Under the pieces are notes generated by a model. That model made no database searches and had not been told where the DNA came from. It was given only the letters and a program-made list of their open reading frames with translations. A stretch of DNA of 64,000 nt. Source: Methanobacteriota archaeon (GTDB lineage: Archaea; Thermoplasmatota; E2; DHVEG-1). The position numbers and the translations under genes were made by a program. The stretch lies in contig CAVYNH010000006.1 in NCBI GenBank assembly GCA_963769885.1, positions 32,001-96,000 of the forward strand. The letters run 5' to 3'. Every line of letters starts with the position of its first letter. Within the stretch, counting starts at the first letter, position 1. Shown in pieces: positions 1-64,000 of this stretch.

Positions 1-163
1 CCGACCACAGAATCGTCACGCTCACCAACGGCCGATCGAACACCGTCAACGTCACATACCACACCGCCAACAAACCAAACGTGACCACGACGGACGCGGT
101 ATCCTCCGGCTGCACATCCATCCGATGGATCAACCCCCGGACGCCTTCAAGAACGCTAGTCAT
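1..163 (-). CDS. 5' part of a membrane protein running off the window edge (MTSVLEGVRGLIHRMDVQPEDTASVVVTFGLLAVW...)
   Basis: Manually translated; ATG at 163-161 preceded by GGAGG; open to position 1; hydrophobic segment. Confidence 0.6.
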   Translation of the reverse strand, partial: MTSVLEGVRGLIHRMDVQPEDTASVVVTFGLLAVWYVTLTVFDRPLVSVTILWS

Positions 164-310
164 GTCTGCCTCCCGAATCCCCACGACGCTTCTTATAGTC
201 TCCCGAAAACCGAGAAGGATGAAGCCGTTTAATAATACCTATCCCATAAGCACCAGCGACGGAACCACAACCCTTCAAACCAGATCCCCTCCGCCAACAG
301 GCATGAAACC

Positions 311-1207
311 ATGGACGCCACCGACATAAGCCTCATCATGCTCCTCTCCGCCAACTCTCGGCTCCCCTACGCCGACCTCGCCGAACACCTCAACCTCTCC
401 GTCAACGCCGTCCACAAGCGCATCCAACAGCTCATCGACCTCGGCATCATCCGCGCCTTCACCGCCAAGGTCAGCCTCAACGCCGCCCACGCCGTCGTTG
501 TCTTCATCTCCGGCACCTCACACCTCCCCAGCTTCAAAGACCTCCCCGACCGACTCAAAGCCCAAGGCTCCATCTACTGGCTCGCCATCGGCGGCGGCAA
601 ATACCTCTACATCGGCGCTTACCTCAAAGACCTCACAAACCTCCCCGCCTTCACCGCCTACATCCAACAAGAAACCCAGATCCCCGAGCCGACCATCGGC
701 CTCATGGCCTTCCCCGCACACCCACCAGGCGCCGCCACTCCCATGCCCTCAGACCTCGACCTCCGTATCATCAACTCCCTCAAAGACAACGCCCGCAAAC
801 CCCTCTCCGACGTCGCCGCCGAACTCAACGTCTCCACCAAAACCATCCGCCGCCGCCTCACCCATATGACCACCCATACCCAAATCGAACTCAGCATCGA
901 ATGGTACCCGGACAAGACCAACGACATCATGACCCTCATCGACCTCCACCTCACCCCCGGCACCTCCCCCGCCATCGCCAACACTCTCGTCAAAAAATAC
1001 GCGCCCGCCATCCTCTTCTACTGGGCCTTCGCCAACCTCCCCACCACCATCACCCTCGCCGCCTGGACCAACACCATGAATGACCTCCAAACTCTCAGAG
1101 CCAACCTCGAAAAAGAACCAGGCATCGCCTCCGTCGTCCCCAACATCCTCTTCACCGGCTACATCTTCCCCACCTGGAGGGACCACCTCAGCCTTCCCCA
1201 TCCATGA
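311..1207 (+). CDS. Lrp/AsnC family transcriptional regulator with two HTH domains
   Basis: Two AsnC-type HTH segments (D..I...L..NSR.PYADLAEHLNLS...V.KRI and DL.II..L..NARKPLSDVA.ELNVS.KT.RRR). Confidence 0.9.
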   Translation: MDATDISLIMLLSANSRLPYADLAEHLNLSVNAVHKRIQQLIDLGIIRAFTAKVSLNAAHAVVVFISGTSHLPSFKDLPDRLKAQGSIYWLAIGGGKYLYIGAYLKDLTNLPAFTAYIQQETQIPEPTIGLMAFPAHPPGAATPMPSDLDLRIINSLKDNARKPLSDVAAELNVSTKTIRRRLTHMTTHTQIELSIEWYPDKTNDIMTLIDLHLTPGTSPAIANTLVKKYAPAILFYWAFANLPTTITLAAWTNTMNDLQTLRANLEKEPGIASVVPNILFTGYIFPTWRDHLSLPHP

Positions 1208-1334
1208 CCCGTTCATCACCTGCCCGTGTGAAAAACAAGACATCAGCAGCCTGAGGTCTGACCGTTCTTGCCACCACCCGGCTCACAAGAGCCTAAGACC
1301 CCCAGCGCAATAACCTATCCTCCAGTGATAGAAC

Positions 1335-2081
1335 ATGACTGAACCCACCCTCACCATCGACCACTTAAGCAAAACCTTCCACGACGTCACAGCCGTCGAC
1401 AACCTCAGTCTGCGCGTGGAGGCCGGCGAACTCTTCGGCCTCCTCGGTCCCAACGGCGCTGGCAAGACCACTACCATCCACATCCTCTGCGGGCTGCTTA
1501 AACCCACCGCCGGCACCGCCCGCGTCTGCGGTTTCGACATCCACACCCAGGCCCAGGAGATCAAGGACCGGATCGGCGTCTGCATCCAGGAGACCGCCGT
1601 CTACCCCTACCTCACCGGCACCGAGAACATCGACCTCTTCGGCAACCTCTACACGATGGACAAGAAAACCCTCCTCGTGCGACGTACGATGCTGCTGACA
1701 AAGATGGGGCTACTGGACGATGCGAACCGCAAGGCCGGCAAGTACAGCGGCGGGATGAAACGACGCCTCAGCGTCATCCTCGCCCTGATTCATGACCCCT
1801 CTGTCGCCTTTCTCGACGAGCCGACCGTCGCCATGGACCCCCAGTCGCGGCACGCCCTCTGGGACCTCATCAGAGAACTCAAGGGCAGCGGGAAGACCAT
1901 CGTCCTAACCACGCACTCCATGGAAGAGGCAGAGGCACTCTGCGACCGCGTCGGCATCATCGACCACGGCCGCCTCATCGCCCTAGGCTCACCCCGTCAA
2001 ATAATCGCAAGTCACCATGCAAAGAACCTTGAAGAGGTCTTCATCCAACTCACAGGCAGAACCATCAGGGAGGAGGCATAG
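1335..2081 (+). CDS. ABC-2 (DrrA-like) exporter ATP-binding protein
   Basis: Walker A GPNGAGKTT, signature YSGGMKRR, Walker B FLDEPT, H-loop TTH. Confidence 0.95.
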   Translation: MTEPTLTIDHLSKTFHDVTAVDNLSLRVEAGELFGLLGPNGAGKTTTIHILCGLLKPTAGTARVCGFDIHTQAQEIKDRIGVCIQETAVYPYLTGTENIDLFGNLYTMDKKTLLVRRTMLLTKMGLLDDANRKAGKYSGGMKRRLSVILALIHDPSVAFLDEPTVAMDPQSRHALWDLIRELKGSGKTIVLTTHSMEEAEALCDRVGIIDHGRLIALGSPRQIIASHHAKNLEEVFIQLTGRTIREEA

Positions 2082-2084
2082 ATC

Positions 2085-3234
2085 ATGAAGGCACAACGTA
2101 TCATCGCATTGACCAAGAAAGAGATGAAGAAGACGGTCCGGGAGCCTGCCGTACTCTTCATGATTTTCCTGTTCCCGGTCGTGTTCGTCTTCGCCTTCGG
2201 CGCCTCGTTCGGCGGCGGTGGAAGCACCCACCCCGTCTACAGCATCGGCGTCGTCAACCTCGACCGGGGTACTACTGGTTCCCAGATTCTCCTCGGCGCG
2301 ATGTCCAACACCACGATCCTCGATCTCCATCGGTATCTAGATAACAAGACTGCGAAGACCGAGCTTTCTCAGGGGCATCTGCAGGCTGTAATTGTTATCC
2401 CCCCAGAGTTCAGCCAGAGTCTCGCCTCGTACCTGGGCCGCGCCCGATACTCCGTCGGCGTGGACGAACGCGAGCATCACCCTTTACTTGGACAAGGGCT
2501 CTCTGGTTGCGACGCAGGCAATTCCGCCAATCATCCAACAAATCCTCACAAGGATGACGCATGACTATGAGGTGATCGCCAGCCCGTTCCAGTTGACCAC
2601 TGCGTCTCTTGTTGAGGTGAAGACGTCTTCGGCCCTTGACTTTCTCGCGCCGGGGATGTTCACCTTCGCTTCCATCTTCCTAATCATGATGGTCGCCCAG
2701 TCGTTTGCGCAGGACCGGGAGAACGGGATGATGCGCAGGATCAGGACCACGCCGACGACGCCCGCGGAGTTCATGGCCGGCCAGGTCATCTCTTACCTGG
2801 GGATTGCGTTGATTCAGGCAATCCTGGTGTTCCTCATGGTCTACCTCATGGGCTTCCGACCGGCTGTGGGCATCGTGGTGTACGCCTTCGCGTTCTTGGT
2901 CATCGTAATCTTTGCGCTGTCGAACATCGGGTTCGGGTTAATCACAGCGACGATCTCGCGGTCGTCTTCTGCGGCGACGGGGCTGTCCTTCTTGTTCGTG
3001 CTGCCGCAGCTATTCCTCGGGACCTTCGTCGGGGCGTCGCTGTCGGGCGCGGCGCAGACCGCGGGGCGGTTCGTACCAAGTTTCTATGTGACGGATGCGT
3101 TGACGTCGCTGTTCCTGCGTGGGGCGGGGATCTTGAGCGCCTCAATCTTGCTGGATGTGGCGGTGGTGTCGGTCTCATGCGTTGCCATCCTGATCGTTGG
3201 GATCGCGCTGTATGCGAAATACTACCGGATCTAA
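2085..3234 (+). CDS. ABC-2 permease with a +1 frameshift at about 2435-2437 (pseudogene or sequencing error)
   Basis: ORFs 2085-2564 and 2392-3234 join into one permease (LASYL-AAPDTPSAW) if one G is removed from ctgggcc. Confidence 0.85.
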
Positions 3235-3254
3235 ACGTGAAGTGTGGTGTTCGC

Positions 3255-3611
3255 ATGACTGATCTTGGTCGAATCGTCAAGGCGCTTCATGAGCGGATGA
3301 ATGCATCGGATGAGAAGGAGGTCTACCGGCAGCTGGAGAAGACATCCTGGTATCGGACCGGACTCGGGGTACGACTGGTAGGGAAGAAACCACCTGCCTT
3401 GTTCCTGGAGGTGACACTCCGACTTTCTTCGTCGGACGGGGCTGTGGATGTGGCGCGCCTGGAGAAAATAACGGCGGTTCTCCGCGGTCTTCAGGCGCGG
3501 TCGTATCTGCTGATGTATCATGACGGGGGAACGGTTGACTGCGAGAAGGCGGTGGAGGAAGAGAAGCTGCCCGAAGATTACGGGGCGCTCCGTGTGCTTC
3601 TAAGGGAGTAA
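3255..3611 (+). CDS. Hypothetical protein
   Basis: ATG after GGTG; globular-looking composition; followed by a T-rich tract. Confidence 0.65.
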   Translation: MTDLGRIVKALHERMNASDEKEVYRQLEKTSWYRTGLGVRLVGKKPPALFLEVTLRLSSSDGAVDVARLEKITAVLRGLQARSYLLMYHDGGTVDCEKAVEEEKLPEDYGALRVLLRE

Positions 3612-3616
3612 CCCGC

Positions 3617-3646
3617 CTCTTTTTTCCTCTACTTTTTATGTCTTTT
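3617..3646 (+). terminator. Archaeal oligo-T terminator
   Basis: Several T runs directly after the stop at 3611. Confidence 0.5.
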
Positions 3647-3711
3647 AAGGTGATTCCGCTGGGTCGGCACCCCCTACAGGCCGATCCACGGCGTGTCGGA
3701 CTCCTGAGAAT

Positions 3712-4020
3712 TTATCGTTTGACTTTTAGCTCGAAGACGACGGGGCGGATGCCATCGGTGCAGCAGGCGACCATCGTGTCCCGGTCCTTCATCCAACCGT
3801 CGAAGAGGCCCGAGGTGAACTCGCCGCCGGTGAGGAACGCGGCGACGTACGGGCCGAGGTCCTTCCACGCCCAGTCGCAGAACCCCTCCGGCTTCTCGTA
3901 CTCGGTGACGAACACCTGCCCCTCCGTGAACGCCGGGCACTTCTCCAGCGGGACGCCGACGTAATGCTGGAACTCCTTCTCAAGCAGCCGCTTTAATACC
4001 GTGATCTGAATCTTCACCAT
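3712..4020 (-). CDS. TIGR04076 family protein
   Basis: C..F..GQ.F, PEGFC..AW and ACCTDGIRPVVF motifs. Confidence 0.85.
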   Translation of the reverse strand: MVKIQITVLKRLLEKEFQHYVGVPLEKCPAFTEGQVFVTEYEKPEGFCDWAWKDLGPYVAAFLTGGEFTSGLFDGWMKDRDTMVACCTDGIRPVVFELKVKR

Positions 4021-4141
4021 AGGAAATCACCTACGGGGAGGCGTAGACGTTTCCTGCTTAAGAGGATTCCTTCATGCTCCCGTGAGAACCTTTTTCAAGA
4101 CGGCACCACATACCCACCCCATCCGGGAGAGGAGCCACCCC

Positions 4142-5569
4142 TTGAGACAGACCATCGCCTTCGTCGAACCACCGCACGAAAGTTGGTTCGTCATGGGCGA
4201 ATACCTCGCACCGCCCTCCACCCTCCTCATCCTCGCCGCCTACGTCGAACGCGAACTCCCCGATATCGACCTCCACATCATCGACTGCCAGGCAGAAGCC
4301 CTCGACTGGACCGGCCTCGACCGCCGCCTCCGCAGCCTCGACCCCACCGTAGTCCTCGCCTCCGGCTTCACTACCAACGCCTACGCCTGCGCCAAGGTCA
4401 TCGAGACCGCGAAAATGGTGAACCCGGACGTCACCACCATCGCCGGCGGCATCCACTTCTCCTTCACCCCAGACGAGTCACTCACCGCCTACCCTGAGAT
4501 CGACTACATCGTCCGCGGCGAAGGCGAACAGACCCTTACCCACCTCCTCACCGCCCTCGCACACCAGGAAAAACCACACACCGTCCAAGGCATCTCCTAC
4601 CGCCACAACGGCACCGTCGTCCACACCCCACCCCGGCTCCTCATCGAGAACCTCGACTCCCTCCCCTATCCTGCGTACCATCTCCTGGAAAAAACCCTGC
4701 GCCGCTACCACTTCACGATGATGGCAGGCCGCCGCACCCCCTACATGATCCTGGAGAGCGCCCGCGGCTGCGACCACCGCTGCACCTTCTGCACCCAATG
4801 GAACCACTGGGGCGCCCGATGGCGCACCAAATCCCCACAACGCATCGCGGACGAACTCGAGTTCCTCAACGAGACCTACGGCGGCGTCTTCTTCATGTTC
4901 AGCGACAACCACATGAACCTGCGGCAGCGCGGAGCCCCGCTCGCTGAAGCCATCCACCACAAAAGCTGCAGAGACGACATCATGCTCTTCTTCCAGGCAC
5001 GCGTCGACGACATCGCCGCCCACCCCGACACCCTCCAGCGGCTCCGCGACGTCGGCACCTTCTGGATCCTCACCGGCGTCGAAACCAACCAACAAGAGAC
5101 ACTCGCCCAGTACCGCAAAGGCATCACCCCGACCAACGCCTACGACGCCATGAAAGTGATGCGACAAAACGACATCTTCTCCCACGCCATGTTCGTCATC
5201 GGCTCCCGCACCGACACCCACCAGACCATCGAAGGCCTCCGACAATACTCCCACGATGTCGAGCCTGACTTTCTCATCTACACCGTCCTGACCCCCTTCC
5301 CCGGCACCGTCTATTATACCACCGCCAAAGCCAACGGATGGATCCACGACACCAACTACACCCACTACGACATGGTCCACGCCATCATGCCCACCGAGAC
5401 CCTCACCCGCCAAGAAGTCCAAGAAGAACTCTGGCGCTGCTACCAATCCGCCTACGGCTCCCTGACCAAAAACATTGTAGCATCGCTCTCAAAGAACAAG
5501 CTCAAACGCACCCTTTACCGCCACATGGCAGGTCAGTTCGTCCTCGAAAAACTCAGGAGGCTCATCTAA
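4142..5569 (+). CDS. Cobalamin-dependent (B12-binding) radical SAM protein, BchE-like
   Basis: N-terminal B12 domain (GGIH.S, GEGE), CDHRCTFC CxxxCxxC, TPFPGT; TTG start after GAGGAG. Confidence 0.92.
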   Translation: MRQTIAFVEPPHESWFVMGEYLAPPSTLLILAAYVERELPDIDLHIIDCQAEALDWTGLDRRLRSLDPTVVLASGFTTNAYACAKVIETAKMVNPDVTTIAGGIHFSFTPDESLTAYPEIDYIVRGEGEQTLTHLLTALAHQEKPHTVQGISYRHNGTVVHTPPRLLIENLDSLPYPAYHLLEKTLRRYHFTMMAGRRTPYMILESARGCDHRCTFCTQWNHWGARWRTKSPQRIADELEFLNETYGGVFFMFSDNHMNLRQRGAPLAEAIHHKSCRDDIMLFFQARVDDIAAHPDTLQRLRDVGTFWILTGVETNQQETLAQYRKGITPTNAYDAMKVMRQNDIFSHAMFVIGSRTDTHQTIEGLRQYSHDVEPDFLIYTVLTPFPGTVYYTTAKANGWIHDTNYTHYDMVHAIMPTETLTRQEVQEELWRCYQSAYGSLTKNIVASLSKNKLKRTLYRHMAGQFVLEKLRRLI

Positions 5570-6237
5570 CGCCGAGCAAGATCGCCCTCGAATACCTCGC
5601 CTTTTCCCTCCTCGCCGCTGTCCTCCTCCTCACCCTCGTCCTCTTCTCCCCAGCCTCAGCGCCCTCGCCGACCACCCTCCTCACCATTGGCGTCGCCTTC
5701 ATTGCCTGCTGTCTCCTCGGCATCTCACGAACCCTCAAACCAAACCTCCTCCGCAAACGACCTATACAACAACCCGACACCCGTCACACCCGCGCCTTCC
5801 AGGGGCACCATCCAGACTGCCCCACCTTCAGTACACATACCTACCGCTATCGCGGTAAGACCCGGTGCACCGGCTGCCTGGGCGTCACCCTCGGCCTCCT
5901 CGCCGCCCTCAGCCTCATGACCATCAGCATACTCCTCCCTCTCCACTTCTCCCCGAGCCTCCCGTGGTTCAGTCTCGGCCTCCTCATGATCCTCATCCCC
6001 TATCTCGAGATTCTCCGCGGCCACCGCCGCAACCTCCACATCCTAGCTAACAGCCTGCTCGCCCCGGGCTTCGCCCTCATCGTCCTCACAATCACCCAGC
6101 ACACCGACAGCCTCGTCTTCGGCCTCTTCGCCCTCCTCCTCTGCTTCCTATGGATGGAGACCAGAATCCAGCTCTCACACTGGCGGCATGTCCAACTGTG
6201 TGCCGCCTGCAGCGAACCCTGCAAAAACTACCAATGA
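5569..6237 (+). CDS. Polytopic membrane protein with Cys/His clusters (loosely DUF2085-like); apparent ACG start
   Basis: About 6 TM segments; GHHPDC...CTGC and HWRH..LCAAC..PC; AGGAGG 8 nt before an in-frame ACG overlapping the upstream TAA. Confidence 0.7.
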   Translation, partial: TPSKIALEYLAFSLLAAVLLLTLVLFSPASAPSPTTLLTIGVAFIACCLLGISRTLKPNLLRKRPIQQPDTRHTRAFQGHHPDCPTFSTHTYRYRGKTRCTGCLGVTLGLLAALSLMTISILLPLHFSPSLPWFSLGLLMILIPYLEILRGHRRNLHILANSLLAPGFALIVLTITQHTDSLVFGLFALLLCFLWMETRIQLSHWRHVQLCAACSEPCKNYQ

Positions 6238-6247
6238 CCCAAACGTC

Positions 6248-6598
6248 CTAGCGCTTCATGAGGATGCGAACACCGAGCAAGATAACCAATAGTGCCACGA
6301 TGCCGCCGAAAACCCAGCCCCACTCAAAGGAATTCACCCACGAGAGACCAGAATAGGTCTTCGCCCATTCCTTCAGCACGACCTCGAAAAAGATCGCCAG
6401 GCCGACTAAAATAATGATGACGCCCCAGAAGACCCGCCAGGCGTGATGCCCCGGCCCACCGCCGCAATCTTCCTCGCAGCGCTCATCACGATGCCGCCGA
6501 TAGTCCTCAGGGGTCATGCCCTTCATGGGGGCTCCACAGCTCTTACAAAACTGAGCATCATCTTCATTCTTTATTCCACAACGTGGGCAATATGCCAT
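6248..6598 (-). CDS. Zinc-ribbon domain membrane protein
   Basis: MAYCPRCG...FCKSCG followed by two TM helices; GGAGG upstream. Confidence 0.85.
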   Translation of the reverse strand: MAYCPRCGIKNEDDAQFCKSCGAPMKGMTPEDYRRHRDERCEEDCGGGPGHHAWRVFWGVIIILVGLAIFFEVVLKEWAKTYSGLSWVNSFEWGWVFGGIVALLVILLGVRILMKR

Positions 6599-6762
6599 TC
6601 CTTGAACCTCCAACGCATTGGATAGAATATCCTCGGACTTGGAACAATCCACTCCCTTTTATCATTTTCCGAAAGGCTTTTCTCCATACTCCAGAGTGGG
6701 AAGGAAAATTTAATAGCATACCCAGCATTAATCGCCTCAAGAAAAAAAAGAGGATGGAAGAG

Positions 6763-7056
6763 ATGCGCAAGAACCACGTGATAGTACTCATATTCATAGG
6801 AATCGTTGCCGTTACCGCCTCCTACAGTGGCTGCCTGAAGAAATCGCCAGGGCCCACGGCTGAAGTATCCACAGGGACCTGCGCCCAGCTCGGCGGCTAT
6901 ATCTGCAACGAGACGCAAGACTGTAACGGCACCTGGTTGGACGCCAACGACACGTTCCGTTGTTGCAGCTGTGAATGCGGCCAGCTCACCTACGAAAGCC
7001 TTGTTCCTGACACGTTTGACGAACCTACCGATGACGCCCTGGAGGACATCACATGA
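6763..7056 (+). CDS. Small Cys-rich lipoprotein
   Basis: Signal peptide ending SGC; TCAQLGGYIC...C...CCSCEC; ATGA overlap with the next gene. Confidence 0.75.
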   Translation: MRKNHVIVLIFIGIVAVTASYSGCLKKSPGPTAEVSTGTCAQLGGYICNETQDCNGTWLDANDTFRCCSCECGQLTYESLVPDTFDEPTDDALEDIT

Positions 7057-7357
7057 GCAGAACACCGTTCCTCGTTCTGCTCCTGGCCGCGGTGCTCGTC
7101 GCCCCCTGCTTTGGCGCCACGGAGTACCCCATCCTAGACAAGCAGGTGGAGATCCGCCATGCACACCTCGCCTGGATCGGGGCCGTCCAGGAAGTCCGGA
7201 TGCAGGCCGCTATCTCTTACATCGACACAATCAGCGCCGGCCAGGGGACCCAGACCCTCATCACGCTTTCGAACACGTTCAAGGAGCAGGTCGATAATCT
7301 GCAGTCCCTGACCACGCATGCGGCGTTGGATGCGGCGCTCGTTCAGAGTGACATCCT

Positions 7358-7377
7358 CCCCGGCATAAATGCCGGGG
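7358..7377. repeat. IS200 right-end hairpin
   Basis: ccccggcat-aa-atgccgggg perfect inverted repeat. Confidence 0.9.
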
Positions 7378-7387
7378 CTTCCGGGGG

Positions 7388-7822
7388 TTAGGCTGTCCCC
7401 GGAAACCCGTCAAGGGTGGCTTGTTGGAATCGATGGTTTCTGACGTAGTTGATCACGGTTTCTGTATTGGCGTCGCCAATGGTGCGGAAGAATTTCCCGG
7501 GGCTCCAGAAGGCTCCCCGGGGGTACCGCATTCGGAAGGCGGGAATCCGTAGGAAGATCTCATGGGAGGAGGCTCCTTTGAGGAGGTGGAGGGCGGAGGA
7601 GACGCTCATGGTCGCCGGGAGGCCGGCAACCAGGTGGATGTGGTCCGGCATCACACTGAGTTCGATGACGGTGATGTGATGCCGTGCTGCTACATCACGC
7701 ACCACATTCTCGATTAGTTTTTGGATTTCCTCCCGTCGCATCATGTGGTAGCGGTATTTCGGGCACCATTCCAAATGGTATATATTCTGGCCTACGCTAT
7801 GGCTACTGCTAATAAGTTCCAT
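7388..7822 (-). CDS. tnpA: IS200/IS605 Y1 transposase
   Basis: YHLEWCPKYR, HUH motif DHIH, LKG.SS, FWS..F, catalytic Tyr in INYVRN. Confidence 0.95.
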   Translation of the reverse strand: MELISSSHSVGQNIYHLEWCPKYRYHMMRREEIQKLIENVVRDVAARHHITVIELSVMPDHIHLVAGLPATMSVSSALHLLKGASSHEIFLRIPAFRMRYPRGAFWSPGKFFRTIGDANTETVINYVRNHRFQQATLDGFPGTA

Positions 7823-7920
7823 ACAAGATGTCCTGGGCAGGTGCTTCAGAGCGCCCGCGACTGCGGGCGCGTCCACCCAGTACGTGGTAACGAATTTTTG
7901 AAGAAAAATGACGCGATTCA

Positions 7921-7942
7921 TCCCCACGCTAAAGCATGGGGA
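7921..7942. repeat. IS200 left-end hairpin
   Basis: tccccacgct-aa-agcatgggga imperfect inverted repeat. Confidence 0.85.
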
Positions 7943-8734
7943 TTTCTCGCTTAGAAGACATTAAGACCACGAACGCGAACTTTAAAAACGAGCTTCAGAC
8001 CCAGCGCGATGCTTACCACGGTACGGCTATCGCCCTCCGCTGGGCGATTCAGACCGCCCTCGATGAAAACGCGACGATGTTGGATGGACTCAAGAATGCC
8101 TATTGGTCGTTGAGGACCACGGACGAGTTAGCTATCTTCGACTTGAGGGTGGACAATGCCCAGACCATTCTGAACACTTTAAGTGACAAAGGCTATAATA
8201 CCACGGAAGCCCAGGGGATCCTTGACGGGATCCAGGCGATGCGGACCGATCTTGAGGCCGCGCTGAATGCCCATGATCAGACGGCGGTCCACGCGGTCAA
8301 CGTACGGATTTATGACCAGTCTGTGATTTTGCGGGCGACCGTGCGGGCGCTGCAGGTTCAGGTCCCGCAGGAGCTGCGTCTTCGGTACTGGATTGAGGTC
8401 GGCGGTCGGGCGTTGAACCGAACTGCGGTTATTCTCTCTGAGCTTGAGGGGCTGGGGTTGAACGTCACGAAGCTTCAGGCGACGCAGGACCAAGCGGTGA
8501 TCGACCTGGGCCGTGCCCAACAGTCGTATCTCGCCGGGGATCTGACCGGGACTCGGAGTGCGTTGTCTGACCTGCGGCTGGATCTTTTATCGATGAGGGA
8601 GGCGTACCACGATCTCATCCTTGGTGGCGCGGTGTCTGGGATGGAGAAGACGACGGTCGAGCATGTGGTTACGGCGTTGGACGATACGACGGTAGGGTTG
8701 GCTGAGGGGACGGCAGAGGCGCCCTAGTCTGCCT

Positions 8735-8752
8735 CCTTTTTTTTCTTTATTT
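8735..8752 (+). terminator. Oligo-T terminator
   Basis: Long T run after the stop at 8727. Confidence 0.5.
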
Positions 8753-8935
8753 GGTCGTGAGTTTCGTGAAGTGGGTTCCATTCCCGGGGTACCGTTCCAT
8801 TTCCCTGGGTTCAAGGTTTTCATTCCGTGGTTGACGGTTGATCTGCTTCCCGCCAGGCTGCCGTACCGGACTCCTCCTCATCTGAAGTAAAAAGAGAGAA
8901 AAAGAAGAGAATGCGGTGAGGTCGCTTTACGGTGT

Positions 8936-10345
8936 TCAGGCGTAGCCACCGATTTGGAGGCTGGGGTCGCCGAAGAGGATCCATTGTTCGAGGTTTTTGG
9001 CGATGATGGCGGCGCCGTTCACGGAGGTGTCGTCCCAGTTGATGGGGCATTCTTGGGCGACGTGGGTGACCGCGGCGCGCCAGGTGTCCCCGAGGATTGT
9101 GGTGTGGTTGACGCCGTATTCGGCGAAGAACTGCCGGTCGAGCCATTCGATGCCGCCGACGCCGAGGCTGATGTCGGGGGACTCGTAGCTGAAGGCGGTG
9201 GCGCCGATGGTCGCGATGCTGCCGCCGTTGGGTTTGATGACCCAGATCCAGCTGAAGCAGGCAAGGGTGGGGAGGCTGAAGACCCAGGGTCTGTTGCGGA
9301 AGCTGACGTTGAACATGCTGTTGAAGCAGCCGCTGCCGGTGATGAGGACGGGGAGTTTCTTGCCGTTGTGCAGGAAGGTGAGGTCTCGGATGCGCAGATT
9401 GATCCAGGTGTTGTTGTCGTCGGGCGGGTGGGTGCCCCAGACTTTGGGGTTGCCGTGGCCGGAGAGCCAGAGGAAGCCGCAGCCGTGGTCGACTTTTTTG
9501 ATGATGTCGCTGGCTTTGGTGAAGGTGCCGTCGGATGTCCAGAGTTTGACGGGGGTGAAGTTTTTCATGAGGTCGAGGCCTTGTTGGGTGTAGACTTCGC
9601 CGTCGTAGTAGGGGGTGCGGCCGGGGTAGGTGTCGCCGGCGGCGACGATCATGGTGTTGAACCAGCTGGTGTTGCGTTTGGGTTGGTTTTCGTAGGTGAT
9701 GATCTTGCGGACGACGACGCGGACTTCGTTTGCGTTGGTGGCGGGGAGGCGGCCGAGGCCGACGTCGGGGATGAGGTCGGGGCGGTCGGCGGCGGTCTGG
9801 TTGAGTGCCCATTCGCCGAAGATGCCGTTGTTGTTGTCGTCCCAGCTGCTGAAGCTGCCGTTCTGGGTGTAGATGTCGGCGAAATACAGATCGGAGAGGA
9901 ATTTGCCTTCGGGGTAGGCTTCGTAGGGGCGGTCGAGGTGGCTGTAGCGGACGGGGAGCCACCATTGCTGGTTTTTGTTTTGGCTGGCGAGGCCGCCGAC
10001 GAGGAGGACGTATTTGATGCCCCAGTGTTCGATGGCGGCTTTGATGAAGTATTTGATTTTTTCCGCGTGGTCTCGGCCTTGGAAGTACATCTGGTTGTAG
10101 ATGGTGGTGGTGTCGATGATGATGGTGCGGACGCCGAGCCGGTTTTTGTGGAAGGCGAGGGGGAGGAGGTCGGGGTGGAAGATGGGGTGGGTGATGATGA
10201 GGAGGTCGTAGACGGCGTTATTGAAGATCGTGGGGAGTGATGCCGCCTGTGTTGGTGTGGGGGTGGCGGCTGCTGCGGTGAGGGAGGTGGTGGTGAGGAG
10301 GATGAGGGTGAGGAGTTGGCTGAGTCGAAGGAGTGGGGCGGGCAT
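8936..10345 (-). CDS. Secreted C25 (gingipain-like) cysteine peptidase
   Basis: Signal peptide; YVLLVG, SDLYFAD, PD..LGRLP, catalytic SGHG and GSGC, terminal LFGDP. Confidence 0.92.
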   Translation of the reverse strand: MPAPLLRLSQLLTLILLTTTSLTAAAATPTPTQAASLPTIFNNAVYDLLIITHPIFHPDLLPLAFHKNRLGVRTIIIDTTTIYNQMYFQGRDHAEKIKYFIKAAIEHWGIKYVLLVGGLASQNKNQQWWLPVRYSHLDRPYEAYPEGKFLSDLYFADIYTQNGSFSSWDDNNNGIFGEWALNQTAADRPDLIPDVGLGRLPATNANEVRVVVRKIITYENQPKRNTSWFNTMIVAAGDTYPGRTPYYDGEVYTQQGLDLMKNFTPVKLWTSDGTFTKASDIIKKVDHGCGFLWLSGHGNPKVWGTHPPDDNNTWINLRIRDLTFLHNGKKLPVLITGSGCFNSMFNVSFRNRPWVFSLPTLACFSWIWVIKPNGGSIATIGATAFSYESPDISLGVGGIEWLDRQFFAEYGVNHTTILGDTWRAAVTHVAQECPINWDDTSVNGAAIIAKNLEQWILFGDPSLQIGGYA

Positions 10346-10404
10346 GAGTATCGCTGTTCTTTTATATAATTTGCAGTAATATAAAAGTAGCGATGGTGTG
10401 TTTA

Positions 10405-10683
10405 TTAGGGGAGTTTGAAGGTGGGTGTGCCTTCGAAGAGGCTGCGGTAGAGCTGGTTGAAGAGGGTGATGTACTCCTGGGCTTTGGGGGTGGCGGCGTA
10501 GGTGGTTTTGCCGTCCGTGTCTTGTCTGTGGAGGTAGCCTTTCCCTTCGAGGAAGTGGACGTGCTGCTGGCCGATCTTGGTGTTGAGGTCGCAGCGGTTG
10601 ATGATACTGGTGAGGCTGCGGGGCTCGCGGCAGAAGATGAGAATCTCCCAGTAGATTTCGTAGACGGTGCGCCGTTCCGTCAT
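10405..10683 (-). CDS. Winged helix-turn-helix regulator (archaeal HTH_45-like)
   Basis: RR..YEIY.EIL..C......T.I...C.LN pattern; ATGA overlap with the upstream gene. Confidence 0.8.
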   Translation of the reverse strand: MTERRTVYEIYWEILIFCREPRSLTSIINRCDLNTKIGQQHVHFLEGKGYLHRQDTDGKTTYAATPKAQEYITLFNQLYRSLFEGTPTFKLP

Positions 10684-11312
10684 GGCGTCTCCCCGCTGAG
10701 GTACTGGCCGAGGGAGTCCTCGGCCTGTTTACTCTGGGCGATGCGCTGATCCCAGACGGTGGCGTGGCGGGTGAAGCGGCGGGTGAAGGAGAGGCAGCCG
10801 ATGCCGACGCCGATGACAGCGAGGCTGCCGGCGAACCCGTAGCCAGAGCCCTGGGCGATGCCGATGACGGCGTTCACGAGGCCGGCGAGGATGAAGAGGA
10901 GGCCGCCGGCCCTGCCGAAGAGCATCATGCGCTGTACCGTCGGGTATTTTTCGCGGTAGAACGAGAGGAGGCGGATGTACAGCTGGGTCAGTCCGGTGTC
11001 ATCTGGTGCAGCTTTGAGGTCCATGAGGGCTTGGTGGATGTGGCCGACGCCGCCGATGACCGGGGCTGTCGTAAGTAGCCAGGAGAAGCCGAGGCCGAAG
11101 CTGACCATACCGAAGAGGATCTGTGAGGCACGGTAGAGGGTTTCCCAGGGTTCTGCGGGGACGCCGGTGAGGAACTTGGTTGCGGGGTCGATGATGATGC
11201 TCATGCCGAGGCCGATGGCGAGCGCCGCGAGCATCAGGTTGATGATGAGGAGTCCAAGGAAGCTATTGACTTCCTGTTCTGCTGTTTTGTTGGTTGGGGT
11301 CATGGGTTTCAC
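10680..11312 (-). CDS. Four-TM membrane protein of unknown function
   Basis: Four hydrophobic helices; coupled to the wHTH gene; start at 11312 (GTG) or 11303 (ATG). Confidence 0.75.
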   Translation of the reverse strand: MKPMTPTNKTAEQEVNSFLGLLIINLMLAALAIGLGMSIIIDPATKFLTGVPAEPWETLYRASQILFGMVSFGLGFSWLLTTAPVIGGVGHIHQALMDLKAAPDDTGLTQLYIRLLSFYREKYPTVQRMMLFGRAGGLLFILAGLVNAVIGIAQGSGYGFAGSLAVIGVGIGCLSFTRRFTRHATVWDQRIAQSKQAEDSLGQYLSGETP

Positions 11313-11629
11313 CGGCAGTCAGTAAGGCGGCTGGCGGGTATAAAGAACCATGAAACCATGTTCCGTATTTCAATTCCCGCTGTCCCCCCCGTCCTAAATC
11401 ACCGGGTAAGGATGTCCTCGGGAGAGGCTCTCCAGCGGGTCCTCACCCCCCAAGCCCCTGCAGGTGTACGGCAGCGTCCTCCCTCGACTTCTTCACCCCC
11501 GTCGGCTCCGATTTCTGCCTCGCCGACGATCCCCACGTGATCCTCCGATAACCCCCCGATTATAAGGAGTTGAACAGACCGAAACACCTATGAACCAGAC
11601 GGGATACTGACAACGCCACAAGAGGGGCC

Positions 11630-12631
11630 GTGCCACCCACCGTGAACCGACGAACACAACTCTACGAATACGCCAAGCTCTCCAGCGCCCACTTCATCTT
11701 CCTCACCGCCATCATCCCCGTCACCGGCGCCATCGCCATGGGCAGCAAAAACCTCGTCTCCCTCACCTTCCTCTTCCTCATCGGCGTCTGCGCTCACACC
11801 GTCGGCTTCGCCTACAACCACTACCGCGACATCGACATAGATCGCCTCAGCACCGACATCGCCCAACGCCCCCTCCTCCAAGGCACCATCCCCAAACGCC
11901 ATGCCCAATTCTTTATCACCGCCGTCTTCCTCACCGGTTTCCTCCTCACCCTCATCGCCTTCGGGTGGCTCCTGGCTCTCATCTACCTCGCCGGCATCAG
12001 CCTCGCCGCCCTCTACGATCTCTACAGCAAACGCCTCCCCGGCATGGATCTCGTCCTTGCCGCCGCCGTCGCCACCGGCGTCGCCTTCGGTGCCGCCACC
12101 GTCTCCACACGCCTGCCGCCCAGCGTCCTCGTTTTCTGCGCCCTTGCGTTCCTCCAGACCCTGAACCTCAACCTCATCGCCGGCGGCCTCAAAGACGCTG
12201 ACCACGACCATCTCATCGGCTCCCGGCATCTCGCCCCCCTGCTCGGCGTCCGGGCCGACCGTGACGCCTTCCACATCCCAGGGTCCTTCAAGGCTCTCGC
12301 CTACCTCTGCGGAGGACTCTACACATTCATCGTCTTCGCCGCAGTCCTCACCGGCATCATCTCCTTGCCTCTCATCCTGCTGCCGGTCCTATTCGCCTTC
12401 ACCGTTGCGTTCTTCGTCATCACCTACAAAATGCTCAGCTTGCCTAGGTTCAATCGCCAAGAGGTCCGCAAGTACGTCGTCATCCAGTATATGGTGAACT
12501 GGCTGAACATCCCGGTGCTCCTTATGAGCGTCGCTCCCTTGGCTGTCCTAATGATCCTATATCCCATCGCCGGCTTGATCGTCTCGAATCTCATCCTTTA
12601 CCGAACCATCTTTCGGCCCCAGGTCCTGTAA
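11630..12631 (+). CDS. UbiA prenyltransferase family protein
   Basis: NHYRDIDID...RP and KDADHD aspartate-rich motifs; multiple TM helices. Confidence 0.88.
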   Translation: MPPTVNRRTQLYEYAKLSSAHFIFLTAIIPVTGAIAMGSKNLVSLTFLFLIGVCAHTVGFAYNHYRDIDIDRLSTDIAQRPLLQGTIPKRHAQFFITAVFLTGFLLTLIAFGWLLALIYLAGISLAALYDLYSKRLPGMDLVLAAAVATGVAFGAATVSTRLPPSVLVFCALAFLQTLNLNLIAGGLKDADHDHLIGSRHLAPLLGVRADRDAFHIPGSFKALAYLCGGLYTFIVFAAVLTGIISLPLILLPVLFAFTVAFFVITYKMLSLPRFNRQEVRKYVVIQYMVNWLNIPVLLMSVAPLAVLMILYPIAGLIVSNLILYRTIFRPQVL

Positions 12632-12811
12632 CTCATCATGGGTGCAGTCGATGATTCCGGTCAGCATGTCTGTGTTGGTCGTTGTTTTTTTCATTTTTTT
12701 ATCGCAGAAACAAGGGGGCTCAGGCAAGAAGCGTGTCGTGGGGGCATTAAGGAGGGAGTGTGGGTGGCGACGGGCTTATAAGCCTGTTTTTGGTTACCGT
12801 GGGAGTGGGGA

Positions 12812-13249
12812 ATGAGTAAAATGAACTGTGTCATTGTGTACTGGTCACGGTATGGGAACGGGAAGAAGCTGGTTGATCATCTCGCTGATACGTTGCAGGC
12901 GCGGGGGTCGGCGAAGGTTTTGTCGACGGATGAGGCGGACCCGGCGGCGTTGCCGGCGGCGGATGTGTACGTGTTCTCGGCGCCCGCGGAGGCGATGAAC
13001 CTGCAGAAGAACATGCGGGAGTTCATGAAGCGGCTCCAGCACATGGATGGGAAGAAGTTCGGGATCATCAACACGCATGGGATGAAGAAGAGCAGGCTTG
13101 CGAAGATGGAGAAGCTGCTGTCGAAGAAGGGGATGGCGAAGCTGGCGGAGATCGATTTCCAGGTCGGGCCGAAGGCGCAGGCTGGCCATGGGCTGCCTGA
13201 GGGCTGGGAGGCGTCGATGGACGCGTTCGCGGCGAGGCTTTCGGGCTGA
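12812..13249 (+). CDS. Flavodoxin-like protein
   Basis: IVYWSRYGNG loop, DVYVFSAP, GKKFGII.T. Confidence 0.8.
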   Translation: MSKMNCVIVYWSRYGNGKKLVDHLADTLQARGSAKVLSTDEADPAALPAADVYVFSAPAEAMNLQKNMREFMKRLQHMDGKKFGIINTHGMKKSRLAKMEKLLSKKGMAKLAEIDFQVGPKAQAGHGLPEGWEASMDAFAARLSG

Positions 13250-13405
13250 TCCTACCCTTCGCTGGTTTTTCTATCGGTAAACAGCATTACTATGAGAGAG
13301 GATTATCTTCTCTTTCGGGGTACCGGTAAGCAAAGCATAAAAAATATGATTAAAGAATCTACCTAACAGTGGCACTAGAACTGGGCTTAGATACAAGAAA
13401 AGGGT

Positions 13406-14092
13406 TCACCCGGAGTACTTCCCCAAGGTGACATCCCCGTTCGTCGTCGACACCACAAACCGCAGCGTTCCCCCGTTCAGCTGCCCGGTCAGATAATTCT
13501 GATCCGACGTGACGTTCCCCAGCGTAAAACCCGGCGTCGTAATCTGGCCGTTCGTCGTCGACACATCCAGCAACGCCTTCACGTCACTGCCGAACGCCAG
13601 CGACACCGCCCCGTTCGTCGTATACGCGGACACATACCCGCCGATATCCGACAACGTCACACTTCCGTTCGACAACCCGACACTCACATTCCCTTTCACC
13701 CCTTGGACCACCACCGCCCCATTATACGTCGTCACCGAGCTCACCGTCACATTCCGCGGCACCTTTACCGTATACACGATCGTCGGCGCCACCTTCCCAT
13801 GCCCCGTATACCACGTCTCGACCGACACCGAATTCTCTGCCTTCACCACATAGATCTGCCCTTTCGCCAGCTCACTCTGATTCACCGCGGTCTTCACCGC
13901 ACTCACATCAATCGTCGGCTCATCCCACACCGTCACCGTCACACTCCCACGGTTGTTCTGCAACGAAAAAATCGTCGACGCCGTCGCCGGAGCCGACTCA
14001 TGGAACTTCTCCGTCGGCACCGACGGCCCGAAACACCCACTCAACGCCATAGTCACCACAAGGCAGCCTACGAGCACCACAGACAGCCTCAT
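13406..14092 (-). CDS. DUF4097 (putative adhesin) beta-strand repeat lipoprotein
   Basis: LSGC lipobox; repeated TTNG.V.L units. Confidence 0.85.
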   Translation of the reverse strand: MRLSVVLVGCLVVTMALSGCFGPSVPTEKFHESAPATASTIFSLQNNRGSVTVTVWDEPTIDVSAVKTAVNQSELAKGQIYVVKAENSVSVETWYTGHGKVAPTIVYTVKVPRNVTVSSVTTYNGAVVVQGVKGNVSVGLSNGSVTLSDIGGYVSAYTTNGAVSLAFGSDVKALLDVSTTNGQITTPGFTLGNVTSDQNYLTGQLNGGTLRFVVSTTNGDVTLGKYSG

Positions 14093-14205
14093 ACCGGAGA
14101 TTCACCTGTTACAAGAGAGATACGTCACAGGCCAATAAACTTTCCAAAAAAGAGGAAATCAGATAACCCACCACCCGAATGCCATACACCAGGACCAAGA
14201 CCGCC

Positions 14206-15651
14206 ATGAATATCCTCCTCATAGAACCCAACATCCACACCACTCCCCTCATCCCCCCCATCGCCCTCCCAGCCCTCAAAGGATACCTCCACACCAACAC
14301 CCAACACCACGCCCGCATCATCGACTTGGTCTTCCACAAACACGACTGGCAGGAGCACATCCAACAAGCCCTCACCGCCGACCACCCGGACCTTATCGGC
14401 TTCTCCACCCTCAGCTTCACCTACACCGACGCCCTCGTCATCGCCCACTTCCTTAAAACTCACACCCAAACACCCATCATCTTCGGCGGCGTCCACGTCA
14501 TCCTCAACCCAGACCAAACCATCAACGAACCAGACGTGGACATGATCTGCACCGGCGAAGGCGAACACACCCTCAACGACCTCCTCGACCACCACCTCGA
14601 CCCCACCGACGTCCCCGGCCTCTGGTACAAAAAAGACGGACGCACCATCAAGAATCCGCCCCGCCCCCTCATCGACGACCTCGACAGCCTCGGCATCCCC
14701 GACTACACCGACTACAACATCCCCCGCTACTTCTTCATCAACCACCACCATCTCCCCATCATGGCCACCCGCGGCTGCCCGTACAGCTGCGCCTACTGCA
14801 GCAACCCCGCCCTCAGAAAAACATTCACCGGCCGCTACGTCCGCACCCGCACCGCAGACAGCCTCATCAACGAAATCGACACCAGAGTCACCCAATACAA
14901 AGACCACGGCCTCCAGTTCCTCTACTTCTTCGACGACACCTTCATCCTCAACCGCGCCCTCGTCACCAACTTCTGCACCACCTACAAACAAAAAGGATAC
15001 CACGAATGGCTCCATTGGACCGCCAACATCCGCGCCAACCTCGTCACATCCGACCTCATGACCATGATGAAAGACGCCGGCTGCTACCAAGTCCGAATGG
15101 GCGTCGAAACCGGCAACGAACACCTCCGCAACGCTGTCTACCACCGGGGCATGACCAACAGCCAACTCCAAGAAGCATTCGCCGCCATCCACACCGCCGG
15201 CCTCAGCCTTCGCCTCTACTTCATGGCCGGCGCCCCACAAGAAACCCTCCCCATGATGCACGAAAGCCTCACCCTCGCAAAGCAAACAAACGCGGAATCC
15301 TTCTTCAGCATCCTCTACCCCCTCCCCGGCACCGAGATCCAACAAGCCTGCAAAGACGCCAAGACCCTCATCGACTCCCCCCAGGCCGTCCTTGGCACCA
15401 TCCCCGTCACCCATACCCTCACCGTCACCCCACAGCAACTCACCCAATTCATGAAACAAGTCGGACGCTGGCAGATGAAGAAATACTTCCACGAAGGACT
15501 CCGGCTGAAAGGACCCCGCTTCCTCCTCGACAGCCTCTGGTACGCCCTCCACCTCAGACGCGCCTACGACCTCGAACGCACCCAAATGTTCCTCTGGAAC
15601 GTTCAACGCTACGAACTCGATACCCTCACCACTACTCACGCAGCCGTGTGA
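14206..15651 (+). CDS. Cobalamin-dependent radical SAM protein
   Basis: GGVH, GEGE, RGCPYSCAYC, FFDDTF, GVETG, YPLPGT. Confidence 0.92.
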   Translation: MNILLIEPNIHTTPLIPPIALPALKGYLHTNTQHHARIIDLVFHKHDWQEHIQQALTADHPDLIGFSTLSFTYTDALVIAHFLKTHTQTPIIFGGVHVILNPDQTINEPDVDMICTGEGEHTLNDLLDHHLDPTDVPGLWYKKDGRTIKNPPRPLIDDLDSLGIPDYTDYNIPRYFFINHHHLPIMATRGCPYSCAYCSNPALRKTFTGRYVRTRTADSLINEIDTRVTQYKDHGLQFLYFFDDTFILNRALVTNFCTTYKQKGYHEWLHWTANIRANLVTSDLMTMMKDAGCYQVRMGVETGNEHLRNAVYHRGMTNSQLQEAFAAIHTAGLSLRLYFMAGAPQETLPMMHESLTLAKQTNAESFFSILYPLPGTEIQQACKDAKTLIDSPQAVLGTIPVTHTLTVTPQQLTQFMKQVGRWQMKKYFHEGLRLKGPRFLLDSLWYALHLRRAYDLERTQMFLWNVQRYELDTLTTTHAAV

Positions 15652-15823
15652 TGAGTAGATAGTGGCAGTCCTTAGATTTTCCAGGGCAGAAAAAACAAAA
15701 AAATGTGAGAAAAAACCATGCGTCATCTATCCGTGGTTATTGGTGGGCATTGCATCGGTGCTATTCCTCGCTTTTTCATGGTTGTCTTCCTCCTCCTTAT
15801 TAAAGGAAGAAGACCTCGTTTGA

Positions 15824-17468
15824 TTAGGTATTCAGCCTGGCTCTAAGAATTTGAAAGAATAAGTGAATGATTGAATGCTGTCCTGGATGATAGAACCAGA
15901 ATGCATGGGCTGTCGGCGAGTTCACTGGGATAGTAATCGGTAGTGTCCCCCATCCGCTTTCCAGAGGAGCGGGGTCCTTTGCCTTTGCCTGAATAGTGTA
16001 GTTTCCTTTCTTCGACCATGTATGGTTTGCCATGACGGTTCCGCCGGATGGCACCGGTCCTAGCCACCCGCTGTTCGTCCCATCACCCCACTCAATCCAG
16101 AAGTATACCGGATCAGTATCGGCATCGACAGTTGTCACATTATAGTAATATTTCACGCGTGGTTTTCCGCTCGCTGGCCCCGTGATCGTCGGGTTGTTCG
16201 GCGGATTGTCAACCGTGACCATGTCCTTGGCGGGGGTCGGATCAACATTATTAACACCATTCATGGAGATCGCCTCAATGGTGTGAAGACCGGATGGCAA
16301 CATCGTCGTATTGAATCTGAAATCCTCCTGCCATTCATCCCATATGCCATCGGTTGGTATCGTGGGCATGAGCGTTCCCGAATCGATGCGGAAGAGTACC
16401 ATAACGATGATATTAATGGTGACATCGTTTCCTGGATTTGAAGGCTGTGGGTTCTGGTTTGGGTACGCTACGTCCCAGGCCCTCCCAGTGTAGGAGAGGA
16501 CATGGTTCGCGGTGGGATCCGGCGTGTACGGATTGAGGGTCGTCTCAGGGAGGGTATCGATGATATCCAGGATGCCGTCTCCATCAGTGTCTCTCCAGCC
16601 GACCTGCAGTCGCGTCCCGGACGATAGCGAAAGCGCGTTCGTGTCCATGAGGCAGCCTGAGCCTTCGACATCGGGAGCGTTCAGGTAGCCACTGTATTCG
16701 GTAATCCCGTTATATTCGTCGGTCGCCCAGAAGATGTGACCGGTCTCATGGGCAAAGACTTGATCCATTCTAGTGATTCCCCACGCCCCGTTATCATAGG
16801 TCATGATATTGTAGGGGCCACCGAGATAGCCGTACGCACTGTAGCCGTCGGAGAAGTTACCATCAGCATCGCGGCTGCTGTCGACGATGAACGCGATGTA
16901 CCCCCAATTAGTCTTCGTTGACGTTCGGACGGCGTTAAGGTAATCGCGCGTCCGCTTCAACCAATCCCCTGAGTTATATCCTAATTTGGCCATCGCCTGA
17001 CTGATCCAGAGGTGCTCCCAGGTGGCGTTCGTGAATGCTGATGGATGGATAATTGGTTCGTAGCCGATTTGGACGTTGAGCTGGACATTCAGTACCGACT
17101 GAAAGTTGGGCAAGTGAATTCTGCGCGATCCACCAGGAAATCGTCTGGTTAATCTCGCTTCGAACTGACGTGATCTCAGATGTCGTCCAATTTTCATAAT
17201 TAGGATCTATTGAGCCGTTACTTTCAAGAAAGATAACACTGAGAGAAACGGATCCGATAAGGTACTCGCTGGTATCGTAGTACCCTGGGGCGCCTCCTCT
17301 GTTGTGGATGAGGGATGGATCGAACGGTTCAATGAGTTGAAGGCAATCGTTACTCAGAATCTTGAGTTGTTTTTCAGGCTGGTTGGTATCGGATTCCATG
17401 GCTGGCATGATTGGCGGGAGCATCGATGACAACAGCATACAGAGTATAATACAAACTATTTTTTTCAT
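15824..17468 (-). CDS. Secreted HExxH zinc metallopeptidase with C-terminal PKD domain; +1 frameshift at about 17096
   Basis: Signal peptide in ORF 16974-17468; FAHETGHIFWATDEY and CLM in ORF 15824-17197; removing one G in tcagtcggta joins them (SVVLNVQLN). Confidence 0.85.
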
Positions 17469-17784
17469 TACCTTTCCCCGTAAAATTAACCTCGTTTCAT
17501 TATATAAATGTTAGTCTTCATCGGCTTCATCCCGAAATAGAAAATAAGGGAGGGAATGCTTTGTCGCGATAATCCTCGATATATCTATGAAAATTAAAGT
17601 CGGCACAATGAAATTCTCGGTTAACCTCGACATTCTACTTAGCTACTGTTAAGGCGTAATTAAAAGTAAAAGAATAGAAAGCCAATCAGTAGGCCCAGTT
17701 TCCCTTCGCGACTACACCAATTCAGCTTCAAGAAACAACAATAACAACATTTAACAAGCATCTGACGATTCACCCCATCATCCC

Positions 17785-19077
17785 ATGGCGGAGGCGACTA
17801 AACGGGGGATTAGTCTTCGAGCCAGGTTCTTCTATCGGTACCGCCGGTTCATAAAAACCCTCAAGATCTACCTCGTTATCGCCGGCCCCGGCATCATCGT
17901 CATGATCGCCGACAACGACGCCGGCGGCATCACCACCTACACCGCCACCGGCGCCAAATTCGGCTTCAGCCTCATCTGGTTCCTCATCTTACTGGGCCCC
18001 ATCGCCTACATCATCCAAGAAATGACCGTACGCCTCGGCGCCGTCACCAAACAAGGCCACGCCGAAGCCATCTTCGACGCCTTCGGCCCCTTCTGGGGAT
18101 GGTTCTCCCTCAGCGACCTCCTCCTCGTCAACTGGCTCACCCTCATCACCGAATTCATCGGCATGACCGCCGCCCTCTCCATCTTCGGCATCCCCCCCAT
18201 CCTCACCGTCATCGCGGTCCTCCTCCTCCTCATCGTCATGATCCTCCAAGGACGCTACTGGACCTGGGAAAAAATCGTCATCGTCTTCTGCCTCCTCAAC
18301 CTCATCTACATCCCCGCCGCCTTCCTCGTCCACCCCAACTGGAACACCATTCTCACCCACGGCCTTATCCCCAACCTCCCCGGCGGCCTCAGCAGCGACC
18401 TTTTCTTCTTCCTCATGGCCAACATCGGCACCACCATCGCCCCCTGGATGATCTTCTTCCAACAAAGCAGCGTCGTCGACAAAGGCATGAAAGAAAAAGA
18501 CATCCCCTGGGGCAAATTCGACACCATGCTCGGCGCCATCTTCACCGTCCTCGTCGCCATCTTCTGCGTCGTCGTCACCGCCACCGTCCTCTACGGCTCC
18601 AGCATCCAAAGCGCAGCCCAAGCCGCCCACGCCCTCCTCGGCATCCACCAATACGCCGGCGTCCTCCTCGCCATCGGCCTCTTCGACGCCGGCCTCGTCG
18701 GCGCCATCTGCATCAGCCTCGCCAGCTCCTGGGCCTTCGGAGAAGTCTGGGGCTGGGCCCACAGCCTCAACAACAAAATCCGCGAAGCACCCTGGTTCTA
18801 CCTCCTCTACCTCCTCATCCTCATCAGCGCCGCCATCGTCGTCCTCATCCCCGGCGCCCCCCTCGTCCTCATCACCCTCTTCGTCCAAGTCGTCGCCGTC
18901 ACCTTGCTCCCCGCCATCCTCGTCTTCCTCATCCTCATGCTAAACAACGAAGACCTCATGGGCAAATACAAAAACACCCTCACCCAAAACATCATCAGCA
19001 CCGCCATCACCATCTTCCTCATCACCCTCTCCACCCTCTACGCCATCACCGTCCTCTTCCCCACCCTCTTCCACTAA
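17785..19077 (+). CDS. NRAMP-family divalent metal transporter, NrmT-like (Mg2+) type
   Basis: GPG...DNDAGG.TTY replacing DPGN; QEM..RLG; GTTIAPW..FFQQS. Confidence 0.88.
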   Translation: MAEATKRGISLRARFFYRYRRFIKTLKIYLVIAGPGIIVMIADNDAGGITTYTATGAKFGFSLIWFLILLGPIAYIIQEMTVRLGAVTKQGHAEAIFDAFGPFWGWFSLSDLLLVNWLTLITEFIGMTAALSIFGIPPILTVIAVLLLLIVMILQGRYWTWEKIVIVFCLLNLIYIPAAFLVHPNWNTILTHGLIPNLPGGLSSDLFFFLMANIGTTIAPWMIFFQQSSVVDKGMKEKDIPWGKFDTMLGAIFTVLVAIFCVVVTATVLYGSSIQSAAQAAHALLGIHQYAGVLLAIGLFDAGLVGAICISLASSWAFGEVWGWAHSLNNKIREAPWFYLLYLLILISAAIVVLIPGAPLVLITLFVQVVAVTLLPAILVFLILMLNNEDLMGKYKNTLTQNIISTAITIFLITLSTLYAITVLFPTLFH

Positions 19078-19090
19078 AAGGCATGAAACC

Positions 19091-19294
19091 ATGACATCCT
19101 CCACCACCATCCCCCAAAAAATAAAATCCTCCCTCCGCCATCAATCCAACACCATCAGAGCCATCAACGACAAATACCGCCACCCCCGACGCCGCATGAC
19201 CCGCGGCGTCAAAATCGCTTTAATGGGCATCCGCATCTACCTCATCATCATCCTCTGCGTCCTCCTCTACAAATTCATCACCCTCATCCACTAA
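19091..19294 (+). CDS. Small basic single-TM protein in the NRAMP operon
   Basis: 67 aa, C-terminal TM helix, codon style matches neighbours. Confidence 0.75.
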   Translation: MTSSTTIPQKIKSSLRHQSNTIRAINDKYRHPRRRMTRGVKIALMGIRIYLIIILCVLLYKFITLIH

Positions 19295-19303
19295 CCAAAA
19301 AAG

Positions 19304-20590
19304 GTGACACCTATGGCCATGAACGGAACACTCCCCATCGGCATGAAACCCGAGATCACCTACCACCTCACCCAACTCCTCGACACCCCCGTCTACCTCA
19401 AAGACAAAAGAATCGGCAAACTCCAAGACCTCGTCATCCGCGACGGCGACAAAGTCGCCGAAGTCGTCCAACTCTACATCCACCGCCCCTTCGGCGACCC
19501 CGCCCTCCTCATCCCCTGGGAAAACACCAGAGTCCTCACCCCCCGAGAAATCGACATCGACATCGACACTCCAGACACGTACGTCACCGAACCCAAAGAA
19601 GGCACTATCCTCCTCAAAGACCACATCCTCGACAAAAAAATCCTCGACATCGAAGGCCAAGAAGTCGAAGTCGTCTACGACGTCACCCTCATCCTCAGAG
19701 ACAGACTCTACGTCACTGACGTCGACATCAGCCGCTACAGCTTCCTCCGACGCATCGGCCTCAAACGCCTCGCCCGCCTCCTCACCCACCCCGAAACCCG
19801 CACTAAAATCGGCACCATCCCCTGGTTCTACATCCAGCCCCTCCCCAGCAACATCAGCAGCTTCGAAGGCGACGTCCGCCTCAAAATCCTCAAAGAAAAA
19901 ATCAGCGACATCCCCCCCGTCGACCTCGCCGACATCCTCGAAGAACTCGACCACGACCAACGCCTCGTCCTCTTCCGCCAACTCGAAACCGAACAAGCCA
20001 GCGACACCCTCGAAGAAATCAACCCCAACGTCCAACGCGCCCTCATCAGCTCACTCGAAAAAGGACACGCCGCCAACCTCATTAACGAGATGACCCCCGG
20101 CCAAGCCGCCGACGTCCTCACCGTGCTGCCCTGGAGCGAGGCGAAACAAATCCTCAAACGCCTCGACCCGGAAAAAGTCAAAAAAATCCAGGCCATCATG
20201 AACTTCCACGAAGAAAAAGTCAAACACTTCAGCACCCTCCGCTACATCACCGCACCCCCAACCCTCACCGTCGGCACCGCCCAGGACGAATACCCGAAAC
20301 TCGCAAAAAACAAAGCCGTCACCATGTACTTCTACGTCATCGACAACCAGAACCGGCTCCTCGGCGTCGTCGACATCAAAGAACTCCTCAAAGCAGACGA
20401 CACCGCCCAGCTCAAAGACATCATGACCGACGACATCATCACCTTGGGGCCAAACAGCATGCTCAAAGAAGCGGCAGAACTCTTCTCCCACTACGGCTTC
20501 CGCGCAATCCCCGTCGTTGACGACCAACGCCGCCTCATTGGCGTCGTCCCCTTCCGCGACGTCATGAACCTGACCCACTACTTCATATAA
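19304..20590 (+). CDS. MgtE N-terminal/CBS domain protein with N-terminal PRC-barrel-like region and no TM domain
   Basis: P.DLADILEEL MgtE-N repeats; tandem CBS (YFYVID...LLGVV; AIPVVD...LIGVV). Confidence 0.88.
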   Translation: MTPMAMNGTLPIGMKPEITYHLTQLLDTPVYLKDKRIGKLQDLVIRDGDKVAEVVQLYIHRPFGDPALLIPWENTRVLTPREIDIDIDTPDTYVTEPKEGTILLKDHILDKKILDIEGQEVEVVYDVTLILRDRLYVTDVDISRYSFLRRIGLKRLARLLTHPETRTKIGTIPWFYIQPLPSNISSFEGDVRLKILKEKISDIPPVDLADILEELDHDQRLVLFRQLETEQASDTLEEINPNVQRALISSLEKGHAANLINEMTPGQAADVLTVLPWSEAKQILKRLDPEKVKKIQAIMNFHEEKVKHFSTLRYITAPPTLTVGTAQDEYPKLAKNKAVTMYFYVIDNQNRLLGVVDIKELLKADDTAQLKDIMTDDIITLGPNSMLKEAAELFSHYGFRAIPVVDDQRRLIGVVPFRDVMNLTHYFI

Positions 20591-20618
20591 TGGAAAAAGA
20601 AAACCGCTCAAACCTCTG

Positions 20619-20939
20619 CTACTGACCGGCGATGAACCCACGAAACTGTTCTTCGTTCAGCCCTTCCCCGGAGATGCCATCCAGTCAATCAGCCACAACC
20701 CCATGCTTAAACAGCAGCACGGTGGGCACCACATAGACCGAGTACTTACTACAGAAACCATCGTCGTCATCGACCATCGCACACACGAACTGCCCTGGAT
20801 CAGCCTTAAAAATCTTCTCATAAATCGGTAGGAATGCCCGACAATACGGACACCAGGATGCATAAAACAGGACGTACACCTTCTCCTTGGTTTTCACAAA
20901 TAACTCAAGACTTGAAAGCGTTGAAAACTGCATCACCAT
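20619..20939 (-). pseudogene. Thioredoxin-family protein with an in-frame TGA at 20685-20687
   Basis: FYASWCPYC and VPT; after the TGA the frame continues LDGISGEGLNEEQFRGFIAGQ*, the expected last helix. Confidence 0.75.
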
Positions 20940-21093
20940 CTACCGACTCTCCGCCCTTGACATCGGAAACGACCAACACCTTCTCCTATTTACGCTTATC
21001 CATCAAACGATGACAGGGCGACCCACATACCATCTGCATCGCGAAAAAAAGAAGACAAAAAAAGAGAAAGAGATGAGGGAGACGATTCCCTCA

Positions 21094-23103
21094 TTACCCG
21101 AAAATCAAGCGGAGGAGCGGGAACGCGTTCGGGAACCGCGCGAAGAGCCAGTCCAGGAACCGATGCGACGGCACAAACGGCATCTTCACCGTCGCCGGGT
21201 CAGACCAGTCGCTCTCCAAGTTGAACTTATCCTTCGCCTTCACCTTGATGAGGTAGGTCCCCCGCTTCGCCCAGGTGTGGTTCAGCGTCGCGTTCTGTCC
21301 GGACAGGTACGGACCAGTCCAGTTCGACATCGTTCCGTCACCCCAATCCCACATGAAGTACAACGTCTCGTTCTCATCGGGGTCCGTCGTGCTCGTCGTA
21401 TAGTTGTGGGGCACCTTCGGCTTCCCCTGTGCGGGGCCGACCGGTGTCCTTGGTTTATCAGGGGCGGTACCCGTGACCGTCACGTGGATGATCGGGCTGT
21501 ACCACCAGAGATGCCCATCGATGATCTCCCAGCCGTCCGTGCCATGCAGCTCCTCATGATAGGACGCGTTCGTCCGTTCACTCACCATCCGGAGGTACGG
21601 ATGGCTGCCATAGACCTCCGGGTGCAGGGGTGCGCCGTACCGCTGGTCCACCTGCGCTTTAATGACAAAATAGTAGTTCCCTGAGGTTGACGGCGTGATG
21701 GTCTCGCTGTAGATCGTCCCCGAGGTCTGACCGCTCTCCGCCCCCTCCCAGCCGGTGCCGCCGACCCACTGCCCGGCGTGCTCCGCATGATCTAGGGTTT
21801 CGAACTGAGGATGCGAAATCGGGTCAGGGTCCGTCCCCCACTGAATCGAAGTGTGATCGACAACCAGGCTGCCGTTCACCATCCACCGGAATGGGAGGAA
21901 GGTGCCGGGCATGACGACGCTGTTATCAGGGATGGTCCCGCTCTGGATCTGGACGTTGGGCTGCGCGAGGTCCGACTGATGCAGGATGATCCGGCGGACT
22001 TCCGCGCCGTACCGCGGCGTCGTGTCGTTGCCGAACGTGGACTCCGCCGGGTTCTTCGTCGTGGACATCTCCGGGGAGATCCACTCGACGCCCGCGCCGT
22101 AGTAGTTCCCAAACGTCTCATCATGGACGTAGGGGTCCTCCACCGGGTTCCGCTCGACGTTCCCGCCGTAGGCCCAGGGGGACATGCCGCCTTGGACGAC
22201 GTAGCCGACGGTGCCGGGGATGGTCCCGATGCTGTACATGTCGAAGTCGCCGCCGTAATCGCCGGTGTAAGCCCCGACTCGTTGGCTGGAGACCTCGTAG
22301 AAGTAGAAGTCTGGGGGCGCATAGTCGTTATCCCGGCCGGTGATCGGGCTGACGCCGTGGACCGAGGAGTGCGTGGAGCCCCAGGGATACAGGAGCTCTC
22401 GGGCCCCGCCGTGCCAGTCCAGCGCGATCCGAATCGTGTGGTTGTCAATGAAGCGGTATAAGGTCTTGCCCTGGACGCTCCCCCAGATGCCGCCGGTCGG
22501 CGACCCGGGTCCGTCCATGTCCGCCTCACGGTTCACGTCCCAGCCGTTCCCATCATAGCGCTGCACGTGGTCGTAGCCGTACGGGTTGTGCGAGACCTCA
22601 AGGTAGATCTCGCGGTTGTCGATGAGCCAGCGCAGCCAGGCCTTGTCATAGTCTGGGCACGGCTCGTCCGTGAACGCCATGCGCATCAGCCAGTCGGTGA
22701 ACCAGTAGTTCCCGATGGTGCCGACGGTTTCGTCCCCATGCGGGTTCCCCAGGAACAGGACCTCGGGCTTGTGCAGTCCGAGTGACTCGTTCGTGATCCG
22801 CACGTACCAGTCGTCGTAGCCGCCCGTGAGAGTCCCGGTGTTATATATGACGTTCATCTTGTACAGCTCAATGTAGTTCGGATACGTGCCGTTCAACAGT
22901 TGGTACCACGTAAGGAGCTGCGCGATGTTCGTCGGCTTGTGGTACCAGTCCGGCCCCAGCGGCAGCGTCTTCTCATCCAGGTCTGCCTGGGTGACGACCG
23001 TCCTTGGTTTCTGATGCTCAGAATACCCCGCCGCCGGCAGGGCATTCACCACCATTGTGAGGACAACAATGAGACTCACAATTCCAGTCAATTGCTTCTT
23101 CAT
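21094..23103 (-). CDS. Secreted M14 zinc carboxypeptidase with PKD domain and amphipathic tail
   Basis: HGDE (HxxE), NP.G, R, D.NR, DWH; PKD WDWGDG. Confidence 0.9.
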   Translation of the reverse strand: MKKQLTGIVSLIVVLTMVVNALPAAGYSEHQKPRTVVTQADLDEKTLPLGPDWYHKPTNIAQLLTWYQLLNGTYPNYIELYKMNVIYNTGTLTGGYDDWYVRITNESLGLHKPEVLFLGNPHGDETVGTIGNYWFTDWLMRMAFTDEPCPDYDKAWLRWLIDNREIYLEVSHNPYGYDHVQRYDGNGWDVNREADMDGPGSPTGGIWGSVQGKTLYRFIDNHTIRIALDWHGGARELLYPWGSTHSSVHGVSPITGRDNDYAPPDFYFYEVSSQRVGAYTGDYGGDFDMYSIGTIPGTVGYVVQGGMSPWAYGGNVERNPVEDPYVHDETFGNYYGAGVEWISPEMSTTKNPAESTFGNDTTPRYGAEVRRIILHQSDLAQPNVQIQSGTIPDNSVVMPGTFLPFRWMVNGSLVVDHTSIQWGTDPDPISHPQFETLDHAEHAGQWVGGTGWEGAESGQTSGTIYSETITPSTSGNYYFVIKAQVDQRYGAPLHPEVYGSHPYLRMVSERTNASYHEELHGTDGWEIIDGHLWWYSPIIHVTVTGTAPDKPRTPVGPAQGKPKVPHNYTTSTTDPDENETLYFMWDWGDGTMSNWTGPYLSGQNATLNHTWAKRGTYLIKVKAKDKFNLESDWSDPATVKMPFVPSHRFLDWLFARFPNAFPLLRLIFG

Positions 23104-23309
23104 AGATTTCAACTTCCCCGTTAAACTGTCTATATGGGGGATATTTTATAAAAAGCTTCGTAAGCACAAAACCACCCCACCACCCAAGAAAAATCAACTC
23201 TAAAGAAGATAAAACCCACTAAAAGACAGAATAAAACACAAAAAAAATCCATAAAAACAACGATACCGCCTCCTTCATCAACAGCCATGAGCAACCCGAC
23301 CACGAACCA

Positions 23310-24602
23310 TCAAATGACCAGGAACTGATTCTCCCGACTCCCATCCCACACCACATACGGCAACAGCACCGCCCGCTCCGCCTCAGACAACCCCCGGCGC
23401 TCCACCGGCGGCAGACGACCCGACGGTACCTTCCCCGCCCACGCCACAAACCGACGCACCATCCACCACGTCCCCGTCAGCCCCCTATTCACAAACACAT
23501 CCACCGCATCAACTCCCTCCCAGCGCCGGAACCCATCCCCAATACACGCAGACTCCTCCCCGGACTGCTCCACAATCCGACCCTGCGACCAACGCCCATA
23601 CTCAGGGTGCGCCGCACACAGCAAGATACGCCCCTTGTGTGCATTCGGACACACCTCCGCCGTCACCGCTGGCATCCCACCTTGATCCAACGTGATCACC
23701 GTCTCCGTCCGCTCCCAATCCCCTGCGAGATAGTACGTGTACAGAAAGACATCCCGCAGTCGCGCATGCTGCCGTTTGATCATCTGGAAAGCTGAAAAAA
23801 CAGCTTTGCCAACCCCCTTCAAGCCCCCGGTATACCGCCAGGCATAGATCCGCCGCCGCGGATCCTCTGAAAGATCCACAGTCGGATACCACGCCAAGAC
23901 CTGTACGTCACGATCCGGACGCTCTGGGACGACCAGCCCCGGGCCTCCCCACCAGCGGACCAACTCCGACTCAGACGCACCCGTAAACACAGGATGCTTG
24001 GTATCCAACTTGAACTCAAGCGGCGCCCCGCCCGTATGCACCCATGCCCCGTCTACGGTCTTGCCGGGTGCAAACGAGAAGACATACGCGGCCGCCCCAA
24101 CATCCTCCGGATGCCGCCTCTGGAACGGGTAAAGCAGAGGGAAGGCAAAGGACCGATAGAACGAGGAGACACAGGAGACACCCAGGTTACTATTATGGTA
24201 GCGTCGCTCTAAAAACGTGCGGGGCTTGCCCGCCCCAGTCTTCAAATCAGTCATGAGGGCCGCGCCACCGCAAATCCCGACATAACCTCCGCCCTTGCGA
24301 ACGAAGTCGGCGATATAGCGTTTCCATCTCCTCGTCCGTAGGGAGAGGGGGTCACCCTTGGTGATGGCATGGCCGTCCCCGACACCGCCGCCGGGGACTA
24401 CGAGCACATCAAAATTGGTCGTGGTGAGTCTTCCTTGCCGGATGTCTCTGTCGGTGAGGTATTCCACGGCAAATTTGTAGGATGAGTCGGGGGTCGTCCA
24501 GGCGTAGTTTTGGAGGAGGGCGAGGAAGAAATGTTTACCGGAGCCCCAGCCGAGAGGCTCATCGGCGAAGATGGCGACGCGGATCACCTTTTCCGCACTC
24601 AT
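23310..24602 (-). CDS. BPL_N-like class I glutamine amidotransferase/amidase domain protein
   Basis: VPGGG, GGGYVGICGGA nucleophile elbow, WGGP, HPE triad; TGATG overlap with the upstream gene. Confidence 0.8.
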   Translation of the reverse strand: MSAEKVIRVAIFADEPLGWGSGKHFFLALLQNYAWTTPDSSYKFAVEYLTDRDIRQGRLTTTNFDVLVVPGGGVGDGHAITKGDPLSLRTRRWKRYIADFVRKGGGYVGICGGAALMTDLKTGAGKPRTFLERRYHNSNLGVSCVSSFYRSFAFPLLYPFQRRHPEDVGAAAYVFSFAPGKTVDGAWVHTGGAPLEFKLDTKHPVFTGASESELVRWWGGPGLVVPERPDRDVQVLAWYPTVDLSEDPRRRIYAWRYTGGLKGVGKAVFSAFQMIKRQHARLRDVFLYTYYLAGDWERTETVITLDQGGMPAVTAEVCPNAHKGRILLCAAHPEYGRWSQGRIVEQSGEESACIGDGFRRWEGVDAVDVFVNRGLTGTWWMVRRFVAWAGKVPSGRLPPVERRGLSEAERAVLLPYVVWDGSRENQFLVI

Positions 24603-25720
24603 CAGGAACCTCGGCGGAGATAGTCCCAGTGATCGAGGGCGAAGCCCCAGCTCTGGTTCACCGTGTCGATGACCTGAGGGTCGATGGCGTAGACGTTGGT
24701 TTTGTACTTCGCCTGTCGTGCGAGGTACTGCTCGATGCCGGGGAGGGCTTGGTCGAGGCCGGGTAACGCAAGCTCCTCGTAGATTCGGCGGACTTGTCCG
24801 CGGGGGTCGGCGACGAGGTCCTCGTAGCGGAGTTCGACGAGGCTGTCTTTGGGGATCTGCGTCTTCTGCTTGTGGTAGTCATTGAAGAGTCGGACGTAGT
24901 TGTCGATGACCTGCTTGTCGAGGTCGGTCGTGGAGGCCGCTTGGAGGGCGAGGACGTCGAGGACGTTGCGGCGCATCTTGCGGGTGGAGAGGTACACGAG
25001 GTAGGGGTCGCGGTAGAGGTAGATGAACTTTGCCTCGGGGAACAGTTCCCGGAGGGTGGTGATGCGGGCGGTGTTGGGTGGGTTTTTGGAGAGGAGGCGG
25101 CGGCCGTGGTTGGCGTAGGTGATGGCTTTGATGAGGCTGAGGTAGGCGGTTTTCCAGTCGTCTTTTTCGGCTGTGGTGAGGCCGGTGAAGTGGATGGATT
25201 TTTGGTATTGTTGTTCAGCGTTCTTGGGGAAGTAGAGGCAGTGGAAGAAGGACCAGGGGCAGAGGACGGCGAGGGCGGCTTCGTCTTCGTAGGGGCCGTC
25301 CATGGCGACTTCGATGGCGTCCATGGGTCTGGTTTTGGGGAGGAACCGGGACAGGAAGTCTTTAATCGGCTCTAAGGTGAGGAAGCTGTCGGGGAGGAGC
25401 GTGTTCCAGAGGGAGACGTGGCAGAATTGGGGGTCTTGGCTGAGCAGCTCGTGGAGGTAGGTGGTGCCGCTGCGCCAGTGTCCGATGATGAAGACGGGGG
25501 GATGCTGGAGTGTTGTCGCTTCGATGCGGTGTTGGTAGCGGAGTCGGTAGAGGAATCGTACCGGTGCGGTCGCAATGGACATCACGGTGATGAAGGCGGC
25601 GCGGGGGTAGTAGCCGCGGTCGACGCCGCCGTTGGCGGCGAGGAGTCGGATCCATCGGCGGGTGGAGATTGCGAAGAGGGGGTGTTGGATGATGTTTTGT
25701 TTTTTTGTGGGCTCAGTCAT
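24602..25720 (-). CDS. PAPS-dependent sulfotransferase (Sulfotransfer_3, Stf3-like)
   Basis: PVFIIGHWRSGTTYLHELL, RPMD, P.EDE, KNP, FIYLYRDP...S, RYEDL. Confidence 0.92.
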   Translation of the reverse strand: MTEPTKKQNIIQHPLFAISTRRWIRLLAANGGVDRGYYPRAAFITVMSIATAPVRFLYRLRYQHRIEATTLQHPPVFIIGHWRSGTTYLHELLSQDPQFCHVSLWNTLLPDSFLTLEPIKDFLSRFLPKTRPMDAIEVAMDGPYEDEAALAVLCPWSFFHCLYFPKNAEQQYQKSIHFTGLTTAEKDDWKTAYLSLIKAITYANHGRRLLSKNPPNTARITTLRELFPEAKFIYLYRDPYLVYLSTRKMRRNVLDVLALQAASTTDLDKQVIDNYVRLFNDYHKQKTQIPKDSLVELRYEDLVADPRGQVRRIYEELALPGLDQALPGIEQYLARQAKYKTNVYAIDPQVIDTVNQSWGFALDHWDYLRRGS

Positions 25721-26879
25721 GGGTTGTCTCCGTGATGGGTGTTTCGTAGACGCGGTGGATCTTGGTGATTTTGGCGCCGGTGACGGCCATGGTGGAGCGG
25801 GCGGCGGTGTTGGTCTCGTCGATCCAGCCGATCTCGGCGGAGCGGTAGCCGCGTCGTCGCATCTCGGTAAAAGCGGCGTGGTTGAGGCAGGAGGCGATGT
25901 TGCGGTCGCGGTAGTCTTTGCGGATGCCGATGAGGTGGAGTTTGCCGGTGGTGATGGAGTGCTGGCGGTAGAGGAAGCTGAGGAGTTGGGGGGGGCCGAG
26001 GCGGCCGTGCATGCGGGCGAAGACTTGGTTGTAGTCCGGGGTGGCCCAGAGGTAGGCGATGGGGGTGTGGTTGATTTCGGCGATGAGGAAGAGGCGGGTG
26101 TCGACGAACCAGCGGAGTTGTTGGATGCCGAAGCGGGTGCGGACTTCTTCTCGGGATGCGGGGACGAATCCCCAGTGGTCCTGGAAGGTTTCGAGGAAGA
26201 GGTCGATCCACCAGTTGAGTTCTCTGCCGGTGTGGAGTCGGTTGAAGGGGCGGATGTGGATGCCGCTGTCGCGGCAGTGTTGGGCTTTTTCTTCGAGTCG
26301 GCGGGGGAAGGGTTTGGTGAGGTCGAAGGTGAAGGTGAGGAGGTCTTTGGTTTTGGTCATGCCGTAGCGTTCGGCGAAGGCGGCGTAGTATGGGGGGGTG
26401 TAGGTGGCAAGGAGGGTCTGGGGGGCGTCGTGGCCGGCGATGAGGAAGCCGCTGCCGATGTCGATGCGGCCGTCGATGGGGCCGCGCATGGTGGTCATGC
26501 CGTGGGTGGCGAGCCAGTGTTGCGCGGTGGCGAGGAGGGCGGTGGCGGTGTCGTAGTCGTTGATGGTTTCGAAGAAGCCGAAGAAGCCGACGTTGTCGTC
26601 GATGGTTTTGGTGTAGAGGTGGTCGATGATGGCAGCGATGCGGCCGACGGTTTTGCCGTTTTTTGTGGCGAGGAAGAGGCGGCGGTCGGCGTGGGTCCAG
26701 AACGGGTTTTTTGGGGAGAAGAATCTGTTGATCTCGGTGTAGAATGGGGGGATCCAGTGGGGGGTGTCGGCGTAGAGTGGGAAGGGGGCTTGATAGAATC
26801 GTCTGAGGTCCGTGGGGAGGTCCATCGGGATGATGTGTATTGGGTGATTTTTTTCCATGGCTTCGGGGCGGTTGCCCAT
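25713..26879 (-). CDS. YghO/bCerS-like tandem GNAT acyltransferase
   Basis: W.PP...NPF..H, VGRIAA, G.FGFFE, RGP, Y.PPYY, K.KDL, WGFVP, PDYNQ, GWIDE.N. Confidence 0.85.
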   Translation of the reverse strand: MGNRPEAMEKNHPIHIIPMDLPTDLRRFYQAPFPLYADTPHWIPPFYTEINRFFSPKNPFWTHADRRLFLATKNGKTVGRIAAIIDHLYTKTIDDNVGFFGFFETINDYDTATALLATAQHWLATHGMTTMRGPIDGRIDIGSGFLIAGHDAPQTLLATYTPPYYAAFAERYGMTKTKDLLTFTFDLTKPFPRRLEEKAQHCRDSGIHIRPFNRLHTGRELNWWIDLFLETFQDHWGFVPASREEVRTRFGIQQLRWFVDTRLFLIAEINHTPIAYLWATPDYNQVFARMHGRLGPPQLLSFLYRQHSITTGKLHLIGIRKDYRDRNIASCLNHAAFTEMRRRGYRSAEIGWIDETNTAARSTMAVTGAKITKIHRVYETPITETTHD

Positions 26880-27027
26880 GCGTATAGCTCCTCCTTATTT
26901 AAAGAGGGCTCCCGCCGTCTGTTGAAGGGGTTCGTGGTTATATTCTTTTTTCCCAATTCATGCCTCATTTTCGGCTTCATCTAAGAGGGGAGGGAGAGAA
27001 TGGATGCAGTCGCCTCAGACGCGTTGT

Positions 27028-28800
27028 TTATGTCTGCGTGAAGCGTGGGAATACAGAGGCTATGATATTCTGCTCGAATCGTGTCTCATGAAGGCGATGT
27101 GCGTGCCAAACGGCGGCGAGGAATCGAAGCAGCAGCTTCAGGGGGCTGGTCTGCCAGGCCTGCTCATGGGTGAGGGTCGGTGTTTTGAGCGTGACGGGGA
27201 TGAGTTCATAGTCGGATGCATTGTTCTGGTTCTCGACGCGGAGGTAGGTATCGAAGTGAGCGCGGCTTTGGTTCGGTGCGATGATCGATACCTGCACGGT
27301 GAGGTCTCCTGCTTCCGGGGTCAGCCCCATCCCTGATTCGGGGGTGAACGTCCATTCTCCCCACGTGAGCAGGGTGGTGTTCACGGTCCAGTTCAGCAGG
27401 GAGCCGGCGCGCCCGATGTTGCGGACGGTGAAGTTCCCGGTGACTGTTGCTTCGGGATGGACTCGGGACCAGTGCAGGCTGCCGGAGCAGTCCAGGTCAG
27501 GGGTCTCTGAGGGAGGCGGAGGCGTGAATGGAGGGATATAGTTGATCTTGTAGACGTCGTTGAGCCATGGGCTGGGATAGGTGTTGGTGTAGCTCCAGAC
27601 GATGTCGTTGTCTGGCGTCACCTCGAAGAAGACGCCGGTGATGCCGTTGCAGATTATGGTGTCACCGTCCAGGAGCCGTTCTGCCCCGGAGATGCGGGTG
27701 GCGTAGAAGCTCGTGGTCGGTGTCGCGGTGTAGCTCCAGTTCAGGCTGCTGGGGCCGTATCTGGAGCCGGGGGCCAAGAAGTACGAGCCGGTTTCGTTCA
27801 CAGGTGGGGCGAACTCGTCCACAGAGGAATATCCGCGGTTGAGGCCGTTGTTGAAGACGAGGATGTGGCCGGCGCCGGGGTACCCGGGGCGGATCCACGT
27901 GGCGTCGTGCTGGCTTGAGAAGATCATGTCGCTTGCCGTCCCGCGGCCGTACGCCAGGGGGTTGCCCCAGCGGTAGAGGATGTCGCCGCCGTGGCCGTAT
28001 CGGCCGCCGGTGTGGCCCGCGGCTTGCGCCGTCGTGGTGCTGTGGTCGATGACCCAGACTTCGTTGAAGTAGGGGCAGCTGATGAGTATCTGGTCGAACT
28101 GCTCATTGTAGTCGAGAGAGTTGCAGTGGAGCCAGTCTGTGTCCATACTTCCGTAGTTGATGTCGATGAGCTCGGGATGGTCGGAGATGGCCCCGTAATG
28201 CGGTAGTGAGGCGCTGTAATCTTGGATGAGGTGGTCCCAGACGTGCCACTGCCAGACGATGGTCCCGCTCATCGGGCCCGTTGGCTTGACCTCGATGATG
28301 TGCTCGGGGCAGACGCCGTTGGGGGGGACGTGTGCGGGGTTTCGTCCTGCCGCGATGGCCTCGGCCGGGGTTTTCTTTTCCCAGGCGAGGAGGAGGATGT
28401 CGCCATTCGGCAGCATGCGGACGTCATGGTGGGAGACATGGGTGCTGGAGCTGTAGGTGTAGTCCCAGACGACGGTCCCGTCCCAGAGGATTTTTTGGAC
28501 GCCGCCGCCGGTTCCGCCGAAGGTCCAAAGGTCGGTCTTGTAGGTACGCAGGATGGTGCCGTCGCCGAGCCAGCGGACGCCGGCCCCGGGCACGGCTGAG
28601 CTCGCCCAGGTGTGGTTCACTGCTCCGGAGCGGTCAATGAGGTACGTTATCGTCGAATCCATCGGGGCGAAGAGGATCTGTCCCTCAAGATCGAGGGATC
28701 GGCGAGGAGGGGCCATAGCGTCCGGTGTGGCGACTGCAGGCAGGCATACCGCGAGGACCAGAAACAGGCATCCTACCATGAGCGCCGCCGTAGCCTTCAT
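27028..28800 (-). CDS. Secreted arylsulfotransferase (ASST) with C-terminal Ig-like domain
   Basis: Signal peptide; HHD, DWLHCNSLDY, YRWGNP, QHDA, FNNG. Confidence 0.9.
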   Translation of the reverse strand: MKATAALMVGCLFLVLAVCLPAVATPDAMAPPRRSLDLEGQILFAPMDSTITYLIDRSGAVNHTWASSAVPGAGVRWLGDGTILRTYKTDLWTFGGTGGGVQKILWDGTVVWDYTYSSSTHVSHHDVRMLPNGDILLLAWEKKTPAEAIAAGRNPAHVPPNGVCPEHIIEVKPTGPMSGTIVWQWHVWDHLIQDYSASLPHYGAISDHPELIDINYGSMDTDWLHCNSLDYNEQFDQILISCPYFNEVWVIDHSTTTAQAAGHTGGRYGHGGDILYRWGNPLAYGRGTASDMIFSSQHDATWIRPGYPGAGHILVFNNGLNRGYSSVDEFAPPVNETGSYFLAPGSRYGPSSLNWSYTATPTTSFYATRISGAERLLDGDTIICNGITGVFFEVTPDNDIVWSYTNTYPSPWLNDVYKINYIPPFTPPPPSETPDLDCSGSLHWSRVHPEATVTGNFTVRNIGRAGSLLNWTVNTTLLTWGEWTFTPESGMGLTPEAGDLTVQVSIIAPNQSRAHFDTYLRVENQNNASDYELIPVTLKTPTLTHEQAWQTSPLKLLLRFLAAVWHAHRLHETRFEQNIIASVFPRFTQT

Positions 28801-28833
28801 AGAAATTTTCCCTTATATCTAAAGGAGGCGGAG

Positions 28834-28853
28834 GGATTTATATCCTTTTTTCC
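28834..28853 (-). promoter_or_regulatory. BRE/TATA promoter of ASST paralog 2
   Basis: GGAAAAAAGGATATAAATCC, identical to 30696-30715. Confidence 0.7.
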
Positions 28854-28902
28854 TCGTAAAAACCCCCTGCAGCCGCTTGGGCCCTCTCGGACTCGTGATT
28901 CC

Positions 28903-30663
28903 TTACCTTAGGTCGAAAAGAGGGAAAAAGGAAGCCATGGCATTCTCCCGTAAGGTAGCGTGGTGTACGCCACGTGCTTCCCATAAAACGGCGAGGAACC
29001 GCAACAGCAATTTCAAGGGGCTGACCATGGGCGGGCCTTGGACGACGACCGTCGGCGTCTTGAGCGTCACTGGGATGAGTCCATAGTCAGAGGCATTATT
29101 CAGGTTCTCCACGCGGACGTAGCCTTCAAAGGCGGCGTTGCTTTGGTTCGGGGCCACGACCGAGACCTGCACGTCTATGCTCCCTGCTGCCGGCGTCAAC
29201 CCCATCCCAGACGAGGGCGTGATCGTCCACGTTCCCCACGTGAGCAGGGAGGTGTTCACGGACCAGTTCAGCAGCGAGCCTGCGCTGCCGGCGTTCCATA
29301 CACTGAAGCTGCCGGTGACGGTCGCGCCTGGATGCACGTCGGACCATGACAGGCTACCGGAGCACTTCAAGTCCGGGTAGACAACGGGAGGTGGTGTGGT
29401 CGCAGGAGGGACCCAGTCGATCTTGTAGATCTCGCCAGCATACGGGATGGTGTACGACCAGACTTGTGTCAAGCTCGGGGTGACTTCGATGACCTTTCTG
29501 GTTTCCCCATTGCAGATCATCGTGTCTCCATCCGGTAGGCGTTCAGCCCCAGAAATGTGGCTGGCGTAAAAGCTGGTTGACGGCGTCGCGGTATAGGTCC
29601 ACGTGAGGCTTGAAGGACCGTAGGCAGCGCCAGGGGCTAAGTAATAGAACCCGGTCGCGTTCACCGCGGGAGTGAACTCGTCGACGGAGGAATAGTGCCG
29701 TGACACGCCGTTGTTGAAGACGAGGATATCGCCTGCGCCCGGACACCCGGAATCAATCCATGTGGCATCATGCTGGCTATTGAACACCGTGGTGCCTGAG
29801 CGGCTGTAGGCCGCTGGGTTCCCCCAGCGGTAGAGCAGGTCGCCGCCGTGGCCGTAGTGGCCGCCGGTGTGGCCCGCCGCCTGCGCGGTGGTGGTGCTGT
29901 GGTCGATGACCCAGACTTCGCCGAAGTTATGGCAGCTGATGAGGATCTGGTCGAACTGTTCGTTGTAGTCGATGGAGTTGCAGTGGAGCCAATCCTGTCC
30001 GGCCGACGTTGCGTAGTTGATGTTGATGAGCTCCGGGTGATCGCTGATTACACCGTAGTTTGGTTTCGACGAGCTTTGGTCTTGGATGAGGTGGTCCCAG
30101 ACGTGCCATTGCCACACGATCGTCCCGCTCGTCGGACCCGTGGGCTGTATCTCAACGAGGTGCTCTGGGCAGAGGCCTTGGGACGGCGCTGATGTCCGTC
30201 CCATCGCGATGGCTTCCGACTGGGTCTTTTTCTCCCAAGCTTCCAGCAGGATGTTGCCGTTGGGTAGCATGCGGACGTCATGATGGGAACAGTATGTGGT
30301 CGTGCTATATTCGTAACTCCAGGTGACGGTTCCGTTCCAGAGGATGATCTGGACGCCGCCGCCTGCTCCTCCAAAGCCCCAGTTGAGGTTCGTCTTGTAG
30401 GTCCGTAAAATGGTGCCGTCGCCAATCCAGCGGACGCCTGCTCCGGGGATGGCAGCACTCGTCCACGTGTGGTTCACGGTGCCGTCACGATCGACGAGGT
30501 AGGTCTTCGTCGAGGCCATGGATGAATACAGAATTTGGCCATCGAGGTCGGGCAGTGGTTGTTGGCCGCGTGAATTGTCTGTCTGGGTCGTGAACAGCCC
30601 AGGGATAGTCGGCGTCAAAAAAAGGAGGGTGCAGCTTACTGCGAGAATAATCGCGGCCTTCAT
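28903..30663 (-). CDS. Secreted arylsulfotransferase (ASST), tandem paralog
   Basis: Same motifs as, and colinear with, 27028-28800. Confidence 0.9.
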   Translation of the reverse strand: MKAAIILAVSCTLLFLTPTIPGLFTTQTDNSRGQQPLPDLDGQILYSSMASTKTYLVDRDGTVNHTWTSAAIPGAGVRWIGDGTILRTYKTNLNWGFGGAGGGVQIILWNGTVTWSYEYSTTTYCSHHDVRMLPNGNILLEAWEKKTQSEAIAMGRTSAPSQGLCPEHLVEIQPTGPTSGTIVWQWHVWDHLIQDQSSSKPNYGVISDHPELININYATSAGQDWLHCNSIDYNEQFDQILISCHNFGEVWVIDHSTTTAQAAGHTGGHYGHGGDLLYRWGNPAAYSRSGTTVFNSQHDATWIDSGCPGAGDILVFNNGVSRHYSSVDEFTPAVNATGFYYLAPGAAYGPSSLTWTYTATPSTSFYASHISGAERLPDGDTMICNGETRKVIEVTPSLTQVWSYTIPYAGEIYKIDWVPPATTPPPVVYPDLKCSGSLSWSDVHPGATVTGSFSVWNAGSAGSLLNWSVNTSLLTWGTWTITPSSGMGLTPAAGSIDVQVSVVAPNQSNAAFEGYVRVENLNNASDYGLIPVTLKTPTVVVQGPPMVSPLKLLLRFLAVLWEARGVHHATLRENAMASFFPLFDLR

Positions 30664-30695
30664 AGAACCTTTCCTCCAATTCCTAAGGGGGTGTC

Positions 30696-30715
30696 GGATT
30701 TATATCCTTTTTTCC
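30696..30715 (-). promoter_or_regulatory. BRE/TATA promoter of ASST paralog 1
   Basis: 20-nt identity with 28834-28853. Confidence 0.7.
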
Positions 30716-30740
30716 CAATTCGTACCCGACTCTGGTTCAT

Positions 30741-31034
30741 TTATCCCTCCGAAAAGAAGGGGGTCTGTACTTGGCCGAGCCATTGGTGGGACAGGAGACG
30801 GGCAATGAAGGGCAGGAGAAAATCGTGGATCCAGGCTCGCGGTTGAACTGGAGCGTAGACGCCTCTCACCTCACCTGGGGCGCATGGACGTTCACCCCCA
30901 CCTCCGGGCAGAATCTGACCCTCGATACTTCCACTGACATTGTAAGAACCAGAACTCGGCGTCAAGCCCGCCATCACACACGGTACGACAAGAAGTACAG
31001 CGCATGCTACTGGCAGAAGCGTTATCGTCTTCAT
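30741..31034 (-). pseudogene. Collapsed third ASST paralog: signal peptide, inverted fragment and C-terminal tail
   Basis: N-terminus ends IEGQIL as in the paralogs; + strand 30828-30920 encodes GSRLNWSVDASHLTWGAWTFTPTSG, the paralog C-domain in reverse orientation. Confidence 0.8.
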
Positions 31035-31331
31035 TATATACTTTCCCCATTTTTTAAAATATAATTCTAATATAAATTATTTTCCCCAATATACTGCCAA
31101 CTCCCCCAGCATCTAGACCCCCATTCGAAAAAAAATTTCACATTAATCCGGCTATATCCCAGGCTCCAGAGGAGACCATTTGACAACTTCACCAAAAACA
31201 ATACCCATACAAGGAGAAAACAGGCCGATACACAGCGTCCTTACCCACGTCGCCCCGGCATCCGTAAAGCCAGGGAAACCATTAAGAAAAACCATGTCTT
31301 CCCCCATATGCGGGAAGGAGAGACCCCACAC

Positions 31332-32750
31332 ATGGCGCTAAAACGGACCCTCACCTACTTCGACATGGTCGCCATCGTCGTCGGCTCCATCGTCGGCGCC
31401 GACATCTACGTCGCCTCCTCTCTCACCGCAAACCTGCTCGGCCCCGCTGCCCTCCTCGTCTGGATCGCCGCCGGCCTCGCCGCCACCGTCATCGCCCTCG
31501 TCTTCGCCTACTGCGCCTACTACGTCCCACGGGTCGGCGGCCCCTTCGCCTTCGTCTCCGCCGCCTTCGACGACTTCTTCGGCTTCCTCACCGGCTGGAG
31601 CATCTGGATCGCCGAAGTCATCTCGCTCCCCGTCTTCGCCATCGCCTTCGTCCAATACCTCCAATACTTCACCGGCGCCCTCACCACCCCAGCACAGATC
31701 CTCATCAAAGCCGCCTTCATCATCGCCCTGACCACCATCAACATCTTCGGGGTCAAAGCCGCCGGACGCGTTAACGACATCCTCACCATCCTCAAACTCC
31801 TCCCCCTCATCCTCCTCATCATCGCCGGCATCGCCTTCATCGCCATGAACCCCTCCACATTCATCGCACACTACATCCCCTTCGCCCCCCTCGGCTTCAG
31901 CCAATTCGGCACCGCCCTCGTCCTCATCTTCTGGGCCTACGTCGGCTTCGAAATGGGCACCTTCCCCTCCACCGAAGTCATCAACCCCCGCAAGACCGTC
32001 CCCCGCGCCATCATCACCGGCATGATGATCGTCATGGTCTTCTACCTCGCCACCAACTTCATCGTCTACAGCATCCTCCCCTGGCAGCAACTCGGCCACT
32101 CCTCCACCCCGCTGATCACCGCCATCAGCATGACCATCATCGGAGGCGCCGGCGTGATCATCATGGGCATCGGCGCCCTCCTCTCCGTCTCCGGCTCTAA
32201 CGAATCCGGCACCCTCGGCACCGCCCGCCTCAGCTACGCTATGGCCATCGACGGCCTCTTCCCCAAAATCTTCGCTAAAACCCACAAAAGATACAAGACG
32301 CCGGTCGGCGCCCTTGTCATCCAAGCCATCCTCGCCTTCGCCCTCGCCACCCTCTCCACCCTCCCCAACCTGATTAGCTTCGCCGTCTTCAACCTCGCCG
32401 TCGCCTTCCTCCTCACCTGCCTCGCCCTCATCGCCCTCCGCAAAACCACAACCCACCACCTCCGCGGCCAACACATCCTCCCCTACCTCGGTATCGCCAT
32501 CTGCCTCTACCTCTTCTACAACACCACTCCCACCAACATCCTCATCGGCCTCGCCATCATCCTCGCCGGCATCCCCATCTACGCCTACTTCTCCCCCAAA
32601 ACCGACATCCACCACCTCAAAGACCTCTTCGTCTCCGAAGAAGCCGTCTTCACCCGCAACCTCAGCCGCAAAGAACGCTTCCTCGCCAACTTCATCGACC
32701 TCCTCCACCGCGCCTACCACAAACTCCACAAGACCAAAAAACCAGACTAA
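31332..32750 (+). CDS. APC-family amino acid permease
   Basis: GS.VGA.I, P.VGG, WAYVGFE, NP.KT.PRA, AR..YAMA.DG.FP. Confidence 0.92.
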   Translation: MALKRTLTYFDMVAIVVGSIVGADIYVASSLTANLLGPAALLVWIAAGLAATVIALVFAYCAYYVPRVGGPFAFVSAAFDDFFGFLTGWSIWIAEVISLPVFAIAFVQYLQYFTGALTTPAQILIKAAFIIALTTINIFGVKAAGRVNDILTILKLLPLILLIIAGIAFIAMNPSTFIAHYIPFAPLGFSQFGTALVLIFWAYVGFEMGTFPSTEVINPRKTVPRAIITGMMIVMVFYLATNFIVYSILPWQQLGHSSTPLITAISMTIIGGAGVIIMGIGALLSVSGSNESGTLGTARLSYAMAIDGLFPKIFAKTHKRYKTPVGALVIQAILAFALATLSTLPNLISFAVFNLAVAFLLTCLALIALRKTTTHHLRGQHILPYLGIAICLYLFYNTTPTNILIGLAIILAGIPIYAYFSPKTDIHHLKDLFVSEEAVFTRNLSRKERFLANFIDLLHRAYHKLHKTKKPD

Positions 32751-32794
32751 ACACAAACCCTATATCGCCAGATGTAATGACGTAACCCTGCACG

Positions 32795-35353
<2,559 letters not shown>

Positions 35354-35376
35354 TTTTAGAAAAGGGTCCATGAGCC

Positions 35377-36567
35377 TTATCGGCTCATGGCTTTCTTGAA
35401 CATGGGTACGGCGATGGCGAGCATGATGATGCCGAAGCCAATGAGGATAGCGACCTCGAGCATCACGGCGTCGAGCCCGGCACCAAGCACCATGACTTTG
35501 CGCATCGCGGTTGTCGCATAGGTCAAAGGCAGGAAATGCGCGAAATCCTGCATGTACCAGGGCATCTGCTGCAGGGGGAAGAAGACGCCGGAGAGGAACA
35601 TCATGGGGAACATCAAGGTCATCATGACCATGGTGGCGGTTTCCTCTCTGTCTGTGAACGATGTGATCAGGATGCCGAGGCCGACGAAGCTGAAGACGGT
35701 CAGCAGGACGAGGAAGATGACGAGTAGGATGTTTCCTTCGATAACAACCCCGAAGAGGCCGATGGCAAGGAGTAGGATGATGAACCCCTGGATCATGCCA
35801 CGGATTGTCTGCGCCATGACCTTCCCTAAGATGATGGAGAGGCGGTTGATTGGGGCGACGAGCATCCCGTCTAGGGTGCCAATGTCTTTTTCGTAGGAGA
35901 TCGCATGGGGCAGCCCGGTCATCAGCGCCATCATAACGACCATGCAAATGATACCGGGGGCGACGAACTGGAAGTAGTTCGGCTCTCCGGGGACGATGCC
36001 TTTGAACTCTGGTTGATACGGGGTGATGATGGAGCCGGCGATGTTTGAGGAGACGTGGTAGGTGACGTTGAGGGTGTGGGCCGCAGTCTGCGCTCCCATG
36101 GCTGAGATGACCTGGGACATGACGCCTTCCATGGTTAAGGAAACCTGCGGGTTGGACTGGTCAATGACGATGATGATGTAGCCTTGTTTGTCGGTCATGA
36201 GGTTCTGGCTGAAGTTCTCGGGGATGATGATGCCACCGTTGATTTCGTTGTTCTGCAGTTTGGTCTTGATGTCGTCGTAGCCTTGAGCGTTTGAGAGCTT
36301 CATCATGCCGGTTTGGTTATTGATGGCCTCTAGTTGGGTGGTGAACATCGTTCCCATGGTTTGTCCGTTGAATCCCGTGTCTTGGTTGACGAGGGCTACC
36401 GGGGTGTCTTTGATGGAGTTGCCTGAGGGGAAGATGAACCCGACCATGACCATCATGAAGAGTGGCATGAGGACGAGCATGACGAGGCGGATTTTGCTGC
36501 GGCTGAACTCCGCGAGGTCTTTCCAGCAGATCCAGAAGCTGTGTTTGAGGATGCGTCGTGTTGCCAT
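35377..36567 (-). CDS. ABC-2 permease
   Basis: EK..GTL...L.AP, FLSG.FFP, PLTY; large extracellular loop. Confidence 0.92.
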   Translation of the reverse strand: MATRRILKHSFWICWKDLAEFSRSKIRLVMLVLMPLFMMVMVGFIFPSGNSIKDTPVALVNQDTGFNGQTMGTMFTTQLEAINNQTGMMKLSNAQGYDDIKTKLQNNEINGGIIIPENFSQNLMTDKQGYIIIVIDQSNPQVSLTMEGVMSQVISAMGAQTAAHTLNVTYHVSSNIAGSIITPYQPEFKGIVPGEPNYFQFVAPGIICMVVMMALMTGLPHAISYEKDIGTLDGMLVAPINRLSIILGKVMAQTIRGMIQGFIILLLAIGLFGVVIEGNILLVIFLVLLTVFSFVGLGILITSFTDREETATMVMMTLMFPMMFLSGVFFPLQQMPWYMQDFAHFLPLTYATTAMRKVMVLGAGLDAVMLEVAILIGFGIIMLAIAVPMFKKAMSR

Positions 36568-36579
36568 AGTGATATCACC

Positions 36580-37770
36580 TTACCGTACTCGTGCGGCCCT
36601 CCGTCTTCGGCGGCCGTGGGGCCCGCCGGTGCTGTGGTTGCTTTCTGAGAGTTTATCTCGGACCTGTCTGCCGGTGAGGTGGAGGAAGACGTCTTCGAGG
36701 GTCGGTTCGATGTTGCGGACCAAGACGATCTTCGCGCCGTGCTGCCTGAGTAGGTTGATGATGGTGTCGAAGGCGTTGGGGCCGAGGACTTGTACTTTGA
36801 TGTGGGTCTCGTCTTCTTGCGTGACGGATTTGACGGCTGGTGAGATTTGGACCGCGGTGATCATCGGGGTGGTGAGATTCTGAATTTCGATCTCGAGGAC
36901 GGTGGTGTCTGTTCCGGAGACGAGTTTTTTGAGGCCGGCGGGGGTGTCGAGGGCGACGATGTTGCCTTTGTCGATGATTGCGAGTCGGTCGCAGAGCATG
37001 TCCGCTTCGGTCATCATGTGTGTGGTGAGGATGATGGTCGTGCCTTGTTCAGTGTTGATCTGGCGGATGAGACCGCGGATGTCGGAGGTGGATTGAGGGT
37101 CGAGTCCGAGGGTGGGTTCGTCAAGGAAGAGGATCTCGGGTTGGTTGACGAGGGCGCGGATGACGTTGATGCGTTGTTTCATGCCGGTGGAGAAGGTGTC
37201 GATCTTGGCGTCCGCCCATTTTTCCATGCGGACGAAGTTGAGGAGGGTGTTGATGCGTTTTTTGAGTTCGGGTTCTGGGATGTTGTAGAGTCTGCCGAAG
37301 AGGGCGAGGTTTTCTCTGGCGGTGAGGTCGTCGTACATAATCATTTTTTCGGAGACGAGGCCGATGTGTTGGCGGACTTTGCTGTCTTGGTTGACGATGT
37401 CGTAGCCGGCGACGGTGGCGGTGCCGGCGGTGGGTCTGCTGAGGGTGCACAGCATACGGATGATGGTGGATTTGCCTGCGCCGTTGGGGCCGAGGAGGCC
37501 GAAGATTTCTCCTTGTTTGACGGTGAAGGAGACGTCGTCGACGGCGGTGAAGTCGCCGAACATTTTTTTGAGGTGGGTGAGGGTGATGGCGGCGTCCCCG
37601 TGCTTGTGGTGTGCGTGGGTGGCCGTCTGTGAGAGGATGGCTTTGCCTCTGGTTTGGCAGGAGGGGCAGATGATGATGATGTGTTCGCCTGGGGTGCCTG
37701 TGACGGTTTCGACGGTTCCGCAGGTGGGGCATTTGAATTTCTTGGTGGTGGCTTGGATGGTGGTTGGCAT
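36580..37770 (-). CDS. ABC-2 ATP-binding protein with N-terminal zinc ribbon and C-terminal DUF4162-like domain
   Basis: CPTC/CPSC, GPNGAGKST, FSTGMKQR, FLDEPT. Confidence 0.92.
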   Translation of the reverse strand: MPTTIQATTKKFKCPTCGTVETVTGTPGEHIIIICPSCQTRGKAILSQTATHAHHKHGDAAITLTHLKKMFGDFTAVDDVSFTVKQGEIFGLLGPNGAGKSTIIRMLCTLSRPTAGTATVAGYDIVNQDSKVRQHIGLVSEKMIMYDDLTARENLALFGRLYNIPEPELKKRINTLLNFVRMEKWADAKIDTFSTGMKQRINVIRALVNQPEILFLDEPTLGLDPQSTSDIRGLIRQINTEQGTTIILTTHMMTEADMLCDRLAIIDKGNIVALDTPAGLKKLVSGTDTTVLEIEIQNLTTPMITAVQISPAVKSVTQEDETHIKVQVLGPNAFDTIINLLRQHGAKIVLVRNIEPTLEDVFLHLTGRQVRDKLSESNHSTGGPHGRRRRRAARVR

Positions 37771-37777
37771 TGGGAGA

Positions 37778-38008
37778 TCACTTCTTGGTGATTTTGGCTT
37801 TGAGTTCGGTGATGTTGTCGCTCATGAAGTCGAGGTATTTGTCCATGGTCTCTTCGTTGAAGAGGAGGATGTTTTTGACGTGGGTGTTGCCGATGACGAT
37901 GAGGGTGTCGCCTTTTTTGATGTTGAGGTCTCGGCGCAGGTTGATGGGAAGCACGATCTGGCCGCGTTCGCCGACGGTTGTGCTGCCGTAGAATTTCATG
38001 GGTTTCAT
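37778..38008 (-). CDS. AbrB/MazE/SpoVT family DNA-binding protein
   Basis: TVGERGQIVLP..LR..L.IK.GD.L. Confidence 0.9.
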   Translation of the reverse strand: MKPMKFYGSTTVGERGQIVLPINLRRDLNIKKGDTLIVIGNTHVKNILLFNEETMDKYLDFMSDNITELKAKITKK

Positions 38009-38062
38009 ATGCGGTTCCCTCCGACTTTTGGGACCCGTAAGAAGGGTCCGGTATATATAGGT

Positions 38063-38088
38063 TTTCATACATTTCATACTTTTCATAC
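38063..38088. promoter_or_regulatory. Triple 9-bp-period direct repeat TTTCATAC next to a TATA box (candidate operator)
   Basis: Copies at 38063, 38072 and 38081; TATATATA at 38052-38059; between divergent ABC operons. Confidence 0.6.
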
Positions 38089-38193
38089 GCTGAAGGCTAA
38101 TAAAGGGGATGTGGATATGTGGTCACTGCACACCCTCCCTTCTCCCGTGGGGACCGCACGTTCACACGGTGTGCGTGGTGGAGGAATCCAACC

Positions 38194-39168
38194 ATGGCAG
38201 CCATCATCGACATCAAGGATCTCACAAAGACCTATGAGGACCGTACTGTCGTCAATCACCTTAATCTCCAGATCGAGGAGGGGGAGATCTTCGGGCTCCT
38301 CGGTCCGAACGGCGCGGGGAAAACCACGACGCTGCTGATGCTGACGACGCTGAAACCACCGACCTCGGGCACCGCGCTCATCAACGGTTTCGACATCATG
38401 AAACGCCCGGATAAGGTGCGCAAATCCATCGGCATCGTCTTCCAGGAGCCGAGCACCGACGAGATCCTGACCGGCTACGAGAACCTCAAGCTGCACGGCT
38501 GGCTGTACGACATGCCTGACGACCTGCTCAAAGCGCGGATTACAGAGGTCCTGAAGCTCGTGAGCCTGACGAACCGCAAGGACGACCGGGTGAAGAAATA
38601 CTCCGGCGGGATGCGCCGACGCCTCGAACTCGCGCGCGGCCTCATGCACCATCCCAAGGTCCTCTTCCTGGACGAGCCGACGCTGGGGCTCGACCCGCAG
38701 TCGCGCGAGAGCCTCTGGGAGTACATCGAGACGCTCGCCGCTGAGAAGAACATGACTATCATCCTGACGACTCATTACATGGACGAAGCGGACCGGCTCT
38801 GCGACCGACTCGCAATCATGAACGACGGCAAGATCATCGTCATGGACACCCCCAAGCAGCTCAAGGCGAACCTCGGCGGGGACATCGTCCGGCTCAAGGC
38901 GCCGCACCTCGACCAGGAGCGACTCAGGGCGCTCCCGTACGTCAAGAAGATCTCCCCCTGCGACGGGGAACTCTGCCTCACCGTGGAAAACGCCAGCTCC
39001 CATCTTCAGGAGATCCTCTCCCTCGTCGGCAAGGTGGAATCCGTTGAGGTACGTATCCCGACCCTCGACGACGTCTTCCTGCACTACACCGGCAAAGCCT
39101 TCAAGGAATCGGACTCGCAGGGCGGCGGCTGGGCCTCAAGCCCCACGGCTGGGGAGGCGAACGAATGA
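38194..39168 (+). CDS. ABC-2 (DrrA-like) ATP-binding protein
   Basis: GPNGAGKTT, YSGGMRRR, FLDEPT, TTHYM. Confidence 0.95.
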   Translation: MAAIIDIKDLTKTYEDRTVVNHLNLQIEEGEIFGLLGPNGAGKTTTLLMLTTLKPPTSGTALINGFDIMKRPDKVRKSIGIVFQEPSTDEILTGYENLKLHGWLYDMPDDLLKARITEVLKLVSLTNRKDDRVKKYSGGMRRRLELARGLMHHPKVLFLDEPTLGLDPQSRESLWEYIETLAAEKNMTIILTTHYMDEADRLCDRLAIMNDGKIIVMDTPKQLKANLGGDIVRLKAPHLDQERLRALPYVKKISPCDGELCLTVENASSHLQEILSLVGKVESVEVRIPTLDDVFLHYTGKAFKESDSQGGGWASSPTAGEANE

Positions 39169-39938
39169 GCGAGCTGAAAGGCATCTACGCCCTCTGGTAC
39201 CGCGAGTTCAAGGTCTTCCAGCGCGAACGCTCCCGCGTCGTCTCCTCCATCATCAACCCCCTGCTGTGGTTCTTCATCATCGGTGGCGGGCTCGGCACCT
39301 TCGTCTCCTTCGGATCTGTCGGATTCCAGACGTTCATCTTTCCAGGCATTCTCATCCAAATCTCGCTGTTCTCCGCCATCTTCTTCGGCGTCTACATCGT
39401 CTGGGACAAGAAGATCGACTTCATGAAAGAAGTCCTCGTCGCCCCCATGCGCCGCACCTCCATCTTCATGGGCAAGATCCTCGGCGGATCCACCGACACC
39501 CTCATCCAAACCGTCATCCTCATCGTCATCGGCATCGCCCTCTCCTTCGCCAGCATCCTACAGATCCACTTCACGGTCCTCTCGATCCTCGTCACCGTCG
39601 CCTTCCTCTTCGTCATCACCGTCGGCCTCTGCGCCATCGGCCTGATCATCGGCTCCCAGATGGAGAGCCCCGAGGGATTCCAGCTCATCATCAGCTTCCT
39701 CATCTTCCCTCTCTTCTTCCTCTCCGGCGCCCTCTTCCCCATCACCGATCAATCAGGCTGGCTGTCCGCCTTCATCCTCGTCAACCCGGTCACCTACGCC
39801 GTCGACGGCATGCGCGGCGTCCTCATCGGCGGCCCCACCGTCCGCTTCTCCCCCTGGCTCGACTTCCTCGTCATCACCATCTTCAGCCTCATCATGGTCC
39901 TCATCGGCACCTACGCCTTCCGAAAAATGAAACTCTAA
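39165..39938 (+). CDS. ABC-2 permease
   Basis: [25 protein letters not shown]. Confidence 0.93.
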
Positions 39939-39972
39939 CCTTCATATACCACCACCACATCTAGAAGCTCTG

Positions 39973-40701
39973 ATGAAAGACAAGGAGATCAAACGCGCGG
40001 TCAAAAAACACTACACCCAGACCGCCACCAAAGGCACCCGCTGCTGCGGAAAGGACACCGACATCAGCAAGACCTTCGGCTACACCGACGGCGACCTGTC
40101 CTCCTTCTCCAACGCCAACCTCGGCCTCGGCTGCGGCAACCCCACCGCCCTCGGCCACATCCGCGAAGGTGAAACCGTCCTCGACCTCGGATCCGGCGCC
40201 GGCCTCGACTGCTTCCTCGCCGCCCAAAGAACCGGCCCCACCGGCCACGTCATCGGCGTCGACATGACCGACGCCATGATCAAAAAAGCACGACACAACG
40301 CCGCCGCCTACGGCTTCACCAACGTCGAATTTCGGCATGGCGACATCGACGCGCTCCCCGTCGACGACGCATCCGTCGACGTCATCATCAGCAACTGCGT
40401 CATCAACCTCGCCCCCGACAAACCCAAGGTCTTCGCCGAAGCCTACCGCGTCCTCAAACACGGCGGCCGCATGTACATCTCTGACATCGTTCTCCTCGAA
40501 GAACTTACTGAGGATCAGAAAAACGACGTGGACCTGCTCACCGGCTGCGTCAGCGGCGCCCTCCTCCGCGACGACTATCTAACAGTCATCAGAAAAGTAG
40601 GGTTCACCACCACCATCCTCAACGAAAACACCGCCATCAGTAAGGAACAATACCAAGGCATCCCCCTCGAAAGCCTCACCGTCGAGGCACGCAAACCCTA
40701 A
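39973..40701 (+). CDS. arsM: Arsenite S-adenosylmethionine methyltransferase
   Basis: [34 protein letters not shown]. Confidence 0.9.
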
Positions 40702-40741
40702 CACTGCTGCTACGCCCGATGCTACGCCATCGACCAACCCA

Positions 40742-41224
40742 TCAGGCTCTGACAAAAAACCCCATGATCCACTCGCTTAATGCGTTACTGATCAGGATTA
40801 CGACGATGGCAATCCCGACATGCATCAAGATCGCCGTATACGGGTTCACCTTCTGCTCCCGCGAGATATAATAACTCAGCACGATCAACAACGCCAGCCC
40901 CCACACGATCGAACAGACCGTTGCCACGACTAGCGGCAGGACTAACACGAACACAATGAAGACGAGGATCACCCCGAACCGCGTCAAGAAATTCAACACC
41001 GTCGAAACCCGCACCACCCGCTGCTGCTTCAAATCAGACTCCTGAAAAATATGGATCCCCATGGAATCCGAGATATTATCCGCCACCGCGATCACCAGCA
41101 GCGACCCGATGATGCTCATCTGCGGATCCGGGCTATGACTCAACCCGATGATGAAGGCAAGACACGTGATAATCGCCGAGCTCGCCCCGAAACTATACTT
41201 CGTCAAATGCGTCATAGTCCACAC
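40742..41224 (-). CDS. VIT1/CCC1-like membrane protein
   Basis: FG..S.IIT....IIG, ADNISDS.G.H..QES; about 5 TM. Confidence 0.75.
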   Translation of the reverse strand: MWTMTHLTKYSFGASSAIITCLAFIIGLSHSPDPQMSIIGSLLVIAVADNISDSMGIHIFQESDLKQQRVVRVSTVLNFLTRFGVILVFIVFVLVLPLVVATVCSIVWGLALLIVLSYYISREQKVNPYTAILMHVGIAIVVILISNALSEWIMGFFVRA

Positions 41225-41301
41225 CCCCTAGCTCACAAGCCCTTAAACATTCTTTGCTCGCCCAGACGATACGCTCAAATACCGCTGAAACCTAGACACC
41301 C

Positions 41302-41661
41302 ATGGAGGAAAGACCTCACCATGAAAAAATCCCGTTGGCGCTCATCCTGTTCATTATCCTGACTCTCAGCCTTTCAGGATGCCTCAGCGACAAGAGCAAG
41401 TTCGTCGGAACTTGGCGATTCTCAGAAGGCGGCACCATCACCTTCTATGACAACGACACCGTGGCCATCACCAACGTCGGTCCCCTCGTCGCCCTTCAAC
41501 TCACCGACATCTCCACCTACACCCTGAACGACCACAACATCACCTTCGCCTCACAGGGATCCATCGGGATCACCATCACCTTCACCTACTCCTTCCCAAA
41601 TGACACCACCCTCGTCCTCAGCCGTCCCCAGACACAACTGACCCTGACGAAAGTCAAATAA
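41302..41661 (+). CDS. Small beta-rich lipoprotein (true start probably 41321 with a 1-nt loss in the A run)
   Basis: LSGC lipobox, FVGTW; ATG at 41321 gives MKKIPLAL if the A6 run were A7. Confidence 0.75.
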   Translation: MEERPHHEKIPLALILFIILTLSLSGCLSDKSKFVGTWRFSEGGTITFYDNDTVAITNVGPLVALQLTDISTYTLNDHNITFASQGSIGITITFTYSFPNDTTLVLSRPQTQLTLTKVK

Positions 41662-41698
41662 TAAAAAAAGGGAAAAAAAGAAGGCGAGAGCGGAAGGC

Positions 41699-43798
41699 TT
41701 ATAGGAGTTTCAACACCGAAAACTCCTTACTATCAGTGTCCCCCTCGAAGTCATAGGCAATGATCTTGACAGTATGCTTCCCAAAGCTCTTCGCCGACCA
41801 CTCCCACGTGTACGGCTGAGAGCTCGCGTTCGCTTCCAGCACACCATCAAGATAGAACTCGACCTTCTCAACGTTCCCACCGCCGTACCACATATCCTCG
41901 AAATACACCGTGACGTTGATCGGCCCGAACACAACCGGCCGCGACATGGGAACGACCCGATGGTTCCTCACATACAAGGCATTCAACGGCTGCATCACAC
42001 CGAGAGCCGGTTTCGACCTCTCCAATGAGATGTTCTGCCAGGACGTGCTATTGGCGACACCATCGTGACGATACGGGTCGTACGATTCATAACCGTTCAC
42101 CCTCACCTCACGATACAACTCGCCCGGCGGTACTGAGATAGCATAGAACCCAGAACTATTCGTATAGGTCTCGTTTTGGAGACTGAACCCTGCCGCGTAA
42201 TCAATCCAATCATACGTCAGCATCGCATTCGGCAGAGCAGCACCGGAGGTTGCATCCCGGACATACCCGCAAATCTTAGCGTTCTCACTGGGATGAGCCA
42301 ACATCGACAAATTCACCCAACGCACCTCAAAATCAGAGATATTGATATTATGCAAAGACTCACTGAAATACCCAGCCTTTGTTGCACTAACATCAACTGT
42401 CCCAGAGGCAACATGAATCACATAGAATCCCACACCATTCGAAACTGTAATATTGTGATATGTCTGGCTAGACGACCCATGCCAAGTCACCGTGACGTTC
42501 GCTCCCGGAATTAATGCACTTGTGGACTCGTCTCGGATATATCCACAAAGCGTCGCATTCTCCTCAGGCTTTGGATAAAGCGTAGTGTTTATCCACTTCA
42601 CCTGACCATCAACCAGATTGAAAGAGTTCGTCGAGCGGTCACAATAGCCGACAGCAGAGATTGTCAGTCGATACCGTCCTGCCGGAGCCCCGACCTCATA
42701 GAACCCCGATGCATTCGTTGTCGTCTCATTCTCAAAGGATTCCCAGCCATTCGTCCGACCATGGATATTCACGACCGCCCCGGCGAGGGGAGTAAGGGAA
42801 ACGGCATCCGCGACATAGCCACGGACCGAAGCCGACTCCAGCGTCCCCAAAGAAGCAACTGATGGATGCAGGGGGACGGTCATGGAAGCCTGTGAGTGAG
42901 CAGGGACCGTCACCAAGGGCAGCTCCCCCGCGTAGCCGTCGTAAATGGTAGGGGTCTGCTCATAGGCGCGAGGCTGCGTGTAATTGAACGCCTCCTCCGC
43001 GGTGACGACGCCATCATGGTTGGCATCCGCATAGCCGCGCAGGCCGTCGATCAGCCAGGGAGCGAACCCGCCTGACATCGCTTCCTCGTCCTCGCGGCAT
43101 CCCATAAGAATAACACGATTCTGACCTTTCACGTCCTCGCCGAACCCTTTCACCCATTGGTTGGCGGCCTGTTTGAACAAGGAGTGGTTGCCAAGGGACC
43201 AATGGTCGTTGAAGCCACCGGCGAAGCAGCTGTCCACAATCAGGCACACGCCTTGTGATTGGAGGCGGTTGAGCTCGACATTGATCTCATCGTCCCACAG
43301 GAACGTCATGGGCATGGCGAACTGCCAGTAGGTGAGGAGCATCTCATCGGCGCCGTCGGCCTCGTCCTTCGGCGGCAGGTCGATCGGGGTCCCGTTGGCC
43401 GTCGCCATGGGGCTGCCGTGGGTGCTGAGGAAGACGAGGGAGGTGTCGCCGCTGCCCTCGTGTTGCCGCAGCCAGCGGAATCCCGCGAGGATGTTGCGCT
43501 CGGTGCCCTCTTCGCCCTTGATGACTTTGACATGGTCGGGCAGCCATCCGGCGTCCAGGAGGGTCTGTGCGAAGTCAGTGACTTCGCTGATCATCAACGG
43601 TCGGTCCTGCTCTGGGTTTTCGGCGTAGATGCCGATGCCGACGCAGAGCGCCCAGTTGTTCTCGGCGATAAATCCCTTTGCGGCTGGTGCCGGTTGGGCC
43701 GTGGTGGCCCTGGCTGTGAAGAGCGGCATGATTCCCGGGCTGACGAGGAGAATCGCGGTAGTCAGTAAGGTAATGGACCAACGTTGAATGGACTTCAT
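41699..43798 (-). CDS. Secreted caspase-family (C14) peptidase with three carboxypeptidase-regulatory-like repeats and C-terminal Ig domain
   Basis: WAL.VGI, STHGS, DSCFAGG, DAN.DG.VT.EEAF.Y. Confidence 0.88.
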   Translation of the reverse strand: MKSIQRWSITLLTTAILLVSPGIMPLFTARATTAQPAPAAKGFIAENNWALCVGIGIYAENPEQDRPLMISEVTDFAQTLLDAGWLPDHVKVIKGEEGTERNILAGFRWLRQHEGSGDTSLVFLSTHGSPMATANGTPIDLPPKDEADGADEMLLTYWQFAMPMTFLWDDEINVELNRLQSQGVCLIVDSCFAGGFNDHWSLGNHSLFKQAANQWVKGFGEDVKGQNRVILMGCREDEEAMSGGFAPWLIDGLRGYADANHDGVVTAEEAFNYTQPRAYEQTPTIYDGYAGELPLVTVPAHSQASMTVPLHPSVASLGTLESASVRGYVADAVSLTPLAGAVVNIHGRTNGWESFENETTTNASGFYEVGAPAGRYRLTISAVGYCDRSTNSFNLVDGQVKWINTTLYPKPEENATLCGYIRDESTSALIPGANVTVTWHGSSSQTYHNITVSNGVGFYVIHVASGTVDVSATKAGYFSESLHNINISDFEVRWVNLSMLAHPSENAKICGYVRDATSGAALPNAMLTYDWIDYAAGFSLQNETYTNSSGFYAISVPPGELYREVRVNGYESYDPYRHDGVANSTSWQNISLERSKPALGVMQPLNALYVRNHRVVPMSRPVVFGPINVTVYFEDMWYGGGNVEKVEFYLDGVLEANASSQPYTWEWSAKSFGKHTVKIIAYDFEGDTDSKEFSVLKLL

Positions 43799-43917
43799 AT
43801 TTTTCTTCCCCCTATTGGATGAGTAGAGAGAAGGCGCTCCTTGTTTAAGTTATTTTTCCCAAATCTTCCCCAATTCGACGGCTGAAAGTTGTTTTTTATT
43901 AGGGGCCGGTGATGTTT

Positions 43918-44487
43918 CTAGGGAGCCGTCTGGGGAGGGGTGGTGGGTTCGCAGGGGGTGAGCTCTTGGAAGACGCCGAGCTCTTTGTTCTTGACGACGT
44001 TGTCCCAGTTAAAATAGCGGCCGTTCATGGCGACGTAGACGCCGGGGGGGAGGGTCTGGGCGTAGGCGAGCGCGCTGCCGAGGTTGAAGAGGCCGTCGCT
44101 GCTGCCGAAGCGGTACGGGATCATGGCACCGGTGAGGACGATGGTCTTGTCCGTGATGGATCTGCCGAGGAGTCGTGCGGTGTCTGCCATGGTGTCGGTG
44201 CCGTGGGTGATGACGATGCGGTCCTCGGGGGACTGTCGGCAGCAGTCCAGGATCCGCTGGCGGTCCGCCTCGTTCATGCTGAGGCTGTCTTTCATCATGA
44301 CCGTGTCGATGACGACTTTGAGGTAGCAGTGGCCCAGCTTGAGGACCTCGGGGACGTGGGTCTCGCGGAAGAAGAGGGAGCCGTCGAGCTCGTCGTATTC
44401 CTTGTCGAAGGTTCCGCCGGTGACCATGATGCGGACTTTGATCGTCGTCTCAGCCCTCCTGAGTTGTGGGTGAGGTAGTCGTTCCAT
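43918..44487 (-). CDS. Single-domain L-asparaginase-like protein
   Basis: TGGT, KDSL, THGTDTM, VLTGAM.P; start uncertain. Confidence 0.88.
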   Translation of the reverse strand: MERLPHPQLRRAETTIKVRIMVTGGTFDKEYDELDGSLFFRETHVPEVLKLGHCYLKVVIDTVMMKDSLSMNEADRQRILDCCRQSPEDRIVITHGTDTMADTARLLGRSITDKTIVLTGAMIPYRFGSSDGLFNLGSALAYAQTLPPGVYVAMNGRYFNWDNVVKNKELGVFQELTPCEPTTPPQTAP

Positions 44488-44576
44488 TCTTTTGAGGTTG
44501 CCGGTCGAATCTCCTAGTGGGCATTATCGTCTTGGAGGGCAACGCTCTCTTTAGGTGCTCCTTTCAGGGAGCGCAT

Positions 44577-44921
44577 TCATTTTTTTCTTTTTTTCAGAAT
44601 CTTCGATACCTGCTTTTTCAATTCAGGTATTTTGCTCACAACAACATCCCATACAATCGCATGATCAACCCCGAAATATGCATGAATTAGGATATCCCGC
44701 AGCCCAGCTATCTTCTTCCATTCAACCTCTGGATGCTGTCGCTGAACATCAGCCGGAAGATGTTTCACCGCTTCCCCGATGATCTCAAGATTCCGGACGA
44801 CTGCGTCCTGCACAAGTTGATTCTTTGAGAAGTCCTCATACGAAAGCCCCCGCACATATCCATCTATTCGTTGAATAGCGAAGACAATATCCTTGAGAAA
44901 TACCTTAAATTCCCGAGGCAT
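44577..44921 (-). CDS. hepT: HepT/DUF86 HEPN ribonuclease toxin
   Basis: [12 protein letters not shown]; RX4HXY motif RDILIHAY. Confidence 0.9.
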
Positions 44922-45207
44922 ATCGGACACCCTTCAGAATCGAGGGTTTCAACTCAGTCTTCAATGCTTCCTTCACAACCAGATCAACCCGCCGCCCAAA
45001 GACGCTCTCAAGGAAGAATTTCAGGTCCATATAATTATCAAACGTCTTCCGACCTCTCTTGAACTCGACCAGGATGTCGATATCGCTCTTCCTCCCTTGC
45101 GTGTTTGAGGAAAATGACCCGAAGAGCCCGATCTTCCGCACACCATACCGTTGAATTCGTTCCCTTTTTTCAGAGAGAGTATTGAGGATATTCTCAGAGG
45201 TAAGCAT
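44905..45207 (-). CDS. mntA: Minimal nucleotidyltransferase antitoxin
   Basis: LFGS-X10-DID, VDLV; overlaps the toxin gene. Confidence 0.9.
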
Positions 45208-45474
45208 ACCGTGAATAAATACCTGCACGAGTATAAGAAATTGATTGTTGACAAAACCCATTATCCGTGCTAATGGCATGATCACGTCGGGAACGTGCTA
45301 AAGGCACACTTCTCCCCTTGTGTTGGAGAGTTACGGCCTGGCAAAAAATCCTTCTGGGGGATTACTTGTTAGAAGTTCGATGTTCCTGTATTTATTAAAA
45401 TCGGCGGCTCGACTTTTTTACGAGGATTAGTGCGGCATCCTAGAAAAAACAGGATTCGGGAATGAATTACGGTC

Positions 45475-47040
45475 TTAGTATCTCAATATTTGTCGTAAGA
45501 TTGGGAATGCATTGGGGAATCGATTGAGAAGCCAGTAGATGATGGGGAAGCGGGGTGGTTCGTACGGCATTTTGACATGGAGGGTGCCCCAGTCGCTTTC
45601 CATCAAGTGTTTGTCGCGTGCTTTGACGTTGATGTCGTAGCGGCCGCGTTTCTCCCAGGTATGCGATTGTATGATGGGTTGGCCTGAGGGGGTTGGGGTG
45701 GTCCAGTCAGTGGCGGTGCCATCGCCCCAGTTGATGTAGTAGGAGATGTTATTTTCCTCGGGGTCGGTCGAAACGAGAGTATAATTGCAGTTATGTTTTA
45801 TTTTTCCGGAGGAGGGGCCGGTGATGGTTGGTGGTGATGGGGGCTGGTTGGCAATTATTGTGAGAGCGTAGAGGGAGGTGGAGGAAAATTGGTTGCCGTG
45901 GGGTTCAAATTGTGCGGCGATGTAGAGTGTGCCGTTTTCGTCAATGGCAGGTGATGATTCGATGCTGTCTCCTGCATGGAATTTCCATCGGAGCGTTCCG
46001 TTTGGGTTGAGTGCGTAGAGGAAGCCATCGAGTGAGCCGCAGTAGATGATTCCATTTTTGTCAATGGCGGGGGAGGATAGCAAGGAATCTCCCGTTTGAT
46101 AATGCCATTTTTCAGTCCCATCGGGTGAGATGGCGAATAGTTTGCCGTTGTATGATCCTGCATAAATCGTGCCGCCACTAGCGATTGCGGGGGATGTCTC
46201 TGCAGAGTCTCCTGTATTGAATCTCCATTTCAAGGTTCCATTCGGGGAGATTGCATAGAGATTTTTATCCCAAGAGCAGACATAGATTATGCCATCGTCT
46301 CCGATGGAAGGTGATGATTTTACTTCCCCGCTTGTCTTGAATTTCCATCTCAAGGTCCCGTTTGGATTGATCGCATAGAGATACTGGTCGTGGGAGCCGA
46401 TGTAGATATTTCCATTTTTATCAATGGCTGGTGATGAGTATATCCAATCGGTTGCGTAGAAACTCCATTTAATCGTTCCATTAGGAGAAACAGCACATAA
46501 TCTGCTGCTTCCTAACGATGCAGCATAGATAATTCCTTCGCTATCAATGGCTGGCGAAGAAAAAACCCAGCCCTCCCCTAAATGGGTAATCCACTTTATT
46601 GATCCATTTGGATAAAGTGCATTAAGATTGCCATTATCTGATCCGAAAAAAATAGTTCCATCTGATGAGACGGCAGGGGAAGAATCCACCCAATCACCAG
46701 GAGCAAAATGCCATTTTTCTGTACCATTTGGATTTATAGCGAAAAAGAAATTGTTATGAAAACCTTCTGCACCGATATAGATTATATTATTTTTATCGAT
46801 AGCGGGAGAAGAAATAGTCAATCCTTCCATCTGAAATTTCCATTTGACAAGATACCAATTACCATTTGCCCCATACATACTTCTTCCTGTGTGATGTATA
46901 TCATGATGGAACATGGGCCATGCGGAATCCAGAAGACCATCAGACAAGGGTTCAGCTTTTGCTGGAGTAGCAGGTAGGATTGTGGGAAGAATGAGTATGG
47001 AAATCACAAGACCCAGTATGACGGTTGAAGGGTGTATCAA
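45475..47040 (-). CDS. Secreted PQQ-like beta-propeller protein with PKD domain and amphipathic tail
   Basis: WPMF.HD..HTG; about 8 repeats of SSPAI...G.IY.GS.D..LYA..P.GT.KW. Confidence 0.92.
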   Translation of the reverse strand: MIHPSTVILGLVISILILPTILPATPAKAEPLSDGLLDSAWPMFHHDIHHTGRSMYGANGNWYLVKWKFQMEGLTISSPAIDKNNIIYIGAEGFHNNFFFAINPNGTEKWHFAPGDWVDSSPAVSSDGTIFFGSDNGNLNALYPNGSIKWITHLGEGWVFSSPAIDSEGIIYAASLGSSRLCAVSPNGTIKWSFYATDWIYSSPAIDKNGNIYIGSHDQYLYAINPNGTLRWKFKTSGEVKSSPSIGDDGIIYVCSWDKNLYAISPNGTLKWRFNTGDSAETSPAIASGGTIYAGSYNGKLFAISPDGTEKWHYQTGDSLLSSPAIDKNGIIYCGSLDGFLYALNPNGTLRWKFHAGDSIESSPAIDENGTLYIAAQFEPHGNQFSSTSLYALTIIANQPPSPPTITGPSSGKIKHNCNYTLVSTDPEENNISYYINWGDGTATDWTTPTPSGQPIIQSHTWEKRGRYDINVKARDKHLMESDWGTLHVKMPYEPPRFPIIYWLLNRFPNAFPILRQILRY

Positions 47041-47181
47041 AGTTCTTTCCCCAGGTAATAGAATCGCCGCCTCTCCTTATTAAACTGCCTCTGGAGGTTT
47101 AAATCTCGACCTGAAAAAGAGCTGATCGTGAGACCATGTGATGTGAAATTCTTGGAGCATTGAAAATCTAAAATTAAACCC

Positions 47182-48546
47182 CTAGTGGGCGTTTATCCAC
47201 TGGGCGATGTCGTCCACGACCTTAGGGGCGACGTTCCCAGGGACGGCGTAGTCCTGCGGCGACGGCGGCTCCCCGCCGGGGGTGAACAGGTGCGTGAGGT
47301 CTGGAAAGGCATGGAACGCGACGTTCGTACGATTCCCGAGCGCCGCCTGCCAGAGTAGGAAATCCAGCGTAAAGTTCACTTGGTAATCTCGCATCCCCTG
47401 CAGAAACAGCATCGGCAGCGACAGGTTCTCCGCGGTCTGAATCGGGTTGTAGCTTGCGAGGTCCGCCCAATAGGCCCTTCCGGCGCCAATCACGACCTCG
47501 CCTGTACGAATATTTAGTGTATGGATCTTCTCCACCATTATGCTGAGGTTGTGGATGGCCTGGGCCTCGAAGCTTGTGACGTTCCCGTCGAGGTTCGCAA
47601 GGTAGATGGTCTGGTTCAACGCGAGGTCCTCGAGCGGACGCGCCGGGACAGCAAGCAGGATCAGCCCCGCGATCCCGGTCGTGTTCGCCGCAATCCGAGG
47701 GGCGAGCATGGCGCCGAAGCTATGACCGAGGACATAGATCCTGCTCAGATCAACACCAGGGGTTGAATGCAGGAGTGCGACCGCCCGTTGCGCATCCTGC
47801 TCTGTCTCTTGAAACACCGTGAAGTTGCCCAGGTCCTTGGCGATGATCGCGCCGTACTGCCTCGTCCGCTTCTCGTACCGCAGCACCGCAATCCCCTGGG
47901 ACGCCAGCCCCCCTGCGAGATCCTTGAACGGCTTGTCCGCAAGGACGGTCTCATCCCGGTCGTTCGGCCCTGACCCCTGCACCAAGACCACGGCGGGGAA
48001 CGGACCCGCACCGTTCGGCATGCTCAGCGTCCCGGGAAGTGGCCACGCCGTCCCCGCACCCACGGTCACGTTCGTCTCAGCAAACGCGCTCAGATTCGCA
48101 TACGACGGCGGCCGATACTCACCAGAGAGATCGGCCGGCAAGAAATGCAGCCCGGCCACCAGCCCCGCCTGATCGAACGTCACTACACAATCCAGCGTCA
48201 TCTGCAGCGTGAACACACACGTCACAAACACGTTCGTATAGTTCTGCTGCGTCGTCACCCGCACGCCCGTGACGTTCTCAAACGCCCCATACTGCACCTG
48301 CAGCTGACCCCAGATCGCCTCCAGCTTCGCCGCGGACGTCGCCTGCTGCATCGTCCCCGTGAACCAGGAGGTAAACACCGCGGCCAGCGTCCCGTTGTTC
48401 ATCCGCTCGACAACCTGCACCGCCCGATCCTCATTCGTCACACCGGGCGCCGCCGGCCTCTGCTCGCTGCAGCCGCACAACCCGACCACCACCATAGACA
48501 CCACCACGAGAACACACGAAAACACTTTGTTCATCACACTCACCAC
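47182..48546 (-). CDS. Alpha/beta hydrolase lipoprotein with DUF3887-like N-domain
   Basis: LCGC lipobox; GSGPNDRDE, GHSFG, DYQV, L.HLF. Confidence 0.88.
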   Translation of the reverse strand: MVSVMNKVFSCVLVVVSMVVVGLCGCSEQRPAAPGVTNEDRAVQVVERMNNGTLAAVFTSWFTGTMQQATSAAKLEAIWGQLQVQYGAFENVTGVRVTTQQNYTNVFVTCVFTLQMTLDCVVTFDQAGLVAGLHFLPADLSGEYRPPSYANLSAFAETNVTVGAGTAWPLPGTLSMPNGAGPFPAVVLVQGSGPNDRDETVLADKPFKDLAGGLASQGIAVLRYEKRTRQYGAIIAKDLGNFTVFQETEQDAQRAVALLHSTPGVDLSRIYVLGHSFGAMLAPRIAANTTGIAGLILLAVPARPLEDLALNQTIYLANLDGNVTSFEAQAIHNLSIMVEKIHTLNIRTGEVVIGAGRAYWADLASYNPIQTAENLSLPMLFLQGMRDYQVNFTLDFLLWQAALGNRTNVAFHAFPDLTHLFTPGGEPPSPQDYAVPGNVAPKVVDDIAQWINAH

Positions 48547-48836
48547 AGATATCTTGACGGACAGCCGTAGGAACCCTCGACCTAAAAGTCTTTCCCCAAC
48601 CCAATCAGAAGCCTCATCGAAGCATCCCTCCTTTTGCCATTACTTCACATTATTTCACAGTCACATTCCACTAAAATTTCATAGCTCACCACGGCTTCGC
48701 ATCAAACACCGCAATACACATACCGCCATCCTCAACCAACCACCCTCATCACCAGACCCACCAAACCCCTCAAAAAACACAGCAACCAATAAAAACCACC
48801 ACCCCCATAACAAAAAATCAGAGAGAAACGATAAAA

Positions 48837-50412
48837 ATGAGACCACGCCCCCTCATCCTCATCCTCCTCCTCACAATCCTGCTCACCATCCCCGCCACCG
48901 CCGCCACCCACCAGACCGACACCGCCGTCACCCCCGCCACCGCTCTCCAAGTCGCCCGCCACTTCCTCCCCACCGCCACCACCAACACCACCACCCTCAT
49001 CACCGACCACGCCACCCCCCTCTACTACCTCATCACCCTGCAGCCCACCGGCTACATCCTCGTCACCGCCGACACCCGCCTCCCCCCCATCCTCGCCTAC
49101 AGCACCACCGCAGCCCCCGACACCCCCGACGACCCTGACCACACCCTCCTCACCCTCGCCACCGCCGACCTCCACCAACGACTCACCCACCTCACCAGCC
49201 TCCCCCCTGATCTCCTCCGCCAACGCGCGGACCAATGGACCCAGCTCATCGCCGGCACCCCCACCCAGTCCTCCACCTACCGCCAATGGCCACGCCTCGG
49301 TACCACCAGCGACGGCGGCTGGCTCGAAACCACCTGGACCCAAAAATATCCCTACAACCTCGACTGCCCCATCGACCTCGCCACCCACGACCGCAGCGTC
49401 GCCGGCTGCCCCGCCGTCGCCATGGCCCAAATCCTCAACTACCACCAGACCACCAACACCATCGCCTTCAACGACACCGACGACTACCTCCACGACTACG
49501 CCGGCAACACCTTCACCATCAACGACAACCACGCCACCTACGACTTCCCCAGCTTCCCCGCCCTCGACACCAGCCTCGAAACCCTCACCCGCTACTACCA
49601 GACCCAGACCCCGCTCACCATCCGCGACAAGGCAGCCCTCGTCTTCGCCTGCGGCGTCGCCGCCCATCAAGTCTACAGCCCCCAGGGCTCCGGCACCTAT
49701 GGCGTCTCCCAAGCACTCCAGGCCTACCACCGCTTCGGTTTCACCAACGTCACCCTCCTCACCCAAAACACCACCGACACCTACACCCAGATCCAAGACG
49801 ACCTCAAGGTTGGCCTTCCCGTCCATTACGCCTGCGTGAACGAGAACTGGACCGCAGGCCATAACTTTGTCGTCGACGGCTACAACACCGACGGCTACTA
49901 TCATTGCAACTTCGGCTGGGGCGGCCCCATGGACGGCTGGTATCTCCTCCCCCAGGAGCTCCCACGCAACCTCACCTTCCTTGAAGGCGCCATCGTCCAC
50001 ATCCGCGACGAGTACCGACCAGTCCCGCCTCAGCGCCACTGGCAGCCTCAGCTGGGACCACGTCCAGACGAGAGCCACGCTCACCGGCACCATCCTTTTG
50101 CAGACCTCCGCCGAGCCCGGCACCACCCTCTCCTGGGAGGTCGCCGACACCCCGGACTGGGGCACCTGGACCTTCACCCCAGACTACGGCACCATCACCG
50201 CGAACAACACCGTCAACATCACGCTTTCCGCCACCGCCCCGTACCTCCCCAACCACCACTACACCGGACATATCACCATCATCAACCCCCAGGATCCCTC
50301 AGACAACTGCCTCATCCACCTCTCACTCACCACCCCTCAGGCTCACCCTTATTTCAACGTCCTCTTCCCCCGGCTATCCGCCTTCCTCCACCATCTCTTC
50401 CACCTCCAATAG
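48837..50412 (+). CDS. Secreted C10 (streptopain-like) peptidase with C-terminal Ig domain; +1 frameshift at about 50003
   Basis: W.Q..PYN, AGCPAVAMAQI, GHNFVVDGY, NFGWGG; removing one C in atccgcg joins the frame to ATSTDQSRLSATGSLSW. Confidence 0.88.
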
Positions 50413-50452
50413 AGACGAAGATTAAAGAACCCTCCTTAGATACACTCGCCTT

Positions 50453-51268
50453 ATGGGAAGATTAGGGCGAAGCTGGCAGCTGATGAAAACCAGCATGCAT
50501 GTACTCAGGCAGGACAAAGAAATCATCATCCTCCCAATCCTCTCGTTCTTCTGCGCCGTCATCATCCTCGGCACCTTCATCTTCGGGCTGTTCTTCACCC
50601 AAACCCTCTTCACCCTGTCCTGGATCCTCATCATCGTCCTTCTCCTCATGTACTTCTTCCTCTACTTCATCATCATCTTCTTCAACACCGCGATCATCGC
50701 CTGCGCCCACATCAGGCTCAACGGCGGCGACCCCACCATCCGCGACGGCCTGCGCATCGCCAGCGAGAACCTCGGACGTATCCTCAAATGGGCGCTCATC
50801 TCCGCCACCATCGGCCTCATCCTCCAGGCAGCCAGGGAACGCAGCGGCACCCTCGGCCGCATCCTCATCGCCATCATCGGCTTCGCCTGGACCGCGGTCA
50901 CCTTCTTCATCATCCCGGTCCTCATCTACGAGAAAAAAGGCATGTGGGACTCCCTCAAACACAGCGGCCAGCTCTTCCGCAAGACCTGGGGAGAAACCAT
51001 TGCTGGGGAAATCGGCTTCGGCGTCATCTTCTTCCTCATCGCCCTCATCGGCGTCATCCCGATCGTGTTCGGCATTCTCAGTTATAGCTTTACAACCTTC
51101 ATCATCGGCGTCGTCATCGCCGCCCTCTTCTGGATTGTTCTGGGCGCTGTTGCCTCAGCCCTCAACGGCATCTACGTCGCCGCCCTCTACAACTATGCGA
51201 CCACAGGAAAACTCCCGGAGCCGTACAACCCCAGCCTCATCCCCGCCTACAACCCCGGTCTCCGTTAA
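50453..51268 (+). CDS. DUF6159-like membrane protein
   Basis: SW.L.K.S..VL..DKE, FFN.A, S..LF.KTWGE; about 6 TM. Confidence 0.8.
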   Translation: MGRLGRSWQLMKTSMHVLRQDKEIIILPILSFFCAVIILGTFIFGLFFTQTLFTLSWILIIVLLLMYFFLYFIIIFFNTAIIACAHIRLNGGDPTIRDGLRIASENLGRILKWALISATIGLILQAARERSGTLGRILIAIIGFAWTAVTFFIIPVLIYEKKGMWDSLKHSGQLFRKTWGETIAGEIGFGVIFFLIALIGVIPIVFGILSYSFTTFIIGVVIAALFWIVLGAVASALNGIYVAALYNYATTGKLPEPYNPSLIPAYNPGLR

Positions 51269-51293
51269 TCAAAAAAATGTATTTGAATCTTTT

Positions 51294-51926
51294 CTAATAA
51301 GGATACGGAAAACAATTAAGATATTCAGCTATATATACTGCAATAAATGCAATTATTAAAAAAGGAATGCCAAAAATTTCAAAAATTGTATTATCTAGTA
51401 ATGCACCAAAAATTCCAAAGGGCACTGCAATAATTAATAAAATTAAACAGATAGCATCCTTAAAAATTGGTGTAGTTGTTGAACATGGACAGTTTAAAGC
51501 CTTTAATCCGTCAATTTCCTTTTTAAGTTTTAAGTCCTTCTCAAAAATACCATTAAGCTTATTTTTCAATGGAAAAAATGTTTCAGTCAATAAGGATATT
51601 TTTGGTCTAAACGATGATTTTGAAAGAATCAACCCAACAACATACATCCTCTTGAGTTGGTTCACAGTTAATACCGGAATCTTGATCGTCGAGAATTTTC
51701 CATTAAAATTAGTAAAAATATTCTTCAGCTGAGAAGCAAGAAAAACCTTCTGAATCTCCTTATTATTGACTATATCAACAATCGTTTGAAACACCAACTC
51801 TTTTTGTTTGAACCCATCCTTCATCGACGCTTGCACTGTCTGAAATCCAACAACATTTGTTTGTGAACCAAGGACAACCAAAATAATACATAGAAGACTC
51901 AAACCAAGGAGAATTGGCTTCTTCAT
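51294..51926 (-). CDS. Low-GC exported/membrane protein of unknown function
   Basis: Signal peptide ending NVVGFQ; CPC followed by a Cys-flanked helical hairpin. Confidence 0.8.
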   Translation of the reverse strand: MKKPILLGLSLLCIILVVLGSQTNVVGFQTVQASMKDGFKQKELVFQTIVDIVNNKEIQKVFLASQLKNIFTNFNGKFSTIKIPVLTVNQLKRMYVVGLILSKSSFRPKISLLTETFFPLKNKLNGIFEKDLKLKKEIDGLKALNCPCSTTTPIFKDAICLILLIIAVPFGIFGALLDNTIFEIFGIPFLIIAFIAVYIAEYLNCFPYPY

Positions 51927-52032
51927 TTTCTTTCTCCCAATTTAGTACCTGAAGAAAGGCTATTTAAATATATTTAGATATTTTTTAAAAACTCATTATT
52001 CTGAGCAATGAAAATGTATGAAACGAAGAGGG

Positions 52033-52512
52033 TCACCGCTGGAGCGTCACGCCCCGCTGATTCTGATATGTCCCCGACCGCTCCTGATACAAGGCCTTCG
52101 GCTGACTCTCCAACCGCTCGAACACGATCTGACAGAACCGGTCGCCGATCGGGATCTCCACCGGCTCATGGCTGGCGTTGAAGCACCCCAGCGTCAATGT
52201 CCCGTGGAACCCGGCGTCGACCTTCCCGAAGCTCGCCAGGACCCCTTTCCGCGCATAGCTCGAGCGGATCCACAGCTGAGATGTGATCATCGGACCCATC
52301 TGGATGCATTCTCGGGTGCTGACTGCGAACCACGTCAGCAGCGGGACAACCGCGACGCCATCCTTCACATGAGCACCCGATTTCTTGACGAAGACCTCAG
52401 CGATGGAGAGATCGTACCCGTTCGGCGTCAGGTTCTTCGCATGAAAGGGTTCGATTCCCAGGCTGCCATCCGCCAACGCCGCCTCAATGTCCGTGTCTGC
52501 GAGCACCACCAT
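52033..52512 (-). CDS. dcd: dCTP deaminase
   Basis: PNGYDL, RSSYARKG, VDAGFHG.LTL, QIVF, YQ.Q.G. Confidence 0.88.
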   Translation of the reverse strand: MVVLADTDIEAALADGSLGIEPFHAKNLTPNGYDLSIAEVFVKKSGAHVKDGVAVVPLLTWFAVSTRECIQMGPMITSQLWIRSSYARKGVLASFGKVDAGFHGTLTLGCFNASHEPVEIPIGDRFCQIVFERLESQPKALYQERSGTYQNQRGVTLQR

Positions 52513-52518
52513 AGTCCC

Positions 52519-52998
52519 TCACTGAATCGCGATCTTCTTGATTGTCACCGGCTCCAGCGGCCTGTCGCTGCAGTCAGTCTTGACCGTGCCGATGGCATCC
52601 ACGACATCCATCCCGGAGACGACCTTCCCGAAGACGGGATGCTGACTCGTCCTCGGCGGCTTATCAAAATCCAGGTACGTGTTATCCACGAGGTTGACGA
52701 ACCACTGACTGCCGCCCGTGTTCGGACCGCAGTTCGCCATCGCGATCGTCCCCCGCACGTTGCTGAGATCCTTGCGGAACTCGTCCTTGATCGTGTACCC
52801 CGGCCCGCCAGTCCCGGTGCCCTTGGGGCAGCCGCCCTGAATCATGAACCGCGGGATGACCCGATGGAAAATCAGACCGTTGTAGAAGCCTTTCTGCACG
52901 AGCGTGACGAAGTTCCCGGTCGTGACCGGCGCCTTATCCTCGAACAGCTCGATGGTGAACGTGCCTTTACTCGTCTCAAAGACTGCGTTGCGATTCAT
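52519..52998 (-). CDS. Cyclophilin-type peptidyl-prolyl isomerase
   Basis: FHRVI..FMIQGG, MAN.GPNTGGSQWF, VFGKV. Confidence 0.95.
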   Translation of the reverse strand: MNRNAVFETSKGTFTIELFEDKAPVTTGNFVTLVQKGFYNGLIFHRVIPRFMIQGGCPKGTGTGGPGYTIKDEFRKDLSNVRGTIAMANCGPNTGGSQWFVNLVDNTYLDFDKPPRTSQHPVFGKVVSGMDVVDAIGTVKTDCSDRPLEPVTIKKIAIQ

Positions 52999-53014
52999 CC
53001 AAACCTCTCTCCCG

Positions 53015-53638
53015 TTACTCGATGACGATGGAGTTGATGATGATGTCGGTATTAGGCCTCCCGGTCCCATCGCTGCCGATGGCATGGGGCTGAACTGCGA
53101 TTGTATGGACGACATCAAGACCTTCTATCGTTCTACCAAATGCAGCATACTTCCCGTCCAAGGATGGTTGGGCACCGTCACAAATAAAGAATTCGGCACT
53201 TCCACCAATTCCGGCACCCGTACTTGCCATAGAGATTGTCCCATTTAGATGCTTCACATCACTAGACTCAAACGCAATCTGCCCGAACGGATCCATCTTC
53301 TGCGTCCCATTGGGCCAATACCCACCACCCTGAATCATGAAACCAGCATTAATCCGATGGAAGATCAACCCGTTGTAGAACCCCGCGTTCACCAGCCGCA
53401 CGAAATTATTCACGGTAATCGGCATTTTATCCTTATACAACTCGACACGAAACGTTCCCTCAGAGGTATTGAAAACTGCTACTGGATTTGGAGTCCTAGG
53501 ATACACCGCCCAGACCGCCACCACGGCAACGATAATGACAACAAGGACGATGCCGAGCTGGACGCCACGAGACGCAAAAGGACTCTTCTTCGGTTGCGGA
53601 GGGTTCGCCCGTTTACGAGAGGGGATTGCATCTGCCAT
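53015..53638 (-). CDS. Membrane-anchored cyclophilin
   Basis: N-terminal TM; FHRI..GFMIQGG, SMA, LDGKYAAFG. Confidence 0.92.
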   Translation of the reverse strand: MADAIPSRKRANPPQPKKSPFASRGVQLGIVLVVIIVAVVAVWAVYPRTPNPVAVFNTSEGTFRVELYKDKMPITVNNFVRLVNAGFYNGLIFHRINAGFMIQGGGYWPNGTQKMDPFGQIAFESSDVKHLNGTISMASTGAGIGGSAEFFICDGAQPSLDGKYAAFGRTIEGLDVVHTIAVQPHAIGSDGTGRPNTDIIINSIVIE

Positions 53639-53721
53639 AATGAAATCACTCGCTCCCGGTAAAACAAGGCTTCTGTATAAGCCTTTCTCCCTCAGAAAAA
53701 AGACCTAAAGCCCGGCTACGA

Positions 53722-56571
53722 TCAACCGATCGTGAACGACCCCACCGCCGACACGGCCGCGTTCCCAGCCGTGTCCCGCGCCACGACCCAATACGAGACC
53801 ACCGTCCCCGTAGGGAACTGCCCCAGCTCACAGCCGTACACCGGCAGGTTCGACTCATTCCGCAGCGGATCCTCCTCATGACGCGGCTGCACCGGGAAAT
53901 CCCCATATCGATACATCACCGCAGACGAATTCGACTCCCCGACCGAATACCACAAGACTACCGACCCAATCCGATATGGGCCGCCTGCGCTCATGTTCGC
54001 ATACATAACGATGTTGCTCGTATTCACCGGCGACACCGGCCCCTGAACTACACTGAGGATCTCCGGCCCCCACGAATGCCCGCTCTCATTCACCGCAAAC
54101 CAGACCGACCGGACCGTCACCAGCCCCACGATATCGACAACCCGCACCGAAAGCAGATGGTCGCCAAGCGAGAGGTTCCCACAATCCAACGCAACCTCCC
54201 ACAACGCTGCACCCGTCGCCGGGCACCAGGACCCATTATCGACCCGGACATCAACCGCAACCACTCCCCCTGGATCAACACTCATCCCGGAGACATTCAA
54301 GACCCCCCGCACGATCACCGCCCCCGGCAATGGATTTAGAATCCGCAGGTCCGCCGGCGTCCGATCCTGCACCCGCGCAAAGGCCGAATCCTGCGCATCA
54401 CCGCACATCGCGATAATCTCATAGAGCCCTGGACGCACCCCCGACGTGTTCCAGACATAGGACCAAAACCCATCCACGGGCGTCACCTGGTACTCCGCAC
54501 AGCCGACCCGCAGCGTCACCGGCCCGGACGCCATCCCATCAATATTGATCGAGGACCCGACCTCGAAGATAGGGATGTCGTAAAGCATCCCAGCGAGGGG
54601 AAAAATCTGGACATGCGACGTCTCGGACGGCGCCCACGCCTGAAGATCCAGCTCGACATCGAGAGTCGTCAACACCCCCGGGTTGTGCACGACCAGGAAC
54701 CAATCCTGCAGCCGCGCCGAACAGTTCACAGACACCTCGTCACCCGAAACGACACCATAGCCAAGGAACACCTTGCCCGCCTGGTACTTCGCAAGGTTCC
54801 CCGCATCGACCCAGAAACATTCGACAAGTCCAGGGACCTCATACGTGCCACTCCCGCTCGTGAGGAAATTCTGCGGGCGTTGAAACCCTGTGCTGGCGAC
54901 CTGAAGCAGGAACCGGCAGTCCCCCGACGGCATCGTCCGATGACGCATCACCATCGGCGTGTGGGAATAATCGGCGAGGACCACCGTGAACGTTTTATCC
55001 ACAGGGCTTGACAGCGACCGCAGGACGTTATGTCGTGCCAGTTGCCAGGGAGCCCGAACATTCCCTGACTGGACCAGGAACACATACTCCATGTGTTTCC
55101 CCAGCTGGAAACTACAGTGGCCCGAGAGGTCCGTGTAGTTCCATGTGGTGATCGTCACGCCTTTGACTACATCCGGGATCTCATCGAACCGCTCCTGCAA
55201 ATGCGCGAATAAGACGGACAGCAGCTTGCCTTTCAGCAAGTCCGGCAGCCGGTCCCAACCCGCCTGGATCTTCCCCCAGATCAAGTCCTTGTAGTACGTG
55301 ATGTCCTTGGGACCCTTGACCAGGACGATAACCCTGGCCCCGTCCACCGGCTGCAGGAAGCCGTCCTTGACCTCAAAGCTGACCGTGACACGGTCCTCGG
55401 GATGGATGTACCGGGCGGTATCATCCTGGATGGTGTCATCCGGCCGCCAGGTGTAGATCGCGGACATGTTCTTGCCCCAGCCGTAGCCGTAGATGTCCGG
55501 CTCGTCGACGGCGCCGCCGCCGTCGCTCCACCAGTTGTCGTTCTCATGCCAGCCCTGGTGGTAGAACTCGCGCCAGACGTGGTCCTCACCGACATTGCAG
55601 GCAGGAATCGAGGGGATGAGGGCGGCCCGCTGGGCGGCGACCGCGATGCTCTGCAGCTCCCCGCACCAGCCATTGTGCTCGTGGGCGATGATGCTGGGCT
55701 TCCCGGGCCGGTCGCCGACCGCCTGGTTGGGCACGGTCTTGCCGACCCAGTAGCCGACGGCCTCGATCGCGGTCGGGTGCGCCTGGATGCTAGGCGTCCA
55801 GAGCCGCTGCGCCGGCTGGTAGTACGCCGTCGCGTCCCAGAGGTACTGGATGCCGGCGAGCTTCTCCTTGAGGAGGGGGTAGCCGAGGTCGTTGTGGTTC
55901 GTCAAGTAGGTGCGCCAGAGGAAGCCGTAGGTCGCGTCGACCTCGCTTCTGGTGAGCTTGGGGTGGACGATGTACCAGTAGTAGATCTCGGGTGGGAGCA
56001 GGAAGGTCTGGGGGGTGCCGTTGTCGAGGATGGTGTACTGGATGGTGGAGTAGTAGTTCCCGGTGTGGTCGTCGTAGTCTTTGATGTCGGCGTACTGGAT
56101 CCAGCGGTCGTTGTCGTAGAGGGTCTGGGCGTTTTCGAGGAGGAGGGCGGGGCTGGCGATCTTGCCGGAGGGGCTATAGGCGATGGAGAAGGCGATCTCG
56201 TCTGCGTATTGGGTGCTGGCGTTGATGAGCACGTCAGCATACGGCTGGGGGTCGGTGATGGTATGGAATTGGCGGATGAGGGCGGGTTGGATCCAGCGCG
56301 GGGATTTGGCGATGGCGGCGATGGTGGGTTGGGTGAGGTTGTCGTTGGCTAGGGGGAGTGGTTCCGGGGTGAGGGTCTGGTTCGTGGCGTTGAAGGCGAC
56401 GATGTAGTCGGCGCCTGGCGGGAGGGTGATGTGGGTGGAGAGGGCGGAGGTGAGGACAGGGGTGGCTTCGTGTGCCGTGGCGGTGAGTGTCGCGGGTGTG
56501 GTGAGGATGATGGTGATGAGGATGAGCAGGATCTTCGGTGGGCGTGAGCCGGCCCTGTGTCTGTTGAGCAT
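53722..56571 (-). CDS. Large secreted transglutaminase-like protein with C-terminal Ig domains
   Basis: Signal peptide; GWCGE, DHVWREF, W...D canonical Cys-His-Asp. Confidence 0.85.
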   Translation of the reverse strand: MLNRHRAGSRPPKILLILITIILTTPATLTATAHEATPVLTSALSTHITLPPGADYIVAFNATNQTLTPEPLPLANDNLTQPTIAAIAKSPRWIQPALIRQFHTITDPQPYADVLINASTQYADEIAFSIAYSPSGKIASPALLLENAQTLYDNDRWIQYADIKDYDDHTGNYYSTIQYTILDNGTPQTFLLPPEIYYWYIVHPKLTRSEVDATYGFLWRTYLTNHNDLGYPLLKEKLAGIQYLWDATAYYQPAQRLWTPSIQAHPTAIEAVGYWVGKTVPNQAVGDRPGKPSIIAHEHNGWCGELQSIAVAAQRAALIPSIPACNVGEDHVWREFYHQGWHENDNWWSDGGGAVDEPDIYGYGWGKNMSAIYTWRPDDTIQDDTARYIHPEDRVTVSFEVKDGFLQPVDGARVIVLVKGPKDITYYKDLIWGKIQAGWDRLPDLLKGKLLSVLFAHLQERFDEIPDVVKGVTITTWNYTDLSGHCSFQLGKHMEYVFLVQSGNVRAPWQLARHNVLRSLSSPVDKTFTVVLADYSHTPMVMRHRTMPSGDCRFLLQVASTGFQRPQNFLTSGSGTYEVPGLVECFWVDAGNLAKYQAGKVFLGYGVVSGDEVSVNCSARLQDWFLVVHNPGVLTTLDVELDLQAWAPSETSHVQIFPLAGMLYDIPIFEVGSSINIDGMASGPVTLRVGCAEYQVTPVDGFWSYVWNTSGVRPGLYEIIAMCGDAQDSAFARVQDRTPADLRILNPLPGAVIVRGVLNVSGMSVDPGGVVAVDVRVDNGSWCPATGAALWEVALDCGNLSLGDHLLSVRVVDIVGLVTVRSVWFAVNESGHSWGPEILSVVQGPVSPVNTSNIVMYANMSAGGPYRIGSVVLWYSVGESNSSAVMYRYGDFPVQPRHEEDPLRNESNLPVYGCELGQFPTGTVVSYWVVARDTAGNAAVSAVGSFTIG

Positions 56572-56849
56572 GAAGTGTTCCCCCATGGGAATAATTCGTC
56601 TAGGGCTATATAAATAGACTCGTTTCCTTATCGTTGAGGGGAGGACGAAACGGGGGTTCTCTCCCAATCTGCATCGTCGCTTTTCGCACGAACCCGCCCC
56701 TCGGCGAGGCGACGGTCCTGTTCTCAGGACTCAGGAGAAAAAAGGGCAAACCATTAATAGGAGAATGCCATCTTGTCCCCTAGAATAGTCTAATATATAT
56801 AAGGGATAAACGGACCCTTGACAGGGACTCCGGTAATAGGGGTAGCCGC

Positions 56850-58229
56850 ATGGAACAACCGACCTTTGAAGCGTACATCAAGAAGTTTGACGGATACCTG
56901 CAGAACTACTTCCCGCCGAAGGACGCCTGGACGCCGGCCGACGAGGCCGTCTACAAGCCACTCGATTTGTACCGCATCCCGCTCAAAGAAGCGCAGGACA
57001 TGCAGCTACGATCATTGAAATGGACATTCAATTATCAGTATACCAACAACCCGATGTACCAGAACTTCTGCAAAGAACGCACCATCAGCCCCTCGGACAT
57101 CAAGACCTCCGATGACCTGGTGAAGATCCCGCTCATCCCCGACACCTTCTTCAAAGACTATCCCACCGGCCGGGACTTCGCACTCTGGCTGGGTAACATC
57201 TTCACCGGCACCTTGCCCAAGATCGTCATCAAGCAAAAAAACCCGACCTACGACGAGGTCATCGACGCCTTCAACGAGACGGGCATGGTCGTCTCCTACA
57301 GCAGCGGCACCAGCGGGCGACACACCTTCATCCCCCGGGACCGCCGGACCTTCGAAATCTCCGAGTACACCGTCGCGAAAGGCGGCATCGCCATGATGTA
57401 CCCCCTCTGGGACCACAGCATGGACGGCATGCTCCTCATGCCCAACCCGAAACGGACGAACGTGTACGCCGGGAAGGTCTGCACCATCTACTTCGACCTC
57501 ATTCATGACGTCCAGGTCGCCATCGACCGGGACATCTCCACCGAGCTGATCCGCATGACCATGTCCGGGGAGAAAGGCCTGAAGGCCTCGGTGGTGAACT
57601 ACTTCGCGAAACGGGAGTCGGCGAAAATGGTCGACCTCATCATCCGCTGGCTAGAAGACAAAGAGAAAACCGGGGAGAAGATAGCGCTGGTCGGCGCCCC
57701 ATTCATCCTCTCAGTCGTCATGGACAAGCTGCAGCGGGAAGGCAAAAGCTTCGACTTCAACGAGCGCGGCGGCGTCGCCACGGGCGGCGGCTGGAAGGCC
57801 TTCGAAGGCCAACGCGTCCCCGTCGTCGAATTCCGCCGCCAGGTCGAAAAGGTCCTGGGAATCCCCGAGAAATACTGCCTCGACCTCTACGGGATGGTCG
57901 AAGGCAACGGCTGGATGACGCACTGCCCCGAAGGCCACTACCTCCACATGCCCTACTCCTACTACAAGGGACTCGTCCTTGACACCGAATACAAGCCGGT
58001 CGGCTATGGGGAATGGGGTCGGTTCGCCTTCCTCGACGCCGCCTCTTACAGCTACCCCGGGTTCGTCATCTCCGGCGACAAGGTCCGCATGCTGGAACAC
58101 TGCCCGGTCTGCGACCGGCCCGGGCCCGTCCTCGAGCCCGAGATTAAGCGCGCCGCCGGCGAGGACATCCGCGGTTGCGCCGAGGAAGTCCGCCGGATGC
58201 TCTCCACTGATCTTGGCAAAGAAGGCTGA
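56850..58229 (+). CDS. LuxE/PaaK-family acyl-protein synthetase
   Basis: Y..N..Y..FC, IP.IP...FK, SSGTSG, GGGWK, DLYGMVE, C-terminal RGC. Confidence 0.85.
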   Translation: MEQPTFEAYIKKFDGYLQNYFPPKDAWTPADEAVYKPLDLYRIPLKEAQDMQLRSLKWTFNYQYTNNPMYQNFCKERTISPSDIKTSDDLVKIPLIPDTFFKDYPTGRDFALWLGNIFTGTLPKIVIKQKNPTYDEVIDAFNETGMVVSYSSGTSGRHTFIPRDRRTFEISEYTVAKGGIAMMYPLWDHSMDGMLLMPNPKRTNVYAGKVCTIYFDLIHDVQVAIDRDISTELIRMTMSGEKGLKASVVNYFAKRESAKMVDLIIRWLEDKEKTGEKIALVGAPFILSVVMDKLQREGKSFDFNERGGVATGGGWKAFEGQRVPVVEFRRQVEKVLGIPEKYCLDLYGMVEGNGWMTHCPEGHYLHMPYSYYKGLVLDTEYKPVGYGEWGRFAFLDAASYSYPGFVISGDKVRMLEHCPVCDRPGPVLEPEIKRAAGEDIRGCAEEVRRMLSTDLGKEG

Positions 58230-58353
58230 CGGTCGTGCTGACCCCCGGGGAAATCAAAAGGAGCAGCGGTTTTCCCGGGTCTGGGTTGGGTTCCTGCTGC
58301 TCAGTAACATCGCGGTGACGGTGTTCGTGCTCGCCATCTTCGTGATCCGATAG
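58213..58353 (+). CDS. Small tail-anchored membrane peptide (46 aa)
   Basis: TTG start overlapping the end of the LuxE gene; C-terminal TM VWVGFLLLSNIAVTVFVLAIFVIR. Confidence 0.5.
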   Translation: MAKKADGRADPRGNQKEQRFSRVWVGFLLLSNIAVTVFVLAIFVIR

Positions 58354-58361
58354 ACCGTCCG

Positions 58362-59348
58362 CTACGTGGCTTTCTGGTGGTGGGTGGTGTACCAGGTGAC
58401 GGTGTCGTCGACGGTGTGGGTGAGGCCGTAGTGGGGCCGGTAGCCGAGGTCCTGTTCTGCCTTATGGGTATCCAGGATGCGGGTATGACCGAGGACTCTG
58501 ACCTTGTGACGAGTCAGGGGCGGCTCTTTGCGAGTCGGTAGAGAGAGGAGTTCGGCGAGGCAGGCGAGGGCGTAGGCCGCGGGGTAGGAGTGGTGTCTGG
58601 TGGAGTGGGGGATGTGGAGGGCGTCGGTGGCGGCGTCCATGAGCTGGCGGACGGTACAGTCGAAGCTTTTGACGTTGTAGGCGTGGCCGTTGGCGTGGCG
58701 GGTCTCGCCGGCGAGGAAGAGGCAGGCGGCGACGTCGCGGCCGTCGGAGATGCTGAGGGTCTGCTGGCCGTCGTCGATGGTGAAGAGCTGGTTGTGTTGG
58801 AGGGCGGTGATGAGGAAGGGGGCAGCGAGGCGGTCGCGGGGGCCGGTGACGAGCGCGGAGCGGACGGCGCTGACGCGCAGGTCGTGTTCCTTGCCGTATT
58901 TCCAGAGGAGTTGTTCGGCCTGGTATTTGCTCTCGCCGTACTTCGGGACGGGATGCGGAGGGGTGCTTTCGGTGATGGGGGCGGTGGTTCGTGGGAAGCC
59001 GTAGACGGCGGCGCTGCTCATGAAGACGAGTGTGGGGACTTTTTTGAGGACGGCGGCGTCGAGGAGGTTGCGGGTGCCGTCGCGGTTGGTGGTGAGGAAC
59101 CGGCGTCGTGGGCCCCAGTCGTGGGGGTCGGCGGCGAGGTGGAAGACGACGTCGATGTCCTGGCAGGCGGCTCTGAGGCTGTGGCGGTCGAGGAGGTCGC
59201 CGTCGGTGGTCTGGAGGTGCTTGCCGGCGAGGTGGGTGGTGCTGCTGGTGGGTCGTTTGAGGACGCGGACGTCGTAGCCTTCGGTGAGGAGGTGGTCGAC
59301 GAGGTGGCTGCCGATGAAGCCGGTGCCGCCGGTGACGAGGGCTTTCAT
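58362..59348 (-). CDS. Extended SDR, NAD-dependent epimerase/dehydratase (3-beta-HSD-like)
   Basis: TGGTGFIGS, FHLAA, SS.AVYG, YGESK. Confidence 0.92.
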   Translation of the reverse strand: MKALVTGGTGFIGSHLVDHLLTEGYDVRVLKRPTSSTTHLAGKHLQTTDGDLLDRHSLRAACQDIDVVFHLAADPHDWGPRRRFLTTNRDGTRNLLDAAVLKKVPTLVFMSSAAVYGFPRTTAPITESTPPHPVPKYGESKYQAEQLLWKYGKEHDLRVSAVRSALVTGPRDRLAAPFLITALQHNQLFTIDDGQQTLSISDGRDVAACLFLAGETRHANGHAYNVKSFDCTVRQLMDAATDALHIPHSTRHHSYPAAYALACLAELLSLPTRKEPPLTRHKVRVLGHTRILDTHKAEQDLGYRPHYGLTHTVDDTVTWYTTHHQKAT

Positions 59349-59447
59349 GGGGTGGTGGTATGCGGCTGTGGGGGTAAAAATGGTTTGGTTTTCGAGGTGT
59401 TGTTGTGGAAAGGCTAATATGGGAGAAGTGTCTCTTATGGGGGTTGT

Positions 59448-60425
59448 ATGGTTTCGTTTCATGAGATGAAGGACCGGGGGTATATCCCGCAGAAGACGTA
59501 TGCGAAGTTGATGATCGGCGGGGGGGTGACGTTGGCGAAGACGTTGTTGTTGAACCCGCGTGATCTGAAGAAGCTGCGGGTGATTCATCCTGGTGAGGAG
59601 CGGTTTGTGCGGCCGCCCCGGCTGTACGAGATCCCGCCGTACCGCGAGGGGATGCGGTGCGGGGTGACCGAGGAGAAGTATCTGCGGCCGACGCTGTTTT
59701 GCGACCCGTGCGCGCCTGATATCGTCGCGATGGCGCACACGCTGGGCGCGTTTCAGAAGTCTGAGTACGAGTATACGAAGGCGGCGTTTGAGTTCGTGAA
59801 GGAGAAGCTGGCGTTGGAGATCGGGCCGATGAACCCGGTGGACGAGACGCTGCGGCGGGGCTCCGGGACGTGTTTCCATTTGATTACCGTTTTTATCGCG
59901 TTGTGTCGCGCCGCGGGGATCAAGGCGCGGTACAAGATGTTCGCGATGACGATGATCAAGAGCTGGTACGACGCGCTGGTGGGCGCGGACCCCCTAGTGA
60001 AGAAGTGGTACAACTCCATGGGGTATTTCATGATCGAGGGGGAGGGCGAGGCGTTCGTGGATGGGAAGTGGACCGTTGCGCACGTCGGCCCGACCGCGGA
60101 GCGGCAGGCGTCCGCCGGGATCCCGATCACGACGTTCGGCGAGGACTCGATCGGCGTGTGGTTCTTCCCTATCCCGGGGACGATCATGACGATGGAGTCG
60201 ATCCCCTATGGCCTGGGCGGGTCGACGAAGCTGCTGCAGCGGATCGCGCCCGCGTCCATGGAGCGGGTGAACATCAGCATCCAGCGCCAGGAGGCGATGG
60301 GCCGCCGCGTCATCGAAGAGGCGGGGGGCGTCGCGGCCTATGATGCCATGGCGCGCAAGAAGCTTGGACCCAAGGGTCCGAGCATAGGCTTAACTAAGCC
60401 TCAGGCGATTTCCTTCGAAGGGTGA
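59448..60425 (+). CDS. Transglutaminase-like superfamily protein with an atypical triad
   Basis: YL.PT..C, AFEFVK, TL.RG.GTC, ALCRAAGI.ARY, E.FVDGKW. Confidence 0.85.
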   Translation: MVSFHEMKDRGYIPQKTYAKLMIGGGVTLAKTLLLNPRDLKKLRVIHPGEERFVRPPRLYEIPPYREGMRCGVTEEKYLRPTLFCDPCAPDIVAMAHTLGAFQKSEYEYTKAAFEFVKEKLALEIGPMNPVDETLRRGSGTCFHLITVFIALCRAAGIKARYKMFAMTMIKSWYDALVGADPLVKKWYNSMGYFMIEGEGEAFVDGKWTVAHVGPTAERQASAGIPITTFGEDSIGVWFFPIPGTIMTMESIPYGLGGSTKLLQRIAPASMERVNISIQRQEAMGRRVIEEAGGVAAYDAMARKKLGPKGPSIGLTKPQAISFEG

Positions 60426-60432
60426 AGCATCG

Positions 60433-61695
60433 GTGACACCGGGAAGACCTTCGAGTTTTTATGGAGTCGAACGCAGCCGCCGGTACCTCTGGTACGTCAT
60501 CGCGCTGATGGCGATGATCGCCCTGATGGACCAATACCTCTCCTTCATCGAGACCGTCGCGCTCCCTTCGTTTCTCAAGGACTTCCAGATCTCGGCTGAG
60601 ACGTTCTCCTGGTGGGAGGCCGTCTACTACATCCCGACGTTCTTCATCTTCCTGCTCAACGGCCTGACCGACATCATCGGCCGGAAATGGTCGATCATGA
60701 TCCTGTTCACCATGATGGGGTTCGCCTCCCTCGGCATGCTCATGGCCACGCCCTCGTTCCACTTCTTCATGCTCTTCCTCTCCATCATCACGTTCACCAC
60801 CGTCTCCAATATGTGGACCATCCCGGTCAGCGAGGAGTCGCCGGCAGACCAACGAGCCAAAATCATGGGCATCGTGTATGGAATCAGCCTCATCCCCCTG
60901 CCCGCGGTCCTCCCGCTCCTCATCAACCGGCTGGGCCTGGGCTGGCGCTGGTACTACGGCGCGATGTTCCTGTTCATGATCCCGGTCTTCCTCATGTGGA
61001 TCTTCATGCAGGAGCCGAAACGCTACCAGGTCATCAAAGAAGAACGACGGCTCGGGAAACGGAAGAAACACCTCTACGGGATCGGCGTCATTAACCGGGC
61101 AGACCTCAAATACCTGTTCTTCTCCGCGGCCGTCTGGATGTGCTGGCTCATCGTCTCCCTCATCGGCGGCAAATACATCAGCTACTACTTCGTCACGATC
61201 CATGGATACCCCCAGAACACCTTCCTCCTCATCTTCCTCGGCATCCTTCTCATGATGATGGTCGGCTCCTTCATCGGCGGCTGGACCATGGACAAAATCG
61301 GCAGAAAACGAGGCTTCCTCATCGGATGCCTCGGCCTCGCCGTCTTCATGGCCCTCATCGGACTCGTCAGCGTCGGAGTCGCCCAATACCTCGCCCTCCT
61401 CACGGGCTTCTTCCTCGGCTTCTCCTACACCTGGATCATCGTCTACATCCCCGAAATCTTCCCCACCGACCGCAGAGGCGCCCTCATGGGCTGGACCACC
61501 ACAGCCGCCCGCGGCTCCTACATCATCGGCCCCGTCGTCGCCGCCATCCTCCTCCGCCTCTTCCCCACCATGCAATGGTTCTGGGTCATCTCCGGCCTCA
61601 TCATGGTCATCCCCATCCTCCTGGTCCTGCTCTTCCACCCCTACGAGACGACCCACAAGGAACTGGAGATCATCGAACAACAGCGAGAAACCTAA
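60433..61695 (+). CDS. MFS transporter
   Basis: D.IGRK twice, EE.P...RA, PE.FPT..RG; about 12 TM. Confidence 0.92.
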   Translation: MTPGRPSSFYGVERSRRYLWYVIALMAMIALMDQYLSFIETVALPSFLKDFQISAETFSWWEAVYYIPTFFIFLLNGLTDIIGRKWSIMILFTMMGFASLGMLMATPSFHFFMLFLSIITFTTVSNMWTIPVSEESPADQRAKIMGIVYGISLIPLPAVLPLLINRLGLGWRWYYGAMFLFMIPVFLMWIFMQEPKRYQVIKEERRLGKRKKHLYGIGVINRADLKYLFFSAAVWMCWLIVSLIGGKYISYYFVTIHGYPQNTFLLIFLGILLMMMVGSFIGGWTMDKIGRKRGFLIGCLGLAVFMALIGLVSVGVAQYLALLTGFFLGFSYTWIIVYIPEIFPTDRRGALMGWTTTAARGSYIIGPVVAAILLRLFPTMQWFWVISGLIMVIPILLVLLFHPYETTHKELEIIEQQRET

Positions 61696-61777
61696 CCCGG
61701 TCTTTTATCTTGACTCCCGGATATCGGTAGGACCTGTACGACAACCCTTTTATACCCTGGGTGCCACAGGCCAAATC

Positions 61778-61927
61778 ATGGTCTTCGTCATCGAACGCAA
61801 AGACGGCACCCACATCCTCTGCGCCCCGCGCACCAAACGCCGCCCCAGCCGCCGCAGACTCATGGCCTTCCAACTCGTCATCGCCGTTACCTGCCTCTCC
61901 CTCGGCATCTGGCTCCTCTTGACATGA
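61778..61927 (+). CDS. Small tail-anchored peptide (49 aa)
   Basis: MVFVIERKDGTHILCAPRTKRRPSRRRLMAFQLVIAVTCLSLGIWLLLT; TTTATA about 25 nt upstream; local codon style. Confidence 0.55.
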   Translation: MVFVIERKDGTHILCAPRTKRRPSRRRLMAFQLVIAVTCLSLGIWLLLT

Positions 61928-62059
61928 CGCCCTGCCACAAGGAGACACGCTTTTAAATAACCGCCCCCATATTTTATTCACCACCGCCTCGAAAAAATTA
62001 TAAAACAGTACGCCCTAATAGACTACACAAGAAAAGAATCCACCAGGACGCACAGGCCC

Positions 62060-62356
62060 ATGATAAGCCTCAAAATCTACCACCACGGCGACAACCTCAT
62101 GATCGGCGCCTGCGACGAGCAACTCATCGGCAAGACATTCAAAGAAGGCAAATTCCGCCTCTGCGTCGACAAGAAATTCTACGACGGCGAACGCGTGGAC
62201 GCCACGACCCTACGACGCTTCCTGCAGGATGCGACCATCGCCAACCTGGTCGGCGCCGAAACCATCAAGATCGCGATTGAACTCGGACTCGTAGACCCCG
62301 AGTGCATCCTGAAGATCAAAGGCATCCCCCACGCCCAGGTCGTCTGCATGCTCTAA
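62060..62356 (+). CDS. DUF424 family protein
   Basis: ACD..LIGK.F.EG, FY.G, ANLVG, I.GIPHAQ. Confidence 0.9.
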   Translation: MISLKIYHHGDNLMIGACDEQLIGKTFKEGKFRLCVDKKFYDGERVDATTLRRFLQDATIANLVGAETIKIAIELGLVDPECILKIKGIPHAQVVCML

Positions 62357-62369
62357 ACCGACAACCCAT

Positions 62370-62828
62370 TCATTTTTCCAGGGTCTTCAGCCTCTTTTCC
62401 ATCGCCTCGTAGTGCGTCCCCTTCCAGTAGTACTTCCGGCATGACGGGCAGAACCAGAATTCCTTCTGCCGTTCGAAGACCCGAGGAGGAACATGCTCGT
62501 GAGCATCCTCTGGAGCCGCGGAAACAAGAGGCGAATTGCACAGGGTGCAACGGGTCAACACCCGACTCAAATCAAGTGAAAATGCGTCGATAACCTGGCG
62601 TAGGTGAGTCTCGAGGTCCGTACCATCGATCAGAAACGCGGAGACCCTGGTCTTTTTTGCCCTTGCCGCCAAAACCTTGTCCCGGGTAAGGAGGACGCGG
62701 CCCTCGGTCTCGGCCTGATGAAGAATCTCCTCATCGCTGGTTGTATTCGACGGGTACGACGTATCAACGCCGAGGATCCGCAGCCACGTCGCGAGGGTCC
62801 CCAGCATATGGTCGCAGAGCGCTTTCAT
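62370..62828 (-). CDS. Mut7-C RNase domain protein
   Basis: D.MLG.LA.WLR.LG.D, LLTRD, RC..CN, C..C.KYYW.GTH. Confidence 0.9.
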   Translation of the reverse strand: MKALCDHMLGTLATWLRILGVDTSYPSNTTSDEEILHQAETEGRVLLTRDKVLAARAKKTRVSAFLIDGTDLETHLRQVIDAFSLDLSRVLTRCTLCNSPLVSAAPEDAHEHVPPRVFERQKEFWFCPSCRKYYWKGTHYEAMEKRLKTLEK

Positions 62829-62905
62829 CAATTAAAAAGGAAGAGAATCAATACTATTTCAGTCTACTGATGAAATCAAGAAAAAAGGCGGAGAAAAAAA
62901 GAATT

Positions 62906-64000
62906 TTAGAGCCAGTGGTAGAAGTCTTTGGTATCAATATTGGAGTTGTTGGCATTGTCAAAGACGAATACCGTCACGGTGTGTTTGTGCTCCAACAGCT
63001 CAAAAGTAGTGTACCTCCAGGTGTATGGCGGCTGGGTGTCGATGAAGACCGGGTTGAAAATGTCATCCTCCAAGTAGAAGCGGACCTCCCGGATGCCGGA
63101 CTGCTGGTCGGTGGTGTTGACCGTGATGTTGAAGCTGCCAATGATGACGGCCTTGAAAGGCATGAGGAACCGCCCGTAGATCCTGAGGTTGCCGATGTAG
63201 AGGCCGTTCGTGGGGGAGACGATCTTCACGGTCGGAGGAATCGTGTCGTTCTGCTGGAAGCCGCGCATGAGCGGGTAGCGGTCGACGCCCACGCCGCCGG
63301 GGATGACGTAGGGGGTGTCTCCGATGCCGTCGCCGTTCGCATCCACGCCGGTGTAATCGCTCCAGTGGTTGCCCCCGGAGGGGTAGCCGTTGTCCCAGAC
63401 GTTGAAGCCGTCGTCGAAGGCCTGGAGGCGGTTGCCGAGGAACTGGTTGTGGAACACGGTATTGTAGGAGGCGTCGTAGATCATGGTGCCGGCGAATCCG
63501 TTGTCCTGGATAGTGTTTTCTATGATTTTGTTCCCGGCGGTGCTGAGGATGTAGACGCCGTTCCAGGCGTTGGTGCGGACGGTGCAGCGAGAGAGGAGGC
63601 TTTGTGAGCCGTGGGACTTGAAGAAGACGCCTTGGTGGTTGTCCTGGACAAGGAGGTCCATCAGGGTAGCGTTGTGGTTCTCGACGCTGACGCCTGCATC
63701 ATTCTCGAGGGTCCCGCTGTTCTGGACCGTGAATCCTTGCAGGGTCGTGTACGTGGCGAGGATGCGTACGACGGTGCCGCCCTGCCTGCCGTCAAGGATG
63801 GTCGTGGTCTGGTTCTGGCCTACTAGGGAGATTTTTTTATTGACGAAGAGGTGCTCCCAGTAGGTGTCCGGGGCGACAGTGATGATGTCGTGGTCGATGG
63901 TGCACGCGTCATTGATGGCGGCCTTGATCGTGATGAACTCGGCGCCTGTGCGTTGGTTTATAATAGAGCCGTAGGGGTGGATGAGCGGGTAGCGGTCCTG
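62906..64000 (-). CDS. 3' part of a NosD/parallel beta-helix secreted protein with C-terminal Ig domain
   Basis: GNHWSDY.G.D.NGDGIGDTPY; D.YPL twice (tandem units); frame open to the window edge. Confidence 0.85.
   Translation of the reverse strand, partial: QDRYPLIHPYGSIINQRTGAEFITIKAAINDACTIDHDIITVAPDTYWEHLFVNKKISLVGQNQTTTILDGRQGGTVVRILATYTTLQGFTVQNSGTLENDAGVSVENHNATLMDLLVQDNHQGVFFKSHGSQSLLSRCTVRTNAWNGVYILSTAGNKIIENTIQDNGFAGTMIYDASYNTVFHNQFLGNRLQAFDDGFNVWDNGYPSGGNHWSDYTGVDANGDGIGDTPYVIPGGVGVDRYPLMRGFQQNDTIPPTVKIVSPTNGLYIGNLRIYGRFLMPFKAVIIGSFNITVNTTDQQSGIREVRFYLEDDIFNPVFIDTQPPYTWRYTTFELLEHKHTVTVFVFDNANNSNIDTKDFYHWL

Follow-up and report, generated by a model that had tools for sequence, protein, structure and literature searches.

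A conserved archaeal gene module that may couple N-acylation and PAPS-dependent sulfation to secreted ASSTs

Three minus-strand genes at positions 23310-26879 of the 64,000-nucleotide stretch of archaeal DNA analysed here (the window) belong to a conserved module found in a single sedimentary family of the Thermoplasmatota, probably Thermoprofundales/MBG-D, and may make up its cytoplasmic half. The fuller form of this module, comprising one or more secreted ASSTs, a YghO-like tandem GNAT, a PAPS sulfotransferase, a Cys-His-Glu amidotransferase-fold enzyme, and a dedicated UbiA prenyltransferase, is undescribed. Judging function from this context, and with slightly less than even confidence, we propose that the module builds a prenyl-anchored, N-acylated, and PAPS-sulfated compound connected to the surface ASSTs, perhaps through a sulfuryl relay. 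The product is probably a sulfated membrane-anchored compound, and not a ceramide-like lipid. Gene structure, folds, catalytic motifs, conserved neighborhoods, and PAPS supply are direct results of the analysis.

An ORF check placed the three genes at 25713-26879, 24602-25720, and 23310-24602, all on the minus strand and encoding proteins of 388, 372, and 430 aa. Genes 1 and 2 meet at ATGACTGA with an 8-nt overlap (25713-25720), and genes 2 and 3 share 1 nt in a TGATG at 24602; the translational coupling claimed in the initial annotation is therefore real. A TATA-like TTTAAATA (26896-26903, minus strand), located 17-24 nt 5’ of the GNAT ATG, is a putative promoter element and agrees with the TATA previously placed ahead of the trio; a GGAGG lies between this element and the ATG. 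When read in the same way, the sequence between the preceding gene, ASST paralogue 2, and the GNAT contained no oligo-T terminator, while oligo-T tracts 3’ of the gene 3 stop (~23215-23265, minus strand) form a putative terminator-like end of the transcription unit. The downstream neighbor of gene 3 has its own TATA-like TTTATAAAA, separate from that of the trio, and an M14 peptidase follows the trio in this window and in the two closest relatives, in each case without an adjacent UbiA. The trio proteins carry no signal-like N-termini, whereas the ASSTs do.

All three family assignments made initially, to the YghO-like double GNATs, to Sulfotransfer_3, and to the class I amidase/amidotransferase type with a Cys-His-Glu triad, hold. 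Gene 1 (25713-26879, minus strand) encodes a cytoplasmic, YghO-like tandem GNAT N-acyltransferase of 388 aa, as judged from its similarity to YghO and its predicted fold. The similarity to E. coli YghO is full-length (33% identity over 369 residues, E 7e-61), Pfam Acetyltransf_1 matches the C-terminal half only, and no hydrophobic segment was found in the protein. The best Foldseek matches of the AlphaFold model (pLDDT 94) are tandem GNATs (7q3a, 2wpw, 5kf1, and 1ozp; E ~1e-12 to 1e-15). The YghO-like family is large (805 library representatives at E<=1e-30), presumably includes bCerS itself (InterPro ‘BcerS-like’), and contains one natural fusion (P0276) between a YghO-like GNAT and an alpha-oxoamine synthase resembling Spt. 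In a FastTree phylogeny of 153 rows, which holds no characterised bCerS sequence, the archaeal GNATs are monophyletic (support 95) and stand apart from both P0276 and E. coli YghO. Their partners also differ from those expected of a ceramide synthase, being ASST, sulfotransferase, amidotransferase-fold protein, and UbiA rather than Spt/CerR.

Gene 2 (24602-25720, minus strand) encodes a PAPS-dependent sulfotransferase of 372 aa. Its likeness to the Sulfotransfer_3 group containing Stf3, noted initially, is confirmed by a Pfam score of 127.9 bits (gathering score 27, E 9e-37) and by intact PAPS-binding motifs. The closest solved chains are 2zq5 and 2z6v, which we take to be mycobacterial Stf-type proteins and to which the similarity is weak (E 4e-9). 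In the alignment to 2zq5, the G-x-x-R-S-G-T-T loop for the 5’-phosphosulfate reads GHWRSGTT against GLVRTGTT, and the Arg/Ser motif for the 3’-phosphate reads YRDP...S against HRPV...S. Gene 2 is also weakly similar to protein-tyrosine (tyrosylprotein) sulfotransferases. Mycobacterial Stf3 makes sulfomenaquinone, and a link to isoprenoid chemistry is shared here through neighboring UbiA genes, although no Cyp128-type hydroxylase is present. At least 13 genomes have a sulfotransferase paralogue adjoining a UbiA gene. Two of these UbiAs were scanned and have lengths of ~280 aa; NCBIfam models, applied to one of them, identify it as DGGGP-synthase-like. One contig carries UbiA, sulfotransferase, ATP sulfurylase, DHH phosphoesterase, and APS kinase genes in a row, and in some genomes the paralogues adjoin an ASST as well.

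Gene 3 (23310-24602, minus strand) encodes a class I glutamine-amidotransferase-fold protein of 430 aa, assigned from Pfam, triad, and predicted fold to the BPL_N family, the only Pfam model above its cut-off (30.7 bits against 24.2). The Cys-His-Glu triad attributed to this protein is borne out: GICGG (Cys111) and HPE (His332, Glu334) are invariant in 24 homologues, and in the predicted model (pLDDT 89) Cys111 occupies the nucleophile elbow, where strand 106-110 meets helix 111-116, with HPE following strand 325-329, the last core strand. Comparison of the model by VIA gave Z 18 for Pdx2 glutaminase, Z 16 for PurQ and a ThuA-like protein, and Z 14-15 for HisH, GGP1, and MetA (by chain, 18.0 to 2abw, 16.2 to 3d54, and 15.4 to 4gud), and Foldseek returned the same families at probability 1.00. 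The fold, the elbow Cys, and the position of the His-x-Glu are those of class I GATases and their relatives (Pdx2, PurQ, HisH, GatD, GGP1, MetA), from which gene 3 differs by an insertion of ~180-200 residues and by having no recognisable synthase partner in the module, its constant partners being the GNAT and UbiA. By fold and triad, gene 3 may be a glutaminase, an amidase, or an acyltransferase.

Upstream of the GNAT lies a pair of ASST genes, its most consistent partner, which the initial annotation had left out. Paralogue 1 (28903-30663, minus strand, 586 aa) combines an N-terminal signal/anchor with a beta-propeller, a Pro-rich linker, and an Ig-like C-terminal domain, and paralogue 2 (27028-28800, minus strand, 590 aa) lies directly upstream of the GNAT. 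The two are 68% identical and match Pfam Arylsulfotrans at 78.9 and 58.3 bits, respectively (cut-off 24.2). Residues 3-21 are the sole hydrophobic segment of paralogue 1, and residues 6-24 form the signal-like segment of paralogue 2. E. coli AssT uses His436 for catalysis and His252, His356, Asn358, Arg374, and Thr501 for sulfuryl binding (PMC13426309). His252, His356, and Asn358 align with conserved residues of the archaeal ASSTs, and the Q-H of their SQHDATW motif aligns one column off Q-H436; Arg374 and Thr501 are not conserved, the residues at these positions being Pro, His, or Arg and Ile or Leu, respectively. The archaeal proteins thus share with AssT the propeller (by Pfam) and a predicted extracytoplasmic location, but they lack its N-terminal beta-sandwich, carry instead a C-terminal Ig-like domain that is common to many surface proteins in these genomes, and have no DsbL/DsbI partners here. 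The set of ASST paralogues is expanded (four full copies in this genome, ~13 in a congener) and most of them are scattered, a pattern also compatible with a role in scavenging sulfate esters from the environment. An amino-acid permease gene (31308-32750) beside the ASST array was not seen in the other contexts compared.

The gene order of the trio is conserved well beyond chance. A co-directional trio is found in at least six sampled genomes (~5 genera) and in three metagenomic contigs; the conservation sought across Thermoplasmatota thus extends over about five genera but is limited to one family, and is not phylum-wide. Among 61 family genomes, which are related and therefore non-independent samples and in many cases fragmented, 31 contain the GNAT, ~30 the gene-3 orthologue, and 26 both, with the two genes at most ~4.5 kb apart in ~21 of the 26. 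An ASST lies beside the GNAT or the trio in 13 of the 18 contexts examined, and the order ASST-GNAT-sulfotransferase recurs in different genera as well as in a sister clade. UbiA is inside the module in 8 of the 18. Six of these module UbiAs were compared and constitute one orthologous subfamily (42-70% mutual identity), five of them directly following gene 3 after gaps of 7, 14, 16, 20, and 143 nt; one context (L010) contains another UbiA paralogue. No UbiA adjoins the module in this window or in two further contexts (L002 and L024), and the orthologue of this genome is unlinked to the trio (G000:C6:523636-524658). Genes of the geranylgeranyl-reductase family occur in two contexts. The conserved genes of the module include neither an exporter nor a flippase. 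Divergent GNAT/gene-3/UbiA clusters without the sulfotransferase also exist, and the pathway may therefore serve primarily to make the GNAT/gene-3/UbiA product, with sulfation as an optional addition.

The genome has a cysD-cysN-cysC operon for PAPS synthesis on contig C4, and APS kinase gives a strong match in ~54 of the 61 family genomes (58 at E<=0.001). Neither a sulfite reductase nor a second strong PAPS_reduct match was found in this genome, which makes PAPS and seems unable to reduce it. The same pattern in Thermoprofundales genomes, PAPS made without reduction, has been interpreted as sulfur assimilation (PMC6461988). The only alpha-oxoamine synthase, encoded on another contig, is of the BioF/Kbl type (505 bits to TIGR01825) and scores far below the cut-offs of three Spt models (369 against 640, 282 against 500, and 239 against 670). 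By these models no Spt-type enzyme is present in the genome, which is 92% complete and in which no ACP was found either.

In the pathway that we propose, a UbiA-type enzyme would prenylate a small head group at the membrane, the amidotransferase-fold enzyme would install or unmask an amine, the GNAT would N-acylate this amine with acyl-CoA as the donor, and the sulfotransferase would O-sulfate the product with PAPS from CysDNC. The sulfated amphiphile would then reach the outer face and be used there by the anchored ASST propellers, most likely as a sulfuryl donor for extracellular acceptors, where PAPS is unavailable. We infer all substrates, the order of the steps, and the relay to the ASSTs. 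Such a pathway would amount to a lipid-linked form of the two-step sulfation in caprazamycin biosynthesis, in which the PAPS-dependent Cpz8 sulfates a carrier that then serves as donor for the ASST Cpz4 (PMC4257720, citing Tang et al., 2013). Both systems encode a PAPS sulfotransferase and a PAPS-independent ASST-family enzyme together with possible carrier-building enzymes. The caprazamycin type III PKS (Cpz6) has no counterpart here, where a tandem GNAT, an amidotransferase-fold enzyme, and UbiA are found instead; moreover, the archaeal ASSTs are secreted, anchored, and present in several copies, and the module belongs to a core genome rather than to an antibiotic cluster.

A different product had been suggested initially, namely a sphingolipid-like sulfolipid, for which a bCerS-like GNAT would transfer a fatty acyl group to the nitrogen of a long-chain amine before the product is sulfated. 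The YghO-like family with its Spt-like fusion, the Stf-type chains closest to gene 2, and the PAPS synthesis genes are all in keeping with this view. However, E. coli has YghO too, and family membership alone is therefore no proof of ceramide synthesis. The analogy between this GNAT and a ceramide synthase is unsupported, given that its clade groups neither with the Spt fusion nor with E. coli YghO, and a ceramide-like product is unlikely because neither an Spt-type enzyme nor an ACP was found in the genome and the GNAT belongs to its own archaeal clade apart from the Spt-GNAT fusion. The lipid genes of the module are isoprenoid (UbiA and a geranylgeranyl-reductase-like gene), and no archaeal MAG from the Black Sea carried Spt-like genes (PMC11334938). 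What stands of the initial proposal is a lipid or amphiphile substrate, supported by the UbiA and geranylgeranyl-reductase-like genes in the relatives’ modules, whereas we consider the ceramide-like pathway highly improbable.

The anchor itself could be dispensable if the GNAT and gene 3 made a water-soluble N-acyl phenolic, for example N-acyl tyrosine or tyramine, that is sulfated, exported, and used as ASST donor. The joint encoding of PAPS sulfotransferase and ASST, as in the caprazamycin account, the contexts without adjacent UbiA, the weak similarity of gene 2 to protein-tyrosine sulfotransferases, and the permease beside the ASST array would suit such a carrier, but the orthologous UbiA subfamily within the module, the pairing of sulfotransferase paralogues with UbiA, and the absence of the permease from the other contexts make it unlikely. 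The weak tyrosylprotein sulfotransferase matches could also point to cytoplasmic acylation and sulfation of a surface-bound peptide, protein, or glycan precursor, with ASSTs remodeling surface sulfation; ASSTs accept tyrosine peptides (PMC13426309), and their Ig-like domain is shared with many surface proteins. This reading appears decidedly improbable: the module has no conserved gene for a precursor peptide, a glycosyltransferase, or an oligosaccharyltransferase, and wherever YghO-like tandem GNATs have any context, it links them to small-molecule or lipid amines. There is a somewhat better, albeit still low, chance that no single pathway exists: GNAT, gene 3, and UbiA would make an unsulfated prenylated metabolite, and sulfotransferase and ASST would be nearby for other reasons, the ASSTs for example removing or transferring sulfate groups of organic matter in the sediment. 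Clusters lacking the sulfotransferase and the scattered ASST expansion fit this scenario, while the translational coupling of all three genes, the recurring ASST-GNAT-sulfotransferase order, and the sulfotransferase paralogues located by ASSTs speak against it.

The prenyl-anchored sulfated compound that we favor can be specified further, in a version that we regard as speculative and rather unlikely: an aryl or alkyl sulfate with a prenyl anchor, synthesized with PAPS on the cytoplasmic side of the membrane, could be a lipid-linked sulfuryl carrier that is flipped outward, allowing anchored ASSTs to sulfate surface or environmental acceptors. This carrier would be the sulfate counterpart of polyprenyl-phosphate sugar carriers and, if real, would explain why PAPS synthesis is kept without sulfate reduction.

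Thermoprofundales (MBG-D), the name given in databases to the relatives, are among the most widespread archaea of sediments and still uncultured. The module offers an alternative use for their PAPS, namely sulfation, and couples an intracellular PAPS enzyme to PAPS-independent extracellular enzymes, along with a dedicated prenyltransferase in relatives. A product acting as a sulfuryl carrier would supply the ASSTs with a physiological donor, which reviews describe as still unknown for most of these enzymes (PMC13426309). If it is a sulfated isoprenoid amphiphile, it would represent a new class of archaeal lipids and a possible biomarker. The large YghO-like GNAT family would also gain a second functional context besides ceramide synthesis.

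The genes for the GNAT, the sulfotransferase and gene 3 lie on the minus strand at 25713-26879 (P0001, 388 aa), 24602-25720 (P0002, 372 aa) and 23310-24602 (P0003, 430 aa), which reproduces exactly the three reading frames of the initial annotation. The translational coupling claimed there is visible at both junctions: in the first, ATGACTGA, the end of the GNAT gene and the start of the sulfotransferase gene share 8 nt, and in the second, TGATG, the sulfotransferase and gene 3 share 1 nt. A TATA-like TTTAAATA, read from the sequence at 26903-26896 (minus strand), is located 17-24 nt 5' of the GNAT ATG, with a GGAGG between the two. Given this upstream element, several oligo-T tracts 3' of the gene 3 stop, and a separate TTTATAAAA before the next gene, the three genes plausibly form one transcription unit. 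Since sequence inspection revealed no clear T-tract in the gap between the GNAT gene and the preceding ASST2, read-through into the GNAT from the upstream ASST is also possible; a sigma-70 and terminator scan of the locus was uninformative, the host being an archaeon. The next gene (21094-23112, minus strand) codes for an M14 carboxypeptidase that is secreted and has PKD domains; it comes after the trio in the window and in its two nearest relatives (L002, L024), in the slot held by a UbiA prenyltransferase gene in more distant ones. All three trio proteins should be cytoplasmic, as none of them has a hydrophobic segment.

P0001 resembles E. coli YghO over the full length (33% identity, E 7e-61), and its AlphaFold model (64 sequences, pLDDT 94) best matches solved tandem GNATs, i.e. 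MAB_4324, the clavulanate tandem GNAT, glucosamine N-acetyltransferase and mycothiol synthase. The description as a YghO-like double GNAT is thus correct; Pfam detects a GNAT in the C-terminal half only, and no NCBIfam model matches either the GNAT or gene 3. An exhaustive library search recovered 5926 relatives of the GNAT (805 at E<=1e-30); within the best 150, those that are full-length and not archaeal share 28-37% identity with P0001. The homologues make up more than 1400 clusters, nearly all of unnamed metagenomic proteins, while the named ones are from Thermoplasmatota and include the MAGs SG8-52-3 and M9B2D, which belong to Thermoprofundales/MBG-D (PMC6461988). Two library relatives (P0252, P0266) carry an N-terminal PilZ domain, suggesting control by c-di-GMP, and a third (P0246, 784 aa) is the whole tandem GNAT duplicated in tandem.

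The sulfotransferase belongs to Sulfotransfer_3 (Pfam, E 9e-37), as initially annotated, and its closest matches of solved structure are the mycobacterial Stf1 and Stf9 chains 2zq5 and 2z6v; both PAPS-binding motifs, GHWRSGTT for the 5'-phosphosulfate loop and Arg/Ser for the 3'-phosphate, align with 2zq5. For gene 3, BPL_N is the only Pfam model passed, protein atlas matches are confined to BPL_N clusters, and a sequence search of the PDB gave nothing useful. Its model (pLDDT 89, pTM 0.91) adopts a class I amidotransferase fold, with VIA Z scores of 18 to Pdx2 glutaminase and of 14-16 to PurQ, HisH, ThuA-like proteins, gamma-glutamyl peptidase and the MetA acyltransferase; the core is broken by an insertion of ~180-200 residues. 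All of 24 homologues (51-75% identity) keep Cys111 (GICGG), which lies at a strand-helix elbow in the model, and His332 and Glu334 (HPE). Of the earlier reading as an intact class I amidase, the triad and the fold therefore stand, and the fold does not separate a glutaminase from an amidase or an acyl-enzyme transferase. A complex prediction for the GNAT and gene 3, run without controls, scored 0.00 and says nothing for or against binding. Related genomes also contain a second clade of gene-3-like proteins (frames of ~540 aa, 32-39% identity; e.g. G167:C35:13633-14784 and several in G243), of which none was found in the genome of the window.

Immediately upstream of the trio and on the same strand, two aryl-sulfate sulfotransferase paralogues (27028-28800 and 28903-30663), which the initial annotation did not include, match the ASST propeller families well above cut-off and are 68% identical to each other. 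The N-terminus of each is a hydrophobic, signal-like stretch, and the propeller leads through a Pro-rich linker into an Ig-like domain common to many surface proteins of these genomes. In an alignment to AssT of E. coli CFT073, with residue roles taken from PMC13426309, His252, His356 and Asn358 are kept, a Q-H motif lies one column off the catalytic His436, and Arg374 and Thr501 are not kept. A short ORF at 30741-31034, between ASST1 and an amino-acid permease gene, contains on the opposite strand a piece resembling the C-terminal Ig-like domain of the ASSTs.

The initial annotation proposed testing gene-order conservation across Thermoplasmatota. Among 200 genomes sampled evenly from the phylum, the GNAT (E<=1e-20) is confined to the family of the window, with 11 of 15 genomes positive in this family and 0 of 185 elsewhere. 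Within 61 family genomes, the GNAT is present in 31, gene 3 orthologues in ~30, sulfotransferase orthologues (>=48% identity) in ~22, and GNAT and gene 3 together in 26 (~21 of these within ~4.5 kb), counts that describe rather than test, because the genomes are related and often fragmented. The order itself recurs: co-directional ASST, GNAT, sulfotransferase and gene 3 are found in the window, in five relatives (G167, G120, G237, G222, G078) and on three metagenomic contigs. A UbiA gene is part of the module in 8 of 18 contexts and, where it directly follows gene 3, does so after 7, 14, 16, 20 or 143 nt. Six module UbiAs form one subfamily, as they are 42-70% identical to one another, and reach ~100 bits in NCBIfam against cut-offs near 270, with no named equivalog; two contexts further include a geranylgeranyl-reductase-family gene. 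In the genome of the window, the orthologous UbiA is unlinked (G000:C6:523636-524658). The UbiA family as a whole is expanded, with 17 matches in this 2.1-Mb genome (one of them in the window, at 11630-12631, plus strand) and as many as 19 in relatives, far above the few to be expected for making lipids, quinones and haem. In three contexts (L010:8213-11500, L030:9382-12666, L031:8184-11462), which lack gene 3 or have it elsewhere, a ~1090-aa protein is encoded between GNAT and sulfotransferase; these proteins are 43-45% identical between contexts and have sub-threshold, prealbumin-like Pfam matches only. Comparison ruled out the ~1095-aa protein of L010 as a relative of gene 3, to which it is unrelated.

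At least 13 genomes (L019, L020, L022, L023 and at least nine more, from many genera) have, beside a UbiA gene, a sulfotransferase of a paralogous clade (373-374 aa) that shares 33-39% identity with P0002. Both UbiAs scanned from such pairs have ~280 aa, and the one compared with NCBIfam is DGGGP-synthase-like; at L019, the pair has a LuxE-type acyl-protein synthetase and a MacB/FtsX permease as its neighbours on either side. Locus L021 (G215:C90:1-6719) encodes, up to the contig end, UbiA, a 284-aa ORF, the sulfotransferase paralogue, ATP sulfurylase, a DHH phosphoesterase (possibly a pAp phosphatase) and APS kinase. This gene row and the recurrent UbiA adjacency tie the sulfotransferase family to PAPS supply and prenyl chemistry; in the genome of the window, the sulfotransferase and ASST paralogues adjoin neither each other nor UbiA. 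PAPS synthesis, sought as a corollary of the initial annotation, is represented by a cysD-cysN-cysC operon (G000:C4:190778-193491), and in this 92% complete genome we found no ATP-sulfurylase-type enzyme, no sulfite reductase, no second strong PAPS_reduct match and no clear PAPS reductase. The same pattern of PAPS without reduction in Thermoprofundales has been read as assimilation (PMC6461988). Given three sulfotransferase paralogues in the genome, PAPS as sulfuryl donor is the simpler reading, and sulfation appears to be the sole purpose of PAPS synthesis. APS kinase does not discriminate here, because it is nearly universal in the family.

What, then, is sulfated? The initial annotation had likened the GNAT to ceramide synthase, and the YghO-like family, in which we presume Caulobacter bCerS to be filed (InterPro), does seem to include ceramide-synthase-type enzymes: in P0276 (L011:1024-3357, 777 aa), a YghO-like GNAT is naturally fused to an alpha-oxoamine synthase whose best NCBIfam match is serine palmitoyltransferase (539 bits, below the cut-off of 640), which makes this protein a Rosetta-stone link for the two steps of bacterial ceramide synthesis. 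However, with P0276 as proxy for characterized bCerS in a FastTree phylogeny of 153 rows, the archaeal GNATs form one clade (support 95) apart from both P0276 and E. coli YghO; its nearest neighbour, P0250, itself lies in a UbiA/ASST/sulfotransferase context, and the contexts of the nearest non-module relatives (P0249, P0263) contained no sulfation genes. The single alpha-oxoamine synthase of the genome is BioF/Kbl-type, far under all three Spt models, no ACP was found in the 92% complete genome, and in a Black Sea survey Spt-like genes were reported from no archaeal MAG (PMC11334938). These results make a sphingolipid-like product unlikely. From the initial interpretation, the operon, the families and the idea of a lipid or amphiphile substrate, which fits the isoprenoid genes of the module, remain, and the ceramide analogy does not.

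The gene neighbourhoods tentatively point to a prenyl-anchored product. A UbiA-type enzyme would anchor the head group via a prenyl chain, gene 3 would install or unmask an amine, the GNAT would N-acylate this amine, and the sulfotransferase would add sulfate from PAPS, before the product reaches the anchored ASSTs at the outer face. That the sulfuryl group is then relayed from the PAPS enzyme to the ASSTs is a bolder proposal from the same neighbourhoods, and we consider it improbable. A PAPS enzyme feeding an ASST has a known precedent in caprazamycin biosynthesis, where a carrier sulfated by Cpz8 serves Cpz4 as donor (PMC4257720, citing Tang et al. 2013); the archaeal form would differ in being lipid-linked. 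Less probably, the carrier is soluble, a reading to be set against the UbiA genes in 8 of 18 contexts, or the module modifies a protein or glycan. GNAT, gene 3 and UbiA might also yield an unsulfated product with unrelated ASSTs nearby: in a second layout (G095, G233, G243 and others), the GNAT is divergent from gene 3 and the sulfotransferase is missing. Against this reading, ASST, GNAT and sulfotransferase recur in the same order in several genera and in a sister clade.

We found no description of the module in the Thermoprofundales genome papers, from which the word sulfotransferase is absent. The module brings together known kinds of enzymes in a combination not described before and, if the lipid-linked relay were true, it would offer these archaea a way around the absence of PAPS outside the cell.
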